A DNA stretch of 64,000 nucleotides from an uncultured Fidelibacterota bacterium (GCA_902526795.1 CABZMF010000001.1:720-64719); one strand, 5' to 3'. Counted from the first letter of the stretch, positions 1 through 64,000 are shown. Numbers and translations are program-made. The notes: generated by a model from the sequence alone, not told the origin.

Positions 1-937
1 TGTAAATGTGAAATAAGTCTGATGATAATACACTAATTCCAGAAGAATTATGTGCTACATCATAAAATATGTCTTCCTCCATTTGTTGCATTCTTCCTGG
101 CCAAAACCATTGATCTAAACCTTCTTGAATTTGAGAATCGCTAATATTTTCAAACTCATTTTTTATTGTTTCAATTGCTAACACTGCGTTCTCAGCTTGG
201 AAAGATCCTGCTTGAGGAAGAATATAAATTTTGTCTTTAAATTTTAGATGAAGTGAACTGGTTTTATGCTCAATTAAATTAATCTTTTCTTTATCAATAT
301 AATTTGTTTTAGTATTTTGTTTTTTTGAAAATTTTTCGATTATCTCAGCTATATTACTCTTGGTATTTATTGTTGTATTTGGTACAGAATTTTTAATAAT
401 ACCACATTTTTCTGCGGTTATTTCTTCAACCGAATCGCCTAAAAGGTGTGTATGGTCAAAGTCAATTTCAGTAATTATAGTGTGAATAGGTGATAAAACA
501 TTTGTTGAGTCTAATCTTCCCCCAAGGCCTGTTTCTACTATGGCAATGTCAACATTATTTTTTCTAAAATAATTAAAAGCCATTGCTGTAGTAGCTTCAA
601 AAAATGTAATTGAATGCTTTTCAAAAAAATTTCTGTGTTTTTTGGTAAAATTTATTATTTCATCATTACTTATAGTTAATCCATTTATTCTGATTCTTTC
701 ATTAAAGTTTAATAGGTGAGGGGATGTATAGAGTCCAACCTTCAGACCAGCGTTTTGTAAAATTTTTGCTATTATAGATGCTGTTGAACCTTTACCGTTC
801 GTACCAGCTAAATGAATTGATTTAAATTTATTATGAGGTTCATCACATTCATGCAGAATTTTATTAATGTTCTCTAATCCTAACTTTATTCCTCTATTAT
901 GTAGTTGATATAAATATTCTAAGGTGGAATCAATCAT
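1..937 (-). CDS. folC: Folylpolyglutamate synthase/dihydrofolate synthase, truncated by the window edge
   Basis: Not in the ORF track. Hand translation from ATG at 937 gives MIDSTLEYLYQLHNRGIKLG...IHLAGTNGKGST (FolC P-loop) and D(V)AHN near the window edge. Confidence 0.9.
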   Translation of the reverse strand, partial: MIDSTLEYLYQLHNRGIKLGLENINKILHECDEPHNKFKSIHLAGTNGKGSTASIIAKILQNAGLKVGLYTSPHLLNFNERIRINGLTISNDEIINFTKKHRNFFEKHSITFFEATTAMAFNYFRKNNVDIAIVETGLGGRLDSTNVLSPIHTIITEIDFDHTHLLGDSVEEITAEKCGIIKNSVPNTTINTKSNIAEIIEKFSKKQNTKTNYIDKEKINLIEHKTSSLHLKFKDKIYILPQAGSFQAENAVLAIETIKNEFENISDSQIQEGLDQWFWPGRMQQMEEDIFYDVAHNSSGISVLSSDLFHIY

Positions 938-940
938 TGT

Positions 941-2089
941 TTATAACGCTTTTTCGTACCGTTGCACTGCTCGGTAAATTGCTGTCGCTAATTGATCTCT
1001 GTATTGAGGACTTCTTAACTTTTTTTCTTCTGAAGGATTGGAAATAAATCCTAACTCAACTAAAACATTTGGCATAGAAGCACGTGCAAGAACCACAAAT
1101 CCTGCCTGTTTTACACCCCGATCCCTGCTTTGCACTCTCTTTTTAATTTCTATTTGTACTAAATCAGCAAAAGTCTCACTATAAATGGCAAAACCTGATT
1201 GGGCAATTGTTGCTTGAATTAAATCTTCACCTGTCAATGCTTGACCTGGTATGCCTTCTAGTTCTAATACAGCATTTTCTCGCGCTGCAACTCTTGCAGC
1301 ATATTCATTTTTACTTCGCCCAATCAAGAATGTTTCAAATCCACTAGCTCTTCTATCTTCTGCTGCATTTGTATGAATACTTATAAATAGACTTCCATTA
1401 TTTTCGTTAGCTATCTTGGTTCTGTCGCTTAATCTCAGAAAAACATCTTCATCTCTTGTCATTACTACTTTTACATCCATATTTTTGATCAATTTTTTTT
1501 CTAGCCTTTTTGCAACATCTAGTGCAATATCTTTTTCTTTAGTTCCTCTGTATCCAACTGCGCCGGGGTCTTTTCCTCCATGTCCTGCATCAATAACAAT
1601 GGTCTTAAATTCCCATTTTTTCTTCTCATTTTTTAGATCAACTTTCACTATTTTTTTAGGTATTTCAATAAGCCTTGATAAACTAATCTGATTAGTTTTT
1701 AATGTTAGTGAACTTGACGTGGATAAATTATTAATTATGTTAAAAAAAGATTCAGCAGGAACATAATAATTATTGTCTTGCATTACTACTTTTGATGAAA
1801 GCTGATAAAGACTATCATCAACGACTATAAATGCAATTTGGTTTGTAATTTTAATTTTTTTATTATCAATGTAAAATTCTATTTTTTCCGTCTTATCATT
1901 TGTAAAGTTTTTTGAATTAGTTAGTTTAATAAAATCATTCAATGAAAAAAGTTGTTTGTTTTGTATGGTATTTATTTCACCAATCAATACTTTATTTTCA
2001 AAAAATTTTAGTTTTGTTTTAGTATTTGGAAATAATTGAGAGGACAAAATAATATAAAATAAACATAAATATGTACTGAATGATTTCAC
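941..2089 (-). CDS. N-acetylmuramoyl-L-alanine amidase (Amidase_3)
   Basis: IVIDAGHGGKDPGA, KEKDIAL, FISIHTNA and VLVELGFISN zinc-amidase motifs. Confidence 0.92.
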   Translation of the reverse strand: MKSFSTYLCLFYIILSSQLFPNTKTKLKFFENKVLIGEINTIQNKQLFSLNDFIKLTNSKNFTNDKTEKIEFYIDNKKIKITNQIAFIVVDDSLYQLSSKVVMQDNNYYVPAESFFNIINNLSTSSSLTLKTNQISLSRLIEIPKKIVKVDLKNEKKKWEFKTIVIDAGHGGKDPGAVGYRGTKEKDIALDVAKRLEKKLIKNMDVKVVMTRDEDVFLRLSDRTKIANENNGSLFISIHTNAAEDRRASGFETFLIGRSKNEYAARVAARENAVLELEGIPGQALTGEDLIQATIAQSGFAIYSETFADLVQIEIKKRVQSRDRGVKQAGFVVLARASMPNVLVELGFISNPSEEKKLRSPQYRDQLATAIYRAVQRYEKAL

Positions 2090-2110
2090 AGTTTAAATTA
2101 TTATAAAAAT

Positions 2111-2147
2111 TATACAAAAGGGCTCAAATTTTGAGCCCTTTTGTATA
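2111..2147. terminator. Probable intrinsic terminator hairpin downstream of the small membrane protein pair
   Basis: 18-nt perfect inverted repeat TATACAAAAGGGCTCAAA / TTTGAGCCCTTTTGTATA with A and T tracts flanking the GC stem. Confidence 0.8.
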
Positions 2148-2172
2148 TAAGTCAATGTGGAAGAAAACTAAA

Positions 2173-2385
2173 TTATTTTTTCATCAACATTGCAACAATC
2201 AAAACTGCTACTAAACCAGCAACTCCACCATCTCCAATTGCGTTCACTGCACTACCAATGCCCGCAATAACACCAAAGATATCATCGTAAAGTATACCAA
2301 TAATAGTACCAGCAACAATCAAATTGATTAGTAAGCCTGTTATCATGCTTAAAAAATCATTTATTTGTTTTATCTGATTTTTCAT
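2173..2385 (-). CDS. Small hydrophobic Gly-rich membrane protein of unknown function (paralog 2)
   Basis: 70-aa ORF, strong SD (GAAGGAG), two to three hydrophobic segments, resembles the upstream ORF. Confidence 0.8.
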   Translation of the reverse strand: MKNQIKQINDFLSMITGLLINLIVAGTIIGILYDDIFGVIAGIGSAVNAIGDGGVAGLVAVLIVAMLMKK

Positions 2386-2407
2386 TATGTTTTCTCCTTC
2401 GAGCTTT

Positions 2408-2434
2408 TAGAGCTCCTCAATAAGAGGAGCTCTA
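2408..2434. other. Intercistronic 11-bp perfect hairpin
   Basis: TAGAGCTCCTC-AATAA-GAGGAGCTCTA between the two small genes. Confidence 0.7.
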
Positions 2435-2455
2435 TTTATTAGTAAGTACTGATCT

Positions 2456-2662
2456 TTATAATAGTGATAAAAATACCACCAGAACAAGAAGTCCCGTTAA
2501 TCCACTATTAAGAAAAGTATCTACAAAACCCATTATACCACCTAAAGCATCAACCGGCGTGTCGAAAAGAATACCTGCAAAGACAAAAAAGATAATTGCA
2601 GCTTTTACAACGCTTGTTAAACCGTCTAACGCATTAGTCAACATTGAATCCCATGAAGCCAT
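2456..2662 (-). CDS. Small hydrophobic Gly-rich membrane protein of unknown function (paralog 1)
   Basis: 68-aa ORF with perfect SD AAGGAGG; GILFD...G..G...GLTGLL pattern shared with the downstream ORF. Confidence 0.8.
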   Translation of the reverse strand: MASWDSMLTNALDGLTSVVKAAIIFFVFAGILFDTPVDALGGIMGFVDTFLNSGLTGLLVLVVFLSLL

Positions 2663-2936
2663 GTTATTCCTCCTTGATTAGTTAATAACTAGTTAAAAAA
2701 AAGGCAAAAAACCTACAAACTTATAGTTTTTTTGCCCCCATCATTAATCATGTCAATATGATTAAATTCTTTAAAAAGTTGCCAAAAATTCATTTTATTT
2801 ATAATTATAGTTTCTTTTTTTGGCGTAATCAACCTTTTTCAAGCATTGTTATTCAAATAAATAATACTATACTTACATCTATTTTTATTGAGTATTCACA
2901 AAAAATGTTGAATTCTATTATTTCATATGACGTTAA

Positions 2937-4238
2937 TTGACATTAACTTTTTTGATGAGAGAAAAACTCAAACCAATAATTGAAAAAGTCCATGCAAGAG
3001 AAATTTTAGATTCAAGAGGATTTCCTACGATTGAAGTAGAAATCACAGCTTCAGGACATACTAGTATATCTGCTGTTCCTTCCGGAGCTTCTACTGGAAA
3101 ATTTGAAGCTTTAGAATTACGTGATAATGATAAGGACAGATTTCATGGAAAAGGTGTATTAAAAGCAGTAAAAAATGTTATTGATCATTATGGTCCTGCT
3201 CTAATTGGTAAAGACGCAAGCGATCAAAAACTTATTGATCAATTTCTAAATAATCTTGACGGATCCTCAAACAAAAGTACATATGGTGCAAATGCGAGCT
3301 TAGGCATTTCAATGGCATGTGCTGTGGCTAGTTCATCTTTTTTTAATAAGCCATTATATGAATACATAAGTCCCAAAAGTAATATAATGCCTGTTCCTAT
3401 GATTAACGTATTAAATGGTGGAATGCATGCTGACCAAGGATCAGATCTTCAAGAAATTATGTTATTCCCACACGGAGCTAAAAGCTTCTCACAATCAATT
3501 CAAATGGGGTCTGAGGTTTTTCACTGTTTAAAGAATGATTTAAAAAAACAAGGACTAAATACTGCAGTGGGGGATGAAGGAGGATTTGCTCCTGCACTAA
3601 AATCAAATGACCACGCGATTGAACTATTATTAGGTTCTATTGAAAAATCTGGTTTTGAAATTGGGAAGGATATTTCACTCGCGCTTGATGTAGCTGCTTC
3701 GAGTTTTTATAAAAAAGGAAAGTATCACCTTAAGGTTGATGGAAATATTCTTGATACAGATGGTATGGTTTCTTTTTATGAAAATCTTATACGTCAATAT
3801 CCTATTGTTTCAATTGAAGATGGATTAGACGAAAATGATTGGGATGGGTGGACAGTTTTAAATAAAGCCTTAGGTGACAAAATACAAATTGTTGGTGATG
3901 ATTTAACAGTTACCAATCCAAAAAAACTAAAAAAAGCAATTGATAAAAAATCAATTAATTCAATATTAATTAAATTAAATCAAATAGGTACCTTAACAGA
4001 AACAATTGAATCAATTGATATTGCAAAATCAAATAGATGTAATTATATAATTTCACACAGATCAGGTGAAACAGAGGATACTTTTATTTCAGACTTAGCA
4101 GTTGCTATGGGTGGTGGTCAAATCAAGACTGGATCTGTTTGTCGCTCAGATAGAACCGCTAAATATAATCGGCTTTTACGAATTGAAGAGAAGCTTGAGT
4201 TACCAAAGTTTTGTACTAATTTAAGTTTCATAAAATGA
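2937..4238 (+). CDS. eno: Enolase (true start probably the ATG at 2955)
   Basis: AREILDSRG, SGASTG, VGDEGGFAP, SHRSGETED and QIKTGS motifs. Confidence 0.98.
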   Translation: MTLTFLMREKLKPIIEKVHAREILDSRGFPTIEVEITASGHTSISAVPSGASTGKFEALELRDNDKDRFHGKGVLKAVKNVIDHYGPALIGKDASDQKLIDQFLNNLDGSSNKSTYGANASLGISMACAVASSSFFNKPLYEYISPKSNIMPVPMINVLNGGMHADQGSDLQEIMLFPHGAKSFSQSIQMGSEVFHCLKNDLKKQGLNTAVGDEGGFAPALKSNDHAIELLLGSIEKSGFEIGKDISLALDVAASSFYKKGKYHLKVDGNILDTDGMVSFYENLIRQYPIVSIEDGLDENDWDGWTVLNKALGDKIQIVGDDLTVTNPKKLKKAIDKKSINSILIKLNQIGTLTETIESIDIAKSNRCNYIISHRSGETEDTFISDLAVAMGGGQIKTGSVCRSDRTAKYNRLLRIEEKLELPKFCTNLSFIK

Positions 4239-4528
4239 AGTCTTTTTTATCACTAACTAACGTGCTTATGGTTGTCATCTTTATTGGCTGTTTCTCTCTG
4301 ATTTTGTTTAGTGATAGAGGGCTAATTAATTTGTGGTCTTTGAAAAAAGAAAAGTTAAAGATTCAAAACGAAATAAATAGTCTTAGAAATCAAATATCTG
4401 TTCTGGAAAAAGAAGAAGAAAAATTAAAGTATGATGAAAAATATATAGAAAAAATTGCTCGAGAAAAGTTAAAAATGGTTAAACCTGGAGAGAGAGTCTT
4501 TAAGATAAATGACTCTTCATCTAATTAA
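4235..4528 (+). CDS. ftsB: Septum formation initiator, FtsB/DivIC family
   Basis: N-terminal TM segment, coiled coil, YIEKIAREKLKMVKPGE motif, located directly after eno. Confidence 0.85.
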   Translation: MKSFLSLTNVLMVVIFIGCFSLILFSDRGLINLWSLKKEKLKIQNEINSLRNQISVLEKEEEKLKYDEKYIEKIAREKLKMVKPGERVFKINDSSSN

Positions 4529-5195
4529 ATAAATCTTTTGCTACTTTAAAAGATTTCGCATCTGGGAAGTGATATTTCACTAATTCTGACATAAACTGGG
4601 TCATTATTTTTTTATCATAATTTGTTTTTTTAGTATTTTCTTCTTGTTGATTAAAGTCCATATTAAAAATACTATTTAAGTCATTTAGAATATTTGTGTT
4701 TTCACTTTTAAATCTTATAATAATTGGATGTTCTTTAGCATTTAAAATATCATAACCACTATTTTTGAGAAAATGTAATAGAAAATAATAGAATGCATTA
4801 TTCAAATTTGTATCGAAATTATTAAAATATTTTATAATTGTAGCCAAAGCTTTATAAGTCTTTTTATCAGGGATATTGTCGTCAAATGTTTTATCTATTA
4901 TCTCAAGCATTGATGTGCATAATACTGTCTTTTTAAGATCTTTACATATTTGAGGCCAATCATTTAAAAGTTTAGTATTGTAAACTGGATGAATTTGTCT
5001 TTTTGGATAATGTGAGTAATCAATTTGTACTTCATTTAGTTGTTGATATATTGCTTTATTAGGTGATTTTTGTCTCATGGCCGCTTTAACAATATAGGTG
5101 GATTTACCCTTTTCTTTAGTGAAAAGTCTAATTATTAAACTTGACTCCTTGAAAATTGTGGTCTTAAGTACAAATGCGTGAGTTTTTATTTTCAT
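4521..5195 (-). CDS. recO: DNA repair protein RecO
   Basis: FKESSLIIRLFTKEKGK N-terminal OB-fold pattern; 224 aa. Confidence 0.8.
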   Translation of the reverse strand: MKIKTHAFVLKTTIFKESSLIIRLFTKEKGKSTYIVKAAMRQKSPNKAIYQQLNEVQIDYSHYPKRQIHPVYNTKLLNDWPQICKDLKKTVLCTSMLEIIDKTFDDNIPDKKTYKALATIIKYFNNFDTNLNNAFYYFLLHFLKNSGYDILNAKEHPIIIRFKSENTNILNDLNSIFNMDFNQQEENTKKTNYDKKIMTQFMSELVKYHFPDAKSFKVAKDLFN

Positions 5196-6256
5196 TTTGG
5201 AACTTCTATTTTACCCCAACCTGAATGTGTTAAGCTCCCAAAATATAAATCATTTTTATATTGCCTAACACTAGTAATGGGGGAATAGGCATCATCTGAT
5301 TTATATTGTAAGTTATATATTACTTTACCTTGTTCATCTATGCCAAGAACATAAGAATGTTTAGTTGGTTGTGGTTGTAATGATTCTGGAAGCCTTAATA
5401 CCATTTTTCTTAGAAATGGTTTATCAGATGACATTTCAACAAAGTCGTTTCTTGGATTGAATAGAGCAACCCAAAAGATACCTTTTTTGTTTGAAGATAC
5501 ATTATCGGGAAAACCAGGCAAGTTTTCTATAAAAATTTCTGCCGTTCCAGCTTTATCTCCTTTTAACCAATATTTTTGTATTCTATACATATTTGTTTCG
5601 TTAACCAAAACAAAGGACTCATCACTACTGAGAGCTACTCCATTTGCAAAGTATAAGTCTTTTAATAAGGTTGTTGTTGTTTTCTTGGCTGGATCGTATA
5701 CTAACAACCTACCATTTGGAGAGTGTTCAAAGATTTCCAACCTATCATCTCCATATCCATGCTTATATGATGCATCTGAAAAATAAATTTTGCCGTCGCT
5801 TGCAATATCCAAATCATCAACAAACCTAAACGGTATATTGTCTGAATCAGATTGAACTGACAGAGTACTTACTGTGCCTCTCTCATCAATTAAAAGAAGG
5901 CCTTGAATGGCATCTGCAACGATTAAATTCTCTTCTAAATCAAATGCCATACCAAGAGGTCTGCCTTTTGTATTTGAAAAAATACCGTCGCTATTCATTA
6001 TTATACCATTATCATAGCCTACATAAATTTTTTCATTTTTAAGTATTATATCTTCAGGTCCGCTATATCCATCGTTATCCCAAAATATCTTTATACCTTT
6101 TAATTTTTCATTTAAAGAATATAAGGGGTCAGTTCTACTATCTCTTGGGCTTTTCCATGAATTTGGCTCTACAGGAACTGGCCATGTTAAAAAGTAGATT
6201 ATGGTTATAGTGAGTAGAAAAAAAATTAATTTTGAAATATTGTTAATATTTTTCAC
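5192..6256 (-). CDS. Strictosidine synthase-like / SMP-30 beta-propeller hydrolase
   Basis: GRPLGMAFD, GRLLVYDP, FANGVALS.DESFVLVNET and NLPGFPDN motifs; N-terminal anchor. Confidence 0.88.
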   Translation of the reverse strand: MKNINNISKLIFFLLTITIIYFLTWPVPVEPNSWKSPRDSRTDPLYSLNEKLKGIKIFWDNDGYSGPEDIILKNEKIYVGYDNGIIMNSDGIFSNTKGRPLGMAFDLEENLIVADAIQGLLLIDERGTVSTLSVQSDSDNIPFRFVDDLDIASDGKIYFSDASYKHGYGDDRLEIFEHSPNGRLLVYDPAKKTTTTLLKDLYFANGVALSSDESFVLVNETNMYRIQKYWLKGDKAGTAEIFIENLPGFPDNVSSNKKGIFWVALFNPRNDFVEMSSDKPFLRKMVLRLPESLQPQPTKHSYVLGIDEQGKVIYNLQYKSDDAYSPITSVRQYKNDLYFGSLTHSGWGKIEVPK

Positions 6257-6260
6257 TTCA

Positions 6261-7721
6261 TTAGTAAGCCTTGGCGAAAATCACCAAGTGCTTTGCAGTT
6301 TTCCCTGAAAAAATGCACTTGTTAGTGGAGTCTTCATTGTCTTCTAATATACAACGAATTGTTGCTTTAGTTTTTTCTTTTATTTGAAGTTCAGTATCAT
6401 CTGTCCCATCCCAATATGCCTTTATAAATTGGTTGTCGGAAGATAAAGTTTTTATAAAATCGTCAAAAGAGTTTAAGGTACATGTATTCTCATCCATAAA
6501 GGTTTTTGCGTTATTAAAAAGGCCATCTTGAATATTTTGTAATATAATAGGGATTTCATCAATTTTATCTATTTTTACTTGATGTTTTTCTGAATTGTCT
6601 CTTCTACAAACAGTAACTTCCGTATTTTCTAGCTCTTTTAAGCCTATTTCAATTCTTATTGGCACCCCCTTAAGCTCCCATTTATTAAATTTGAATCCAG
6701 GGCTCTCGTTATAATCATCAATAAAAGTTCTAACATTTATATCATTAAGGCCTTGGTTAACCCTAGCTATAAAGTTAGCAAACTCTTCTTGTTTTTCATT
6801 TTTAGGGTTTATTGGAATAATGACAACTTGGATTGGGGCAATTTTTGGTGGGATCTTTAATCCCTTATCATCTCCATGGACCATTATTAATGCACCTACC
6901 ATTCTTGTACTAACTCCCCAGCTCGTAGCATAAACAGGAAGCTCTTTATTATCCTTGTTTTGAAATTTTACATCAAATGCTGAGCCAAAGTTTGTTCCTA
7001 AATAGTGGGAGGTACCAGCCTGTAAAGCCTTTTTGTCTCTCATCATGGTTTCAATTGAAAACGTTTCATCTGCGCCAGCAAACCTTTCAAGATTAGATTT
7101 TCTTCCAATCACTGTTGGAATAGCTAAGTATTCTTCAAATAATTTTTGATAGATATCAACAATTAGAAGTGTTTCTTTCATTGCTTCTTCTTTTGTGGCA
7201 TGAGCTGTATGGCCTTCTTGCCATAAGAACTCAGAGGTTCTTAGAAATAACCTAGTTCTCATTTCCCATCTAACAACGTTTGCCCACTGGTTAACCTTGA
7301 GGGGGAGATCTCTATAGGATGTTATCCACTTTTTGAACATGTGCCATATAATTGTTTCTGAAGTTGGTCTTACAATTATTTCTTCATCAAGTTGAGATTC
7401 AGGATCAACCTTAAGGGAGCCATCTTCTGCTATTAACTTTGAATGAGTAACTACAGCACATTCTTTAGCAAATCCTTCAACATGCTTTGCTTCTTTTTCT
7501 AAAAAACTTTTAGGAATAAAAAGAGGGAAATATGCATTTTCGTGCCCACTATCAACAATCATTTGATTTAAACCATTTCTGATATTTGTCCAAAGAGAAA
7601 ATCCATAAGGTTTAACAACCATGGTGCCTTTTACTGGTCCGTAATCAGCCAAATCAGCGTCAAGAATAACATCAGTATACCATTTTGAAAAGTTTTCGCT
7701 TTGTTTTGTAATTTTGGCCAT
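6261..7721 (-). CDS. proS: Proline-tRNA ligase, archaeal/eukaryotic type
   Basis: RPTSET, VRWEMRTRLFLRTSEFLWQEGHT, SWGVSTR, C-terminal AKAY; no INS editing domain. Confidence 0.97.
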   Translation of the reverse strand: MAKITKQSENFSKWYTDVILDADLADYGPVKGTMVVKPYGFSLWTNIRNGLNQMIVDSGHENAYFPLFIPKSFLEKEAKHVEGFAKECAVVTHSKLIAEDGSLKVDPESQLDEEIIVRPTSETIIWHMFKKWITSYRDLPLKVNQWANVVRWEMRTRLFLRTSEFLWQEGHTAHATKEEAMKETLLIVDIYQKLFEEYLAIPTVIGRKSNLERFAGADETFSIETMMRDKKALQAGTSHYLGTNFGSAFDVKFQNKDNKELPVYATSWGVSTRMVGALIMVHGDDKGLKIPPKIAPIQVVIIPINPKNEKQEEFANFIARVNQGLNDINVRTFIDDYNESPGFKFNKWELKGVPIRIEIGLKELENTEVTVCRRDNSEKHQVKIDKIDEIPIILQNIQDGLFNNAKTFMDENTCTLNSFDDFIKTLSSDNQFIKAYWDGTDDTELQIKEKTKATIRCILEDNEDSTNKCIFSGKTAKHLVIFAKAY

Positions 7722-7777
7722 CTACTATCACTTTAATTTATTATAAAGTAGAGTTAATTTATAGAAAATCCAATACA

Positions 7778-9148
7778 ATGAAAAAAGCTATATTTTCCAC
7801 TGAAATTTCAATTCTCAGAAGTACCATGCAGCGGCTTTTAAGAAGAAGAGCACATAGTAATATCACAAAAATACTTCGTAACACACACCAAGCAGATATA
7901 GCACTAATCATGAGAAGTCTAAATCAATTTGATCAAAAGAAGATTTTTGCTCTATGCCCAACTTCTGTTCATAAGGCGAGACTTTTAGAAGAATTAGATG
8001 AATCTTTGATAGAAAATGTTCTTAAAAATGATTCTGTAAAAAATATTTCTAAAATTTTCGGCTATCTCGATACAAATGATCAAGCGACAATTATTGGAAT
8101 GTTTCCAAGTAATAAACAAGAAGAAATTTTAACAGCAATTGAACATGGTGATAAAGAAGATGTTGAAGAAATCATGTCTTACCCTGATGACAGTGCAGGA
8201 AGTATCATGACGAAAGAAACTTTTACATTAAATCAAAACACAACCGTTAAAAAGAGTATTGAAAAATTGCAATCCTTCCCTGAAAATGACAAAATATTTT
8301 ATCTTTATGTTTTAGATAATAAAGAAAAGCTTGTTGGTGTTGTTTCTTTAAGAACATTAGTAACTTCAAAAAATTCAAAAAAATTAAGAGAAATAATGAT
8401 CAAAGATATTCAAGCTGCAACAACGAGCACAGACCAGGAAGAAGTAGCAAAAAAAGTTGCACAATACAATTATCTTGCACTTCCTGTTGTTAATAGAAAA
8501 AACAGGTTTTTGGGAATCGTAACTATTGATGATGTAGTAGATATTATTAGAGAAGAAGCTTCAGAGGATTTCCTTCAAATGGCTGGTGTTGGAAAAGATA
8601 GGGAAATCTTGTTAAAATCACCTTTAGAAAATGCAAAATCTAGAGCCCCTTGGATACTTGCAAGCCTTATTGGGGGTATTTGCGCTGCCGCAATAATAAG
8701 CTACTTTAATTCATTATTAGAACAAATTATTGTCTTAGCTGCTTTCATTCCTGTAATTATTGGAATTGGAGGTAATGTTGGTACCCAATCTTCAACAATT
8801 GTTGTAAGAGGTTTAGCAACCGGTAGAGTTGATGTGGGTAATACCTTTCCTCTTATTCTTAAAGAATTAATTGTTGGAAGTTTATTAGGTCTAGTCTATG
8901 GCAGTATCATTGGTTTTGCAGCAGATTATATCACAAGTACAGATATGTCTAACCTAGGATTAGTAATAGGTCTTAGCATTTTTTGTTCAATGGCAATAGC
9001 CACTGCCGTTGGTGCCAGTGTCCCAATAATTTTGAAAAAGTTTGATTTTGATCCTGCAATTTCAACAGGTCCTTTTGTAACAACAGCAATTGATATAATA
9101 GGAGTAGCCTTATATTTCTTTATAGCTTCAATAATTTTAATAAATTGA
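7778..9148 (+). CDS. mgtE: Magnesium transporter MgtE
   Basis: N domain, CBS pair (SAGSIMT, GIVTIDD), GGNVGTQS and DPA.STGPFVTT..D TM motifs. Confidence 0.96.
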   Translation: MKKAIFSTEISILRSTMQRLLRRRAHSNITKILRNTHQADIALIMRSLNQFDQKKIFALCPTSVHKARLLEELDESLIENVLKNDSVKNISKIFGYLDTNDQATIIGMFPSNKQEEILTAIEHGDKEDVEEIMSYPDDSAGSIMTKETFTLNQNTTVKKSIEKLQSFPENDKIFYLYVLDNKEKLVGVVSLRTLVTSKNSKKLREIMIKDIQAATTSTDQEEVAKKVAQYNYLALPVVNRKNRFLGIVTIDDVVDIIREEASEDFLQMAGVGKDREILLKSPLENAKSRAPWILASLIGGICAAAIISYFNSLLEQIIVLAAFIPVIIGIGGNVGTQSSTIVVRGLATGRVDVGNTFPLILKELIVGSLLGLVYGSIIGFAADYITSTDMSNLGLVIGLSIFCSMAIATAVGASVPIILKKFDFDPAISTGPFVTTAIDIIGVALYFFIASIILIN

Positions 9149-9699
9149 TTAAAACCGTATACATCTTAGCTTTTTTTTGTTGTCAATTATTGGCAAACGA
9201 TAAAATTAATTCATCAGTATCTTTTGAATATTGGATAAGTGAAGATTTTAAGCTCTTTGCATTAGAAAATGTTCTTAGTATTGAGATTGAAGATGACGTA
9301 ATTGAAATATCTGCTAAAGATTGGTTTGGTGAAATTTTATTGAATGAAGATATTAAATATAAAGATCAGAATCTTAAGTCGAATAATTTAATTGCTTCAA
9401 TATTAAAGTTTGAAAAAATACCGGAAGAAGATATTTGGGTAGATAAATATGTATTACTAGACGAGGAAGTGGTTTCTGTCCGTTATCTTTTCAGTGAAGA
9501 GTCTGGAGGCTTAAGGCTATATAGGCTTGATATAAAACAAAAAAACAATGATAGTAATGATGATACTGATAATACAATAAATGATGTAATTTTAAATAAC
9601 GATGTAATTATGATTTGGGCAGATTTGGATAATAATATCATGAAGGTTGGATTTGTTTATAATAGCTTAACATATGTAATTGAAAAAAATGAAAATTAA
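9145..9699 (+). CDS. Hypothetical acidic exported protein
   Basis: 184-aa ORF overlapping both neighbours, with a signal-peptide-like N-terminus; no family recognised. Confidence 0.6.
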   Translation: MIKTVYILAFFCCQLLANDKINSSVSFEYWISEDFKLFALENVLSIEIEDDVIEISAKDWFGEILLNEDIKYKDQNLKSNNLIASILKFEKIPEEDIWVDKYVLLDEEVVSVRYLFSEESGGLRLYRLDIKQKNNDSNDDTDNTINDVILNNDVIMIWADLDNNIMKVGFVYNSLTYVIEKNEN

Positions 9700-10402
9700 A
9701 TATCTATATATTATAAGCATTATATTTTTAGGAGCTTGTGCAGTACCATCTTCTAGTAATGATATCTTAAATGAAAAAAATAGATATTTATTTTATTTCA
9801 ACGAAGAAATATATCTCCATGAAGAAGAGTTAAAGTCAAAACTACTTCTTCCTGCAGAAGGCTATACTGTTCCAGAATATTTAAACTTGTTACCAAACGC
9901 AAAAAGAGAATATAGGTCTGGACAACATATGGGGGTTGACTTTTCTGCTCCTTTAAACTACCCCATTAGAGCAGTTTTTGATGGGGTTATTGTAAGAAGT
10001 AATCAATTTCAAGAAGATGTAGATATTGATACATATAAGACTTTTTTAGAAATGTCAGCTAAAGTTGGTAAAACTCCTGATGATATCTATCATTTTATAC
10101 TCTTAGGAAAATCAGTTGTCATTGATCATGGTTTTTCAATAACAGATAAATTCAGAACAATTACTGTGTACTCCCATCTTTCATCAATTCCAAATGATTT
10201 AATTGCTGGCACTAAAGTAAAAAAAGGGGATGTTATTGGTTTTTCAGGTAACACAGGAACCTCTTCTGGTGCTCGTAAAAACGACAAAGGTGCCCACTTA
10301 CATTGGGAAATATTTTTTGATGATTCCAATGGGAGGTATTTTTTAGGTCAAAACATTCCTACTGAACTATTGAAAAATAATATCGATTTATTATTTGAAT
10401 AG
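9680..10402 (+). CDS. M23 family metallopeptidase, probable lipoprotein
   Basis: LGAC lipobox, HMGVD (HxxxD), YSHL, GFSGNTG and HLH motifs. Confidence 0.9.
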   Translation: MKKMKIKYLYIISIIFLGACAVPSSSNDILNEKNRYLFYFNEEIYLHEEELKSKLLLPAEGYTVPEYLNLLPNAKREYRSGQHMGVDFSAPLNYPIRAVFDGVIVRSNQFQEDVDIDTYKTFLEMSAKVGKTPDDIYHFILLGKSVVIDHGFSITDKFRTITVYSHLSSIPNDLIAGTKVKKGDVIGFSGNTGTSSGARKNDKGAHLHWEIFFDDSNGRYFLGQNIPTELLKNNIDLLFE

Positions 10403-10409
10403 TAACGAA

Positions 10410-10433
10410 AAAGGGCTCATTTCTGAGCCCTTT
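10410..10433. terminator. Bidirectional intrinsic terminator between the convergent M23 and PorV-family genes
   Basis: AAAGGGCTCA-TTTC-TGAGCCCTTT with flanking A and T tracts. Confidence 0.8.
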
Positions 10434-10466
10434 AACTATTTCATTTTATAAACTATGCGAGTAGTT

Positions 10467-11516
10467 TTAAAAATCGAATGTAACCTGCATAGTACTTTGG
10501 TCATCAAAGTACTCATTTGCGGTTCTCATAGCATATGAAACATGCATTAAGTAGTCACCTACTGGAATTGATACTCCGGCACCCATTGTAAGGCCCCAAA
10601 ATGTACCACTCCATTCATCCCAATCAGCATCTGATAAACCAGTTGGTTTTTCATCATCTCCAATAGTTGTTGAAGTTGCTGCACCAAACCATGATGAACC
10701 TAACTTATACTTAGCTCCTAGAGCTAAAACGTTGGTTTGATATGAGTGATTTGTGAAAGTTGCGCTTACATCTAAATTATTTAATAAAGAGTAAGTAGCA
10801 GATAGATCTAAACTTGTTGGTAACGCGAAGTTATCAGCAACAATTCTAAATGTCTCTGATGATGATCCTGACTCAGATTCATCAGGAACCATGTCCTGAT
10901 CTAAGTTTATACCATCATAATGCATTCTACTTCCAACATTTTTCATTGCTACACCAAATGTTAATGGTTGGTTTGGAAAACGATATTGTACCCCAACATC
11001 TAATGCCATACCTGTAGCAGATGTTTCTTCAATAGTTTCAGAAACTAATTTTCCTGCAAAGCCTACATTAACACGGTCTGAAAATGCTCTAGCAAATCCA
11101 GCCGTTGCAGTGAAGAAACTTGGGGAGAATGTCTGTCCGTCACCCTCAGGTGCGAAAGAAGTAGTTTTTGGTATTTCACCGAAATCAAGGGCTTTAATTG
11201 TCATACCAAATGTACCTGTTTCTCCCAATGCTACAACCATACCTGCATGCATTACATCAATATCTGCAATGTATGAGGTGGTTGAAACTGTTCCTTGTAA
11301 CCCAGAGTTGTGTCTAGCTAAACCAGCTACATTAGTAAATAATGCATCTACTCCAGCTACCGTACCAACGTTAGTTCCGCTCAGTGCTACTGTTTCAGCA
11401 CCGACTGGAATTAGTAGCTGTGAGGCACCAGCAGTACCTTGTGATCTTACTGTACCAGCGGTTAAAGCTGAAACTAACACTGCGCATCCAAGGAAGATTT
11501 TAAATGTATTTTTCAT
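10467..11516 (-). CDS. PorV/PorQ-family outer-membrane beta-barrel
   Basis: Signal peptide, L.IPVGA...ALSG, DFGEI, K.VSETI and A.DVGVQY patterns; C-terminal Phe. Confidence 0.75.
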   Translation of the reverse strand: MKNTFKIFLGCAVLVSALTAGTVRSQGTAGASQLLIPVGAETVALSGTNVGTVAGVDALFTNVAGLARHNSGLQGTVSTTSYIADIDVMHAGMVVALGETGTFGMTIKALDFGEIPKTTSFAPEGDGQTFSPSFFTATAGFARAFSDRVNVGFAGKLVSETIEETSATGMALDVGVQYRFPNQPLTFGVAMKNVGSRMHYDGINLDQDMVPDESESGSSSETFRIVADNFALPTSLDLSATYSLLNNLDVSATFTNHSYQTNVLALGAKYKLGSSWFGAATSTTIGDDEKPTGLSDADWDEWSGTFWGLTMGAGVSIPVGDYLMHVSYAMRTANEYFDDQSTMQVTFDF

Positions 11517-11534
11517 TTTTATATTCTCCTTATC

Positions 11535-14500
11535 CTAGTAAACGTCGAGACGTTGTTCTGGTTGAATTACAGCTAACTTAAGGATTTTATCCCCTCTGTT
11601 AGTCTCTACGTGCGCTACGTACATTCCACTAGCAACTGGAAGTTCGAAATTATTCTTCATGTCCCAATATGTGTGCTGTGTACCTGTATCGTTATGCTTA
11701 ATTGTTCTTACTAGAGTACCGTCTAGAGCAAAGATTCTAATTGTTGCAGGACCTTCGGTTGGAAGGTGGCTGAACATAACCATTCTATCTAGAGCGTCTC
11801 TTTCTTCCGGATTATATCCATAGTATGGATTTGGCCATACGCTAATTCTATCTGGATCGTAATCATTTGAAACCATTTCTAAACCAGCTGTTGAGAAGGT
11901 AAAAGTATCAGCTGAAGAATTTGGTTTACTCATTTGCCAGACAACAGAACTAGCTGAGCTAAATCCACTACCCCATGAAGCATGTCCTGCTTCTGTAGGT
12001 AGTACGTTAGAACCCAGATAATCCGTAAACATTGTAGCTGTCATATATGGATAACCGATTCCAGCGCCACTTGTGGTGACGTTGTCACAGAATCCACCAG
12101 AAGCCCATCCACACCCTCCTGATGCAGTTAAGTCATCAAGAGCGATATATGTGGCTTCTAAAGCCGGGTCATATGGGGTAGCAATCATACCAACAAAACA
12201 GTAGATTGGCTCCCATCCTGGTGCACCATAAACTGGTCCTGCCCAATATCCGCTATTCCAACTACCTTCAAAATCTAGATCACGGTCATAATCCCAGTAT
12301 CCTGCATACATTTGCTCTTTTTGACCAGTAGCAAAATTATGTCTATATGCAGAAAATGGAACATAACTGTTAATCCACTCATAAATATAGTCAAAACCAA
12401 GAGATGGGGTGCTAAAATCAAGCTCCACGTCATCTGACTCCCAATAGTTAAATCTATCAAAGTCACGCTCATATGGAGGTAAATAAGCAGCTCCAGCTCT
12501 ATTTTCAATAATATAACCTGTACGTCCTAAACTAGCGAACGGTACATAAGAAACCGCTGGGTCTCTTAGTACTTGGTTCTCTTTCCAACCATGATCCCAC
12601 TCACTTACAGATAATAGGTCTTCTTGAGGACCATTAACCTGTACTTGGAAACCATCAACTACTGGAGTACCACCAGGACCAACTTCTAAACCAGAAGCAG
12701 TATTAACACCACCAACAACAGGGTTGTTAGTAACTAATACAGCACCAGTAGTAACATTAGTTAATGTCCAGTTTACTGCAGCAGTTCCATCAGGCATTAA
12801 ATCATCAAAGGTAACTGCGTAATCATCTCCAGTTAATTTTGAAGGATCTACAACAATCATATCCACAGAACCCTGTGAAGGACCATCGTGTGCAGCTGAT
12901 ACAACATCACCCGCAGAAGCGGTTGCGTCTCCAGCTGTCATTGTATTTGGAACTTCAGGTCTTACAGTTAAATATACAGGGCTACTTTCCAGTGTTTTAG
13001 GAATACCATCTGCATTATAACCGTATGCTGTTACAGCATAATAATATGCTCTATTTGTTATCAGTCTTGAATTACCATTTAATCCATCGGTAGTAATTGA
13101 ATGGAACTGTGCTAGTCCACTATCTGATCCAAACTGTGTTCTAATACTAATATTTTCTCCAAGTTCAGCATTAAATACAGTATCATAAATTTCTGTGACA
13201 CCATTTACAATATCGTAAGTTGCTAATCTCTTCATTGCTCCAGCTCCAGTTGCAGTTTCATATTGATACACATTATATCCCTCAAACACAAAGTTTGTTG
13301 GGTTACCATTTGCATCTAAATCAACTTCACTAGTTGCTACATAATCTTCAGCAGTGTCATCCCATACCAAAATAACTTGGTCAGCAAATGCACTAGCAGT
13401 TACGTTTGGAGAAGGTGGAGAATCTGGCAATGCAAAGTCAATGTCATATGCGGTTTGAGCAAGAGCATCAACTTCTTTTAAATATGCCACGGATGAAAGT
13501 GCGTCACCACCAGCTGCGTGGAAAATACCAAACACAACTTCTTGTGAGTCTCCAGCAGCCATAGTAAACGGACCAACACTCATAAGGAAACGTCTGTCAG
13601 CAGAAGCTGCATAATTACCATCAACTGGGTTAGCTGTACTGTGACCGGCTGAATCGTTAGGGTCTCCATAAAAACAGAATCTCTGATCGTATAGGTCTCC
13701 TGCAATTTCAGCTGGATATGCACTACCATCTTTTCTTAAACCTTGTAAGTAAAAATATCCTTCAGTTTCATCTGAAGGGTCTGTGTAAGTCGCATCACCA
13801 TTAATGTAGAATGCGAAAGATGACATTTTTAGATTTTTCATTCCTGGGTGACGAGTACCAAACATTTTAGCACCTTCGGTTGGACATACTTCTTCAGAAT
13901 CTCCGTCTTCACAAGGAACCATAGGTCCTTGGAAGAAGTCATATCCTGCAGCAGGTGTACCAGTATCTAAAGTACTATATTGTTGATCGTCTCCGTCATT
14001 CCATACATATCCCATTCCTAATGCTACGTCACAACCAACAAAGTCGTCACCAGCATACCCTAAATCAGGGTCGGACCATAGTCCCATGTATGTATCTACT
14101 AAATCATCTGAACCATAATTGATAACAAGCTGTTTTAAAAACACCATGTCACCAAAGACGTCAGGTCTATCAAATCCAAACATTGTTGTTTGAATTTCTA
14201 CATTTAATGGAGATGTACCAAAATTTAGCTTATACGCTGGATCACCATCGTTACTTACAAACCAAAGTACTTGGTCTCCAAGAAACTCAGGATGATCAGT
14301 ACCGCCTGGAAGTGGAGTGTAGACTCCATCACCATCTACGTCAACCCAAGGCGCACCAAATTCAACTGGCCACTCTTGGAAGTCAGCAAAATCTAGTGGA
14401 GAAGCTAACATACTCTTCTCTACTTTGTAGATTCTGTGTACCGCAGCTAGCGGGTCACCGCCCCATGGGCCTGGACCCATGTCTTGTGTATAATCTCCAA

Positions 14501-14804
14501 CGATAGTTCGAATAGATCCATTCACTGTTGCTCCCATCCATAATGCAGATTGGAAGATTGAGTGTACTCCTGTACCCTTTGGCCACTCTAAAGCTGAATC
14601 ACCAGAAACATGGTAATCCAAGAAAAGACCATTATTGGCTACATCGGCATAGATCTTATTCCCATCGAACGTACCGACAGAATCCACATAGTTAGATGTG
14701 CTGCTACTAAAGTTAGAGACACTTTTTTCTCTCGCTTCAAGTATAGTAGAAACTGACAGCAACATCACCAATGTGAATACGGTAATATTCTTTAAGATTT
14801 TCAT
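11535..14804 (-). CDS. Large exported protein with a T9SS type A-like / FlgD-Ig C-terminal sorting domain
   Basis: Signal peptide; C-terminus VWPNPY...IRIFALDGTLVRTI...WDMKN...VASGMY...KLAVI; function of the body unknown. Confidence 0.8.
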   Translation of the reverse strand: MKILKNITVFTLVMLLSVSTILEAREKSVSNFSSSTSNYVDSVGTFDGNKIYADVANNGLFLDYHVSGDSALEWPKGTGVHSIFQSALWMGATVNGSIRTIVGDYTQDMGPGPWGGDPLAAVHRIYKVEKSMLASPLDFADFQEWPVEFGAPWVDVDGDGVYTPLPGGTDHPEFLGDQVLWFVSNDGDPAYKLNFGTSPLNVEIQTTMFGFDRPDVFGDMVFLKQLVINYGSDDLVDTYMGLWSDPDLGYAGDDFVGCDVALGMGYVWNDGDDQQYSTLDTGTPAAGYDFFQGPMVPCEDGDSEEVCPTEGAKMFGTRHPGMKNLKMSSFAFYINGDATYTDPSDETEGYFYLQGLRKDGSAYPAEIAGDLYDQRFCFYGDPNDSAGHSTANPVDGNYAASADRRFLMSVGPFTMAAGDSQEVVFGIFHAAGGDALSSVAYLKEVDALAQTAYDIDFALPDSPPSPNVTASAFADQVILVWDDTAEDYVATSEVDLDANGNPTNFVFEGYNVYQYETATGAGAMKRLATYDIVNGVTEIYDTVFNAELGENISIRTQFGSDSGLAQFHSITTDGLNGNSRLITNRAYYYAVTAYGYNADGIPKTLESSPVYLTVRPEVPNTMTAGDATASAGDVVSAAHDGPSQGSVDMIVVDPSKLTGDDYAVTFDDLMPDGTAAVNWTLTNVTTGAVLVTNNPVVGGVNTASGLEVGPGGTPVVDGFQVQVNGPQEDLLSVSEWDHGWKENQVLRDPAVSYVPFASLGRTGYIIENRAGAAYLPPYERDFDRFNYWESDDVELDFSTPSLGFDYIYEWINSYVPFSAYRHNFATGQKEQMYAGYWDYDRDLDFEGSWNSGYWAGPVYGAPGWEPIYCFVGMIATPYDPALEATYIALDDLTASGGCGWASGGFCDNVTTSGAGIGYPYMTATMFTDYLGSNVLPTEAGHASWGSGFSSASSVVWQMSKPNSSADTFTFSTAGLEMVSNDYDPDRISVWPNPYYGYNPEERDALDRMVMFSHLPTEGPATIRIFALDGTLVRTIKHNDTGTQHTYWDMKNNFELPVASGMYVAHVETNRGDKILKLAVIQPEQRLDVY

Positions 14805-14830
14805 ATCTACCTCTTTACCTTCTTATTTAA

Positions 14831-17800
14831 TTAAAAACTAATGTTTAAACCAACCCTTACTTGACGCGGTCTGTTCCATCTACCAGGAAACGCTAAGTTG
14901 TCCTCGTACATCGCAGCTGCATCTACATCAGGATTGACAGATAATCTATTGGCAAGCCATTGTTGCCCACTTTCAGTAGCAACCCAGCCATCTTCGGCTA
15001 CGTTACCAGTACCATGATAAACATCATTAACTTGCTCATTATCTAATGCATTAAACACAGCGACATATGCGTTGGCAGTTAAACCGCCTAGGCTAATGGC
15101 TCTATCAACACGAAGATCTAAGTTTGTAAATGCAGGTAATGTACCTGAGTTTACTGGTCCTTCCGGGAACTCCCAGCGATTCTCAAAAACTGTACTGTAG
15201 ATTTGAGATGGAGTATAACGAGTACCACTACCAAAACTCATAACTGCATTGAATCCTGTTTTTGCTAAAGCACCTGTAGCATCAGGTGATCTATAGTCAA
15301 GAATTACGTTTGCTGTATGTGTTTGGTCGTAATCTAATAGATTCATCGCTTTAGGATATCCATCATCTGTACCAATCCAAGTAATGTAGAAGTTCTGTCC
15401 ACCGTATGAACCAGTACCTCTAGCTTCTGAGTATGTATAATTAGCTTGTGCGTACAAACCTCTTGTTCTGCGCATTTCAAAGTTTGTTGTCAAACCTTGG
15501 GATACCATGACGTCACCGTTTTGGTATTGTGCCCAGTTTTGCTGAGTATCCGCACCACCTGTGTTAGTGAATGCTTCTGTACGATTAGCAAGCGTTAAAT
15601 AGTCTTTACTCTCTTTATAGAATCCTTCAACCTTTAATGAAGCAAATGCTCCAATACGTTGCTCAATACCGATTTCATATTGAGTTGATCTTTCAGGTTT
15701 TAATGCAGGATTCTCAGATGCAGTAGCGTTACCAGCAAGAATGTCAGCTGATAGCTGTGAATCTGAAAGATATAAATAAGACATAGGTACTGATTGCCAG
15801 TGTGTACCATAATTCGCACGGAATACTGTACGATCGGACACTGGGAATGAGACACCTATTCTTGGGTGAGTAGCGGTTTCTTTTTCAACTTTTTTCCAAA
15901 CATAGTTACCGTTACCGTCACCATTTCTATTTACACGTTGTCTGTTAAAATATAAGTTGTTAAAACCATCAGAATCACCATATCCATCACCATCTGAATC
16001 AGGAGCCATAGCACCTGTATCAATAGTTTCATAGGAAATACCTAATTGAACAACTACATCTTTAAACTCAAGTTTGTCTTGAATATAGAAACGTGATTGT
16101 GTTGGCTCTGCAGGAGCTAACATATGATCGTCTTGATTATATGTTCCGTTCCACTCATCACCATAAATATTGTATCCTAGATTTGTAACATACAGTGATC
16201 TGTAGTTAATAAATCTCCAGTCAGCTGGATCACTTCCTGCTGCAATAATTTCTTCGTTTGTTGCAACACCGTCATAGTTTGCGTCAACCTGAGAAATTGC
16301 TCTTGCAACACCTGAAGCGCTCAAACCATACCTAGTGATCTCATGATTATCAACAGATGCACCTAATTTCAATTCATTATAACCAATTTGGTTAGTGTAA
16401 TCAAAACTAAGGGTGTTAGTTGTTGTTTTTCTAGTATTAAAACTTGTCCACTGAGAACCATAACCGACTACACCAAAGAATTCATCTGGTGATAATGGGT
16501 TAAAGCCCGTACCATCTCTCTTATAATAGTTTGGAGATCCGTAAGCTTTAGTTCTTCTACCGTATGCTTCAATATCCTCTAAGTAGTTTTCATTACCAGT
16601 AGTAGTTTCATAAGTCTGTTGAGACAATGAAGCTTTAATATATGATAATGGACTAATTGTATATCTAGCATTTAAGTATCCCATAGCAAAATCTGATTGA
16701 TTTATAAATGATCCATCAGTTCCACCATATACTCTGCTCCAGCTGTAACTATGTCCTTCATAATCATATGCTTGAGTACCAAGTTTTAAACGTAAAGGAC
16801 CAAAGTCCATGGTCATATTACCATTAACGGTAACTCTTTCGTTATCGTCTTGTGGCTGTTGACCATACATACGTCTATAGTTACTGTAAACAACATAAGT
16901 TGTATCATAAGCAGCTACTCCAGCAGCTAATAAAGCTGGATCAGTTTGGTTATCACGAACAACAGTTTCAATGTGATGAATCTTGTTGCCCATCTCATCA
17001 GTACCGTATGCTAAACCATCAGTTCCATCGCTGTAATATTCAGCTGGTGGAGCATCTTGCATAGCCATCGCATCCATCTGTGGATAATAGCTGTATGATA
17101 CATCTCCGCCTAACTCTTTAGCTTCGACAGATAAGTATACTTTAATGTTATCACTAATTGGACCACCAAAATCAAAGTTTACATTTTGATATCCATCAGT
17201 ATAAAGTTTATCTGGATCTGTGCTTGGGTCTGCACCTAGAGAGGCTTCAAGCCCAACTCTGGATGTCCATTCAGATCCACCTGTTTTAGTAGTAATGTTT
17301 ACGATACCACCATTGGCACCACCGTATTCAGCAGAGAAACCTCCAGTTTGAACTGAAATTTCTTGCAGTGCTGCTTGTGAGTTACCGTTTAGGAGGTTTC
17401 CACCACCATAAACATCTTTAACTGGAACACCATCGACAAAGTAACGACTGTCTCCACTTCTACTTCCACGAAAATATCCATTAACAACACCTGTTTGTAG
17501 GTTTACAATATTACTTACCCCTCTAACAGCAAATGCATCAATCAACTCTTTATCAACAACACGAGTTGTATTTGTAGCATTTGGATTAATTAATGGTCTT
17601 TCTCTAGTTACTGTAACTGCTTGACCGGCCACAGCTGCTACATCAAGGTTAAAATCAACAGATGTTGTAAAACCAACTGAAGTTTTCACTCCTGATTCAA
17701 TTACAGTTGTGTAACCAATATATTCAGCTCTTAGGTCATAAGTACCTACAGGAACGTCAAGAATATAGTATCTACCTAATTCATCGGTAGCTGCACCAAG

Positions 17801-17947
17801 GTTTGAACCTTCAACTACAACATTCGCACCAACTAATGGATTGCCATCAGCATCTGCAACAACACCTGCTAGCTTAGCAGTTGTTGATTGTGCAAACATC
17901 ATTGTTGGTAGGACAACCAGCGCAATTAACATACGTAGTTTTCTCAT
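14831..17947 (-). CDS. TonB-dependent receptor with an N-terminal carboxypeptidase-regulatory-like domain
   Basis: Start reassigned to ATG 17947 (MRKLRM..., GGAGG SD). GANVVVEG...GAATDELGRY domain, plug motif GGFSAEYG...GGIVNI.TKTG, NPALKPERS.QYEIG, C-terminal Phe. Confidence 0.9.
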   Translation of the reverse strand: MRKLRMLIALVVLPTMMFAQSTTAKLAGVVADADGNPLVGANVVVEGSNLGAATDELGRYYILDVPVGTYDLRAEYIGYTTVIESGVKTSVGFTTSVDFNLDVAAVAGQAVTVTRERPLINPNATNTTRVVDKELIDAFAVRGVSNIVNLQTGVVNGYFRGSRSGDSRYFVDGVPVKDVYGGGNLLNGNSQAALQEISVQTGGFSAEYGGANGGIVNITTKTGGSEWTSRVGLEASLGADPSTDPDKLYTDGYQNVNFDFGGPISDNIKVYLSVEAKELGGDVSYSYYPQMDAMAMQDAPPAEYYSDGTDGLAYGTDEMGNKIHHIETVVRDNQTDPALLAAGVAAYDTTYVVYSNYRRMYGQQPQDDNERVTVNGNMTMDFGPLRLKLGTQAYDYEGHSYSWSRVYGGTDGSFINQSDFAMGYLNARYTISPLSYIKASLSQQTYETTTGNENYLEDIEAYGRRTKAYGSPNYYKRDGTGFNPLSPDEFFGVVGYGSQWTSFNTRKTTTNTLSFDYTNQIGYNELKLGASVDNHEITRYGLSASGVARAISQVDANYDGVATNEEIIAAGSDPADWRFINYRSLYVTNLGYNIYGDEWNGTYNQDDHMLAPAEPTQSRFYIQDKLEFKDVVVQLGISYETIDTGAMAPDSDGDGYGDSDGFNNLYFNRQRVNRNGDGNGNYVWKKVEKETATHPRIGVSFPVSDRTVFRANYGTHWQSVPMSYLYLSDSQLSADILAGNATASENPALKPERSTQYEIGIEQRIGAFASLKVEGFYKESKDYLTLANRTEAFTNTGGADTQQNWAQYQNGDVMVSQGLTTNFEMRRTRGLYAQANYTYSEARGTGSYGGQNFYITWIGTDDGYPKAMNLLDYDQTHTANVILDYRSPDATGALAKTGFNAVMSFGSGTRYTPSQIYSTVFENRWEFPEGPVNSGTLPAFTNLDLRVDRAISLGGLTANAYVAVFNALDNEQVNDVYHGTGNVAEDGWVATESGQQWLANRLSVNPDVDAAAMYEDNLAFPGRWNRPRQVRVGLNISF

Positions 17948-18194
17948 TATTCTACCTCCAAATGAGTATTTTATATACAAATTTTTGTTTGTCATTTTTT
18001 TCATTTTTATTTCTTACCCTATTATATATATGTGTAAAAGCTCACAATATATACAGACTTTCCAAAGGGTTCGTGCCCTTCCAAAAAGCAAATCCATCTA
18101 AATTGACGATTGTTTCCGTAGATGTCAATACTTTTTTGGTAATTTTTTTTTTGTTGTCGAGGACAAAAAAGAGTTTTGTCGTCATAAAAACAGA

Positions 18195-19436
18195 TTATGG
18201 GTATTTATTATAAATTACTTGATCATCGTAAGTATCATAATTATTTATGTTCAAGTCCTTATTTTTGAGGCTGTAATCAAAAAAATCAAGCACTGTTCTA
18301 TCCATTACTAAGTCTACTATTTTCTTGTCCACTTCTCCTAATTTTTTCAATGGAATAGAAAAAGGAGCGTTTTCTCTATAAATTAATTTTAAATCTGTAT
18401 ATGAATAATGAAGGCTATTTTTAATGTATACGCCATAGCTCTCTTTATTATTTTTTAAAATAGTATTATAAATATAAAAATTTCTTTTTCCATCTTTCGA
18501 GCCGTTAATATCTCCATTAATTGTATCATCAAGAAATTGTTCTTGTCCGATGTGCAAAAACGGTTTATTAGTGTCTGTAAATGCTTCTTCATCTAACAAA
18601 CCATAAAACCATCCATCAAAAGCAATGCCGGCTTTTATATTTTTATTTTTCAGCATTGCTGTATAGGTTGTACCTCCCCCCATTGAGTGCCCCATGGCTC
18701 CAACCCTGTCGAAATCAATGATATCTTTAAATGGATTATTTGATTCATCGCTAAATTTTTCCTGCTTAAGTGTTTCTAATAAAAAAGAAAGGTCTTGGTA
18801 TCTGTAATTTATAAGCATATTAGTGTAATATTTTCTATGGTATTGTGCTTGCTCGCGCCAGCTAATATTTGACTTGTATAGTATAGCATTACCTTCCTTG
18901 TCGAAAGTAATACTTGCATTATATGTATGGTTACATGCAATGACAATATATCCGTTGCTTACCAATTCTTCTACCTGAGATGTGTTCTGGTTTAAAAGTC
19001 CTCCATCCCCGTGTGAAAAAAGAATTAAAGGAAACGTTTTGTTTTTTATTGGCTCCAAGCCACTAACACTATTTGAAACAAGCTGTACTCCATGTTTTCC
19101 AAAATTGGCAGGAAGCCCCACTGCTTTTGATATAGTTGAAATTGATTTAGCTGGGAAAGTTACATGTGGTGCTTTTTGATAATTATTTCCACCGTTTGCT
19201 GGATACCAAATCTGAACCATAAGCTCTCTTAAATCATTAGGATCTGTAGTATAAACTTCACCCCTTGATGTATCCGTCCAAAAATAAGTCTGTGTACCTA
19301 TATTATATTTTCCTTTTGGTGGTTCAATAGAGTCTAAAGGAACAAGTACAGACCCTGCTAATGCACATCCCTGTATAAAAAACATTAGCAAAAATAAAAA
19401 AAATTTTAAAGTATTGTTTTGGTATAAAAAACTCAC
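18195..19436 (-). CDS. Alpha/beta hydrolase, PAF-acetylhydrolase-like carboxylesterase
   Basis: RELMVQIWYP, PLILFSHG, GHSMGG nucleophile elbow, DGW. Confidence 0.85.
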   Translation of the reverse strand: MSFLYQNNTLKFFLFLLMFFIQGCALAGSVLVPLDSIEPPKGKYNIGTQTYFWTDTSRGEVYTTDPNDLRELMVQIWYPANGGNNYQKAPHVTFPAKSISTISKAVGLPANFGKHGVQLVSNSVSGLEPIKNKTFPLILFSHGDGGLLNQNTSQVEELVSNGYIVIACNHTYNASITFDKEGNAILYKSNISWREQAQYHRKYYTNMLINYRYQDLSFLLETLKQEKFSDESNNPFKDIIDFDRVGAMGHSMGGGTTYTAMLKNKNIKAGIAFDGWFYGLLDEEAFTDTNKPFLHIGQEQFLDDTINGDINGSKDGKRNFYIYNTILKNNKESYGVYIKNSLHYSYTDLKLIYRENAPFSIPLKKLGEVDKKIVDLVMDRTVLDFFDYSLKNKDLNINNYDTYDDQVIYNKYP

Positions 19437-19443
19437 AACATAA

Positions 19444-20756
<1,313 letters not shown>

Positions 20757-20757
<1 letters not shown>

Positions 20758-23087
20758 TGTTTGATAAAATTGCTAGTTGGGACATAATTGATTTATCTTC
20801 TAACTCAGACGCAGAAATCGCAAACACGCTTAAAGAGTTAAATATTCCGCTTAGTGTTGGTGAGGCAAAAAAAATTCAATTCTCATTTCTTAATAGACCG
20901 CCTACATTAACGGAATTAGTCTTGTTTTCAATTCAAGGATCAGAACATAGTTCATACAAAAGTAGTAAAAATCATATAAAACATTTTTTGACAGATGGTA
21001 AACATGTAATCCTCGGTGCTAAAGATGATGCTGGAGTCATTTCTTTATCTGTTGATAATAACGGAAACAGGTATGGTCTTGTAGTAAGCCATGAATCACA
21101 CAATCACCCCAGTCAAATTGTTCCATATGAAGGAGCTGCTACTGGGGTTGGAGGAAATGTGAGGGATGTTTGTTGTATGGGAGCAGAAGTGGTGTCTTTG
21201 GGGGATAGTTTAAGATTTGGTGATATCAACAGAAATAAAACAAAATGGATTAGCGACGGTGTTGTATCGGGTATTGCAGGATATGGTAATCCGCTTGGCA
21301 TACCAAATGTTTGCGGCGATTTATATTTTGATAGAGAATATAATGAAAATTGTTTAGTAACTGTTTTAACAGCTGGAATTGTTAAAGAAAAAAGTGTAAT
21401 AAGATCGAAGGTGCCAGAAAACTCTAGTGATTATGATCTTATACTAGTTGGGAAGCCAACAGATAATAGCGGGTTTGGAGGAGCAAGTTTTGCATCATTG
21501 GAGCTTGAAGAAGAAAAAAAACAACAAAACAAGGGGGCTGTTCAGGAGCCTAATGCATTTCTTGAAAGACATATTCTTAAATCGACTTACGCCCTTTTTG
21601 ATTTTTTAGAAAAAAACAATCTAATTAACAAGGTAGGTTTCAAGGATTTAGGCGCCGGTGGTGTTGCGTGTGCAAGTATTGAGTTGGCAGATGCTGCTGG
21701 GTTAGGCGCTGAAGTTTGGGTTGACAAAATTCATACTAGCATGCCTGAGCTTGATGGTCACATGATATTATGTTCCGAAACCCAGGAGCGATTTATGTGG
21801 GCTTGTCCAAAAGATTTAACACAAACCATTTTAGACCATTATAACGTAGTTTTTGATCTCCCAAATGTTTCAGTGGGTGCACAGGCAAGTGTTGTAGGCA
21901 AGATTATAAATGAAAAGCATTATAGTGTCTATTATAAAAATAAAAAAATTGTAGATGGTCCAATCAAAAAAATTAATGAGGGATTTGTTTATGATCGCCC
22001 AATGTTGCAAAAAAATGTGCAAAAATCAAATGAAGTTTTACCAAAAAATATTGACTATGATGATTTAATATTAAAAATTTTATCTCATGAAAACGTGGCC
22101 TCGCGTGCAGTCATTTACGAGTCTTATGATAAAAATGTGCAAGGCAGGGTTGTTAATGAAAGAGGTAAAACAAATGCTGGCGTTGTTGCTCCTTTTGATT
22201 CTAAAAAATTTCCTGAAGAAATTAAAAATGATTGTTTTTCTGCTGCCCTTGCGCATAACCCTTCAATTGGTAAAGTTGACCCCTATGTTGTTGCACAATA
22301 TGCTATTATAGAAGCTTGTGCAAAAACTGTTTCCGTTGGAGCCTCTCCGCTTGCCCTTACTGACTGTTTATGTTTTGGGAATCCCGAAAAACCTAAACAA
22401 ATGTGGCAGTTTTCTCAAAGTTGTATTGCTATTAGAGAAACCTGCAATCTTTTACACTTCAACGAAACAAACAACCTGCCAATTGTAGCAGGAAACGTAA
22501 GTTTTTATAATCAAAGCGGAAATCAACCTATACCTGCAAGCCCAATGATAGGGTGTTTTGGAAAGCTTGTTAAAGATAGAGTGTTAATGAACGGCTTTAA
22601 ATCGATTGATAATAATCTTTATTTATTGGGCGAAACTCCCGCCTTCATTGGTGGAAGTATAGTAGCAAGTGTTTTGAAAATAAAAAACACAGAAATAAAA
22701 AAAATTGATGTAAAGAAATATGGTGAGATGCTAAACTGTGTTTTAAAAGCTAATTCATTGTCATTGATAAATTCTTGTAATTATGCCGGGCTTGGTGGTC
22801 TAGCAACTACTCTATTTAAAATGAGCTTTGTAAATGATATAGGTTGTGTCATCGAAGAAGATATAGATAAAGAATTATTATTTAGCGAAAATTTTTCACT
22901 AGTTGTTGAGGTGTCTGAAGAAAATTCTCCAACCTTTGAGGACATACTTAATAAAAATAAGTGTACCTTCAAGCGAATTGGCAAAACAAATAATTCCAAT
23001 AAGATTGTTGTAAAAAATTTCATAGACTTGGACGTAGCGCAAACAAAAAAAACATGGGAAAATGCACTTAGAAAGAAACTTCAATAA
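20757..23087 (+). CDS. purL: FGAM synthetase large subunit (small-type PurL)
   Basis: SEHSSYKSS, ESHNHPS..PYEGAATGVGG..RD, DLGAGG, SETQER, TDCLCFGNP, GNVSFYN. Confidence 0.95.
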
Positions 23088-24130
23088 TGAATAAAAAAAT
23101 AACTTATAAGGATGCCGGAGTTGACATTAAGAAAGCTGATGAAGCAATTGAAATGTCGAAAAAAGAAATTAATAGTACGTTTAGTAAAGATGTTTTGTCT
23201 TCAATTGGTGGCTTTGGATCAATGTATTCACTTAAGAATATTTTTAACAACTTTAAAGACCCAGTTCTAGTTCAAAGTGTTGATGGTGTTGGAACAAAAA
23301 TGTCTGTTGCTATGGCAGCAAACAACTTCCGATTTATTGGTCATGACTTGGTAAATGCATGTTGTAATGATGTAGCTGCAACCGGGGCCATGCCTTTTAC
23401 TTTTTTAGATTATGTAGCTGGCAGCGATCTTGATAAAAATATAGTTTCGGAAGTAATTAAAAGTGTTGCGCACGAATGTAAGGTACATGGTGTTTCTTTG
23501 GTTGGTGGTGAAACTGCTGAAATGCCTGGAACATACCACAAGAATGAGTATGATTTGGTTGGAGTGGCTACTGGGATTGTTGAAAAAAGAAATATTATTG
23601 ATGGAAAAAATGTAAAAGCGGGAGATGTTGCTATCGGCGTTTTTTCTAACGGTCTTCATACCAATGGTTACTCTCTAGCTAGAAAGCTTATTTTTGAAAC
23701 TATGGGTCTTACAACGTCTGATATTTTGCCAAAACACAGCATAACAGTTGAAGACTGTTTATTAGCTCCACACACAAATTATAGTTCTTTAATAACACGT
23801 ATTAATGATGCCGGAATTAATATTAAAGGTGTTTCCCATATTACGGGGGGTGGTTTGATTGATAATGTACCACGAGCCATTCCAGGAGATTTTTCTTTAG
23901 AAATAGATACCACCTCTTGGAATAAAATACCAATATTTGACTTCTTACAAAACAATCTAGATATTGGTACAAAAGATTTGTACCAAACTTTTAATATGGG
24001 TATCGGGCTCGTGCTCATTGTAGATGAGTCAAAAAAAGAAGAGTTGATTTCTTTTATAGGCAGAGAAAGTTGTAATAAAATTGGTGTTGTTGTAGATGAT
24101 AAAGATAATGTGGTACACCTTTATGGATAA
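23087..24130 (+). CDS. purM: AIR synthetase
   Basis: YKDAGVDI, DGVGTK, GGETAEMPG, SNGLHTNGYSL, HITGGG, FNMGIG. Confidence 0.97.
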   Translation: MNKKITYKDAGVDIKKADEAIEMSKKEINSTFSKDVLSSIGGFGSMYSLKNIFNNFKDPVLVQSVDGVGTKMSVAMAANNFRFIGHDLVNACCNDVAATGAMPFTFLDYVAGSDLDKNIVSEVIKSVAHECKVHGVSLVGGETAEMPGTYHKNEYDLVGVATGIVEKRNIIDGKNVKAGDVAIGVFSNGLHTNGYSLARKLIFETMGLTTSDILPKHSITVEDCLLAPHTNYSSLITRINDAGINIKGVSHITGGGLIDNVPRAIPGDFSLEIDTTSWNKIPIFDFLQNNLDIGTKDLYQTFNMGIGLVLIVDESKKEELISFIGRESCNKIGVVVDDKDNVVHLYG

Positions 24131-25373
24131 AAAGAAAATAGCGTATATTCAGTTTCCAGGCTCTAATACTGAAAATGAAACAAAAAATATTTTACAAAAA
24201 CACGGCATGTTACCGTTTGGACATTTTTGGAACGATGCACCAGAACTACTAAACAGTTGCGGTGGCTTTATCATTTTGGGTGGATTCTCTTTTGAAGACA
24301 GGTCCAGATCAGGAATTATTGCATCACTTGAACCGGTTGTTGGTGAGCTAAAAAAACAAGCTGTGCTTGGTAAGCCTATTTTGGGCATTTGTAACGGAGC
24401 ACAAATTTTGGTTGAGTCAGGCCTTGTTCCAGGTAACCAAGATTTTCAAACTTTGGTCTCTTTAACTGACAACAAGAGAATGATCGGTGATCGTATTGTT
24501 GGAACTGGCTATTACAATAAATGGTGTTATATAAAGCCGTGCGAAAATACAAACTCAGCTTTTGTTAAAAAAGGTGGGAGCCCAATGCACGTTCCTATTG
24601 CACACGCAGAAGGTCGGTTTTTATTTAATAAGGATCTTGAAGACGAAATATTAAAAAACAACTTAATAACTTATAAATATTGTGACGCAGGAGGGAATCT
24701 TTCTAATGACTTTCCAACCAATCCAAATGGCTCGCTTCATAGTACGGCGGCTTTAAGCAACCCCAATGGTAACGTAATGGCAATAATGCCCCACCCCGAA
24801 CGAACACTTGGAAATGAAGCTGACGATCTTTTTAATAGTATGAGAAACTATATTGAGTCTGATGATCACTACAGCTTCAAGTCTTTAAATTTTTCATCAA
24901 AAAAAATAAATATTAAAAAATTTACAAGACCCGCTAAACAAAATGAAATCCTTGTGTCTACAATTATTGCAGACAATGAGGCCGCGTCAGTCGAGAAGTG
25001 CATTAATAGTTTAGGTGTGAAAGCAAGGGTGAAAAAATATCTACACTTTGAAGTTGATGCAAACGACGATTTTGATATTAACACAATTGTCTCAACCGAT
25101 GTACTGTTTAATCCAAGCAAAGAATACATTACTAATTTGGAAGAAGGCTCTGATTTATACAGATTCTTAGTTCGAAGCAAGGATGATATAGTTGGTCAAA
25201 GCCTCTCTCAAACTTTGCAAGACCGTTTCAGTTTATCAGGATTAAAGTCAATTAAAAAGAGTGTTGTTTGGGAAGTTAAAATTAATTCAGCTAGAGCAAA
25301 AAAAGACGTGGATTTAATATTAAATAGTCATATTTTTTCTAATCCAATTTCACAGGAGTGTCATGAATATTGA
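24123..25373 (+). CDS. purQ: PurQ glutaminase fused to two C-terminal PurS-like repeats
   Basis: Start reassigned to ATG 24123. FPGSN, GGFSFED, GICNGAQIL, AHAEG, NPNGS and MPHPER motifs, then about 170 extra residues with LFNPSKEY and IFSNPISQE endings. Confidence 0.9.
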   Translation: MDKKKIAYIQFPGSNTENETKNILQKHGMLPFGHFWNDAPELLNSCGGFIILGGFSFEDRSRSGIIASLEPVVGELKKQAVLGKPILGICNGAQILVESGLVPGNQDFQTLVSLTDNKRMIGDRIVGTGYYNKWCYIKPCENTNSAFVKKGGSPMHVPIAHAEGRFLFNKDLEDEILKNNLITYKYCDAGGNLSNDFPTNPNGSLHSTAALSNPNGNVMAIMPHPERTLGNEADDLFNSMRNYIESDDHYSFKSLNFSSKKINIKKFTRPAKQNEILVSTIIADNEAASVEKCINSLGVKARVKKYLHFEVDANDDFDINTIVSTDVLFNPSKEYITNLEEGSDLYRFLVRSKDDIVGQSLSQTLQDRFSLSGLKSIKKSVVWEVKINSARAKKDVDLILNSHIFSNPISQECHEY

Positions 25374-26337
25374 CAAAAAATATTATCAGGAAATAAAAGA
25401 AAACCTGACTAATACTATTCAGGATACCAATATTGGCGCCCCTAACAAAAAAATTGGTAAGGTTAGGGATGCTTATTTTCTTAATGACAAAGTAGTGATG
25501 GTTTCTACTGACAGACAAAGCGCTTTTGATCGTGTTTTGGCTGCAATTCCATATAAAGGCGCTGTTTTAAATTCCGTTAGTGCATGGTGGTTTAAAAAAA
25601 CTGAGCACTTATTCCCGAATCATCTTATTTCTACTCCTGATCCAAATGTATCAATTGTGGAAAAGTGTGATGTCTTTCCTATTGAGTTTGTTGTGAGGGG
25701 CTATATTACGGGGACTACTGATACTTCTTTGTGGACTGTCTATAACAATGGAGATCGAGAATATTGTGGGAACCTCCTTCCTGAGGGGTTAAAGAAAAAT
25801 GATAAGCTTGACAAGCCTATGTTGACACCAACAACTAAAGACAAAGTCCATGACCGTCCTGTTTCTAGGGAAGAAATTATTGATCTTGGGTTAATGTCTG
25901 CGAAAAATTACGATCTAGCTGCTAAAATGAGTCTAGACCTTTTTGCTTTTGGGCAAGAAACTGCAAAGAGTAATGGTTTGATTTTAGTTGATACTAAATA
26001 CGAAATCGGTACAGATTCAAATGGAAACATTAAATTTGTGGACGAAATACATACACCCGATAGTAGCAGATTTTGGATTAGCGATTCATATAAGGAAAGA
26101 ATTAATTCAGGTCAAGAACCAGAAAATATAGATAAAGAATTTTTAAGGTTGTGGTTTGCAAAAAACTGTGATCCTTATAATGACGAAGTTTTACCTGATG
26201 CTCCCGACGATCTCGTTGCTGAGCTTTCTGCTAGATATATTTTATTATACGAACTAATTACTGGTGAAAAATTTATATTTCCAAATCTCGACGATATAAA
26301 CAAACGTATTACTGAAAACATAAAGGAACTATTATGA
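25363..26337 (+). CDS. purC: SAICAR synthetase (long type)
   Basis: GKVRD, TDRQSAFD, PIEFVVRGY.TG, TPTTK, LVDTKYE.G, DEIHTPDSSRFW, DKEFLR. Confidence 0.96.
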   Translation: MNIDKKYYQEIKENLTNTIQDTNIGAPNKKIGKVRDAYFLNDKVVMVSTDRQSAFDRVLAAIPYKGAVLNSVSAWWFKKTEHLFPNHLISTPDPNVSIVEKCDVFPIEFVVRGYITGTTDTSLWTVYNNGDREYCGNLLPEGLKKNDKLDKPMLTPTTKDKVHDRPVSREEIIDLGLMSAKNYDLAAKMSLDLFAFGQETAKSNGLILVDTKYEIGTDSNGNIKFVDEIHTPDSSRFWISDSYKERINSGQEPENIDKEFLRLWFAKNCDPYNDEVLPDAPDDLVAELSARYILLYELITGEKFIFPNLDDINKRITENIKELL

Positions 26338-26729
26338 AAGCTATATTAATAATGGGATCAACCTCTGATCAGTCACACGCAGACAAAATTACCAGCACAC
26401 TAGACACTCTTGGAATTGGACATGAGGTTCATGCTGCTTCTGCTCATAAAAACCCTGAAAAGGTTTTAGAAATTATAAGATCTTTTGGTGAGAACGATGC
26501 TGTTGTATTTGTTACGATAGCTGGAAGGTCAAATGCTCTTTCTGGTTTTGTAGGTGCAAACTGTAATAAACCAACTATAGCTTGCCCCCCTTTCAAAGAC
26601 AAGGTTGATATGAGCATTAATATCCACTCAACGCTTCAAATGCCAAGCAAAACTCCTGTACTCACTGTTTTAGACCCCGGTAATTGTGCTATTGCGGTAC
26701 ACAGAATATTAAACATCGGCTCAATGTGA
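26334..26729 (+). CDS. purE: AIR carboxylase, class II-type PurE
   Basis: MGSTSD, SAHK, AGRSNAL and IACPP motifs. Confidence 0.9.
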   Translation: MKAILIMGSTSDQSHADKITSTLDTLGIGHEVHAASAHKNPEKVLEIIRSFGENDAVVFVTIAGRSNALSGFVGANCNKPTIACPPFKDKVDMSINIHSTLQMPSKTPVLTVLDPGNCAIAVHRILNIGSM

Positions 26730-28075
26730 ATAATATTTCTCCAATCGACGGGAGATATAAAGAAAACGTCTCTGAGTTAGAAAGATATTTTTCAGAACAG
26801 GCATTAATGCGTCACCGCGTAATGGTTGAAGTAGAATACCTGTTGTCTCTGATTGAACACAAATCTCTTATAAAAAAACGATCTTTAAGTAAAAAAACCT
26901 TATCATCGCTAAGGGATCTATTCGTTGAGTTTTCAGAAAAAGATTTCAAACAAATAAAAAAAATTGAGTTAAAAACTAATCACGATGTAAATGCTGTTGT
27001 GGTTTTTATATCAGAAAAACTAGAAAAATTAGGTCGTAAGGATTTGATGCCACTTATCCACTTTGGTCTAACCTCAGAAGATATTAACAACATAGCATAC
27101 TCCTTAATGACAAAAGGCGCCACAAAAAACATAATGCTTCCAGCAATAGAAAATGTTCTAAAAGAGCTAAAGAAACTAGCAAAAAGAACAAAATCGCTGC
27201 CTATGTTGTCCTTAACCCACGGACAGCCTGCCACCACCACAACTCTAGGAAAAGAGCTCGCTGTTTTTATATCGAGAGTAGAAAGGGAGCTTGTTTTGAT
27301 AAAGAAAATCAACTTGTTGGCAAAATTTTCTGGAGCAACGGGTTCTTATGCAGCTCATAAGATTGCTTTCCCTAAAGTTAGCTGGTCAGTCTTTTCGAAA
27401 AAATTCATTAAACAACTTGGCTTGGAACAGTCGCCGATTACCACACAGGTTGAGCCCGGAGACTCTCTTGCTGGGCTTTTACATTCGTTTGTAAGAATTA
27501 ATAATATTTTTTCTGACTTTTCCCTAGATATGTGGCTATATATAAGTAGAAATATTTTTGTCCAAAAAAATGTGTCTGGGGAGGTTGGTTCAAGCACCAT
27601 GCCCCATAAAATCAATCCAATATTTTTTGAAAATGCTGAGGGCAACCTGGATGTTGCTAATAATAATTTTTCTTTTCTGGCTTCAAGAATTACAAAATCT
27701 AGGCTTCAAAGGGATTTAAGCAGTAGCACGGTTTTTAGAAACTTGGGTGTTGGGTTTGCACACTCTCTTCTATCGTACAAAAATCTTATTAAGGGTATTT
27801 TAAGGGTGTCTCCAAATGAAAAACAACTAAAAAAAGAGTTGGACGAAAATTGGAGCGTTCTTGCTGAGGCAATACAAACAATTTTGAGGAAGTCTGGCGA
27901 TATTAATGCTTATGATAAAATCAAAAAATTGACTAGAGGAAAACCTTTAACAAAAAAACTATATTTACAAATTGTAAACGATCTTAAAGCATCAAAGGAA
28001 GATAAAGAGATGCTTCTTCAGTTGACCCCACACACGTATTTAGGCGAAATAGACAAAATTTTGGAGAATCTGTAA
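26726..28075 (+). CDS. purB: Adenylosuccinate lyase
   Basis: Start reassigned to GTG 26726. ISPIDGRY, NHDV, HFGLTSEDINN, THGQPA, SSTMPHKINP, SRLQRDL motifs. Confidence 0.96.
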   Translation: MNNISPIDGRYKENVSELERYFSEQALMRHRVMVEVEYLLSLIEHKSLIKKRSLSKKTLSSLRDLFVEFSEKDFKQIKKIELKTNHDVNAVVVFISEKLEKLGRKDLMPLIHFGLTSEDINNIAYSLMTKGATKNIMLPAIENVLKELKKLAKRTKSLPMLSLTHGQPATTTTLGKELAVFISRVERELVLIKKINLLAKFSGATGSYAAHKIAFPKVSWSVFSKKFIKQLGLEQSPITTQVEPGDSLAGLLHSFVRINNIFSDFSLDMWLYISRNIFVQKNVSGEVGSSTMPHKINPIFFENAEGNLDVANNNFSFLASRITKSRLQRDLSSSTVFRNLGVGFAHSLLSYKNLIKGILRVSPNEKQLKKELDENWSVLAEAIQTILRKSGDINAYDKIKKLTRGKPLTKKLYLQIVNDLKASKEDKEMLLQLTPHTYLGEIDKILENL

Positions 28076-28076
28076 G

Positions 28077-29528
28077 ATGTGTGGAGTAATAGGTCTTTAC
28101 CATCCAACAGAAAATGTTTCTGGCGAAATTTATGATGCCCTAATACAAGTACAGCATAGGGGGCAAGATGCTGCAGGTATTGCAACCTGGAACAACAAAA
28201 AACTTCATCTTCATAAAGAGCTTGGTGTTGTAACTGAGGTTTTTAAAACAAACGAATCTCTTAATCTGGATGGCAACATTGGTATAGGTCATGTAAGGTA
28301 TCCTACCGCCGGCTGCTCAGATGTTTCAGAAGCACAACCATTTCACACCTCTGTTCCTGTAGATATTTGCCTTGCCCATAACGGAACACTTACCAATAGT
28401 GAGGAGATGAAGAAATTTCTATTGGATACTCGCTTTTGTCAATTTAATACTCAGTCAGACTCTGAGGTGTTGTTGGGTCTTTTTACATATGAGCTTTCTA
28501 AAATAAAATTTAATGTATTAAATAATAAACATGTTTTTCAGGCACTTAAAGAGGTGTACAAAAGATGTGAGGGTGGTTTTGCTGTAACCATGATCATTGG
28601 AGGTGTTGGTTTGGTTGCTTATAGAGATGCGAACGGGATTAGACCTCTTGTGGTTGGTAAAAAAGATGATGGATCTTTTATGGTCGCATCAGAAAGCTCT
28701 GCTCTTAGTGCTCTCGGCTACGAATTTGAATATGATGTTAATCCTGGTGGTGCTATCGTTATTTCAGAAAAGGGTGTTGTTGAAAAGAGTGTTTGTTCTG
28801 ACTCGATATCACACTCTCCTTGCCTTTTTGAGTTTGTATACTTTTCTCGTCCTGACTCTGTCATAGACTCTATATCAGTCCATAAGTCTAGATTAAGGAT
28901 GGGCGATTTTCTTGGCACAAAAATTCTTAAACATTATGCACACCTTAACATAGATGCTGTAATTCCAGTTCCAGACACGAGCAGAACATCAGCGATGCAA
29001 GTAGCATACAAACTTGGTGTTAAATATAGGGAGGGGTTTATTAAAAATAGATATATTGGAAGGACGTTTATTATGCCTGGGCAAAGCATAAGGAAAAGAT
29101 CTGTTGCTCATAAACTTAGTCCAATTGAAATTGAGTTCAAAAATAAAAACATTTTATTGGTCGATGATTCAATAGTTCGTGGAAACACATCAAAAAAAAT
29201 TATTGAGATGGTTAGAAAACAAGGTGCAAAAAAGGTTTATTTTGCCTCGGCTGCTCCCCCCGTAAGACACCAAAATGTTTATGGAATAGATATGCCCGCA
29301 ACAAAAGAGCTTGTTGCGCATGGAAAAACTGTTGAACAAGTTAAATCGTTCATTGGAGCAGATGAACTTGTTTATCAAGACATTGAAGACTTGCGAATGG
29401 CTGCACATTTAGGAAATCCAAAGATAACACATTTTGAAGACTCGGTTTTCACTGGTGAGTATTGTGCCGGAAAAATTTCTGAAGAATACCTGTCCCAATT
29501 AGAAAACAACAGATCCTCTCAAGAATGA
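28077..29528 (+). CDS. purF: Amidophosphoribosyltransferase
   Basis: N-terminal MCG, QHRGQDAAG, GHVRYPT, HNG, VDDSIVRG, YGIDMP. Confidence 0.97.
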   Translation: MCGVIGLYHPTENVSGEIYDALIQVQHRGQDAAGIATWNNKKLHLHKELGVVTEVFKTNESLNLDGNIGIGHVRYPTAGCSDVSEAQPFHTSVPVDICLAHNGTLTNSEEMKKFLLDTRFCQFNTQSDSEVLLGLFTYELSKIKFNVLNNKHVFQALKEVYKRCEGGFAVTMIIGGVGLVAYRDANGIRPLVVGKKDDGSFMVASESSALSALGYEFEYDVNPGGAIVISEKGVVEKSVCSDSISHSPCLFEFVYFSRPDSVIDSISVHKSRLRMGDFLGTKILKHYAHLNIDAVIPVPDTSRTSAMQVAYKLGVKYREGFIKNRYIGRTFIMPGQSIRKRSVAHKLSPIEIEFKNKNILLVDDSIVRGNTSKKIIEMVRKQGAKKVYFASAAPPVRHQNVYGIDMPATKELVAHGKTVEQVKSFIGADELVYQDIEDLRMAAHLGNPKITHFEDSVFTGEYCAGKISEEYLSQLENNRSSQE

Positions 29529-30832
29529 AAAAGGTTTTAGTTTTGGGGTCTGGTGCAAGGGAGGTTGCAATAACTAGAAGTGTTTCACAAAGCTCAATCA
29601 AAAATGCTATTTTTTGTATTTCAAAAGATATTAACCCTCAAATTAATGATATTTGTGAAGACTATCATGTCTGTGATATTAGTGATATTGGCAATGTTGT
29701 CTCTTATAGCAAAGAAAAAGAAATTGATTTGGTAATAGTTGGTCCGGAAAACCCCCTAGCTAGTGGGGTTGTAAATGCTCTTGAACGCGCTGGTGTTAAG
29801 TGTGTTGGGCCCAAAAAAGAGGTTGCAATGATTGAAACAAGCAAATCTTTTGCAAGGATGATTGTTGATCTTTGTTGTCCAGAAAAAAACCCACAAAGGA
29901 AAGAGTTCGTTTCAATCGGTGGGGTAAAAAATTTCATGGAGATTCTTGGGGGAGAATATGTTATTAAGTTTGATGGTCTAATGGGTGGAAAAGGTGTGCG
30001 CGTTTCTGGTGAACACCTCAAGAATATTAACGAAGGTCTTAATTATGCCAATGAAATAGTAAGTGGTGGTGGAAAGTTTTTAGTAGAAGAAAAGCTTATT
30101 GGTGAAGAGTTTTCTTTAATGAGCTTTGTTGATGGTAAGACCTGTAAACACATGCCAGTTGTACAAGACCACAAGAGGGCGTTTGATGGAGATACAGGAC
30201 CAAACACCGGGGGGATGGGCACTTACTCTTTTGGAAACCACTCTCTTCCATTTCTAACCAAAGAAGATATTTTAGAGGCTCAAAAAACTAATGAGCTTGT
30301 TGCTAAACAGCTTTTAAAACACACAGGCTCACCATATGTTGGTGTATTGTACGGGGGCTTTATGTTAACTAAAAACGGTGTCAAGGTAATTGAATATAAC
30401 GCTAGGTTTGGAGATCCAGAGGCCATGAACGTGTTGTCCATACTAAAATCGGACTTTCTGTCTATTTGTATTTCTTTGATTGAAGGAAAACTTGAGAAAG
30501 AGGAGGTTTTGTTTGATGAGCTGGCTACTGTTTGTAAATATGTAGTGCCTGTAGGATATCCCAATAATCCTGCGAAAGGGTTTGAGGTTTTTTGTGATCA
30601 GAATGATCCATCTTTGTTTCTAGCGTCTGTAATGTTAAAGAATCAAAAACTGTTAGCATGTGGGTCTAGAACAGCCGCTGTTATCGGAAAAAACAAAGAT
30701 ATATGGAAAGCTGAGGCTTTTTCAGAAGAAGGTGTATCAAACATTTCGGGAAAACTTTTTCACAGAAAAGACATCGGAACAAAAGATTTAATTGATTCTA
30801 GAGTTAAAAGAATGAAGGAATTGTTGGGTTGA
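29525..30832 (+). CDS. purD: Phosphoribosylamine-glycine ligase
   Basis: GSGARE, GPENPL, GGKGV, QDHKRAFDGDTGPNTGGMG, EYNARFGDPE. Confidence 0.96.
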   Translation: MKKVLVLGSGAREVAITRSVSQSSIKNAIFCISKDINPQINDICEDYHVCDISDIGNVVSYSKEKEIDLVIVGPENPLASGVVNALERAGVKCVGPKKEVAMIETSKSFARMIVDLCCPEKNPQRKEFVSIGGVKNFMEILGGEYVIKFDGLMGGKGVRVSGEHLKNINEGLNYANEIVSGGGKFLVEEKLIGEEFSLMSFVDGKTCKHMPVVQDHKRAFDGDTGPNTGGMGTYSFGNHSLPFLTKEDILEAQKTNELVAKQLLKHTGSPYVGVLYGGFMLTKNGVKVIEYNARFGDPEAMNVLSILKSDFLSICISLIEGKLEKEEVLFDELATVCKYVVPVGYPNNPAKGFEVFCDQNDPSLFLASVMLKNQKLLACGSRTAAVIGKNKDIWKAEAFSEEGVSNISGKLFHRKDIGTKDLIDSRVKRMKELLG

Positions 30833-31401
30833 GGTTGGCTATTTTAGGATCAACCAACGGTACTGACTTAGTACCCATTGTTGCAGCAATAGACAGTGGT
30901 GAATTGTTAGCAAGTGTTGAAGTTATAGTTTCCAATAATAAGTCGTCTGGTATTCTTAGAAAGGCCAAGAGCTATGGTATAGAAAACCATTTTATTTGTC
31001 ATAAAAACAAAAAACGTGGTGTATTTGATTTTGAAATTTCACAAATTTTAGAAAATAAAGAAATTGATTTAATTTTACTTATTGGATTTATGAGAATTCT
31101 TTCATCAGAGTTTGTAGGAAGGTGGCATGGAAAAATAATTAACGTCCACCCTTCTCTACTGCCAAAATATGCTGGTGGTATGAACAGTGGTGTTCACGAA
31201 AGCGTTTTGGCTGCGGGTGATAAAGAGAGCGGGTGTACAATTCATCTTGTAACCAAGGATGTTGATTGTGGTCCTATTTTATTACAGAAATCGTGTCCTG
31301 TTTATGAAAACGACACTGTCGAATCTCTTAAAGAAAGGGTTCAAAAGCTTGAGGGGGAATCTTTTATTGAGGTAATTAATAACTGGAGGAGTTATGAATA
31401 A
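30829..31401 (+). CDS. purN: GAR formyltransferase
   Basis: GFMRILS, INVHPSLLP, SGCTIH, D.GPI..Q. Confidence 0.95.
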   Translation: MRLAILGSTNGTDLVPIVAAIDSGELLASVEVIVSNNKSSGILRKAKSYGIENHFICHKNKKRGVFDFEISQILENKEIDLILLIGFMRILSSEFVGRWHGKIINVHPSLLPKYAGGMNSGVHESVLAAGDKESGCTIHLVTKDVDCGPILLQKSCPVYENDTVESLKERVQKLEGESFIEVINNWRSYE

Positions 31402-31789
31402 CAAACTGTTTTTTGGCTTTATTTCAACTGTTGAAAAAGTTCTGCACTTAATTATACTGGGTATGGTAATGTTCCTTTGTTTTGAGGAAGTCATGTCTGC
31501 TGTAGACGGTGGCGGAATCAAAGTAGAGAGCGTTTTAATGCTGTTCATTTATCTAGAAATCATGCAAATGGTAAACATATTTTTTTCCACTGGAAAAATT
31601 CCAATAAGATATCCTTTGTATATTGGTATGTTTGCTCTTGCAAGACATATATCTTTTGATGATATAAAAGGCATTGATTCTTTATATCTTTCTGCTTCTG
31701 TAGCTCTATTGTCTTTGGCTCTTGTAGGCTTGGCATATAGAAACAAAATAATGAACAAAAACATTCCAGAGCTTCCAGAAAACGAATGA
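31394..31789 (+). CDS. PsiE (phosphate-starvation-inducible E) family membrane protein
   Basis: LMLFIYLEI..M...F..GKIPIRYPLYI..FALAR pattern; four TM segments. Confidence 0.75.
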   Translation: MNNKLFFGFISTVEKVLHLIILGMVMFLCFEEVMSAVDGGGIKVESVLMLFIYLEIMQMVNIFFSTGKIPIRYPLYIGMFALARHISFDDIKGIDSLYLSASVALLSLALVGLAYRNKIMNKNIPELPENE

Positions 31790-33285
31790 TAAAAAGGGTT
31801 TTTCCAAAAACTGCGCTAATATCTGTTTCTAACAAAGCTGGTATTTTGACATTTGCTAGATCGCTTCAAAAAAGTGGTGTGAAAATATTTGCAACTGGAG
31901 GCACAGCCTCGGTTTTACTTAATGGTGGAGTTGAGGTTTCAAAAGTTTCGTCTCTTTCTCGATTTCCTGAGATTTTTGGAGGCAGGGTAAAAACTCTTAG
32001 TCCTTATATCTCTGGAGGAATACTTGGACAAAGAGACAAAGACGAGGTTGAAGCAAAGGACAATAAAATTACTTGGATAGATCTGGTTGTTTGTAATTTA
32101 TACCCTTTTTCAGACGTTGCTAAAAATCCTTCCTCTACAATGAGCGAAAAAATAGAAAGTATTGATATTGGTGGGCCAACCATGATCAGGGCAGCAGCAA
32201 AAAATTTTAAGTGGGTCGGTGTTGTTGTAAGCCCAAAAGATTATCATTCTGTGGCAAGAACAATTTCAAGTGGTGGTCTTACGGAAAAAAAGCGCTTTGA
32301 CCTTTCCAAGAAAGCTTTTGAACACTGTGCAGAGTATGATCAAACAATTTTCGAATCATTATCTGGGAAAAAGGTCGAAGATATGTCATTAAGGTATGGG
32401 GAAAATCCGCACCAGAAAGCCTTTGTGGTTAGAGATGATACGGGCTCTTCTGTTGGCATTCCACAAGCCAAACAAATTCAAGGTAAAAGGTTGTCATATA
32501 ATAATTTTTTAGATGGAGACGCTGCTTTACAGTGTTTATCGGAGTTTAAAAATTCTCCAGCCTGTATTATTGTAAAACACAACTCTCCTTGTGGAGTGGG
32601 TACAGGGGAAAACATAGAAGAGGCTTTTGATAGGGCTTTTGATGTTGACAGTTCATCTGCTTTTGGGGGTGTAGTTGCGCTTAACAGAAAGTGTTCTGTT
32701 GGCCTTGCAAAAAAAATGAATAAAATCTTCTTCGAGATCATAGTTGCTCCATCTTTTGATTCTGGTTCTTTAAAGATATTTTCAAAAAAGAAAAATCTTC
32801 GCGTACTAAGCCTAAAACAATACTCTCCTCCAGGATTTTCAATAAAAACTATTGGTGGCGGAAGCCTTGGCCAAGAGCATGATGATTCAAAACTGTTCAA
32901 AAAACACCTTAGCATTCCCACAAAGAAAAAGTTGACTCAAAACCAAACTTCTACAGGCTTATTTGCTTGGAAGGTGGTTAAGCATACAAAGTCTAACGCT
33001 ATTGTTGTGGCTAAAAATAACAAAATTATTAGCATATCTGGGGGACAAACGAGCAGAGTTGATGCGACAAAAATTGCTTTTGAAAAGGCTAAAGTACCAA
33101 GAGGGTGTGTTGTGGCTTCTGATGCGTTTTTTCCTTTCAAAGACTCTATAGAAACAATGGCGAAATATGAAATTGCGGCTATAATTCAACCCGGTGGATC
33201 TATTAGAGATTCGGAGGTTGTAGAATCTTGTAATAAAAATAGAATCGCTATGGCATATACTGGCTTTAGGGTTTTTAAACACTAG
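31786..33285 (+). CDS. purH: AICAR transformylase/IMP cyclohydrolase
   Basis: ALISVSNK, GGRVKTL, IDIGGPTMIRAAAKN, RYGENPHQ, KHNSPCG, SDAFFPF, QPGGS.RD. Confidence 0.97.
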   Translation: MIKRVFPKTALISVSNKAGILTFARSLQKSGVKIFATGGTASVLLNGGVEVSKVSSLSRFPEIFGGRVKTLSPYISGGILGQRDKDEVEAKDNKITWIDLVVCNLYPFSDVAKNPSSTMSEKIESIDIGGPTMIRAAAKNFKWVGVVVSPKDYHSVARTISSGGLTEKKRFDLSKKAFEHCAEYDQTIFESLSGKKVEDMSLRYGENPHQKAFVVRDDTGSSVGIPQAKQIQGKRLSYNNFLDGDAALQCLSEFKNSPACIIVKHNSPCGVGTGENIEEAFDRAFDVDSSSAFGGVVALNRKCSVGLAKKMNKIFFEIIVAPSFDSGSLKIFSKKKNLRVLSLKQYSPPGFSIKTIGGGSLGQEHDDSKLFKKHLSIPTKKKLTQNQTSTGLFAWKVVKHTKSNAIVVAKNNKIISISGGQTSRVDATKIAFEKAKVPRGCVVASDAFFPFKDSIETMAKYEIAAIIQPGGSIRDSEVVESCNKNRIAMAYTGFRVFKH

Positions 33286-33293
33286 GGGTAATT

Positions 33294-34295
33294 GTGAAGG
33301 CTATACTTTGTAAAAAATTTGCACCGGTTTCAGAGCTCGTTTGGGAAGAAGTTGCTGATCCTGTAGCTGGACCTGGTGAAGTTGTCGTTGATATTAAAGC
33401 TGCCGGGTTAAACTATCCAGACAACCTTATTGTTCAAGGTTTATACCAGTTTCAACCAGAAAGGCCCTTTTCTCCAGGACATGAGGGTGCCGGGGTTGTC
33501 TCTTCTGTTGGAGAAGGCGTTGATCTTCACAAGGTTGGTGACAATGTTGCTTTCTTTAAAGGCTTTGGTGCGTTTGCAGAAAAAATTGTAGTTCCTGATA
33601 CTTTGGCATTTTCTATTCCGGAAAGTTTTCCTCACCATGTAGCTGCTGGAGTATTTATGACCTACGGAACCAGCTATCACGCCCTAGTTCAAAGAGCTAA
33701 TATTTCAAGACAGGACGAAGTGTTGGTTTTAGGTGCCGCCGGGGGGGTTGGTTTAGCAGCAATTGATATAGCCAAATCTTTTGGAGCAAGGGTCGTTGCA
33801 GCTGTTTCAACTGAAGAAAAAGGTGAAATTTGTTCAAGGTATGGTGTTGATGATATAGTGGTTTATGGAGAAAATAAGCTTAATGGGGGCGCTCAAAAAA
33901 ATTTCTCAAAAGAACTTAAAACGAAAAGTTCCAGGGGTGGATTTTCAATAATATATGATCCTATCGGCGACTGTTTTGCTGAGCCTGCTCTGCGTTCTAT
34001 TGGATGGGGTGGGACATACCTTGTTGTTGGGTTTGCTGCTGGAAAAATTCCCTCCTTTCCTGCAAACTTGATGCTTTTGAAAGGGTGTGCGGTTTCTGGT
34101 GTATTTATAGGAAGATTTCAGCAAGAAAACCCAAGTATATATTCTCAAAACCTTGTAGAAATCGGCAAGCTTGTAGCAGCCAAAAAACTAACCCCTTTCA
34201 TATCTGAGAAAATTCCAATGTCAGACTCTATTGAAGCAATTGAAAGAATTGCCAGGCGTGGTGTTGTAGGAAAGGTTGTGTTTGTTAACAGTTAG
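33294..34295 (+). CDS. NADPH:quinone oxidoreductase family (MDR superfamily)
   Basis: AAGLNYPD, PFSPGHEGAG, VLGAAGGVG, VVGFAAG. Confidence 0.9.
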   Translation: MKAILCKKFAPVSELVWEEVADPVAGPGEVVVDIKAAGLNYPDNLIVQGLYQFQPERPFSPGHEGAGVVSSVGEGVDLHKVGDNVAFFKGFGAFAEKIVVPDTLAFSIPESFPHHVAAGVFMTYGTSYHALVQRANISRQDEVLVLGAAGGVGLAAIDIAKSFGARVVAAVSTEEKGEICSRYGVDDIVVYGENKLNGGAQKNFSKELKTKSSRGGFSIIYDPIGDCFAEPALRSIGWGGTYLVVGFAAGKIPSFPANLMLLKGCAVSGVFIGRFQQENPSIYSQNLVEIGKLVAAKKLTPFISEKIPMSDSIEAIERIARRGVVGKVVFVNS

Positions 34296-34630
34296 CCAAG
34301 ATAAAGCAGTGCTAAACACAACGCCATTAATGCAACCGAGGGTAAAAATTTTCTAAACACACTTTTTACTCTTATGTGGGTAAGAATAGCAAAGAGCATT
34401 AATAATATTATTCCTTGTAGCCCAATACTGTTTAGCTCCGGCTTTGTGCTCAACAACATCACTGCACACGAAAGCTTTGCAATCCCCGTCAAATCTCTTA
34501 ACCAATCTGGATAGTTATAGTCTCTTCTAAATTCGGTAATTATATTGTCATACCTTACAACCCAAACAAAAAATAGGGCTGTTGAGATTACTATTTTAAG
34601 CACTGTTACAATCAATTCTGTGTTCATCAT
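34292..34630 (-). CDS. DoxX-like membrane protein
   Basis: 112 aa, four hydrophobic segments, EF..YNYPDW.R...G..K and HIRVK patterns. Confidence 0.7.
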   Translation of the reverse strand: MMNTELIVTVLKIVISTALFFVWVVRYDNIITEFRRDYNYPDWLRDLTGIAKLSCAVMLLSTKPELNSIGLQGIILLMLFAILTHIRVKSVFRKFLPSVALMALCLALLYLG

Positions 34631-34641
34631 GTTCCTCTCTT

Positions 34642-35259
34642 TTAATAGTCTGGTGGTAATAATTTTTTAATTTTTTGCATTACTTTTTCTGTTGTTTTTT
34701 CAACATCGTCGTCTCTTTTAGTAAATATAGGGCTTCCAAATACAACCTTCACGTTTTCTCTTCGTGCTTTCTTAATTTTTTTTAAAACACCTCTTGTTCC
34801 GTGCACCCCTGTTGGAATTATTGGGATTTCGTTTTTTATTGCAAAATATGCAACGCCCTTTTTCCCTTTTTTTAAACCTTCTCCCTTAACTGTTCCTTCC
34901 GGGAAAATGCAAATTATTTCTTTCTTTTTTATTTGTTTTTGGATGTTCTTAATCGTTGATATTTGAAGGTTAGATCTGTTTACTAGCATAACACCATAAG
35001 TCCATGGCCCCCACGCTTTATACCATGGAAGCTTTGCTTGATCTTCAGCCATTAAATATGTAATCGGCTTTATAATTGCGGCAGTAATTGGTGCAGGATC
35101 AACATCATCTGTATGATTAGGCGCAAGTATATATGGACCCCTTTTAGGTAAATTTTGTTTTCCTTCAACAGAAAACTTTGTAAACACACCACACAAAAAT
35201 AAAGAAAAAAAACCAAGCAAATATCTAATCGGCCTGCTTCTTGGTTGGGGTCCTTTCAT
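34642..35259 (-). CDS. Lysophospholipid acyltransferase (PlsC family)
   Basis: NHTDDVD (HX4D) and IFPEGT motifs. Confidence 0.88.
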   Translation of the reverse strand: MKGPQPRSRPIRYLLGFFSLFLCGVFTKFSVEGKQNLPKRGPYILAPNHTDDVDPAPITAAIIKPITYLMAEDQAKLPWYKAWGPWTYGVMLVNRSNLQISTIKNIQKQIKKKEIICIFPEGTVKGEGLKKGKKGVAYFAIKNEIPIIPTGVHGTRGVLKKIKKARRENVKVVFGSPIFTKRDDDVEKTTEKVMQKIKKLLPPDY

Positions 35260-35262
35260 TTT

Positions 35263-35706
35263 TTAAAAGGGTAGATCGTCATCGTCTACAGTTTGATCTA
35301 GGCTTTCTTTTTTTGTTGGCTCTTGGTTCATTCCAGATGAAGAATCAAGATTGCTTTCACCCCCGCCTAAGATCTGTACACCCCCGAAGTTGTTTGCCAC
35401 AACCCCGGTTGAGTATCTGTCGTTACCTTCTTTGTCCTGCCACTTATCTGTTTTTAGAGAACCTTCTATATATACCAAAGTTCCCTTCTTTACATATGGC
35501 TGTACGTACTTTTCTGCCGTTTGCCCAAAAACGGTTACCTTTGTCCACTCTGTTCTTTCTTGCATTTCTCCGTCTTTTGACTTCCATGACTCGTTTGTGG
35601 CAACGCTAAAACTGGCGACTGCTCCTCCATCCCCTGTAAACCGAATTTCTGGATCTTGTCCAAGTCTTCCGATAAGTGTTACTTTATTTATTGTTCCTTT
35701 TGCCAT
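35263..35706 (-). CDS. ssb: Single-stranded DNA-binding protein
   Basis: INKVTLIGRLGQDPE, EW..V, G.LVYIEG.L.T..W, acidic DDDLPF tail. Confidence 0.97.
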   Translation of the reverse strand: MAKGTINKVTLIGRLGQDPEIRFTGDGGAVASFSVATNESWKSKDGEMQERTEWTKVTVFGQTAEKYVQPYVKKGTLVYIEGSLKTDKWQDKEGNDRYSTGVVANNFGGVQILGGGESNLDSSSGMNQEPTKKESLDQTVDDDDLPF

Positions 35707-35716
35707 TTTGCTTCCT

Positions 35717-37057
35717 TTAGTTAAGATTTAATTCGTTATAAATAATGTCTACTCTTCTTTTAAATTTATCGTCTTTTTTCAGTAGTTCTGAAACCTTTTT
35801 ATGCGCATGCATTATTGTTGTGTGATCTCTGCCCCCAAGATGAACCCCTATTTCGCTTAGTGGCATATCTAAAACCTCCCGCGCCATGTATGCTGCAACC
35901 TGTCTAGCTTCTGCTATGTTCTTTCTTCTAGACTGACCAACCAATTCTTCTTGGGTAACTGAAAATATACTGCACACCCCGCTCACCACATCCTGCATGT
36001 TCGCTTGCCCATATCCTTGATCGCCAAGCCTTTCTCTTATAATAGATTCCACCAAAGCTTCATTTATTTTATCTCTTGAAAGCGTGGCGTGTGCAAATAT
36101 TTTTGTTACACAACTTTCAAGATCTCTGATGTTTGTCCTTACGTGGGATGCAATTTTTTCCAAATGTCTCCCCTCTATATCTACGTTATTTTGTTGGGCC
36201 TTTTTTGACAAAATTGCAACACGTGTTTCAAAGTCTGGGGGCTGAATGTCGGCATGCAAGCCAGATTCAAACCTTGATAAGAGCCTATCCTGAAGCCCAA
36301 CCATTTCTCCTGGATATCTATCGGCCGTCATTACAATTTGTTTACCATTATTATAGAGCTCGTTAAAGGTGTGGAAAAACTGTTCCTGTGTTTGTTCTTT
36401 TCCTTGAAAAAACTGTATATCGTCTATTAATAATACGTCTGCCTTTCTATAAACCTTTGAAAAATCTAAAGTTTTGTTTGCTTGTATGCTTGCTATAAAG
36501 TCGTTTGTGAATTTTTCTGAAGAAGCCAAAACGATGTTGAGTTGCTTTTTTGCCCCTATTAACTCGTTTGCAATAGAATGTAGAAGGTGGGTTTTTCCAA
36601 GACCCACACCTCCATAAATAATAAGCGGGTTAAAGTCAGCAGATCCGGGTGCAATTGCTACTTTGCGGGCTGCATTTTTTGCAAAAATGTTATTTGGTCC
36701 CTCAATGAAAGAAGAAAATATATTAGATGGGTTAATGTTGTTTCTTTTTCCGGCGTTGCTTTGTTTTGTTGGTTCTTGTTTATCTAATTCTGTTGAGGAA
36801 ATACTTTGTTCTGACTGTGGAGCTATTGAAACCTTAAGCTCTAGTTTTTCATCAAGCTCTCTCAAAGAAGATAATATGATTTCATGATAGTTGTTAATAA
36901 TCCAATCGTATGCAAACTGATTTGGTGCTTCTATTATAAATATTTTATTGGTGACCCCAACTGGTGCTAGGGTTTCTATCCATGCCTCGTACGCGTGCAG
37001 GGGAAGGCTTTTTTTCAATTCTTCCTCTGTTTTTTTCCAAATTTCTTTATAGTTCAT
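35717..37057 (-). CDS. dnaA: Chromosomal replication initiator DnaA
   Basis: NPLIIYGGVGLGKTHLL, LLIDDIQF, FFHTFNEL, RLLSRF, GGRDHTTIMHA. Confidence 0.98.
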   Translation of the reverse strand: MNYKEIWKKTEEELKKSLPLHAYEAWIETLAPVGVTNKIFIIEAPNQFAYDWIINNYHEIILSSLRELDEKLELKVSIAPQSEQSISSTELDKQEPTKQSNAGKRNNINPSNIFSSFIEGPNNIFAKNAARKVAIAPGSADFNPLIIYGGVGLGKTHLLHSIANELIGAKKQLNIVLASSEKFTNDFIASIQANKTLDFSKVYRKADVLLIDDIQFFQGKEQTQEQFFHTFNELYNNGKQIVMTADRYPGEMVGLQDRLLSRFESGLHADIQPPDFETRVAILSKKAQQNNVDIEGRHLEKIASHVRTNIRDLESCVTKIFAHATLSRDKINEALVESIIRERLGDQGYGQANMQDVVSGVCSIFSVTQEELVGQSRRKNIAEARQVAAYMAREVLDMPLSEIGVHLGGRDHTTIMHAHKKVSELLKKDDKFKRRVDIIYNELNLN

Positions 37058-37060
37058 AAG

Positions 37061-37069
37061 TTATCCACA
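37061..37069 (+). promoter_or_regulatory. DnaA box immediately upstream of the dnaA start (probable autoregulation)
   Basis: Perfect TTATCCACA 3 nt from the dnaA ATG. Confidence 0.75.
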
Positions 37070-37209
37070 TGTTGTTAACATATTTTTTTTACTGTATTCA
37101 ACTACTTTACACTCTTTTTTTCTTCTTTGATAGGTTTTTTTGGTTTTTGATGCGCTTTTATTTGTTTTACAAATAGTTTTATTGGACTATATTTCGACAA
37201 GACATTGTT

Positions 37210-37350
37210 ATGAAAAGAACTTATCAGCCTAGCAACAGAAAAAGGAAAAATAAGCACGGTTTTATGAAAAGAAAATCGACCGTGGGCGGCAAAAGAGTGT
37301 TGTCCTCTCGCATGAAAAAAGGTCGTAAACGTCTTACCGTTTCTTCATAA
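37210..37350 (+). CDS. rpmH: 50S ribosomal protein L34
   Basis: Not in the ORF track. Hand translation: [46 protein letters not shown]. Confidence 0.96.
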
Positions 37351-37351
37351 A

Positions 37352-39022
37352 ATGGATCGTAAGACACTCACTGGTTTTATATTAATCGGTGCAATTTTAT
37401 TATTGTGGCCAAGTTATCTAGAGCTTATTTCTCCTTCTGAAAAACCTCCCGAAAAAGATGTTTTACCTGACACCGCTATTATAGAAAAATACTCCCAGAC
37501 ATCAAATGGTATTTATAGCGAGCTCGATAAGACCCCCAACCAAGAGAGCAGATCTTTTACCATTGATGGGGGTTCATATGTTGCAAAAATTAATAATTCC
37601 GCTGGTGGCTCATTTTTGTCTTTTGATCTCAAAAAACACCTCAAAAGAGATGAAAAAAATCTTGACCTAATTGACAATATTAATAAAAAAAATCTTTTGG
37701 TTAGTTTTATAAATCAATCTGGAGAAGTTGTTGTGCTAGAAAATAATTGGTCTGTTGTTTCGGGGGCTTCGGCCACCCTGTCAGAAGGCTTCAATGAGGC
37801 TAAAGTTGCTTTTAAAACAAACTATATGGGCAGGACTATAACAAAAGAATTGACTTTTTACTACAACTCTTATGAGGTAGATGTTTCTGTGGGCTTGAGA
37901 GAGGTTAAAGATCTAACACTCGATGAAAAATATATGTTGTCTTGGTCTGGTGGGCTTCCTGAACACGAAGGATCTCAAGATGGTATGTTTATGGAGGGTT
38001 TGGTTAGCCAAGCAGGAAGTATAGAATCTTTTAGGGTTGGAGCATCGAGCTTCTTTGGTTCTTCAAACACCAAAAATATCAGCGAAGAAAACAAAAAATA
38101 TGTCGGCCAAGCTGATTTTGCTGGGTATAGAACCAAATATTTTGGTGTATTTTTTATACCTCAAAAGTCGGATATGGTTGAGATTATTAAATACCCTACC
38201 GCATCAAGGGCGGGCGTTGACATCAATATAATGCAAGATATAAACCTTGAAAAAAACAAATTGTATCTAGGGCCCTTAGACTACTCCAGCATAGAAAGCC
38301 TAAACGTTGGCTTAGAAAAAAAGATTCTTGGTTGGCAGTGGCTTTCGTCTGTTTCGTGGCTGGTATATAGTGTTATGATTTCTCTTTTTGGTCTTATACC
38401 AAATTACGGGGTTGTTGTTGTTTTGTTTGCGGTTTTAATTAAACTCGTTACATATCCTCTTATGGCTAAACAACTTAGGTCTTCCAAAAAGATGCAAGAG
38501 ATTTCTCCAATAATGAATAAAATTAAAACTAAATACAAAAATAACCCCGCCGTTCAACAACAAAAGATAGCAGCTCTTTTCCAGGAACATAAAATTAACC
38601 CCCTTGCTGGGTGCCTCCCTCTATTAATACAAATGCCTATTCTTATGTCTGTGTTCATGGTTTTTAGAAACACAATAGAGTTTAGGGGGGAGTCTTTCTT
38701 TTTGTGGATAAACGACCTTTCTGCTGCTGACACGCTTTTATATTTGGGTGAGATTCCTGTAAATGTACTACCATTTTTGATGTCGGCTTCTATGTACTAT
38801 ACAATGAAACTTAGTACTGCTAATCAGCCTGCCGGAGGAGATCCGGCGCAGGAAGCAACTCAACAAATGATGAAGTATATGTTTCCGGGTATGATGTTCT
38901 TTTTATTTTATTCGTTTCCGTCTGGTCTTAATTTATATTATTTGTGTTTTAACATAATGCAGATAGTGCAACAAAAAATAATAAACAACGAAACTCCAAA
39001 CGGTCCTCCTAGGGGCGGATAA
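37352..39022 (+). CDS. yidC: Membrane protein insertase YidC
   Basis: NYG..V.LF..LIKLV.YPL, NPLAGCLPLLIQMPI, F.WI.DLS..D, PSGL.LY. Confidence 0.95.
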   Translation: MDRKTLTGFILIGAILLLWPSYLELISPSEKPPEKDVLPDTAIIEKYSQTSNGIYSELDKTPNQESRSFTIDGGSYVAKINNSAGGSFLSFDLKKHLKRDEKNLDLIDNINKKNLLVSFINQSGEVVVLENNWSVVSGASATLSEGFNEAKVAFKTNYMGRTITKELTFYYNSYEVDVSVGLREVKDLTLDEKYMLSWSGGLPEHEGSQDGMFMEGLVSQAGSIESFRVGASSFFGSSNTKNISEENKKYVGQADFAGYRTKYFGVFFIPQKSDMVEIIKYPTASRAGVDINIMQDINLEKNKLYLGPLDYSSIESLNVGLEKKILGWQWLSSVSWLVYSVMISLFGLIPNYGVVVVLFAVLIKLVTYPLMAKQLRSSKKMQEISPIMNKIKTKYKNNPAVQQQKIAALFQEHKINPLAGCLPLLIQMPILMSVFMVFRNTIEFRGESFFLWINDLSAADTLLYLGEIPVNVLPFLMSASMYYTMKLSTANQPAGGDPAQEATQQMMKYMFPGMMFFLFYSFPSGLNLYYLCFNIMQIVQQKIINNETPNGPPRGG

Positions 39023-39024
39023 CC

Positions 39025-40311
39025 ATGACGATTGTTGCATGCTCAACTCCACCGGGCATAAGCGGTATAGCTGTTGTAAGGGTTTCGGGAAAAAATTCAA
39101 TTGAAAAAGTTTCCAGCTTTATAAAAGATAGTCCTTTTAATAAAAAAACACCGTTATCGAAGATTTGTTTTCTTGTTGACAAAGATGGGGTTGCTTTTGA
39201 TGAGGCTGTTGTTACTTCTTACATAGGTCCAAACTCGTATACAGGAGAAGACTTGGTTGAAATATCTTGTCACGGCAACCCAAAAATTATATCAAAAATT
39301 ATTGATCTCGCGGTTGATGTTGGTTCTAGGTTGGCCGAGCCTGGAGAATTTACGAAAACTGCCTTTTTAAACGGTAAACTTGATCTATCAGAAGCAGAAT
39401 CCGTTTCCTCTATTATCCACTCTATGTCAATTGTTGGAGTTAAAGCTGGGGTTAAAAACCTTAAGGGCGGGTTATCAGAGAAAATTAAGCTTATTAAATC
39501 TAATCTTATATCTCTCGTTGCAAACCTTGAATTTAATCTAGATATATCAGAAGAAGATTTGCAACCCGACCTCTTAGAAAGCTCTGAAAAAACCATCAAA
39601 AATGTGATTTGCTGGCTTGAAAAATGTATTATTACTTTTAATGAAACAAAAATGTTTCATAGCGGGGCATCTGTTGTTATTTTGGGGCCCCCAAACGCAG
39701 GAAAATCTACTCTTTTTAATTGTTTAGTAGATAAAAACCAATCTATTGTTACTAACGTAGAGGGTACCACGCGGGATGTAGTCGAAAAAAATATTGATAT
39801 TAACGGCCTCCCTGTTATTTTGAAAGATACAGCAGGGATTAGAAAGTCTGAAGATCTTGTTGAAAAGGTTGGTATAGAAAAGTCTTTTAATGAAGCAAGA
39901 GATGCTGATTTGATTCTCGTTTTAAACGACCCGGACAAAACATTTAATGACGGTAAGCATATTCATATTTTTAATAAATCTGATATTGAAAAGCCGGATG
40001 GAAACTATGATATTCTGATCTCTGCAAAGACGGGAAACAATGTTGAAAAATTAAAAAAAGTTATATACAAAAGCTTAGTACAAGGCAAAGCACACGACAC
40101 CCTTCTAACCTCAAAAAGGCAGTGTCTCGCTGTTGAGAGCTCGCTTAAACATATTAAAGAAGCTTATTCGCTTTTGGTTGGAGAAAATTCTCTTGAACTT
40201 TTGGTTGAGGACATCAACAGGTCAATACACTTCCTAGATGAAATAACCTCAAAAACCACAAAGGATGACATTCTCGATGCTGTTTTCTCTTCATTTTGCG
40301 TGGGGAAATAG
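39025..40311 (+). CDS. mnmE: tRNA modification GTPase MnmE
   Basis: STPPG.SGIAVVRVSG, SYTGED.VEISCHG, AEPGEFT..AFLNGKLDL, GPPNAGKSTL, GTTRD, FCVGK C-terminus. Confidence 0.97.
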   Translation: MTIVACSTPPGISGIAVVRVSGKNSIEKVSSFIKDSPFNKKTPLSKICFLVDKDGVAFDEAVVTSYIGPNSYTGEDLVEISCHGNPKIISKIIDLAVDVGSRLAEPGEFTKTAFLNGKLDLSEAESVSSIIHSMSIVGVKAGVKNLKGGLSEKIKLIKSNLISLVANLEFNLDISEEDLQPDLLESSEKTIKNVICWLEKCIITFNETKMFHSGASVVILGPPNAGKSTLFNCLVDKNQSIVTNVEGTTRDVVEKNIDINGLPVILKDTAGIRKSEDLVEKVGIEKSFNEARDADLILVLNDPDKTFNDGKHIHIFNKSDIEKPDGNYDILISAKTGNNVEKLKKVIYKSLVQGKAHDTLLTSKRQCLAVESSLKHIKEAYSLLVGENSLELLVEDINRSIHFLDEITSKTTKDDILDAVFSSFCVGK

Positions 40312-40324
40312 TTTCACGTGAAAC
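40311..40324. promoter_or_regulatory. parS centromere-like site 1
   Basis: Perfect palindrome GTTTCACGTGAAAC matching the parS consensus; overlaps the mnmE stop and the mnmG GTG start. Confidence 0.8.
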
Positions 40325-42213
40325 GCCAAGATAAAAAATTTGATCTCGTTGTCGTTGGAGGAGGGCATGCTGGTATTGAAGCTGCTTTAATAGCTCACAA
40401 GAGGGGTGTTAAAACTCTTTTGATTTCTATGGATAAAAACTCTGTTGGAAGGACTTCTTGCAACCCCGCAGTCGGTGGTTTGGCAAAAGGACAAATGGTA
40501 AAAGAGGTTGACGTTTTGGGAGGAATGATGGGGGCGTTTGCAGACCTATCAACACTTCAAAGCAAAACACTAAATAAATCAAAGGGTAGGTCTGTTTGGT
40601 CTCCAAGATCTCAAATAGACAAGAACCTCTACGAAAAAATTGCGCAAAGCTATATTAAGAAGGTAGGTCTTGAAGTGTTAGAAGCAGAAGTTGTTTCTTT
40701 ATACATAAAAAATAACTCTATTCTAGGTGTTTTTCTAAGGGATAAAACAAAGATTAGTTGTTCCTCTGTTGTTTTAACGTGTGGAACATTCTTGAATGGC
40801 TTAATTCATATTGGGAAAGAGCAGATCAAGGCAGGTAGGTATGGTGAAAAAAGGTCTGAGGGTATTACCGAAAACTTAAATAGTTTAGGTTTGGTGTCAG
40901 GGAGATTAAAAACTGGCACTCCCCCAAGAATAAAAAGGTCTACTGTTAACTGGAAAAAGGGTGAGGCTGGTTATGGCGACAAAAAGCCCTCTCCCCTTTC
41001 GTACAGGACAGAAAGGTTTTCTCCCAAAAATGAGCCGTGTTATTCATTTAGAACAAATAAAAAAACTCATGAGCTTATTTTACAAAATCTTTCTTCTTCT
41101 GCTATGTACTCTGGAAAAAATATGGCGACAGGTCCAAGGTATTGTCCATCTATTGAAGATAAGGTTTATAAATTTGATCAAAACCCCTCTCATGTCTTAC
41201 AATTAGAGCCTGAGTGGACTATGTCTGAACAAATATATGTCAATGGCTTTTCAACCAGCCTTGAAGAAAAAATTCAATTAAAATCTTTAAGAACTGTTAA
41301 GGGTTTGGAGAAGGTTGAGTTTATAAGACCGGGGTATGCTATTGAATATGACTTTTTTTATCCTTCACAATTAAAAAATACACTTGAAAGTAAGGCTATA
41401 TCTGGCCTTTTTATGGCTGGGCAAATTAATGGCACCTCCGGGTATGAAGAGGCATCATCACAAGGTGTTATTGCGGGAATAAACTCTTCGTGTTTTATTT
41501 TGAATGAAGAACCTTTGGTATTAAAAAGAAACGACGCTTATATAGGGGTATTAATTGATGATTTAATTTTAAAAGACACGGATGAGCCGTACAGGATGTT
41601 TACATCTAGGGCTGAGTATAGGCTTCAACTGAGATCTTCAAATGCAGACCAAAGGTTATTAGAAAAATCGAAGAAATACAGATTACTCGATAATAAGACA
41701 CTTAAAGGCCTGAGTAAAAAAATTGAAAACACGAAAAAAATTGTTAAGCATCTTGAAAATAACAATGTTAAGCCGCAAATTATTAATACGAGACTTGAAG
41801 AGTTAAATGAAAGGCCTATTAATGAACCTACAAGAATATCAAATATTTTAAAAAGGCCTAAAGTTTCAATATCGGACTTTAAAATTGATGTTGTGCAATT
41901 AGAAAACTCCCTTACCACCCACATGAAAGAAGAAATTTTTTTTGAAGCTGAAACAATTATTAAATACAGTGGTTATATTAATAGACAAAAAGAAGAAATA
42001 GACAAAATAAAGGTATATGAAGAAATGATTATACCAGAACAATTTGATTATAATAACATTAAAAGCCTTTCTAATGAAAGTAGGGAGAAATTTATTAACA
42101 TTAAGCCGCAAACTATAGGTCAAGCTCAAAGAATTAATGGTATTAGACCATCGGATATTTCTATTTTATTAGTATATTTAAAACGTCCGTTTCACGTGAA
42201 ACAAAAAAAATGA
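40318..42213 (+). CDS. mnmG: tRNA uridine 5-carboxymethylaminomethyl modification enzyme MnmG/GidA
   Basis: GGGHAGIEAA, SCNPAVGG, RLKTGTPPR, GPRYCPSIEDK, AGQINGTSGYEEA, YRMFTSRAEYRL. Confidence 0.98.
   Translation: MKRQDKKFDLVVVGGGHAGIEAALIAHKRGVKTLLISMDKNSVGRTSCNPAVGGLAKGQMVKEVDVLGGMMGAFADLSTLQSKTLNKSKGRSVWSPRSQIDKNLYEKIAQSYIKKVGLEVLEAEVVSLYIKNNSILGVFLRDKTKISCSSVVLTCGTFLNGLIHIGKEQIKAGRYGEKRSEGITENLNSLGLVSGRLKTGTPPRIKRSTVNWKKGEAGYGDKKPSPLSYRTERFSPKNEPCYSFRTNKKTHELILQNLSSSAMYSGKNMATGPRYCPSIEDKVYKFDQNPSHVLQLEPEWTMSEQIYVNGFSTSLEEKIQLKSLRTVKGLEKVEFIRPGYAIEYDFFYPSQLKNTLESKAISGLFMAGQINGTSGYEEASSQGVIAGINSSCFILNEEPLVLKRNDAYIGVLIDDLILKDTDEPYRMFTSRAEYRLQLRSSNADQRLLEKSKKYRLLDNKTLKGLSKKIENTKKIVKHLENNNVKPQIINTRLEELNERPINEPTRISNILKRPKVSISDFKIDVVQLENSLTTHMKEEIFFEAETIIKYSGYINRQKEEIDKIKVYEEMIIPEQFDYNNIKSLSNESREKFINIKPQTIGQAQRINGIRPSDISILLVYLKRPFHVKQKK
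42189..42202. promoter_or_regulatory. parS centromere-like site 2
   Basis: Identical palindrome GTTTCACGTGAAAC(A) in the last codons of mnmG (translates as FHVKQ). Confidence 0.82.
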
Positions 42214-43505
42214 ATTACTTTATTTACATATTTTTATTGGTGTCCTCGCTGAGTGCACAACAGGAAATACTTTTGGATAGGGTTGCATCTGTGGTGGAAG
42301 ATAAAATTGTTTTGTTGAGTGATGTGGTTTTAGCTGCCAATGCTGTTGCCGCACAACAGCAAATTAATCCTAATACAAATCCTTCAGAATATCAAAAACT
42401 TCTCGAATCTTCTAGGGAAAGTATGGTTGAGCAATTATTAATAATTGAAATGGCGGAACAAGATTCAGTTGAGGTTTTGGATAAAGATATAGACAAAGCT
42501 TTAAATCAACAAATCGAAAATATAATAGCTCAAGCTGGCAGTAAAGAACAGGCTGAAGTAGCTCTTGGTAAAAAGATATCCGACTTTAAAAGATCATATA
42601 GGGATGATATGAGAGGAAAGCTTTTAGCAGAGAAATATACCTCATCCTTAACTGCATCTATAAGTGTTTCTCGCGGAGATGTATTAGATTTTTTCAACAC
42701 CTATAAAGACAGTATTCCTTCTTTTCCAACGCTGTATAAAACACACCACATTTTACTTGAAATCAGACCATCAGAAGAATCAAGCAATAAATCCTTTTTA
42801 AAGGCTCTATCAATAAGGGACGAAATATTGGGCGGTTTAAGTTTCGGTGAGGCGGCTAAAAAATATTCAGCAGATCCAGGATCTAAAGATCAGGGGGGAA
42901 ATTTAGGGTATGTCCCCAGAGGAACATTTGTTAAAGAGTTTGATAAAGTTGTTTTCACTATCGAAAAAAACGTATTAACAGAGCCAATAAAAACACAATA
43001 TGGGTATCATCTAATTGAAGTCCTTGAAAGAACGGGTGAAAAAGTTTTGTCTCGTCATATTTTAATTAGAACAGAAACTACAGATCTTGATAAACGGAAA
43101 ACGTACGACACTATTAATGATATTAAAAACAATATAAATAGTTTTGAAGATTTTAGTGAAGCTGCACTCAATTTTTCAGATGATAAAACAAGTAATACTA
43201 ACAAAGGTTTTTTAGGAATGATAGATTTAGATTATTATCAAGTTCCTGAATTAAAACAGGAAATTAAAGGTATTGAAATTAAGACAGTGAGCAATCCAAT
43301 TTCTACAGACTTTGGATACCATTTGATATGGGTAGATGAGATAAAGGAGGGTGGCCCACCAAATCTAAACTCTAATTGGTTAGACCTTGAAAAAATGGCT
43401 TTAAATAAGAAAAAATCAGATTGGTATAATAATTGGATTTCAGAAATTAAATCAAATTTTTATATAAAAAGAAATCCACTTACTTATCCACAAATAAGCG
43501 AATAA
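42210..43505 (+). CDS. surA: SurA-like peptidyl-prolyl isomerase/chaperone
   Basis: Signal peptide, DRVASVVE..IVL.SDV N-domain, two parvulin domains (HILL...F...AKKYS.DPGS...GG.LG; T.YGYHLI; TDFGYHLI). Confidence 0.85.
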   Translation: MNYFIYIFLLVSSLSAQQEILLDRVASVVEDKIVLLSDVVLAANAVAAQQQINPNTNPSEYQKLLESSRESMVEQLLIIEMAEQDSVEVLDKDIDKALNQQIENIIAQAGSKEQAEVALGKKISDFKRSYRDDMRGKLLAEKYTSSLTASISVSRGDVLDFFNTYKDSIPSFPTLYKTHHILLEIRPSEESSNKSFLKALSIRDEILGGLSFGEAAKKYSADPGSKDQGGNLGYVPRGTFVKEFDKVVFTIEKNVLTEPIKTQYGYHLIEVLERTGEKVLSRHILIRTETTDLDKRKTYDTINDIKNNINSFEDFSEAALNFSDDKTSNTNKGFLGMIDLDYYQVPELKQEIKGIEIKTVSNPISTDFGYHLIWVDEIKEGGPPNLNSNWLDLEKMALNKKKSDWYNNWISEIKSNFYIKRNPLTYPQISE

Positions 43506-43735
43506 ATAAAAATTATTTCTTTCAATTATTTATTAACAGTTTTTATACAACTTATCCACAAAGCAAAAAAACTTACAAAACAATTTCCCGAGGAGAAAAA
43601 CCATTAAATCTAGTTTTTCCACAACTACACCTCTATAATATTATAATTAGTTTTTATATATAAACATCTAATAAATATATATGGGAATTTAACCTTGTAC
43701 TCAAAGCATTATTATTATAATATTGAAGGATACTT
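43484..43735. other. Probable replication origin (oriC)
   Basis: Co-oriented DnaA boxes TTATCCACA (43484, 43552) and TTTTCCACA (43615), a one-mismatch TTATTAACA (43530), then a very AT-rich tract at about 43635-43685, directly upstream of dnaN. Confidence 0.72.
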
Positions 43736-44842
43736 ATGAATATTTCAACCACTAAAAAAGAATTACAACAAGCCTTTTCAAAACTTTCTAAAACTACCCA
43801 AATAAAATCTCAAAATCCTTTAGTTAATTATACTTATATATCATCTTCTCCAGCTGGAGTAGTCTTGCATTCTACAGACATGGAGGTAGGTGTTAAGACA
43901 AATATAAATGCTTCTGTCAATAGTGCCGGAGAGTGTCTTTTTCCCACCTCTGAAATGAACGATATTATAAGCGTTTTGGGAGAAGGAAGGGTTGATATAG
44001 AAGTTTCTGGGCCACACATTAATATTAAATCAGAGAAGGGTTTGTCTTTTGATATATCTACGGTCCCTTTTCAAGACTACCCAGACATTCCAGAAAATAA
44101 TCATGATAATTTATTTTGTATTGATACAACAGATCTAAAGGATATTATTGCATCTTTATTATATGCTATTAATAGCGAACCTACTAAACCAGCATTAAAT
44201 GGGGCTTGTCTTAATTTTCTAGATAGTAACGTAGATTTTGTTGCCACCGACGGTCATAGGCTTGTAAAAATATCCAAACAAAATACCACCAACATCAAAG
44301 GATCTTTTATCATTCCGAAAAAGTTTCTATCAATTTTAAGCGCTTTTTTAGAAGGACAATCTGAAACAAACCTTATTTTGAGTGGAAATTATATTTTTAC
44401 AAACAATAATAACGATGTTTTCTATTCTAAGATTATTGATGAGAAATATCCTAGTTATAATGCAGTAATACCAGAAGAAAACCCACTCACCCTCACCGCA
44501 GATAAGTCTGAAATGCTAAACAATATAAAAGCAGCCTCAATTGCTGCAAATAAAAATACTAATCAAATTTCACTACACTTATCAGAGGGTAGAGTATTTT
44601 TTAAGAGTGTTAACCAGCCAGAAAGTAAAACTGTTCATGCTCCGCTGAAGTCAGCAAAATATGCAGGTGAAGATTTTTCTATAGGATTTAATGCAACATA
44701 TTTAAAAGAGGCTGTTTCAAAATACCCAAATGATGAAATCGTTTTTACTTTTAAAGACTCGTTGTCAGCTACCTTATTTTTACCTAAGGTAAGCAATCAA
44801 AAAACAACAATATTGTTGATGCCTGTGAGGATAAATGAGTAA
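43736..44842 (+). CDS. dnaN: DNA polymerase III beta sliding clamp
   Basis: STDME, LNG..L, VATDGHRL, IIPKK, YP.YNAVIP, IGFNA.YL, LLMPVR. Confidence 0.93.
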   Translation: MNISTTKKELQQAFSKLSKTTQIKSQNPLVNYTYISSSPAGVVLHSTDMEVGVKTNINASVNSAGECLFPTSEMNDIISVLGEGRVDIEVSGPHINIKSEKGLSFDISTVPFQDYPDIPENNHDNLFCIDTTDLKDIIASLLYAINSEPTKPALNGACLNFLDSNVDFVATDGHRLVKISKQNTTNIKGSFIIPKKFLSILSAFLEGQSETNLILSGNYIFTNNNNDVFYSKIIDEKYPSYNAVIPEENPLTLTADKSEMLNNIKAASIAANKNTNQISLHLSEGRVFFKSVNQPESKTVHAPLKSAKYAGEDFSIGFNATYLKEAVSKYPNDEIVFTFKDSLSATLFLPKVSNQKTTILLMPVRINE

Positions 44843-46775
44843 AAATAACTACGGCGCAGATAAAATTTCTGTATTAAAAGGCCTAGAGGCAGTTAGAAAA
44901 AGACCTGCTATGTATATAGGGGACGTTGGAAAAAGAGGATATCATCACCTAGTTAGCGAGGTTGTTGATAATAGTATTGATGAAGCTTTAGCAGGTTATT
45001 GTACATTTATAATAGTCACCATAAAAAATGATGGATTTATTATGATTGAAGATAATGGAAGAGGAATTCCTGTCGAAATTCATAAAACTGAAGGCAAACC
45101 AGCCCTTGAGGTGGTAATGACAGTTCTGCACGCAGGGGGGAAGTTTGATAAAAATACATATAAAGTGTCTGGAGGCTTACATGGGGTTGGTGTTTCTGTT
45201 GTAAATGCTCTATCAGAAAGCTTAATAGCTGAAGTTCATAGAGACGGATTCTATTATAAACAAGAATATAAGATAGGAGAACCCACAACAAAGGTTGAAA
45301 AAATTGGAAAAAGTGATAAAACAGGAACAATTATATCATTTAAACCTGATCAAACAGTTTTTTCTCACGAAGGCTTTGAAGAGGAAATAATTAAAGGAAG
45401 GCTAAAAGAGTTAGCCTATTTAAACAAAAACCTTTCTATAAAATTAATAAACGAACCTCAAGAAACAGAAATTGAATATTGTTTTCCTGGAGGGTTGTCA
45501 GATTTTGTAAAATATCTCGATGGAAGCGAAGACCTTATCCATGATGAAGTTATTTCGGTGACAAAAGAAGACATAGAGGTTCCGGTGGATTTGGCGCTAA
45601 GATATAGTACAAACTATAATAACAATATTTTTTCTTTTGTAAACAACATTAACACCATTGAAGGGGGAACCCACCTCTCAGGATTTAGATCCGCCCTTAC
45701 AAGAGCTTTAAATAGTTATGCTAATAAAAATGATTTAATTAAAACAAAAAAGAACGAAAAGTTCTCACTTTCAGGAGATGACTTTAGGGAAGGATTAACG
45801 GTAGTTTTATCAGTAAAAGTCCAAGAACCTCAATTTGAAGGACAAACAAAAACTAAGCTTGGTAATGGTGAGGTTAAGGGGATGGTAGATAATGTTGTAT
45901 ATGATGGAATACAGGCATTTCTTGAACAAAACCCAAAAATTGGAAAAAGAATAATTGAAAAAGCAGCAGAGGCAGCAAGGGCAAGAATTGCTGCCAAAAA
46001 AGCAAGAGAATTAGTCAGGAAAAAATCAGGGCTGGGGTCTACAACCCTTCCTGGTAAATTAGCAGACTGTTCAAATAAAGATCCTTTGCAGTGCGAACTT
46101 TTTCTCGTTGAGGGAGACTCTGCTGGAGGTACAGCAAAACAAGGGAGAGACAGAAGAACACAAGCAATTTTACCCCTAAGAGGAAAGGTTATTAATTCAG
46201 AAAAAGCAAGAGAAGACAAACTTTTAGCAAACAATGAAATACAATCCATTATAACAGCACTTGGTTGTGGTTTTGGAGAAGATGAAAATGACCCAAGTAG
46301 CTTTAATCCTGAAAAATTAAGATACCACAAAATAGTTATAATGACCGATGCAGATGTAGATGGTAGCCATATTAGAACGCTTTTATTAACATTTTTCTGG
46401 AGAAAAATGAAGAGCTTAGTACAAGGAGGATTTTTATATATGGCGATGCCACCATTATATAAAATGAAGCAAGGTAAAAAAGAAAGATATGCCTATACGG
46501 ACGAAGAAAGAGATCAGGTTTTACAAAGAATGGAATCTGAAAACAAAACAAAAATTGATATACAAAGATACAAAGGCTTAGGAGAAATGAATGCAGAACA
46601 ACTTTGGGAAACAACAATGAACGCTGAAACAAGAACTCTCATGCAGGTTACAGTAGACCATATCATGGAGGAAGAAACAAACGTAAGGTTTAGAGAATTA
46701 ATGGGTACAGAGGTGGAGCACAGAAGATCTTTTATTACAGAAAGAGCAAAATTTGCAACAAATATAGACATATAG
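44835..46775 (+). CDS. gyrB: DNA gyrase subunit B
   Basis: [61 protein letters not shown]. Confidence 0.98.
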
Positions 46776-46776
46776 A

Positions 46777-49257
46777 ATGGACCTAGGAAGAGACAACATA
46801 TTAGATAAACAGTTAGTTAAAGAGCTTGAAGAAAGTTATTTAAACTATTCGATGTCAGTAATTATGTCGAGAGCTCTTCCTGACGCAAGGGACGGACTAA
46901 AACCTGTACACAGAAGAATTCTTTTTAGCATGAGCGAGATGTCTGCAACGTGGAACAGACCATACAAAAAATCTGCAAGAGTTGTTGGTGAAGTTTTGGG
47001 TAAATATCATCCACATGGAGACAGCTCTATTTACGATGCAATGGTTAGAATGGCTCAAGAGTTTTCAATGAGACATGAGCTTGTTCAAGGCCAAGGAAAT
47101 TTTGGTTCTGTAGATGGAGACAGAGCTGCTGCCATGAGATACACAGAGTCTAGAATGTCAAAAATTGGTAGCGAGCTTTTAAGAGACATAGAAAAAGAAA
47201 CAATACCCTGGACCAACAACTTTGATGAAACCTTAAAAGAACCAGCCGTTCTTCCAGCGGTGTACCCAAACCTCTTAGTAAACGGCTCAGAAGGTATAGC
47301 GGTTGGGATGGCCACAAAAATACCACCACACAACCTTTCAGAGTTGGTAGACGGGCTCATAGAATTTATGGACAACCCAGACTGCGAAACAAAAGACCTT
47401 ATGAAACATATAAAAGGGCCAGATTTTCCCACCTCTGGAAAAGCGCTCGGTTTACAAGGCATTATTGATGCATACGAAACTGGCAGAGGAAAAGTTATAA
47501 TGCAGGGAAGAGCACATGTTGAGCCGGCCTCAAAAGGAAGAGACTCGTTGGTAGTTACAGAACTACCCTATCAAGTTAACAAAGCAAACTTAATTGAGAA
47601 GATGGCATATTTAGCCAGAGATAAAAAAATTGAAGGCATAGCAGAATTAAGAGATGAGTCCGACAAAGATGGCATGAGAATTGTTATTGAAATAAAAAGA
47701 GATGCAGTCCCGGAGGTGGTCTTAAACCAACTTTATAAACAAACACAACTTCAAGATACTTTTGGAATTATTTTACTGGCCTTAGTAGACGGAACACCAA
47801 AAGTAATGAACCTGAAAGAAATATTAGAGGTCTTCATATCGTTTAGGCTTGATGTGGTAGTAAAAAGAACAAAATTTGATCTTGCCAAAGCAGAGGCTAG
47901 GGCGCACATATTAGAAGGCCTAAAAATCGCCCTCAAAAACATAGATAAAATTGTTGAGACAATTAAAAAAAGCAAAGATCCATCTTCAGCCAAAGAGGCG
48001 TTAATAGAGGGTTTCGGCCTATCTGAAAAACAATCGCAAGCCATTCTTGACATGAGACTACAAAGACTTACAGGTCTTGAAACAGATAAAATTATTAGTG
48101 AGTACAAAGATATCATACAGCACATATCTGAGCTTAAGGGAATCTTAGAAAGCAAGTCGAAAAGAATGGAAATTATAAAAGAGGAACTTCTTGAGGTTAA
48201 GGGAAAATATGGAGAAGAGAGAAGAACAGAAATAATAGAAGATTTTGAATCTCTCAGCATAGAAGATATGATCGCTGAAGAAGAAATGGTTTTAACTATA
48301 ACCCATAATGGCTATATAAAAAGAACAAACCTAAACACCTACAGAAGCCAAAGAAGAGGCGGAAGAGGAGTACAGGGAGCAAGCTCAAGAGATGAAGACT
48401 TTGTTGAACACCTATTTGTAGCGAACACACACAGCTATATATTATTTTTTACGGACAAGGGGAAGTGTTATTGGGTTAAAGTATACGACATCCCAGAGGG
48501 TGGAAGAGCTGCGAAAGGGAGAGCTATAGTAAATCTTATTGGCTGTGAACCTGACGAAAAAGTAAGCGCCTTTATAAGCGTAAAAGAATTTAACGAAGAC
48601 CACTTTGTAGTTATGGCAACAGAAAAGGGAATAGTTAAAAAGACAAAACTATCAGCATACTCTAATCCGAGAAAGAAGGGTATATATGCCGTTGAAATAA
48701 GGGATGGCGACAAGCTTATAGAGGCCAGAGTGTCTACAGGAGATAATGATATATTGCTAGGAACAAGGAACGGTAAATCTATAAGATTTTCAGAAGAACA
48801 AATTAGGCCTAGCGGAAGAAAAACAATGGGCGTAAAAGGAATAACCTTAAGCTCAGAGGATGATAGGCTTGTTGGAATGTTGTTAATTAAAAGAGAGGGA
48901 ACAACCGTCTTGGTTGCTACAGAAAAAGGTTTTGGAAAAAGAACAGAAATATCACAATACAGAGCACAAAAACGAGGTGGAAAAGGTGTCTTAACCATGA
49001 AAACCACAGATAAGGTGGGAAAAATGGTTACAATCAAAGAAGTTGTGGACAAAGACGACCTAATGATTATTACAAACCAAGGCGTATTAATTAGGCAACC
49101 TGTTTCTCAAATAAGGGCTATAGGAAGAGCAACCCAAGGTGTTAAGTTAATAAAGCTAGGAGAAGGAACACTTGTTTCTTCCATTACAAGAATTATGACC
49201 GAAGAAGATAGTGGAGATGACAACAATAGCACAGAACCTAAAGGCAATACAGAATAG
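46777..49257 (+). CDS. gyrA: DNA gyrase subunit A
   Basis: [29 protein letters not shown], GyrA-box QRRGGRG. Confidence 0.98.
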
Positions 49258-49879
49258 CCTTCCAAAACAACAAAATGTAAGCATAGTTGTTGTAACCAAA
49301 ACAAGATCCCCAAAAGAAGTAGAAGAAGCAATAAGTGCGGGCGCCCGCTTTTTAGGTGAGAACAGGGTTCAAGAGGCGGAAGAAAAGTTCTCTCAAATTA
49401 GTAACTTAAACCTCGTAGAAAAAAGGCTGATAGGAAGACTTCAAACAAACAAGATTAACAAAGCAATAAAACTTTTTGACGTTATAGACTCTGTTGGCAC
49501 GCCCAGGCTGGCAAGAAAAATATCAGAAGCCGCCCAAAGAAAAAATATAAAACAAAGAGTACTCCTCCAGGTAAATAGCGGCGGGGAAACAACAAAAGCG
49601 GGCTTTGATCCTAAAGACAAAAAAACAATAATAGACTGCTTCAAAAACGAAGGTTTGATTATAGAGGGTCTAATGACAATGGGCCCCAACACACAACAAC
49701 AAAAAAAAATCGATCAGGCTTTTATAATCACAAAAAACTTGTTTGATGAAATAAACAAAGACCTGAAAACAAAAATGACAACTCTTTCAATGGGAATGAG
49801 CGGAGACTTTAAGATAGCGATAAAAAGAGGGTCAACAGCGGTGAGAATAGGGACAGCTATATTTGGACCAAGGGGCTAA
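49217..49879 (+). CDS. yggS: PLP homeostasis protein, YggS/PROSC family
   Basis: Start reassigned to ATG 49217 (GGAG SD inside gyrA). [40 protein letters not shown]. Confidence 0.93.
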
Positions 49880-50368
49880 GTGTTAGATTTAAAAAACTGG
49901 TTAAATCCAAAGCATTATGACAGGCTTTGGAATGTAGGACCACCCGGCCTTATATTTTCTGTTTTTTTAATATATACAGTCCATGAGGTCGAGTTATTTC
50001 TTAATATGAAAACCTATGAGTTGAGCTCGCCCTGGTTTTATACTTTATTTGTTTTGATCTTGGGAGAAGCAATCTTTATTTTGTTTTGGGTGTTGTTCAG
50101 CCTCCCACCAAGAAACAGAGGAAAGATTCTTGCCAGAGAGGGGGTGTACGCAGTTATACGCCACCCAATATACACAACCATAATTTTTCACCTTAATATT
50201 TTGTTTTCTTTGTGGTGGGGGTCTTTTTTAATCATTTTTTTGATTCCGATACAATATATGTTTTGGTCAAAAATAATTATAAAAGAAGAGCAATACCTTG
50301 TTGGCATATTTGGACAAGAATATATAGATTACATGTCCAACGTTTCCCGGTTTATTCCATGGAAATAG
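49880..50368 (+). CDS. Isoprenylcysteine carboxyl methyltransferase / PEMT family membrane protein
   Basis: G.Y..IRHPIY, EE..L...FG.EY..Y...V.RFIPW. Confidence 0.85.
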   Translation: MLDLKNWLNPKHYDRLWNVGPPGLIFSVFLIYTVHEVELFLNMKTYELSSPWFYTLFVLILGEAIFILFWVLFSLPPRNRGKILAREGVYAVIRHPIYTTIIFHLNILFSLWWGSFLIIFLIPIQYMFWSKIIIKEEQYLVGIFGQEYIDYMSNVSRFIPWK

Positions 50369-50389
50369 TTAAACCTTAAAGGAGAAAAA

Positions 50390-53086
50390 ATGAAAAAATT
50401 AATTTTAACCTTATTATTTATGGGAGCAGCCATGGCACAAGAAAAGTTTTATGGATTTGAATTTATTAAAGAGTCTGGGGGTATCAAAGAATACAACATG
50501 ACATCAAACGGCTTAAGAGTTTTGCTGAAACAGGACAACACAGCGCCGGTAGCTACATTTATGGTGACTTACGAGGTAGGGTCCAGAAACGAGGCAATAG
50601 GATATACAGGCTCCACACACCTGCTAGAACACTTAATGTTTAAAGGGTCTAGAAAGTTTAATACAAAAAAGGGCAATTCAGTTTTTCAAACCCTTCAATC
50701 GTTGGGCGCAAGAATGAACGCAACAACATGGCTAGACAGAACAAATTATTTTGCTGTATTGCCAAGCGAACACCTTGAAACCCTCATTGAAATTGAAGCC
50801 GACAGAATGAGAAACGCTTACATAAAAGAGGAAGATAGACAGTCTGAAATGACGGTTGTGCGAAATGAATTTGAAAGGGGCCAAAACAGCCCCTCAGGAG
50901 TATTAGACGAAAATATTTGGGCAACAGCATACCAAGCCCACCCATATCATCATTCAACAATAGGGTGGAAAGCAGATATTGAAAACGTTTCCATAGAAAG
51001 ACTAAGAGAGTTTTATGATACCTTTTATTGGCCAAATAACGCCACCGCGATTGCTATAGGAGACTTTTCTGAGGCAAGCGTCTTAGCAATGATTAAAAAA
51101 CACTTTGGAAAAATAAGAAAGAGCACAAAACCTATACCGGAAGTATATACTACAGAACCAGAACAAGAAGGAATTAGAACTGTCACACTTAAGAGAGCAG
51201 GGCAACAGGGGGTTGTTGGTGTTGCGCATAAGACACCGTCTGCGACCGACCCAGATGCTGCAGCGTTTATGGTTCTCTCATCAATACTTTCATCAGGAAA
51301 AAACAGCAGATTTTATAAAAACATAACAGACAAGGGATTAACCACAAGCGTTTACATTTGGGACTCACTCTTCCGAGACCCAGGCTTGTTTACTGTTTAT
51401 GCAAATCTTTCTCCTGAAGTAGACCACAAAACTGTGGAAGCTGCAATTATTGAAGAATATGAAAAGATCAAGAAAAATGGTGTGACCACCGAAGAGGTAA
51501 AAAAAGCACAATCACAACTTATTGCTTCAATGAAGTTTTCGCAGGATGGAAGCTATGCAATAGCCAGCGGGTTAAATGAAGCAATAGCCAGCGGGGACTG
51601 GACGCTATACACAACATATGGAGAGAAAATTTCTGCAGTAACAAAAGAAGATATAAAAAGAATAGTAAATAAATACTTTTTAGAAGACTTAAGTACTGTT
51701 GGGTATTTCATCCCCCTTGGATCAGGTAGTCAAGCTAAAAAGGTAGCAACAAGTTCGAAAGAACTAAAAAAAATGAAGATAAAAAACTTTTCCATAGAAG
51801 AAGAGGTTTTATCCTCAAAAATAGTTGACACCGAACCCGTAAAAGGAATAAGACTACTAACCCTTAAGCGCGGAACTGGAGTTGTAACCATGAGGGGAAG
51901 CATGTTGGGTGGAGATATTTTTTCCACAAAAAACAGCAGAACAGCAGACATGGTTGCTGCCATGTTAGATCAAGGAACAACAAACATGTCAAAGTTTGAT
52001 ATAAGCGAAAAACTTGAATCAGCCGGAGCGCGCCTAAGTTTTTTTAATGGTCAAGCAAGGGTGGGGTTTAGTGGCAAATTTTTATCAGAAGATACAAAAA
52101 TGGTCATGAATCTCTTAGCCGACCAACTACAAAACCCCCTATTTGCAGAAGAGGAGTTAGAAAAATCTAAAAAAAGGCAGGTAGCTGCATATAAAAGGTC
52201 TAAAGACAGCACAAGGGGCAATGCAATGAACAACATGTTAGAAGCTTTTTATGGCCCCGGTCATCAAAACTCACCGACCAATCCAGACAAAGCAATAGAA
52301 CAAATAAAAAAATTAACATCCCAAGATTTGAAAAAATACCACCAAGAAAACTATGGGCTGGGTTCAATGGTTCTTGTTGTTGTTGGTGACGTTGATCATG
52401 CAAAGTTGGAAAATTTAATCAAAGAAAACTTTAGTAACTGGAAGCAGTCTCCTCTCAAAAACAAAGAAGAAGAGAAGGTTGGAAACAAGGTTTCAAACAA
52501 GGTTTATGTAACAATGCAAGATAAAACAAGCACAGACTTTGTTGTTGGCACACCACTCGGAATCGATAGATATCACCCTGATTACCTTCCTCTTTATTTG
52601 GCAACGCATACACTTGGTGGAAACTTTTCTGCCAGACTTATGCAAACCGTTAGGGTAAAAGAGGGGTTAACGTATGGTATAAACTCTGCGCTAAGCGGAT
52701 TTGGAAACAGTAACGATGGCTATTGGATGGTTGGCGGTACCTTTTCACCAAAACTTCTTTCTAAGGGAGAAAGCTCAACCCTAAGAGAAATAAAAAAGTG
52801 GGCAAAAGAAGGAATAACTCAAAAAGAACTTGATGTTACAAAATCCACACTCGTTGGAGGGTTTCAGGTTAGTTTTGATACAACCGGAGGTTTGGCGGGA
52901 AGTATTTTAAGTGCAGCGGTAGTGCACAATGACTTAACATATCTTGACAACTATCCAAACATGGTTAAAGCTGTCACGCTAGAACAGGCCAATAGCGCCA
53001 TAGCAAAATATATAAGTTATGATAAGCTATATCAAGTAGCGGCAGGAACGATTGATAAAGACGGAAAACCAATAGAGGATAATTAG
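50390..53086 (+). CDS. M16 (pitrilysin-family) zinc peptidase, exported
   Basis: Signal peptide, GSRNE, HLLEH (HxxEH), NATTW.DRTNY, second-half R...GL.YG motif. Confidence 0.93.
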   Translation: MKKLILTLLFMGAAMAQEKFYGFEFIKESGGIKEYNMTSNGLRVLLKQDNTAPVATFMVTYEVGSRNEAIGYTGSTHLLEHLMFKGSRKFNTKKGNSVFQTLQSLGARMNATTWLDRTNYFAVLPSEHLETLIEIEADRMRNAYIKEEDRQSEMTVVRNEFERGQNSPSGVLDENIWATAYQAHPYHHSTIGWKADIENVSIERLREFYDTFYWPNNATAIAIGDFSEASVLAMIKKHFGKIRKSTKPIPEVYTTEPEQEGIRTVTLKRAGQQGVVGVAHKTPSATDPDAAAFMVLSSILSSGKNSRFYKNITDKGLTTSVYIWDSLFRDPGLFTVYANLSPEVDHKTVEAAIIEEYEKIKKNGVTTEEVKKAQSQLIASMKFSQDGSYAIASGLNEAIASGDWTLYTTYGEKISAVTKEDIKRIVNKYFLEDLSTVGYFIPLGSGSQAKKVATSSKELKKMKIKNFSIEEEVLSSKIVDTEPVKGIRLLTLKRGTGVVTMRGSMLGGDIFSTKNSRTADMVAAMLDQGTTNMSKFDISEKLESAGARLSFFNGQARVGFSGKFLSEDTKMVMNLLADQLQNPLFAEEELEKSKKRQVAAYKRSKDSTRGNAMNNMLEAFYGPGHQNSPTNPDKAIEQIKKLTSQDLKKYHQENYGLGSMVLVVVGDVDHAKLENLIKENFSNWKQSPLKNKEEEKVGNKVSNKVYVTMQDKTSTDFVVGTPLGIDRYHPDYLPLYLATHTLGGNFSARLMQTVRVKEGLTYGINSALSGFGNSNDGYWMVGGTFSPKLLSKGESSTLREIKKWAKEGITQKELDVTKSTLVGGFQVSFDTTGGLAGSILSAAVVHNDLTYLDNYPNMVKAVTLEQANSAIAKYISYDKLYQVAAGTIDKDGKPIEDN

Positions 53087-53092
53087 ACCCAA

Positions 53093-53581
53093 GTGATTAA
53101 GGCAATTTTGGCTTGTGATAATATGGGTGGTGTTAGCAAGGATGGAACAATACCTTGGCCAAAAAATACAAAGGATCTTGGGTGGTTTAAAAGAAACACC
53201 ACAAACAACGTTGTTGTAATGGGTTCAAAAACATGGACAGATCCACTGATGCCATGGCCACTACCAAACAGAATAAATGTTTTGGCCACAACGAAAGAGC
53301 AAGAACATCCAGGCGCAGATAGGTATGTTTGTGGAGATCTTGATGTTGAACTCAATAAACTTAAAGAAGAGCACCCAAACAAAATTATCTGGGTTATTGG
53401 CGGACCTAATATAATTGAACAAACACTGGATTCAATTGAAGAATTCTACTTAAGCAGAATACCGGGAGAATATAGTTGTGATGGTTTTTTGTCTTTAAAA
53501 ACGATAGAAAGTCTCTTTGAAAAAACATGGTCAGAAAAACACGAAAGTGTAGAGTTTCAAATTTGGAAAAAAATTAAATGA
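53093..53581 (+). CDS. folA: Dihydrofolate reductase
   Basis: G.IPWP...DL.WFK..T...VVMG.KTW, PLPNR.N, IGG. Confidence 0.92.
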
Positions 53582-54444
53582 AACAATATATTAAAGCGCT
53601 TGAGCACATTCTAGAAAATGGAAAGCAAAGAGACGACAGAACGGGCGTAGGCACAAAAGGTGTTTTTGGTTACCAGATGCGCTTTAGCCTCAGGAACAGC
53701 TTTCCTGCTGTAACAACAAAGAAGTTAGCCTGGAAAAGTGTTGTAAGCGAACTACTTTGGTTTCTTTAGGGAAGTACGGATGAAAGAAGGCTGGCAGAAA
53801 TACACTTTGGAAAACCAAGAAAAGAAATAATAGAAAAAAAAACTATTTGGACAGCCAATGCTAACAAGCAAGGGGTTGAGCTGGGATACTTAAACAACGA
53901 AACAAAAAAAGAGTTGGGACCGGTTTATGGAAAGCAGTGGAGGTCATGGGGAAAGGATGTTGGAGGAATAGACCAGATTAAAAAAATAATTTTTGACCTT
54001 AAAAACGATCCCAGCAGTAGGAGGCATATAGTAAGTGCGTGGAACGTAGATAAGGTTGACGAAATGGCCTTGCCGCCATGCCACACAATGTTTCAGTTTC
54101 ATGTACAGGACACAGAATTAAGTTGCCAGCTATATCAAAGAAGCGCAGATATGTTTTTGGGAGTGCCGTTTAATATAGCTTCATATAGCTTGCTCTTATG
54201 CATTCTTTCAAATGTTTTAGATCTTAATCCTGGAGAGTTCATATGGACTGGCGGAGATTGCCATATCTATAATAACCACCTAGAACAGGTTAAAGAACAA
54301 ATAAAAAGGAGCCCCTTGAAAGCCCCAAGACTCGAAATACCTAACTTCAAATCAATAGAAGAGGTCCTTAATTCAAAACCCGAAGATTACAAGCTGTTAA
54401 ACTACAACCCCATGGACAGCATAAAAGCTCCCATGGCAGTTTAA
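53578..54444 (+). pseudogene. thyA: Thymidylate synthase with a single in-frame TAG at codon 64 (53767-53769); could be a true nonsense allele, a sequence error or readthrough
   Basis: The two ORF-track fragments are one frame: [72 protein letters not shown]. Confidence 0.85.
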
Positions 54445-54456
54445 AGTAAAAATAAA

Positions 54457-55527
54457 ATGAAAGTATTAAGAACACCTGAAAAATGCTTTAGTGGCCTCAA
54501 AAATTATCCCTACAAAGCAAACTACACAACTATCAAAACAAAAGAAGGAGACAACCTAAGAATTCACCACATTGATGAAGGCCCAAAAAAAGGACCAGCC
54601 ATTGTTTGTTTTCATGGACAACCCGCATGGAGCTATTTATATACAAAAATGATCCCATTTTTTTTAGAACGAAAGGTAAGAATTATTTGTCCAGATCTTC
54701 CAGGTTACGGTAAGTCAGATAAGCCTTCTAAAAGAGAGGATTATAGCTATCAAAGACAAGTGGACTGGATGGTTAAATGGTTGAAAGAAAATGAGTTAGA
54801 GGATTTAACATTTTTTGGACAGGACTGGGGCGGGTTAATAGGTTTGAGGGTTGTTTCACAAGAGCCAGACAGGTTTAATAAAGTTGCTGTTGGAAACACC
54901 GGACTTCCCTATAACCCCAAAGTTCCGAAGGAGGTCTTAAAAGAAAGAGAGGGATTTATTAAAAGCAGTAAAAAAATAACCCTTTCTGATATATATAAAA
55001 ATTTAAGAGCAATGAAAGGCAAACCAACAGCACACCAAGTTTTAAAATTCATGTATTGGCAAAAGTATTGTTGGGACACAAAAGATTTACCGGTTGGTCT
55101 GTTGATGAGTATGATTGGAGGAGGAAGGAAAAATTTCAATAATATTGCCTACTACTTTTTTGTGCAAATGGGAGTGGAAAGACTTTTTCCATTTAAACCA
55201 GAAATAGCCAAAGCGTTTGATGCACCATTTCCAGGCATAGAGTATAAAATGGGAGTGAGGTCTATGCCGATGCAAGTTCCAATTATACCAGATCGCTCTT
55301 TATCAGCTCAAAAAAAAGCAAGAGATTTCTTCAAATCTTGGAACAAACCCTTTTTAAGCGTGTTTGCTGGAAACGACCCCATAACAAATACTATGGAAAA
55401 AGATGTTTTAAAAATGTGTCCAAAGGTATCAAAAGCGCCATACATTGGCGGCGGACATTTTTATCAATGGACAAAACCTAAAGAACTATCTAGAATTTTA
55501 ATTAACTTTGTCAAATCGAAAAATTAA
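54457..55527 (+). CDS. Haloalkane dehalogenase family alpha/beta hydrolase
   Basis: MKVLRTPE..F..L..YPY, HGQPAWSYLY, DLPGYGKSDKP, QDWGGLIG, AFDAPFP, GHF. Confidence 0.88.
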   Translation: MKVLRTPEKCFSGLKNYPYKANYTTIKTKEGDNLRIHHIDEGPKKGPAIVCFHGQPAWSYLYTKMIPFFLERKVRIICPDLPGYGKSDKPSKREDYSYQRQVDWMVKWLKENELEDLTFFGQDWGGLIGLRVVSQEPDRFNKVAVGNTGLPYNPKVPKEVLKEREGFIKSSKKITLSDIYKNLRAMKGKPTAHQVLKFMYWQKYCWDTKDLPVGLLMSMIGGGRKNFNNIAYYFFVQMGVERLFPFKPEIAKAFDAPFPGIEYKMGVRSMPMQVPIIPDRSLSAQKKARDFFKSWNKPFLSVFAGNDPITNTMEKDVLKMCPKVSKAPYIGGGHFYQWTKPKELSRILINFVKSKN

Positions 55528-56381
55528 GATTCCACATCATTTCTTATAATAATATAAACACCAATTAAGGTAATAGCTCCTCCAAAAAAAACACTTATGC
55601 CCACCGGCTCTCCAAACAGGAAATATGCCCCAATAGATGAAATTACAGGCTCACCAAGAGGTACTGCGGCAACGGTTGTTGCGCTTAAAGTTTTAACAAG
55701 GAAATAGAAAATGTTATGCCCAATCATTGTTGGTACAGCGGCCAAAAAGACAAACCAGCCAAAATCATTTATACTAAAACTAAGTACGCTAACACCCTGA
55801 ACTATAGATATAGAAAAAAGACAAACAGCAGCATAAAAAAAGACCCACCTCGAATATTCTAAAAGGCCGACTTTTTTTCTAACTTTTTTTCCAACAATTA
55901 AAACAACCGCCATAGCAATAGAGCAAAAGACAGCTAAAATGTTTCCTGTGGAGCTAGTATTACTAAAGCTACTTTGGCTAATTAAGATATAAGCACCTAA
56001 AACAGCAAAAAATAACCCAAGAAAAATTTTGTATGAAAATTTCTTGCCTTGAAAAAAGATAGAGTAGGCTTCAGTAAAAACAGGAGCTATTGTCCCTAAA
56101 AGTGCAGCTTCAGCTATAGAGGTAAGCTGAACGCTTCTAAAAAAGAGAGCAAAATGAAAACCTAGAAATAAGCCAGCGACGAATATTTTTTTATTAGGAA
56201 CAAAAGTAAAAATAGTTTTGTAAGATATAATGAAAGCCATGAGACTTGCTAGAAACATTCTCCAGAAAGCTATTGTTGTAGCAGAAAGCTCTGGCAAAAA
56301 TCTTACAACCCAAGCTGAAGAGCTAACAGCAAGAAGAGCAGTAAATAAAAGAACATATTTATTTTTTGAAAAAAGGACCAT
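55524..56381 (-). CDS. DMT/EamA family transporter
   Basis: About ten TM segments with EamA repeat, AFWRM and L.EPV.SSI.AY..FGE motifs; start uncertain (ATG 56381 or TTG 56417). Confidence 0.88.
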   Translation of the reverse strand: MVLFSKNKYVLLFTALLAVSSSAWVVRFLPELSATTIAFWRMFLASLMAFIISYKTIFTFVPNKKIFVAGLFLGFHFALFFRSVQLTSIAEAALLGTIAPVFTEAYSIFFQGKKFSYKIFLGLFFAVLGAYILISQSSFSNTSSTGNILAVFCSIAMAVVLIVGKKVRKKVGLLEYSRWVFFYAAVCLFSISIVQGVSVLSFSINDFGWFVFLAAVPTMIGHNIFYFLVKTLSATTVAAVPLGEPVISSIGAYFLFGEPVGISVFFGGAITLIGVYIIIRNDVES

Positions 56382-56385
56382 ACAG

Positions 56386-57198
56386 GTGAAGATAAACCTT
56401 ATAGTTAAACTAAGCATTATATTTTATACAACCACTGTATTTGGAGCAGACAAAGAACAGATAATCAAAAAGGTTGTTTCTTATACAAAAAATCAAAAAA
56501 ACCCATCAACAGAATACATACTAAAAACACTTGAAGACAGAAGGTTGCAAATAGACGTGGGTGTGATTGATAGGTTTAAAAACAAGCCAGAAAAAATGAA
56601 AACATATGAACAGTACAGAAAGATGTTTTTTAATGAACAAAGAATTGCTGGTGGAATAAGTTTTTATAAAAAGAACAAAAAACTAATCTCAAAAGTAGCA
56701 AGAGATTTTGAAATAGACCCGATAGTATTGGTTGCAATTATTGGCGTCGAAACAAACTACGGATTAAAAACTACAGAGTTTTCAGTAATTAATTCTTTGT
56801 ATACACAGGCAGTAAAAATGCCTAAAAGGTCAAGTTGGGCAACTAAAGAAATAGCAGAGTTTTTAATTTTTTGTTCAGAAAACGACATTGATCCTTTTTC
56901 ACTTGAGGGATCATACGCGGGCGCATTTGGGTATGGCCAATTTATACCCTCTAGTTTTAATAAACTATCAATTGACTATGATAAGGATGGGAAAAAGGAC
57001 CCCTTTAGCTGGGAGGACGTAATAGGAAGTATTGCGTTTTATCTTACCGAAAATGGATACCCGAAAAATGACTTTAATTTTTCCCACAAATCTAAAGCTT
57101 GGCGCGCCATAAGGACATATAACAGATCAGACAAGTATGCAAACATTGTAATAGATTTAAGAAATGAAATAGCTAAAAATATTTTTTTATTAGATTAG
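56386..57198 (+). CDS. mltB: Lytic murein transglycosylase B-like protein
   Basis: Start reassigned to GTG 56386. IIGVETNYG (catalytic Glu), GSYAGAFGYGQFIPSS, DYDKDG, YNRS..YA. Confidence 0.85.
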   Translation: MKINLIVKLSIIFYTTTVFGADKEQIIKKVVSYTKNQKNPSTEYILKTLEDRRLQIDVGVIDRFKNKPEKMKTYEQYRKMFFNEQRIAGGISFYKKNKKLISKVARDFEIDPIVLVAIIGVETNYGLKTTEFSVINSLYTQAVKMPKRSSWATKEIAEFLIFCSENDIDPFSLEGSYAGAFGYGQFIPSSFNKLSIDYDKDGKKDPFSWEDVIGSIAFYLTENGYPKNDFNFSHKSKAWRAIRTYNRSDKYANIVIDLRNEIAKNIFLLD

Positions 57199-58570
57199 CC
57201 AAGACTTCTTTGGTTTTGGTATACGGTGGCAGCATTATTTGAAAGGGTGACAGAGAGCTGCTTTTTAAAACAGCTTTTTGGTGTGAGAAAGCATCAAAGC
57301 CAAACTTACCATGGTAGCTTCCAACCCCACTGTTATTTACTCCACCAAAAGGCAGGTTTGGATTCATGTGGTGTATAACACAATCGTTAATTACCATCCC
57401 ACCGCTTGAGGTGTCATGTAAAACTTTTTTATGAACGGAAGATTTTTTGCTGAAAAGGTATAGGGCTAACGGCTTTTCTTTATTGTTCACATAATCAATA
57501 GACTCTTCAAGATTTTTTACCTTTACAACGGGAAGAATGGGTCCAAAAATCTCTTCCTGCATGATTGGATTTTCATAGCTTACGCCTGTTAAAATAGCTG
57601 GAGAAAGGTATAAGCCGCTTTGACTTGTTTCGCCACCATATGCAATTTCCGCTCCAGCAGAAACAGAGTTTTTAAGAGCATCTTGCAGCCGGTTGAAATG
57701 ATGTTCGTTAGCAATAGAACAATAATCTTTTTTAGCTGCATCTATACCCCCAGAAAAGAACTCCATCATATTTTTTTGTAAAGCAGAAACTAAATCGGCG
57801 TGAACAGTTTCGTCGCACAGAATATAGTCAGGGGCGGTGCATGTTTGTCCGGCATTTGCAAACTTATAAAAAGAAATTTTCCATGCAGCATCTTTTATAT
57901 TTGCATGTTTGTCAACAATCACAGGAGATTTGCCACCCAATTCAAGCGTTAAACCTGCGAGATGTTTTGAGGCGGCCTCCATAACCAACTTTCCAACTTG
58001 TGGACTGCCAGTAAACATAATGTGATTAAAGGGGAGATCTAATAACTTTTGCGCAACATCCTTTTCTCCCAAGAACACTGAAACCTCATCTGGAGAAAAA
58101 GTTTTTTCAATTAATTTTTTCAAAAGCTCACCAGATGCTGGTGTAAGCTCTGATGGTTTTATTATGGCAGTATTTCCAGATGATATTGCAGCAATAAGAG
58201 GGTTCAGGCAAAGCATAATTGGGTAATTCCATGGAGAAATTATTAAAATATTTCCTTTGGGTTCTGGCTTTACCCAGCTTTTGCTAAACGATATAGCAAC
58301 GGGGCTTGCAACCCTTTTTGTCTTCATCCAGCCGTTAATATTTTTTATTGCAAAATTTGCTTCTGCTTTAACGCCATAAATTTCTGCAAGCATGGCCTCA
58401 GTTTTGGATTTACCAAGGTCATCAGATAGGGCGAAAAGAATCTCTTCTTCCATTTGTAAAAAATTTTTCAGAAGAAGTTTTAGTTTAGACTTTCTTTCCT
58501 TTGCAGAGCTATTCCTTAAGGAAAGACTTTTTGCTTGTTGCGCTTTAAAAACATTATTAATGGCTTGCAT
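57173..58570 (-). CDS. NAD(P)-dependent aldehyde dehydrogenase (ALDH3/coniferyl-aldehyde-like)
   Basis: ISPWNYP, KPSELTP, FTGS, LELGGKSP, NAGQTCTAPDY, EEIFGP, PFGGV..SG.G.YHG. Confidence 0.95.
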   Translation of the reverse strand: MQAINNVFKAQQAKSLSLRNSSAKERKSKLKLLLKNFLQMEEEILFALSDDLGKSKTEAMLAEIYGVKAEANFAIKNINGWMKTKRVASPVAISFSKSWVKPEPKGNILIISPWNYPIMLCLNPLIAAISSGNTAIIKPSELTPASGELLKKLIEKTFSPDEVSVFLGEKDVAQKLLDLPFNHIMFTGSPQVGKLVMEAASKHLAGLTLELGGKSPVIVDKHANIKDAAWKISFYKFANAGQTCTAPDYILCDETVHADLVSALQKNMMEFFSGGIDAAKKDYCSIANEHHFNRLQDALKNSVSAGAEIAYGGETSQSGLYLSPAILTGVSYENPIMQEEIFGPILPVVKVKNLEESIDYVNNKEKPLALYLFSKKSSVHKKVLHDTSSGGMVINDCVIHHMNPNLPFGGVNNSGVGSYHGKFGFDAFSHQKAVLKSSSLSPFQIMLPPYTKTKEVLANLIKKYF

Positions 58571-58636
58571 AACAAGAAATATATGAAATTTTATTATAGC
58601 ATGTTACGACGAATAAATTTTTATGTAATTTTTGGT

Positions 58637-58954
58637 ATGATAAAAACAGTTGACATAGCGCATGCAGGTCAGTCTTCATCTGAAGCTATTATTCTTTTAG
58701 AGGTTGCAATAAGCACTGCAAAAGAAGAGGGCGTTGTGGCTGTGAAAGTAATCCATGGCTTAGGCTCAGGAAGTATTGCAGAAAAAGTAAGGTCTTGGGC
58801 AAAAAATCAAGAAGGAAGATTTAGAGCTGTAATTCCTGGAGAGGACTATAATGCGTTTAATAAAGATGCGGTAAGCATGAGATCGGAACTTTCCAACAAA
58901 CAGGATAAAGATTTTAATAGCAGAAATGCAGGGGTAACAATTTTTTGGCTTTAA
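58637..58954 (+). CDS. Stand-alone Smr-domain protein
   Basis: Start reassigned to ATG 58637; VDI.H...EA, KVIHG.GSG and N.GVT pattern. Confidence 0.7.
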   Translation: MIKTVDIAHAGQSSSEAIILLEVAISTAKEEGVVAVKVIHGLGSGSIAEKVRSWAKNQEGRFRAVIPGEDYNAFNKDAVSMRSELSNKQDKDFNSRNAGVTIFWL

Positions 58955-60147
58955 TCAATAAGGGGAATTTCTTCAAAAGTAACATCAATGTTTTTTAATC
59001 TTTTTACGAGAATATTACCTAAGCCAGTAGATGGAGTTAACAGACCACCAAACCCTATACCACCCGGAAGGGTGGCTGGATCTTCAATAGCCAAACACAA
59101 AGCACTTTCGCACGCCATCCTTGATGTCATTTTATAGCCAGGATCACCGCTTGAAGACATAGAAAATGCACGAAACCCATCCTTGGTCTCCACCAAAAAT
59201 CTGCTTTTAAAGAAACCAGAATCCATTGCTTTTTGAGAAGGGCCTTCACCAGGTTTTCTGAAAAATCCTCTCAACAATTTACGCAAAGGAGAAACGATCA
59301 CCAGACCAAGAACCATTGTCATAAATGACACTTTTTGTGCAGCTCTTTTTTTTGAATAATACGCACCCTCAGAATAAACAAAATCATCTCCATAATATTT
59401 TCCAATAGTTTTTGATAAGGCAGCTGATCTTCTTACAACTCTTGTATTTGGTAGGGCCATTACGAAAGGCCCTGTCCAGCCACCAAGATGCGGTATTTTC
59501 TGAATTTTTATTTTGTCATTTGTATTTTTCTTTTGATTTTCTGAAAGGGAGTTTTTTGGGTTTAAAGAAAACTTTCCTAGACCTCCCCTAGCTAGCTTTG
59601 CATCCATAGAAGAAAACATTGTTTCTATTGTCCCACCTGAAGCTTCGCCCTTCCACGCCTGAAAACACTGAATACTCTTAACTTCTCCAACAACTTGATT
59701 TACAGCATAAAATGATCCTATATCAGAGGGCGCAGAGTCAAAACCACAAGCATTGACAATTCTAAGACCTTTGTTTTTAGCCTCCTCATGGTGCTTTTCA
59801 ATCATGTCTTTAATCCAAAAGCTTTCACCGGTTATGTCAACGTAGTGACATCCGTTTTTAATACAAGCTTCTAGAAGATCAGATCCATATTTGTGGTAAG
59901 GACCAACTGTGGAAAGAACAACCTCTGTATCTCTGCACATTGAATTAAGAGCATCAATGTCAAACGCTTCTGCAACTACGATGGAAAAAGGTAGATTATG
60001 AGTTTTTTTAATTTTCTCTAGCTTTTCGACATTCCTTCCAGCAATTGCAATAGGAACATCAGAATACCTTTGTGACATAAACTTGGCACAAAGCTCTCCA
60101 GTGAAACCTGTAGCACCAAAAATAACAATTTTATATTTTTTGTTCAT
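58951..60147 (-). CDS. Saccharopine dehydrogenase-like oxidoreductase
   Basis: GATGFTG, AGRN, VGPY..YG, HYVDITGE, CGFDS.PSD, DPGY..T. Confidence 0.9.
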   Translation of the reverse strand: MNKKYKIVIFGATGFTGELCAKFMSQRYSDVPIAIAGRNVEKLEKIKKTHNLPFSIVVAEAFDIDALNSMCRDTEVVLSTVGPYHKYGSDLLEACIKNGCHYVDITGESFWIKDMIEKHHEEAKNKGLRIVNACGFDSAPSDIGSFYAVNQVVGEVKSIQCFQAWKGEASGGTIETMFSSMDAKLARGGLGKFSLNPKNSLSENQKKNTNDKIKIQKIPHLGGWTGPFVMALPNTRVVRRSAALSKTIGKYYGDDFVYSEGAYYSKKRAAQKVSFMTMVLGLVIVSPLRKLLRGFFRKPGEGPSQKAMDSGFFKSRFLVETKDGFRAFSMSSSGDPGYKMTSRMACESALCLAIEDPATLPGGIGFGGLLTPSTGLGNILVKRLKNIDVTFEEIPLID

Positions 60148-62822
60148 AGTTCAACTTGTGCCGCCGCAAGGCGCGCTATAGGTACACGATAAGGAGAACA
60201 ACTGACATAATCAAGGCCCAAGATTTTACAAAACTCAATGCTATTTGGATCACCACCATGTTCTCCGCAAATACCAATAGAGATTTTATTTTTTGTAGCA
60301 CGAGCATCCTTTACGGCAAGGTTCATTAGCTTACCTACCCCAGAGCGATCAATTTGTTCAAATGGGTCAAAAAACAAAATTTTATCATCAAAGTAGTGAG
60401 GGAAAAATGTACCAGTATCATCTCTGCTGAAGCCGTATGTAGTTTGAGTAAGATCGTTCGTTCCAAAACTAAAAAAGTCAGCCTCATTGGCAATGCTTTC
60501 AGCAACGAGGCACGCTCTAGGCACCTCAATCATTGTACCAATCTTAAGATTAACACTAAGACCACTACGATTTTTTATTTTTTTATACTCACCAGCTACA
60601 ATGTCTTTTTGGTTAATGAACTCTTTTAAGCTTGATACAAGGGGAATCATAATTTCTATTACTGGATTTCCACCCTCTTTTTTTAATTTTTCTGCTGCAC
60701 CAATAATTGCCTGGGCTTGCATCGCCGTTATTTCTGGATATGATATACCAAGACGGCAACCGCGATGACCAAGCATAGGGTTTGCTTCTTTTAAAGAATC
60801 AATCCTTTCATGAACGGACCTCACAGACATACCCATATCATTGGCGAGGTTTTCAACTTCCTTTTTTTGAATATTAATAAATTCATGAAGAGGAGGATCT
60901 AAAAGCCTAACAGTTACAGGAAAACCATCCATTTTTTTGAAAATCCCATAAAAGTCTTTGATTTGAAATGGGAGAAGGTTTCTTAAATACTGCTTACGAT
61001 TGTCTTTATTTTTTGCCAAAATCATTTTTCTAAACTCATGTACCCTCTTTTCATCAAAAAACATATGTTCTGTTCGACATAAACCAACACCTTCTGCACC
61101 AAAGCTCAAAGCCTTTTCACAGTCTTCTGGAGTATCAGCGTTCGTTCTTATTTTTAATTTCCTTATTTTATCTGCCCAGGTTAACAACAAACTGAGTGGC
61201 CCTGATTCTTTAATAGGATTTTGAAAAAGTTTTAACGACCCCAAATAGATATCACCGCTTGATCCATTAAGAGTAAGTAAGTCCCCCTCCTTTATTTTTT
61301 TACTACCAATTTTAGCTGAGTTCAAGTTTTTGCTTATTGATAAGTCTTGGCAACCCACAATACAGCTTTTCCCCCAACCCCTTGCTACCAGAGCAGCGTG
61401 GCTGGTTAGTCCACCGCGAGATGTGAGAATTCCCTCAGAATAATGCATACCATTAATGTCTTCTGGAGATGTCTCTTCTCGCACAAGTATTACTTTTTTT
61501 CCAGATTTGCCAATCTTTTCAGCTTTTTCTGCACTGAAAACAACAACACCGGTAGATGCTCCTGGTCCTGCAGGAAGACCGGAGCCAATGATTTCATTTT
61601 TTAAAATCTCCGTGGGCTCTATATTTTTTAATAGACTTTCATATATTTGGATAGGACGAACTCTTCCTATTGCCATCTCTTTAGAAATAAGACGCTCTTT
61701 AACCATATCAGTAGCAATTTTTATTGCTGCGGTGCCCGTTCTCTTACCCGTCCTCGTTTGTAACATCCAAAGCTTTTTTTCCTGAATCGTAAATTCAATA
61801 TCTTGCATATCATCATAATGGCTTTCTAATCTTTCTCTAATATCACTAAGCTCTTTGTAAGCTTCTGGCATAGACATAGCCAATGATTTTTTTGTATTTT
61901 TTTTATCTACAATTGGGTGAGGAGTTCTAATGCCTGCAACAACATCTTCTCCCTGGGCGTCTGGCAACCATTCACCAAAAAAAACATTTTCACCAGTTGA
62001 TGGGTTTCTGGTAAAAGCAACGCCAGTACCACAATTTTTGCCCATGTTTCCAAAAACCATTGCCTGAACATTTACAGCTGTGCCCATGGAGGAGCTAATT
62101 TTTTCAAAAGACCTATATTCTTTAGCCCTTTTACCGTTCCAGCTTTCAAAAACAGCTTCAATTGCACCAAAGAGTTGATCGAGATGGTTGTCTGGGAAAG
62201 GACAACCCATTTTTTCATTTACCAACGCCAAATACAGATTCGAAATGCGCTCCCAATCTTCAGCGCGCATATCTGAATCATTTTTGTAGCCATTTTTGTT
62301 TTTAGTTTCAGTTAAAATATCCTCCATTAACCCACGAATTGGTCGACTAGACCTGTTTAAATTAAGAGCTTTTTCCATAACAACATCAGCATACATCATT
62401 ATTAGTCTACGATAGCTATCATAAACGAAACATTTATTACCAGTAGCTTTCACCATATGCGGAATGGTTTCAGATGTTAACCCAATATTTAAAATTGTTT
62501 CCATCATTCCCGGCATAGAAACTGGCGCACCTGAACGAACAGATAATAATAACGGCCTTTCACCACCAAAAGTTTTTCCAAGGATTCTTTCTGTCTTTAA
62601 AATATTTTTTTTAATATTATTTTTTAAACCAACAGATAGAGATTTGTTTTTTAAATATTCTGTACAAAGACTGGTTGCTAGGGTAAATCCAGGAGGAACA
62701 GGAAGGCCAAGCTTACACATTTCAGCAATGTTAGCACCCTTTCCACCCAAAACATCCACCATATTTTGGTCTCCATCTGTTTGAAGTTGCGAAAAAAAAT
62801 ATATTTTTTGTTTATTGTTCAT
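60144..62822 (-). CDS. ppdK: Pyruvate, phosphate dikinase
   Basis: LGGKGANIAEM, VSVRSGAPVSMPGMMET-like segment (LSVRSGAP), GGLTSHAA (phospho-His), GVGLCRTEHMF, FSFGTNDLTQ, GICGEHG. Confidence 0.97.
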   Translation of the reverse strand: MNNKQKIYFFSQLQTDGDQNMVDVLGGKGANIAEMCKLGLPVPPGFTLATSLCTEYLKNKSLSVGLKNNIKKNILKTERILGKTFGGERPLLLSVRSGAPVSMPGMMETILNIGLTSETIPHMVKATGNKCFVYDSYRRLIMMYADVVMEKALNLNRSSRPIRGLMEDILTETKNKNGYKNDSDMRAEDWERISNLYLALVNEKMGCPFPDNHLDQLFGAIEAVFESWNGKRAKEYRSFEKISSSMGTAVNVQAMVFGNMGKNCGTGVAFTRNPSTGENVFFGEWLPDAQGEDVVAGIRTPHPIVDKKNTKKSLAMSMPEAYKELSDIRERLESHYDDMQDIEFTIQEKKLWMLQTRTGKRTGTAAIKIATDMVKERLISKEMAIGRVRPIQIYESLLKNIEPTEILKNEIIGSGLPAGPGASTGVVVFSAEKAEKIGKSGKKVILVREETSPEDINGMHYSEGILTSRGGLTSHAALVARGWGKSCIVGCQDLSISKNLNSAKIGSKKIKEGDLLTLNGSSGDIYLGSLKLFQNPIKESGPLSLLLTWADKIRKLKIRTNADTPEDCEKALSFGAEGVGLCRTEHMFFDEKRVHEFRKMILAKNKDNRKQYLRNLLPFQIKDFYGIFKKMDGFPVTVRLLDPPLHEFINIQKKEVENLANDMGMSVRSVHERIDSLKEANPMLGHRGCRLGISYPEITAMQAQAIIGAAEKLKKEGGNPVIEIMIPLVSSLKEFINQKDIVAGEYKKIKNRSGLSVNLKIGTMIEVPRACLVAESIANEADFFSFGTNDLTQTTYGFSRDDTGTFFPHYFDDKILFFDPFEQIDRSGVGKLMNLAVKDARATKNKISIGICGEHGGDPNSIEFCKILGLDYVSCSPYRVPIARLAAAQVEL

Positions 62823-62887
62823 TTTGAATACATTTTAATTGAAAAAAAAAACAACCTTTTCAGGCAAAAACAATTTAAGGAGTGACT

Positions 62888-64000
62888 GTGAAAAAAACAT
62901 TTATATTATTTATGACACTGTTAATGATTTCATGCTCGGGAGAGATTTATGAAGATGAAATAAAAATAGGTGAAGATAATCTTGCATATGTAGCTAACAC
63001 AGAGAAGCTATTTTCAGGAGACGTGATTGATAAATACGGTGAAAAGCTTGGAACATATAAGAAAGGTATTAAGGACGGCCCTTGGATTGAAATAGATTAT
63101 AATAATGGAACAAGAAAGAAAGCAGGATATATAAAGGGCGTACCAGATGGAGAACAAATTACATATGTTTTTCCAGGACCAATGGAGAATAACAAAAGGC
63201 TTGAATACATAAACTATGAAAATGGAAATCCCGTAGGAACGTGGACTCAGTGGAGTAGGGATAGCGAGAACAGGTTAAGAAAAACAGGAGAAATTGTTTT
63301 TGAGGAAGGAGCGGGAAGGTGGAGAGAGTGGGATCCAAACACCTTGGTTGTAGTTAGGGCAGGAGATTATGAGAATTGGAAAAGACATGGACTTTGGAAA
63401 AGTTGGGACGCTCAAGAGGTTTTAGTAAGTGAGGGTGAATATATTTCTGGTAAAAAAGTAAACAAATGGATATGGTATGAAAATGGAGAAGATAAAGGCT
63501 GGGAAGAGAATTATGACAACGGTATATTAAACGGTAAATTTAATAATCTATCACCATATGCTGAAACAAGAGGTGTTGGATCTTTTAATAATGGTGTCAA
63601 ATCAGGAGATTGGGAAGAATATTTTACAAGCAAAGATGGATCTTTAGAGCGTTCACAAACCGGAGCATATCAATTTGGAGAAAAAGTAGGGTTGTGGTCT
63701 CTGTTTGCAAAAAATGGGAGGAGAATTGCTGAGGGAACTTACAAAAATGGAATTAAAGATGGTGAGTGGATTGAAGGACCGGACATTGATTTTGGATCGA
63801 GATTTTTTGGCAAGGGCAATTACGCAAATGATTTAAAATCTGGGAAGTGGCGTTATGTTGCACCAAGGCAGAATCCAATAGTTGAAGGAACATTTACAGA
63901 TGGGAAGCCCTCTGGTGAGTGGACTGTAGTCTTCAATAAAAAAACATATAAAGGAAACCTTTCAGAGCTAAAAACACAAGTACCAAAACTAAATGAATTT
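62888..64000 (+). CDS. MORN-variant repeat (YwqK-like) lipoprotein, truncated by the window edge
   Basis: Not in the ORF track. AAGGAG SD, GTG start, MKKTFILFMTLLMISC lipobox, repeated G.(Y/F)..G.K.G.W units, open to the window end. Confidence 0.8.
   Translation, partial: MKKTFILFMTLLMISCSGEIYEDEIKIGEDNLAYVANTEKLFSGDVIDKYGEKLGTYKKGIKDGPWIEIDYNNGTRKKAGYIKGVPDGEQITYVFPGPMENNKRLEYINYENGNPVGTWTQWSRDSENRLRKTGEIVFEEGAGRWREWDPNTLVVVRAGDYENWKRHGLWKSWDAQEVLVSEGEYISGKKVNKWIWYENGEDKGWEENYDNGILNGKFNNLSPYAETRGVGSFNNGVKSGDWEEYFTSKDGSLERSQTGAYQFGEKVGLWSLFAKNGRRIAEGTYKNGIKDGEWIEGPDIDFGSRFFGKGNYANDLKSGKWRYVAPRQNPIVEGTFTDGKPSGEWTVVFNKKTYKGNLSELKTQVPKLNEF

Follow-up and report, generated by a model that had tools for sequence, protein, structure and literature searches.

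In the small genome of an uncultured marine Fidelibacterota bacterium, the glutaminase PurQ of the de novo purine pathway continues, within a single 416-aa chain, into two PurS-like units, and this PurQ with a built-in PurS dimer very probably binds the small PurL encoded nearby and replaces free PurS in FGAM synthetase. The gene, referred to below as purQ-SS, lies in a stretch of 64,000 nucleotides, called the window as a whole; positions are counted from its first letter.

Gene and operon context

An open frame of 24096-25373 encloses purQ-SS. From the ATG at 24123 the product has 416 aa and agrees with its homologues in both length and N-terminus: the 95 close homologues, in which the tail shows high conservation, measure 414-424 aa, and those that bear a name come from Marinimicrobia. 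The gene belongs to a de novo purine operon that is almost complete and lies on the + strand of the window, in the order purA, purL, purM, purQ-SS, purC and purE, followed by purB, purF, purD, purN, a PsiE-family gene and purH (Table 1). The stop of purM and the ATG of purQ-SS overlap by 8 nt, and the TGA stop of purQ-SS and the ATG of purC by 11 nt, so that the three genes are tightly coupled. The window gave no match to an Rfam family, purine and ZTP riboswitches included.

Several neighbours deserve a remark of their own. The product of purE is short, with 131 aa, and scores 114 bits against PF00731 and 107 bits against TIGR01162, whose cut-off is 150. No purK above threshold was found in the genome, in which two weak matches lie within frames of 457 and 1067 aa; the enzyme probably works without PurK, as a class II-like PurE. 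Between purN and purH the operon contains a gene for a membrane protein of the PsiE (phosphate-starvation-inducible) family, identified by a Pfam match. Elsewhere in the window, a gene for a secreted-looking alpha/beta hydrolase resembling PAF-acetylhydrolase and PETase is adjoined by a long ORF with a signal-peptide-like N-terminus.

Table 1. Positions in the window of purQ-SS, its parts and the neighbouring genes
Feature	Position	Strand	Basis or remark
ORF adjoining the alpha/beta hydrolase gene	14831-18004		1057 aa
alpha/beta hydrolase gene	18195-19436	-	413 aa; PF03403 E 1e-26, PF12740 E 2e-9
purA	19471-20757	+	purine operon member
purL, small PurL (776 aa), presumed partner, without PurS-like N-domain	20757..23087	+	TIGR01736, 595 bits, above the cut-off; residues 33-774 of 776
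purM	23087..24130	+	ORF; directly upstream of purQ-SS, translationally coupled by overlap
purQ-purS-purS fusion gene (purQ-SS)	24123..25373	+	ORF and translation; 416 aa plus stop
PurQ glutaminase domain, residues 1-235	24123..24827	+	PF13507, TIGR01737, invariant C90/H224/E226
conserved linker, residues 236-273, about 38 aa	24828..24941	+	invariant residues; low pLDDT in full-length model
PurS-like unit 1, residues 274-338 (IIADNEA ... LFNPSKEY)	24942..25136	+	PF02700 (sub-threshold), hhalign, AlphaFold2 tail model
PurS-like unit 2, residues 345-416 (FLVRSKDDIVG ... IFSNPISQECHEY)	25155..25370	+	hhalign, T. maritima PurS match, AlphaFold2 tail model
purC (long PRK12607 type), directly downstream, overlapping	25363..26337	+	NF009251, 419 bits
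purE	26334-26729	+	family assignment; Pfam match
PsiE-family gene	31394-31789	+	131 aa; Pfam match

Glutaminase domain and linker

A preliminary description, made from the sequence of the window alone, had recognised here a complete PurQ with a C-terminal extension, and the domain analysis agrees. GATase_5 (PF13507) matches residues 4-235 with 133.9 bits against a gathering score of 27 (E 7e-39), which identifies the domain as PurQ by the Pfam test, and the MPHPER motif (residues 222-227) and the end of the glutaminase are followed by about 181 further residues. Cys90, in GICNGAQ, and His224 and Glu226, in MPHPER, are invariant in 25 homologues and form what we take to be the Cys-His-Glu catalytic triad of class I amidotransferases; residues 1-235 constitute an active-looking triad glutaminase. 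The NCBIfam model for PurQ, TIGR01737, gives 164.3 bits (165.5 in the six-frame search) and does not reach its equivalog cut-off of 177.8. The fused relatives score 167-228 bits with the same model, compared with 263-337 bits for the canonical PurQ of the phylum, and on these sequence scores, in which the window protein and its fused relatives fall below canonical PurQ, the protein belongs to a divergent PurQ lineage.

Between the glutaminase and the first PurS-like unit lies a linker that consists of a helix (residues 234-245) and a segment of the pattern FSYKxL..SKKI...F, with S251, L255, K261 and F267 invariant. The linker is probably more than a passive tether.

Two PurS homologues in the tail

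The two units of the tail measure about 65-72 aa, and their boundaries in the AlphaFold2 model of the tail lie only a few bases from those first proposed (24942-25135 and 25158-25373). The closing motifs of the units, LFNPSKEY (residues 328-335) and IFSNPISQE (residues 404-412), had been likened to the C-terminal motif of PurS, and in profile-profile alignments both indeed fall on LLANPvie.Y, with which free PurS ends. The scan of the tail with curated profiles gave a divided answer. The window's own tail scores 17.4-17.9 bits with Pfam PurS (PF02700), below the gathering score of 22.2 and on unit 1 only, and it is also below the NCBIfam PurS cut-off; as it stays under both curated thresholds, automatic annotation gives just PurQ, and with so low a match on the window's own sequence a call made from the motifs alone was unproven. 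Comparison of profiles, on the other hand, confirmed the assignment.

Across the relatives, PF02700 is the only Pfam family to recur among the tails, with matches in 12 of 20 (best E 1.5e-7) and in 25 of 54 diverse tails (best E 1.9e-8). The alignment of the tails was then split into units 1 and 2, each of which was compared by hhalign with 20 free PurS proteins from other genomes of the same phylum. Unit 1 matched free PurS with 93.7% probability (E 1.9e-7), unit 2 with 95.7% (E 1e-8), and the two units matched each other with 95.7%; reversed-sequence controls all remained below 1% probability, which together with the E-values places the match to PurS beyond chance. The alignments pair IADNEA with ILDPeG, the central strands with GK.fe.., and LFNPSKE and IFSNPISQE with LLANPvie. 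Unit 1 departs from free PurS in having DNEA in place of DPxG. By sequence comparison, both units are PurS homologues.

Searches of the PDB by sequence profile were less productive: hmmsearch with a profile of the close tails brought up no PurS, only a chance match to an Axin-interactor protein, whereas a wider, diverse tail profile matched just two distinct sequences, 3d54_B and 1vq3_A, both of them PurS from T. maritima and both matched by unit 2, at E 0.06-0.08. The units share about 20% identity (14 identical residues in 73 aligned columns) and differ in their conserved motifs, D-N-x-A in unit 1 and a G-x-x-W strand in unit 2. As many as 44 columns are invariant among 20 tails, which argues that the tail is under selection. 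PurS is known as a stand-alone small dimerising protein, whereas here the two units stand in tandem within a 416-aa PurQ chain.

Predicted fold

An AlphaFold2 model of the tail (residues 270-416), built on an alignment of 54 sequences, reached a mean pLDDT of 95.4 and a pTM of 0.88 and consists of two beta-alpha-beta-beta-alpha-beta units. The model, hhalign and Foldseek agree on the characters of PurS, namely this fold of about 80 aa and the C-terminal LxNP..Y motif, in line with the PurS fold expected for the extension. In a Foldseek search of the PDB with the tail model, all 18 matches at E <= 0.001 were large PurL of Salmonella (FGAR-AT; 1t3t, 3ujn and others) or human (PFAS; 9nb3, 9n9w), with E 1.6e-5 to 1.3e-4, prob 1.0, TMq 0.63-0.73 and about 150 columns. 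The single PurS chains 1vq3_B and 3d54_B matched over 78 columns, that is, half of the tail model. Foldseek gives no target coordinates, and we infer that the matched part of large PurL is its PurS-dimer-like N-domain, since from published knowledge this is the part of the protein with such a shape. The two units are thus predicted to pack into one compact module, a pseudo-dimer with the shape of the large PurL N-terminal domain. An AlphaFold2 model of the full-length protein, for which 25 close homologues were used, was too uncertain in linker and tail (mean pLDDT 67.5) to place the module against PurQ or PurL, and it was left out of the fold search.

The beta-alpha-beta-beta-alpha-beta fold is also common to the PII/GlnK family, and GlnK/PII structures do appear among the weak Foldseek matches (E 0.04-0.2, prob 0.2-0.4). 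The tail might accordingly be read as a regulatory module of the ferredoxin-like type, similar to ACT or PII, through which a sensed metabolite controls PurQ and which does not replace PurS. We consider this very unlikely, as the confident structural matches are all to large PurL and the matches at the sequence level all to PurS, and as a purely regulatory add-on does not predict the exclusion between the fusion and free PurS observed over 151 genomes of the phylum.

Fusion and free purS across the phylum

The ORF map of the purine cluster contains no separate purS, as had been noted before, and the wider search that this called for extended the result to the genome: in its 915 kb (14 contigs, 92.6% complete), a six-frame PF02700 search found no free purS, the sole match having an E of 0.19 and lying inside a 406-aa frame. 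The same search was positive in 12 of 14 control genomes. A survey of 151 genomes of the phylum, with the tail profile and PF02700 at E <= 0.01, detected the tail in 28, which represent most families of the window's own order and one further family (f22), and in all 28 it lies within ORFs of 417-458 aa. A PF02700 match is present in none of these 28 genomes, compared with 97 of the 123 without the fusion (Fisher's exact p = 8e-16, not corrected for phylogeny). Across the phylum, fusion and free purS exclude each other.

A short gene can readily escape detection, and the genome of the window is neither complete nor in one piece, which leaves room for a normal free purS in its unassembled part and for a tail that is only a dispensable, PurS-derived relic. 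This combination is extremely unlikely: the six-frame search is independent of gene calling, the fusion genomes uniformly have no PF02700 match, among them the single-contig assembly G071, and the strong conservation of the tail speaks for selection rather than decay. Six genomes of the window's order have neither the tail nor purS. Five of them have no PurQ match and in the sixth the PurQ gene is cut by a contig end; two of the six are also without PurL, and the others have PurL fragments only. As none has an intact PurQ, they are not counter-examples to the exclusion.

A further observation concerns two genomes of the window's genus (G087 and G143), which are 95-97% complete by marker estimate and have no match to PurL or PurQ. 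Assembly gaps may hide the pur operon in both; otherwise, de novo purine synthesis has been lost in some members of this genus of roughly 1-Mb genomes.

Distribution of the fusion and its relatives

An exhaustive profile search recovered 247 clusters at 50% identity (E <= 1e-3), including about 70 full-length proteins that measure 400-460 aa and have the tail as their C-terminal part. Judged from cluster names and the phylum survey, the named carriers are Marinimicrobia, a Patescibacteria MAG and a gammaproteobacterial MAG, the last with a 683-aa PurQ-SS-PurC. The fusion is thus widespread and already present in databases under the plain name PurQ or "FGAM synthase I". A frameshift or assembly artefact was rejected as its source, given that ORFs of this same length are met again in 28 genomes and hundreds of metagenome contigs.

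Some of the recovered proteins are longer. P0141 (683 aa, from a JGI metagenome) is a single-chain PurQ-PurS-PurS-PurC, joining what in the window are two overlapping genes, and its NCBI relatives, from a Gammaproteobacteria MAG, are annotated as separate partial purQ and purC. P0190 (647 aa) carries a long C-terminal stretch resembling a membrane segment, and P0222 (548 aa) has large insertions inside PurQ and between PurS strands; these two variants may be gene-call read-throughs or real elaborations.

Origin of the fusion

Three layouts coexist within one phylum. In the canonical one, purS (frames of 81-104 aa) stands directly upstream of a purQ of 223-251 aa, an order opposite to that of purQ-SS, where the PurS units follow PurQ. 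In a second, found in family f19, a PurS-PurS-PurL protein of about 1000 aa (997 aa in locus L036, G029:C1:1814000-1818200, ORF 356-3349, - strand) is accompanied by a separate, divergent PurQ of about 280-305 aa, whose branch in the PurQ tree is very long (3.58). PurQ-SS is the third.

The profile matches also include stand-alone proteins of 135-160 aa that start at unit 1. A Nanoarchaeota MAG has the order purL-purQ-purSS, in which a tandem purSS gene, annotated as hypothetical, overlaps purQ by 4 nt, and a second contig carries purQ-purSS-purE-purC, again with an overlap of 4 nt; the free tandem genes behind purQ in these two cases encode 145-148 aa. Since the gene order of the unfused purQ-purSS pair equals the domain order of the fused protein, the fusion probably arose by loss of the purQ stop codon ahead of a downstream tandem purS-purS gene.

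In an unrooted maximum-likelihood tree of 49 PurQ domains, a branch with support 97/95 unites every PurQ that goes with a tandem PurS (30 fused, 2 unfused), and the phylum's canonical PurQ stands apart (98/87). The unfused pair (98/88) is placed outside the 30 fused proteins (83/91), a topology consistent with a single fusion event. The tree also shows that the window's lineage did not obtain the gene from the canonical purS-purQ pair present in its sister classes. Two histories would fit, horizontal acquisition and ancient paralogy with differential loss, and the unrooted tree does not discriminate between them.

Proposed function and comparison with known FGAM synthetases

The fusion would represent the glutaminase subunit of FGAM synthetase (FGAR amidotransferase, step 4 of purine synthesis) with the PurS dimer built in. 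A single PurQ-SS chain most likely binds the small PurL encoded two genes upstream in a 1:1 ratio, and the tandem module would occupy the place between glutaminase and synthetase that the PurS dimer has in PurLQS, its docking geometry being a matter of analogy. In this position it would couple glutamine hydrolysis to ammonia transfer. A complex of four chains (one PurL, one PurQ and two PurS) would thereby become one of two, with no need for a free purS. PurS is required for glutamine-dependent FGAM synthesis and binds both PurL and PurQ; that the tail would do likewise is supported indirectly by its mutual exclusion with free purS. Both the 1:1 binding of PurL and the location of the tail in the place of the PurS dimer are to be expected from the known stoichiometry of PurLQS and from the N-domain of large PurL, which contacts both catalytic domains. 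The ratio of 1 PurL : 1 PurQ : 2 PurS is given by Hoskins et al. 2004, in the form in which that work is cited in PMC10912719, and both this stoichiometry and the PurS-dimer-like N-domain of large PurL are described in PMC10912719, PMC10927867 and PMC3261824. The two units would hold non-equivalent positions in an asymmetric complex, which fits their low identity and their different conserved motifs. The earlier proposal that the fusion "hard-codes" the 2:1 stoichiometry is a reasonable one.

The system resembles the PurL-PurQ-PurS2 complexes of B. subtilis and T. maritima (PurLQS, 3D54) in its small PurL, its triad glutaminase PurQ, its two PurS-type domains and its pur operon, and T. maritima PurS is the protein with which unit 2 aligns and which half of the tail model matches. 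The difference is that here covalent bonds link the PurS copies with one another and with the PurQ C-terminus. With large PurL (Salmonella 1T3T and its mutants; human PFAS 9NB3) it has in common a single-chain PurS-dimer-like module, as far as Foldseek and the presumed N-domain placement indicate. In large PurL, however, this module is N-terminal to the synthetase in one chain of about 1300 aa, whereas the window protein carries it on the C-terminal side of the glutaminase and PurL is encoded by a gene of its own. The PurS-PurS-PurL format (mdPurL), known from methanogens (PMC3261824) and represented by the 997-aa protein of family f19, is alike in placing a tandem PurS function on a catalytic subunit and in the absence of free purS, but its tandem is joined to the N-terminus of PurL and that of the window to PurQ; hhalign of the tail profile with the N-domain of the f19 protein gave 7.8% probability and a non-collinear match. 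The claim that this is a route of fusion different from that of large PurL therefore stands, the glutaminase being followed by PurS-PurS in a chain separate from small PurL, in reverse of the order in large PurL and mdPurL.

The tail could, in addition to acting as a PurS dimer, scaffold PurC and PurE into a small multi-enzyme purine assembly. The overlap of purC with the end of purQ-SS, the existence of single-chain PurQ-SS-PurC proteins such as P0141 in other lineages, and the recurrent gene order purQSS-purC-purE (a variant occurs in L042) would all be in keeping with such a role. Yet operons commonly show such adjacency and, now and then, read-through fusions, neither of which proves physical scaffolding, and we regard this extra function as improbable.

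Novelty and significance

Brown et al. 2011 (PMC3261824) distinguish the smPurL, mdPurL and lgPurL formats, and PurQ-SS is not among them. A full-text literature search found no description of a PurQ-PurS fusion, its coverage being incomplete and hence no proof of novelty. We lean, with some reserve, towards regarding PurQ-(PurS)2 with small PurL as a fourth, undescribed format of FGAM synthetase, which would have originated once from a purQ/tandem-purSS pair, constitute its own PurQ lineage, and have reached distant groups, for the most part uncultivated and with reduced genomes (Marinimicrobia, Patescibacteria and some Gammaproteobacteria, with DPANN archaea holding the unfused form), its PurS halves having diverged into non-equivalent roles. 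If this is true, the diverged halves would reveal the face that the PurS dimer turns to PurL and the one that it turns to PurQ.

The fusion is a rearrangement of known parts, not a new mechanism; it is real, and useful for annotation as well as enzymology. Fusion proteins are named only "FGAM synthase I", and a precomputed PurS match exists for just 3 of the 95 close homologues, so that pathway reconstructions of SAR406/Marinimicrobia, CPR and similar groups will report purS as missing, and the cells may wrongly be called purine auxotrophs. As a natural single-chain asymmetric PurS dimer carried on a glutaminase, PurQ-SS also offers a convenient two-protein system for the way in which PurS couples glutamine hydrolysis to ammonia channelling. 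Seen alongside the mdPurL of a sister family and the canonical purS-purQ of further families in the same phylum, it illustrates that the same quaternary structure has been hard-wired by gene fusion along at least three routes.
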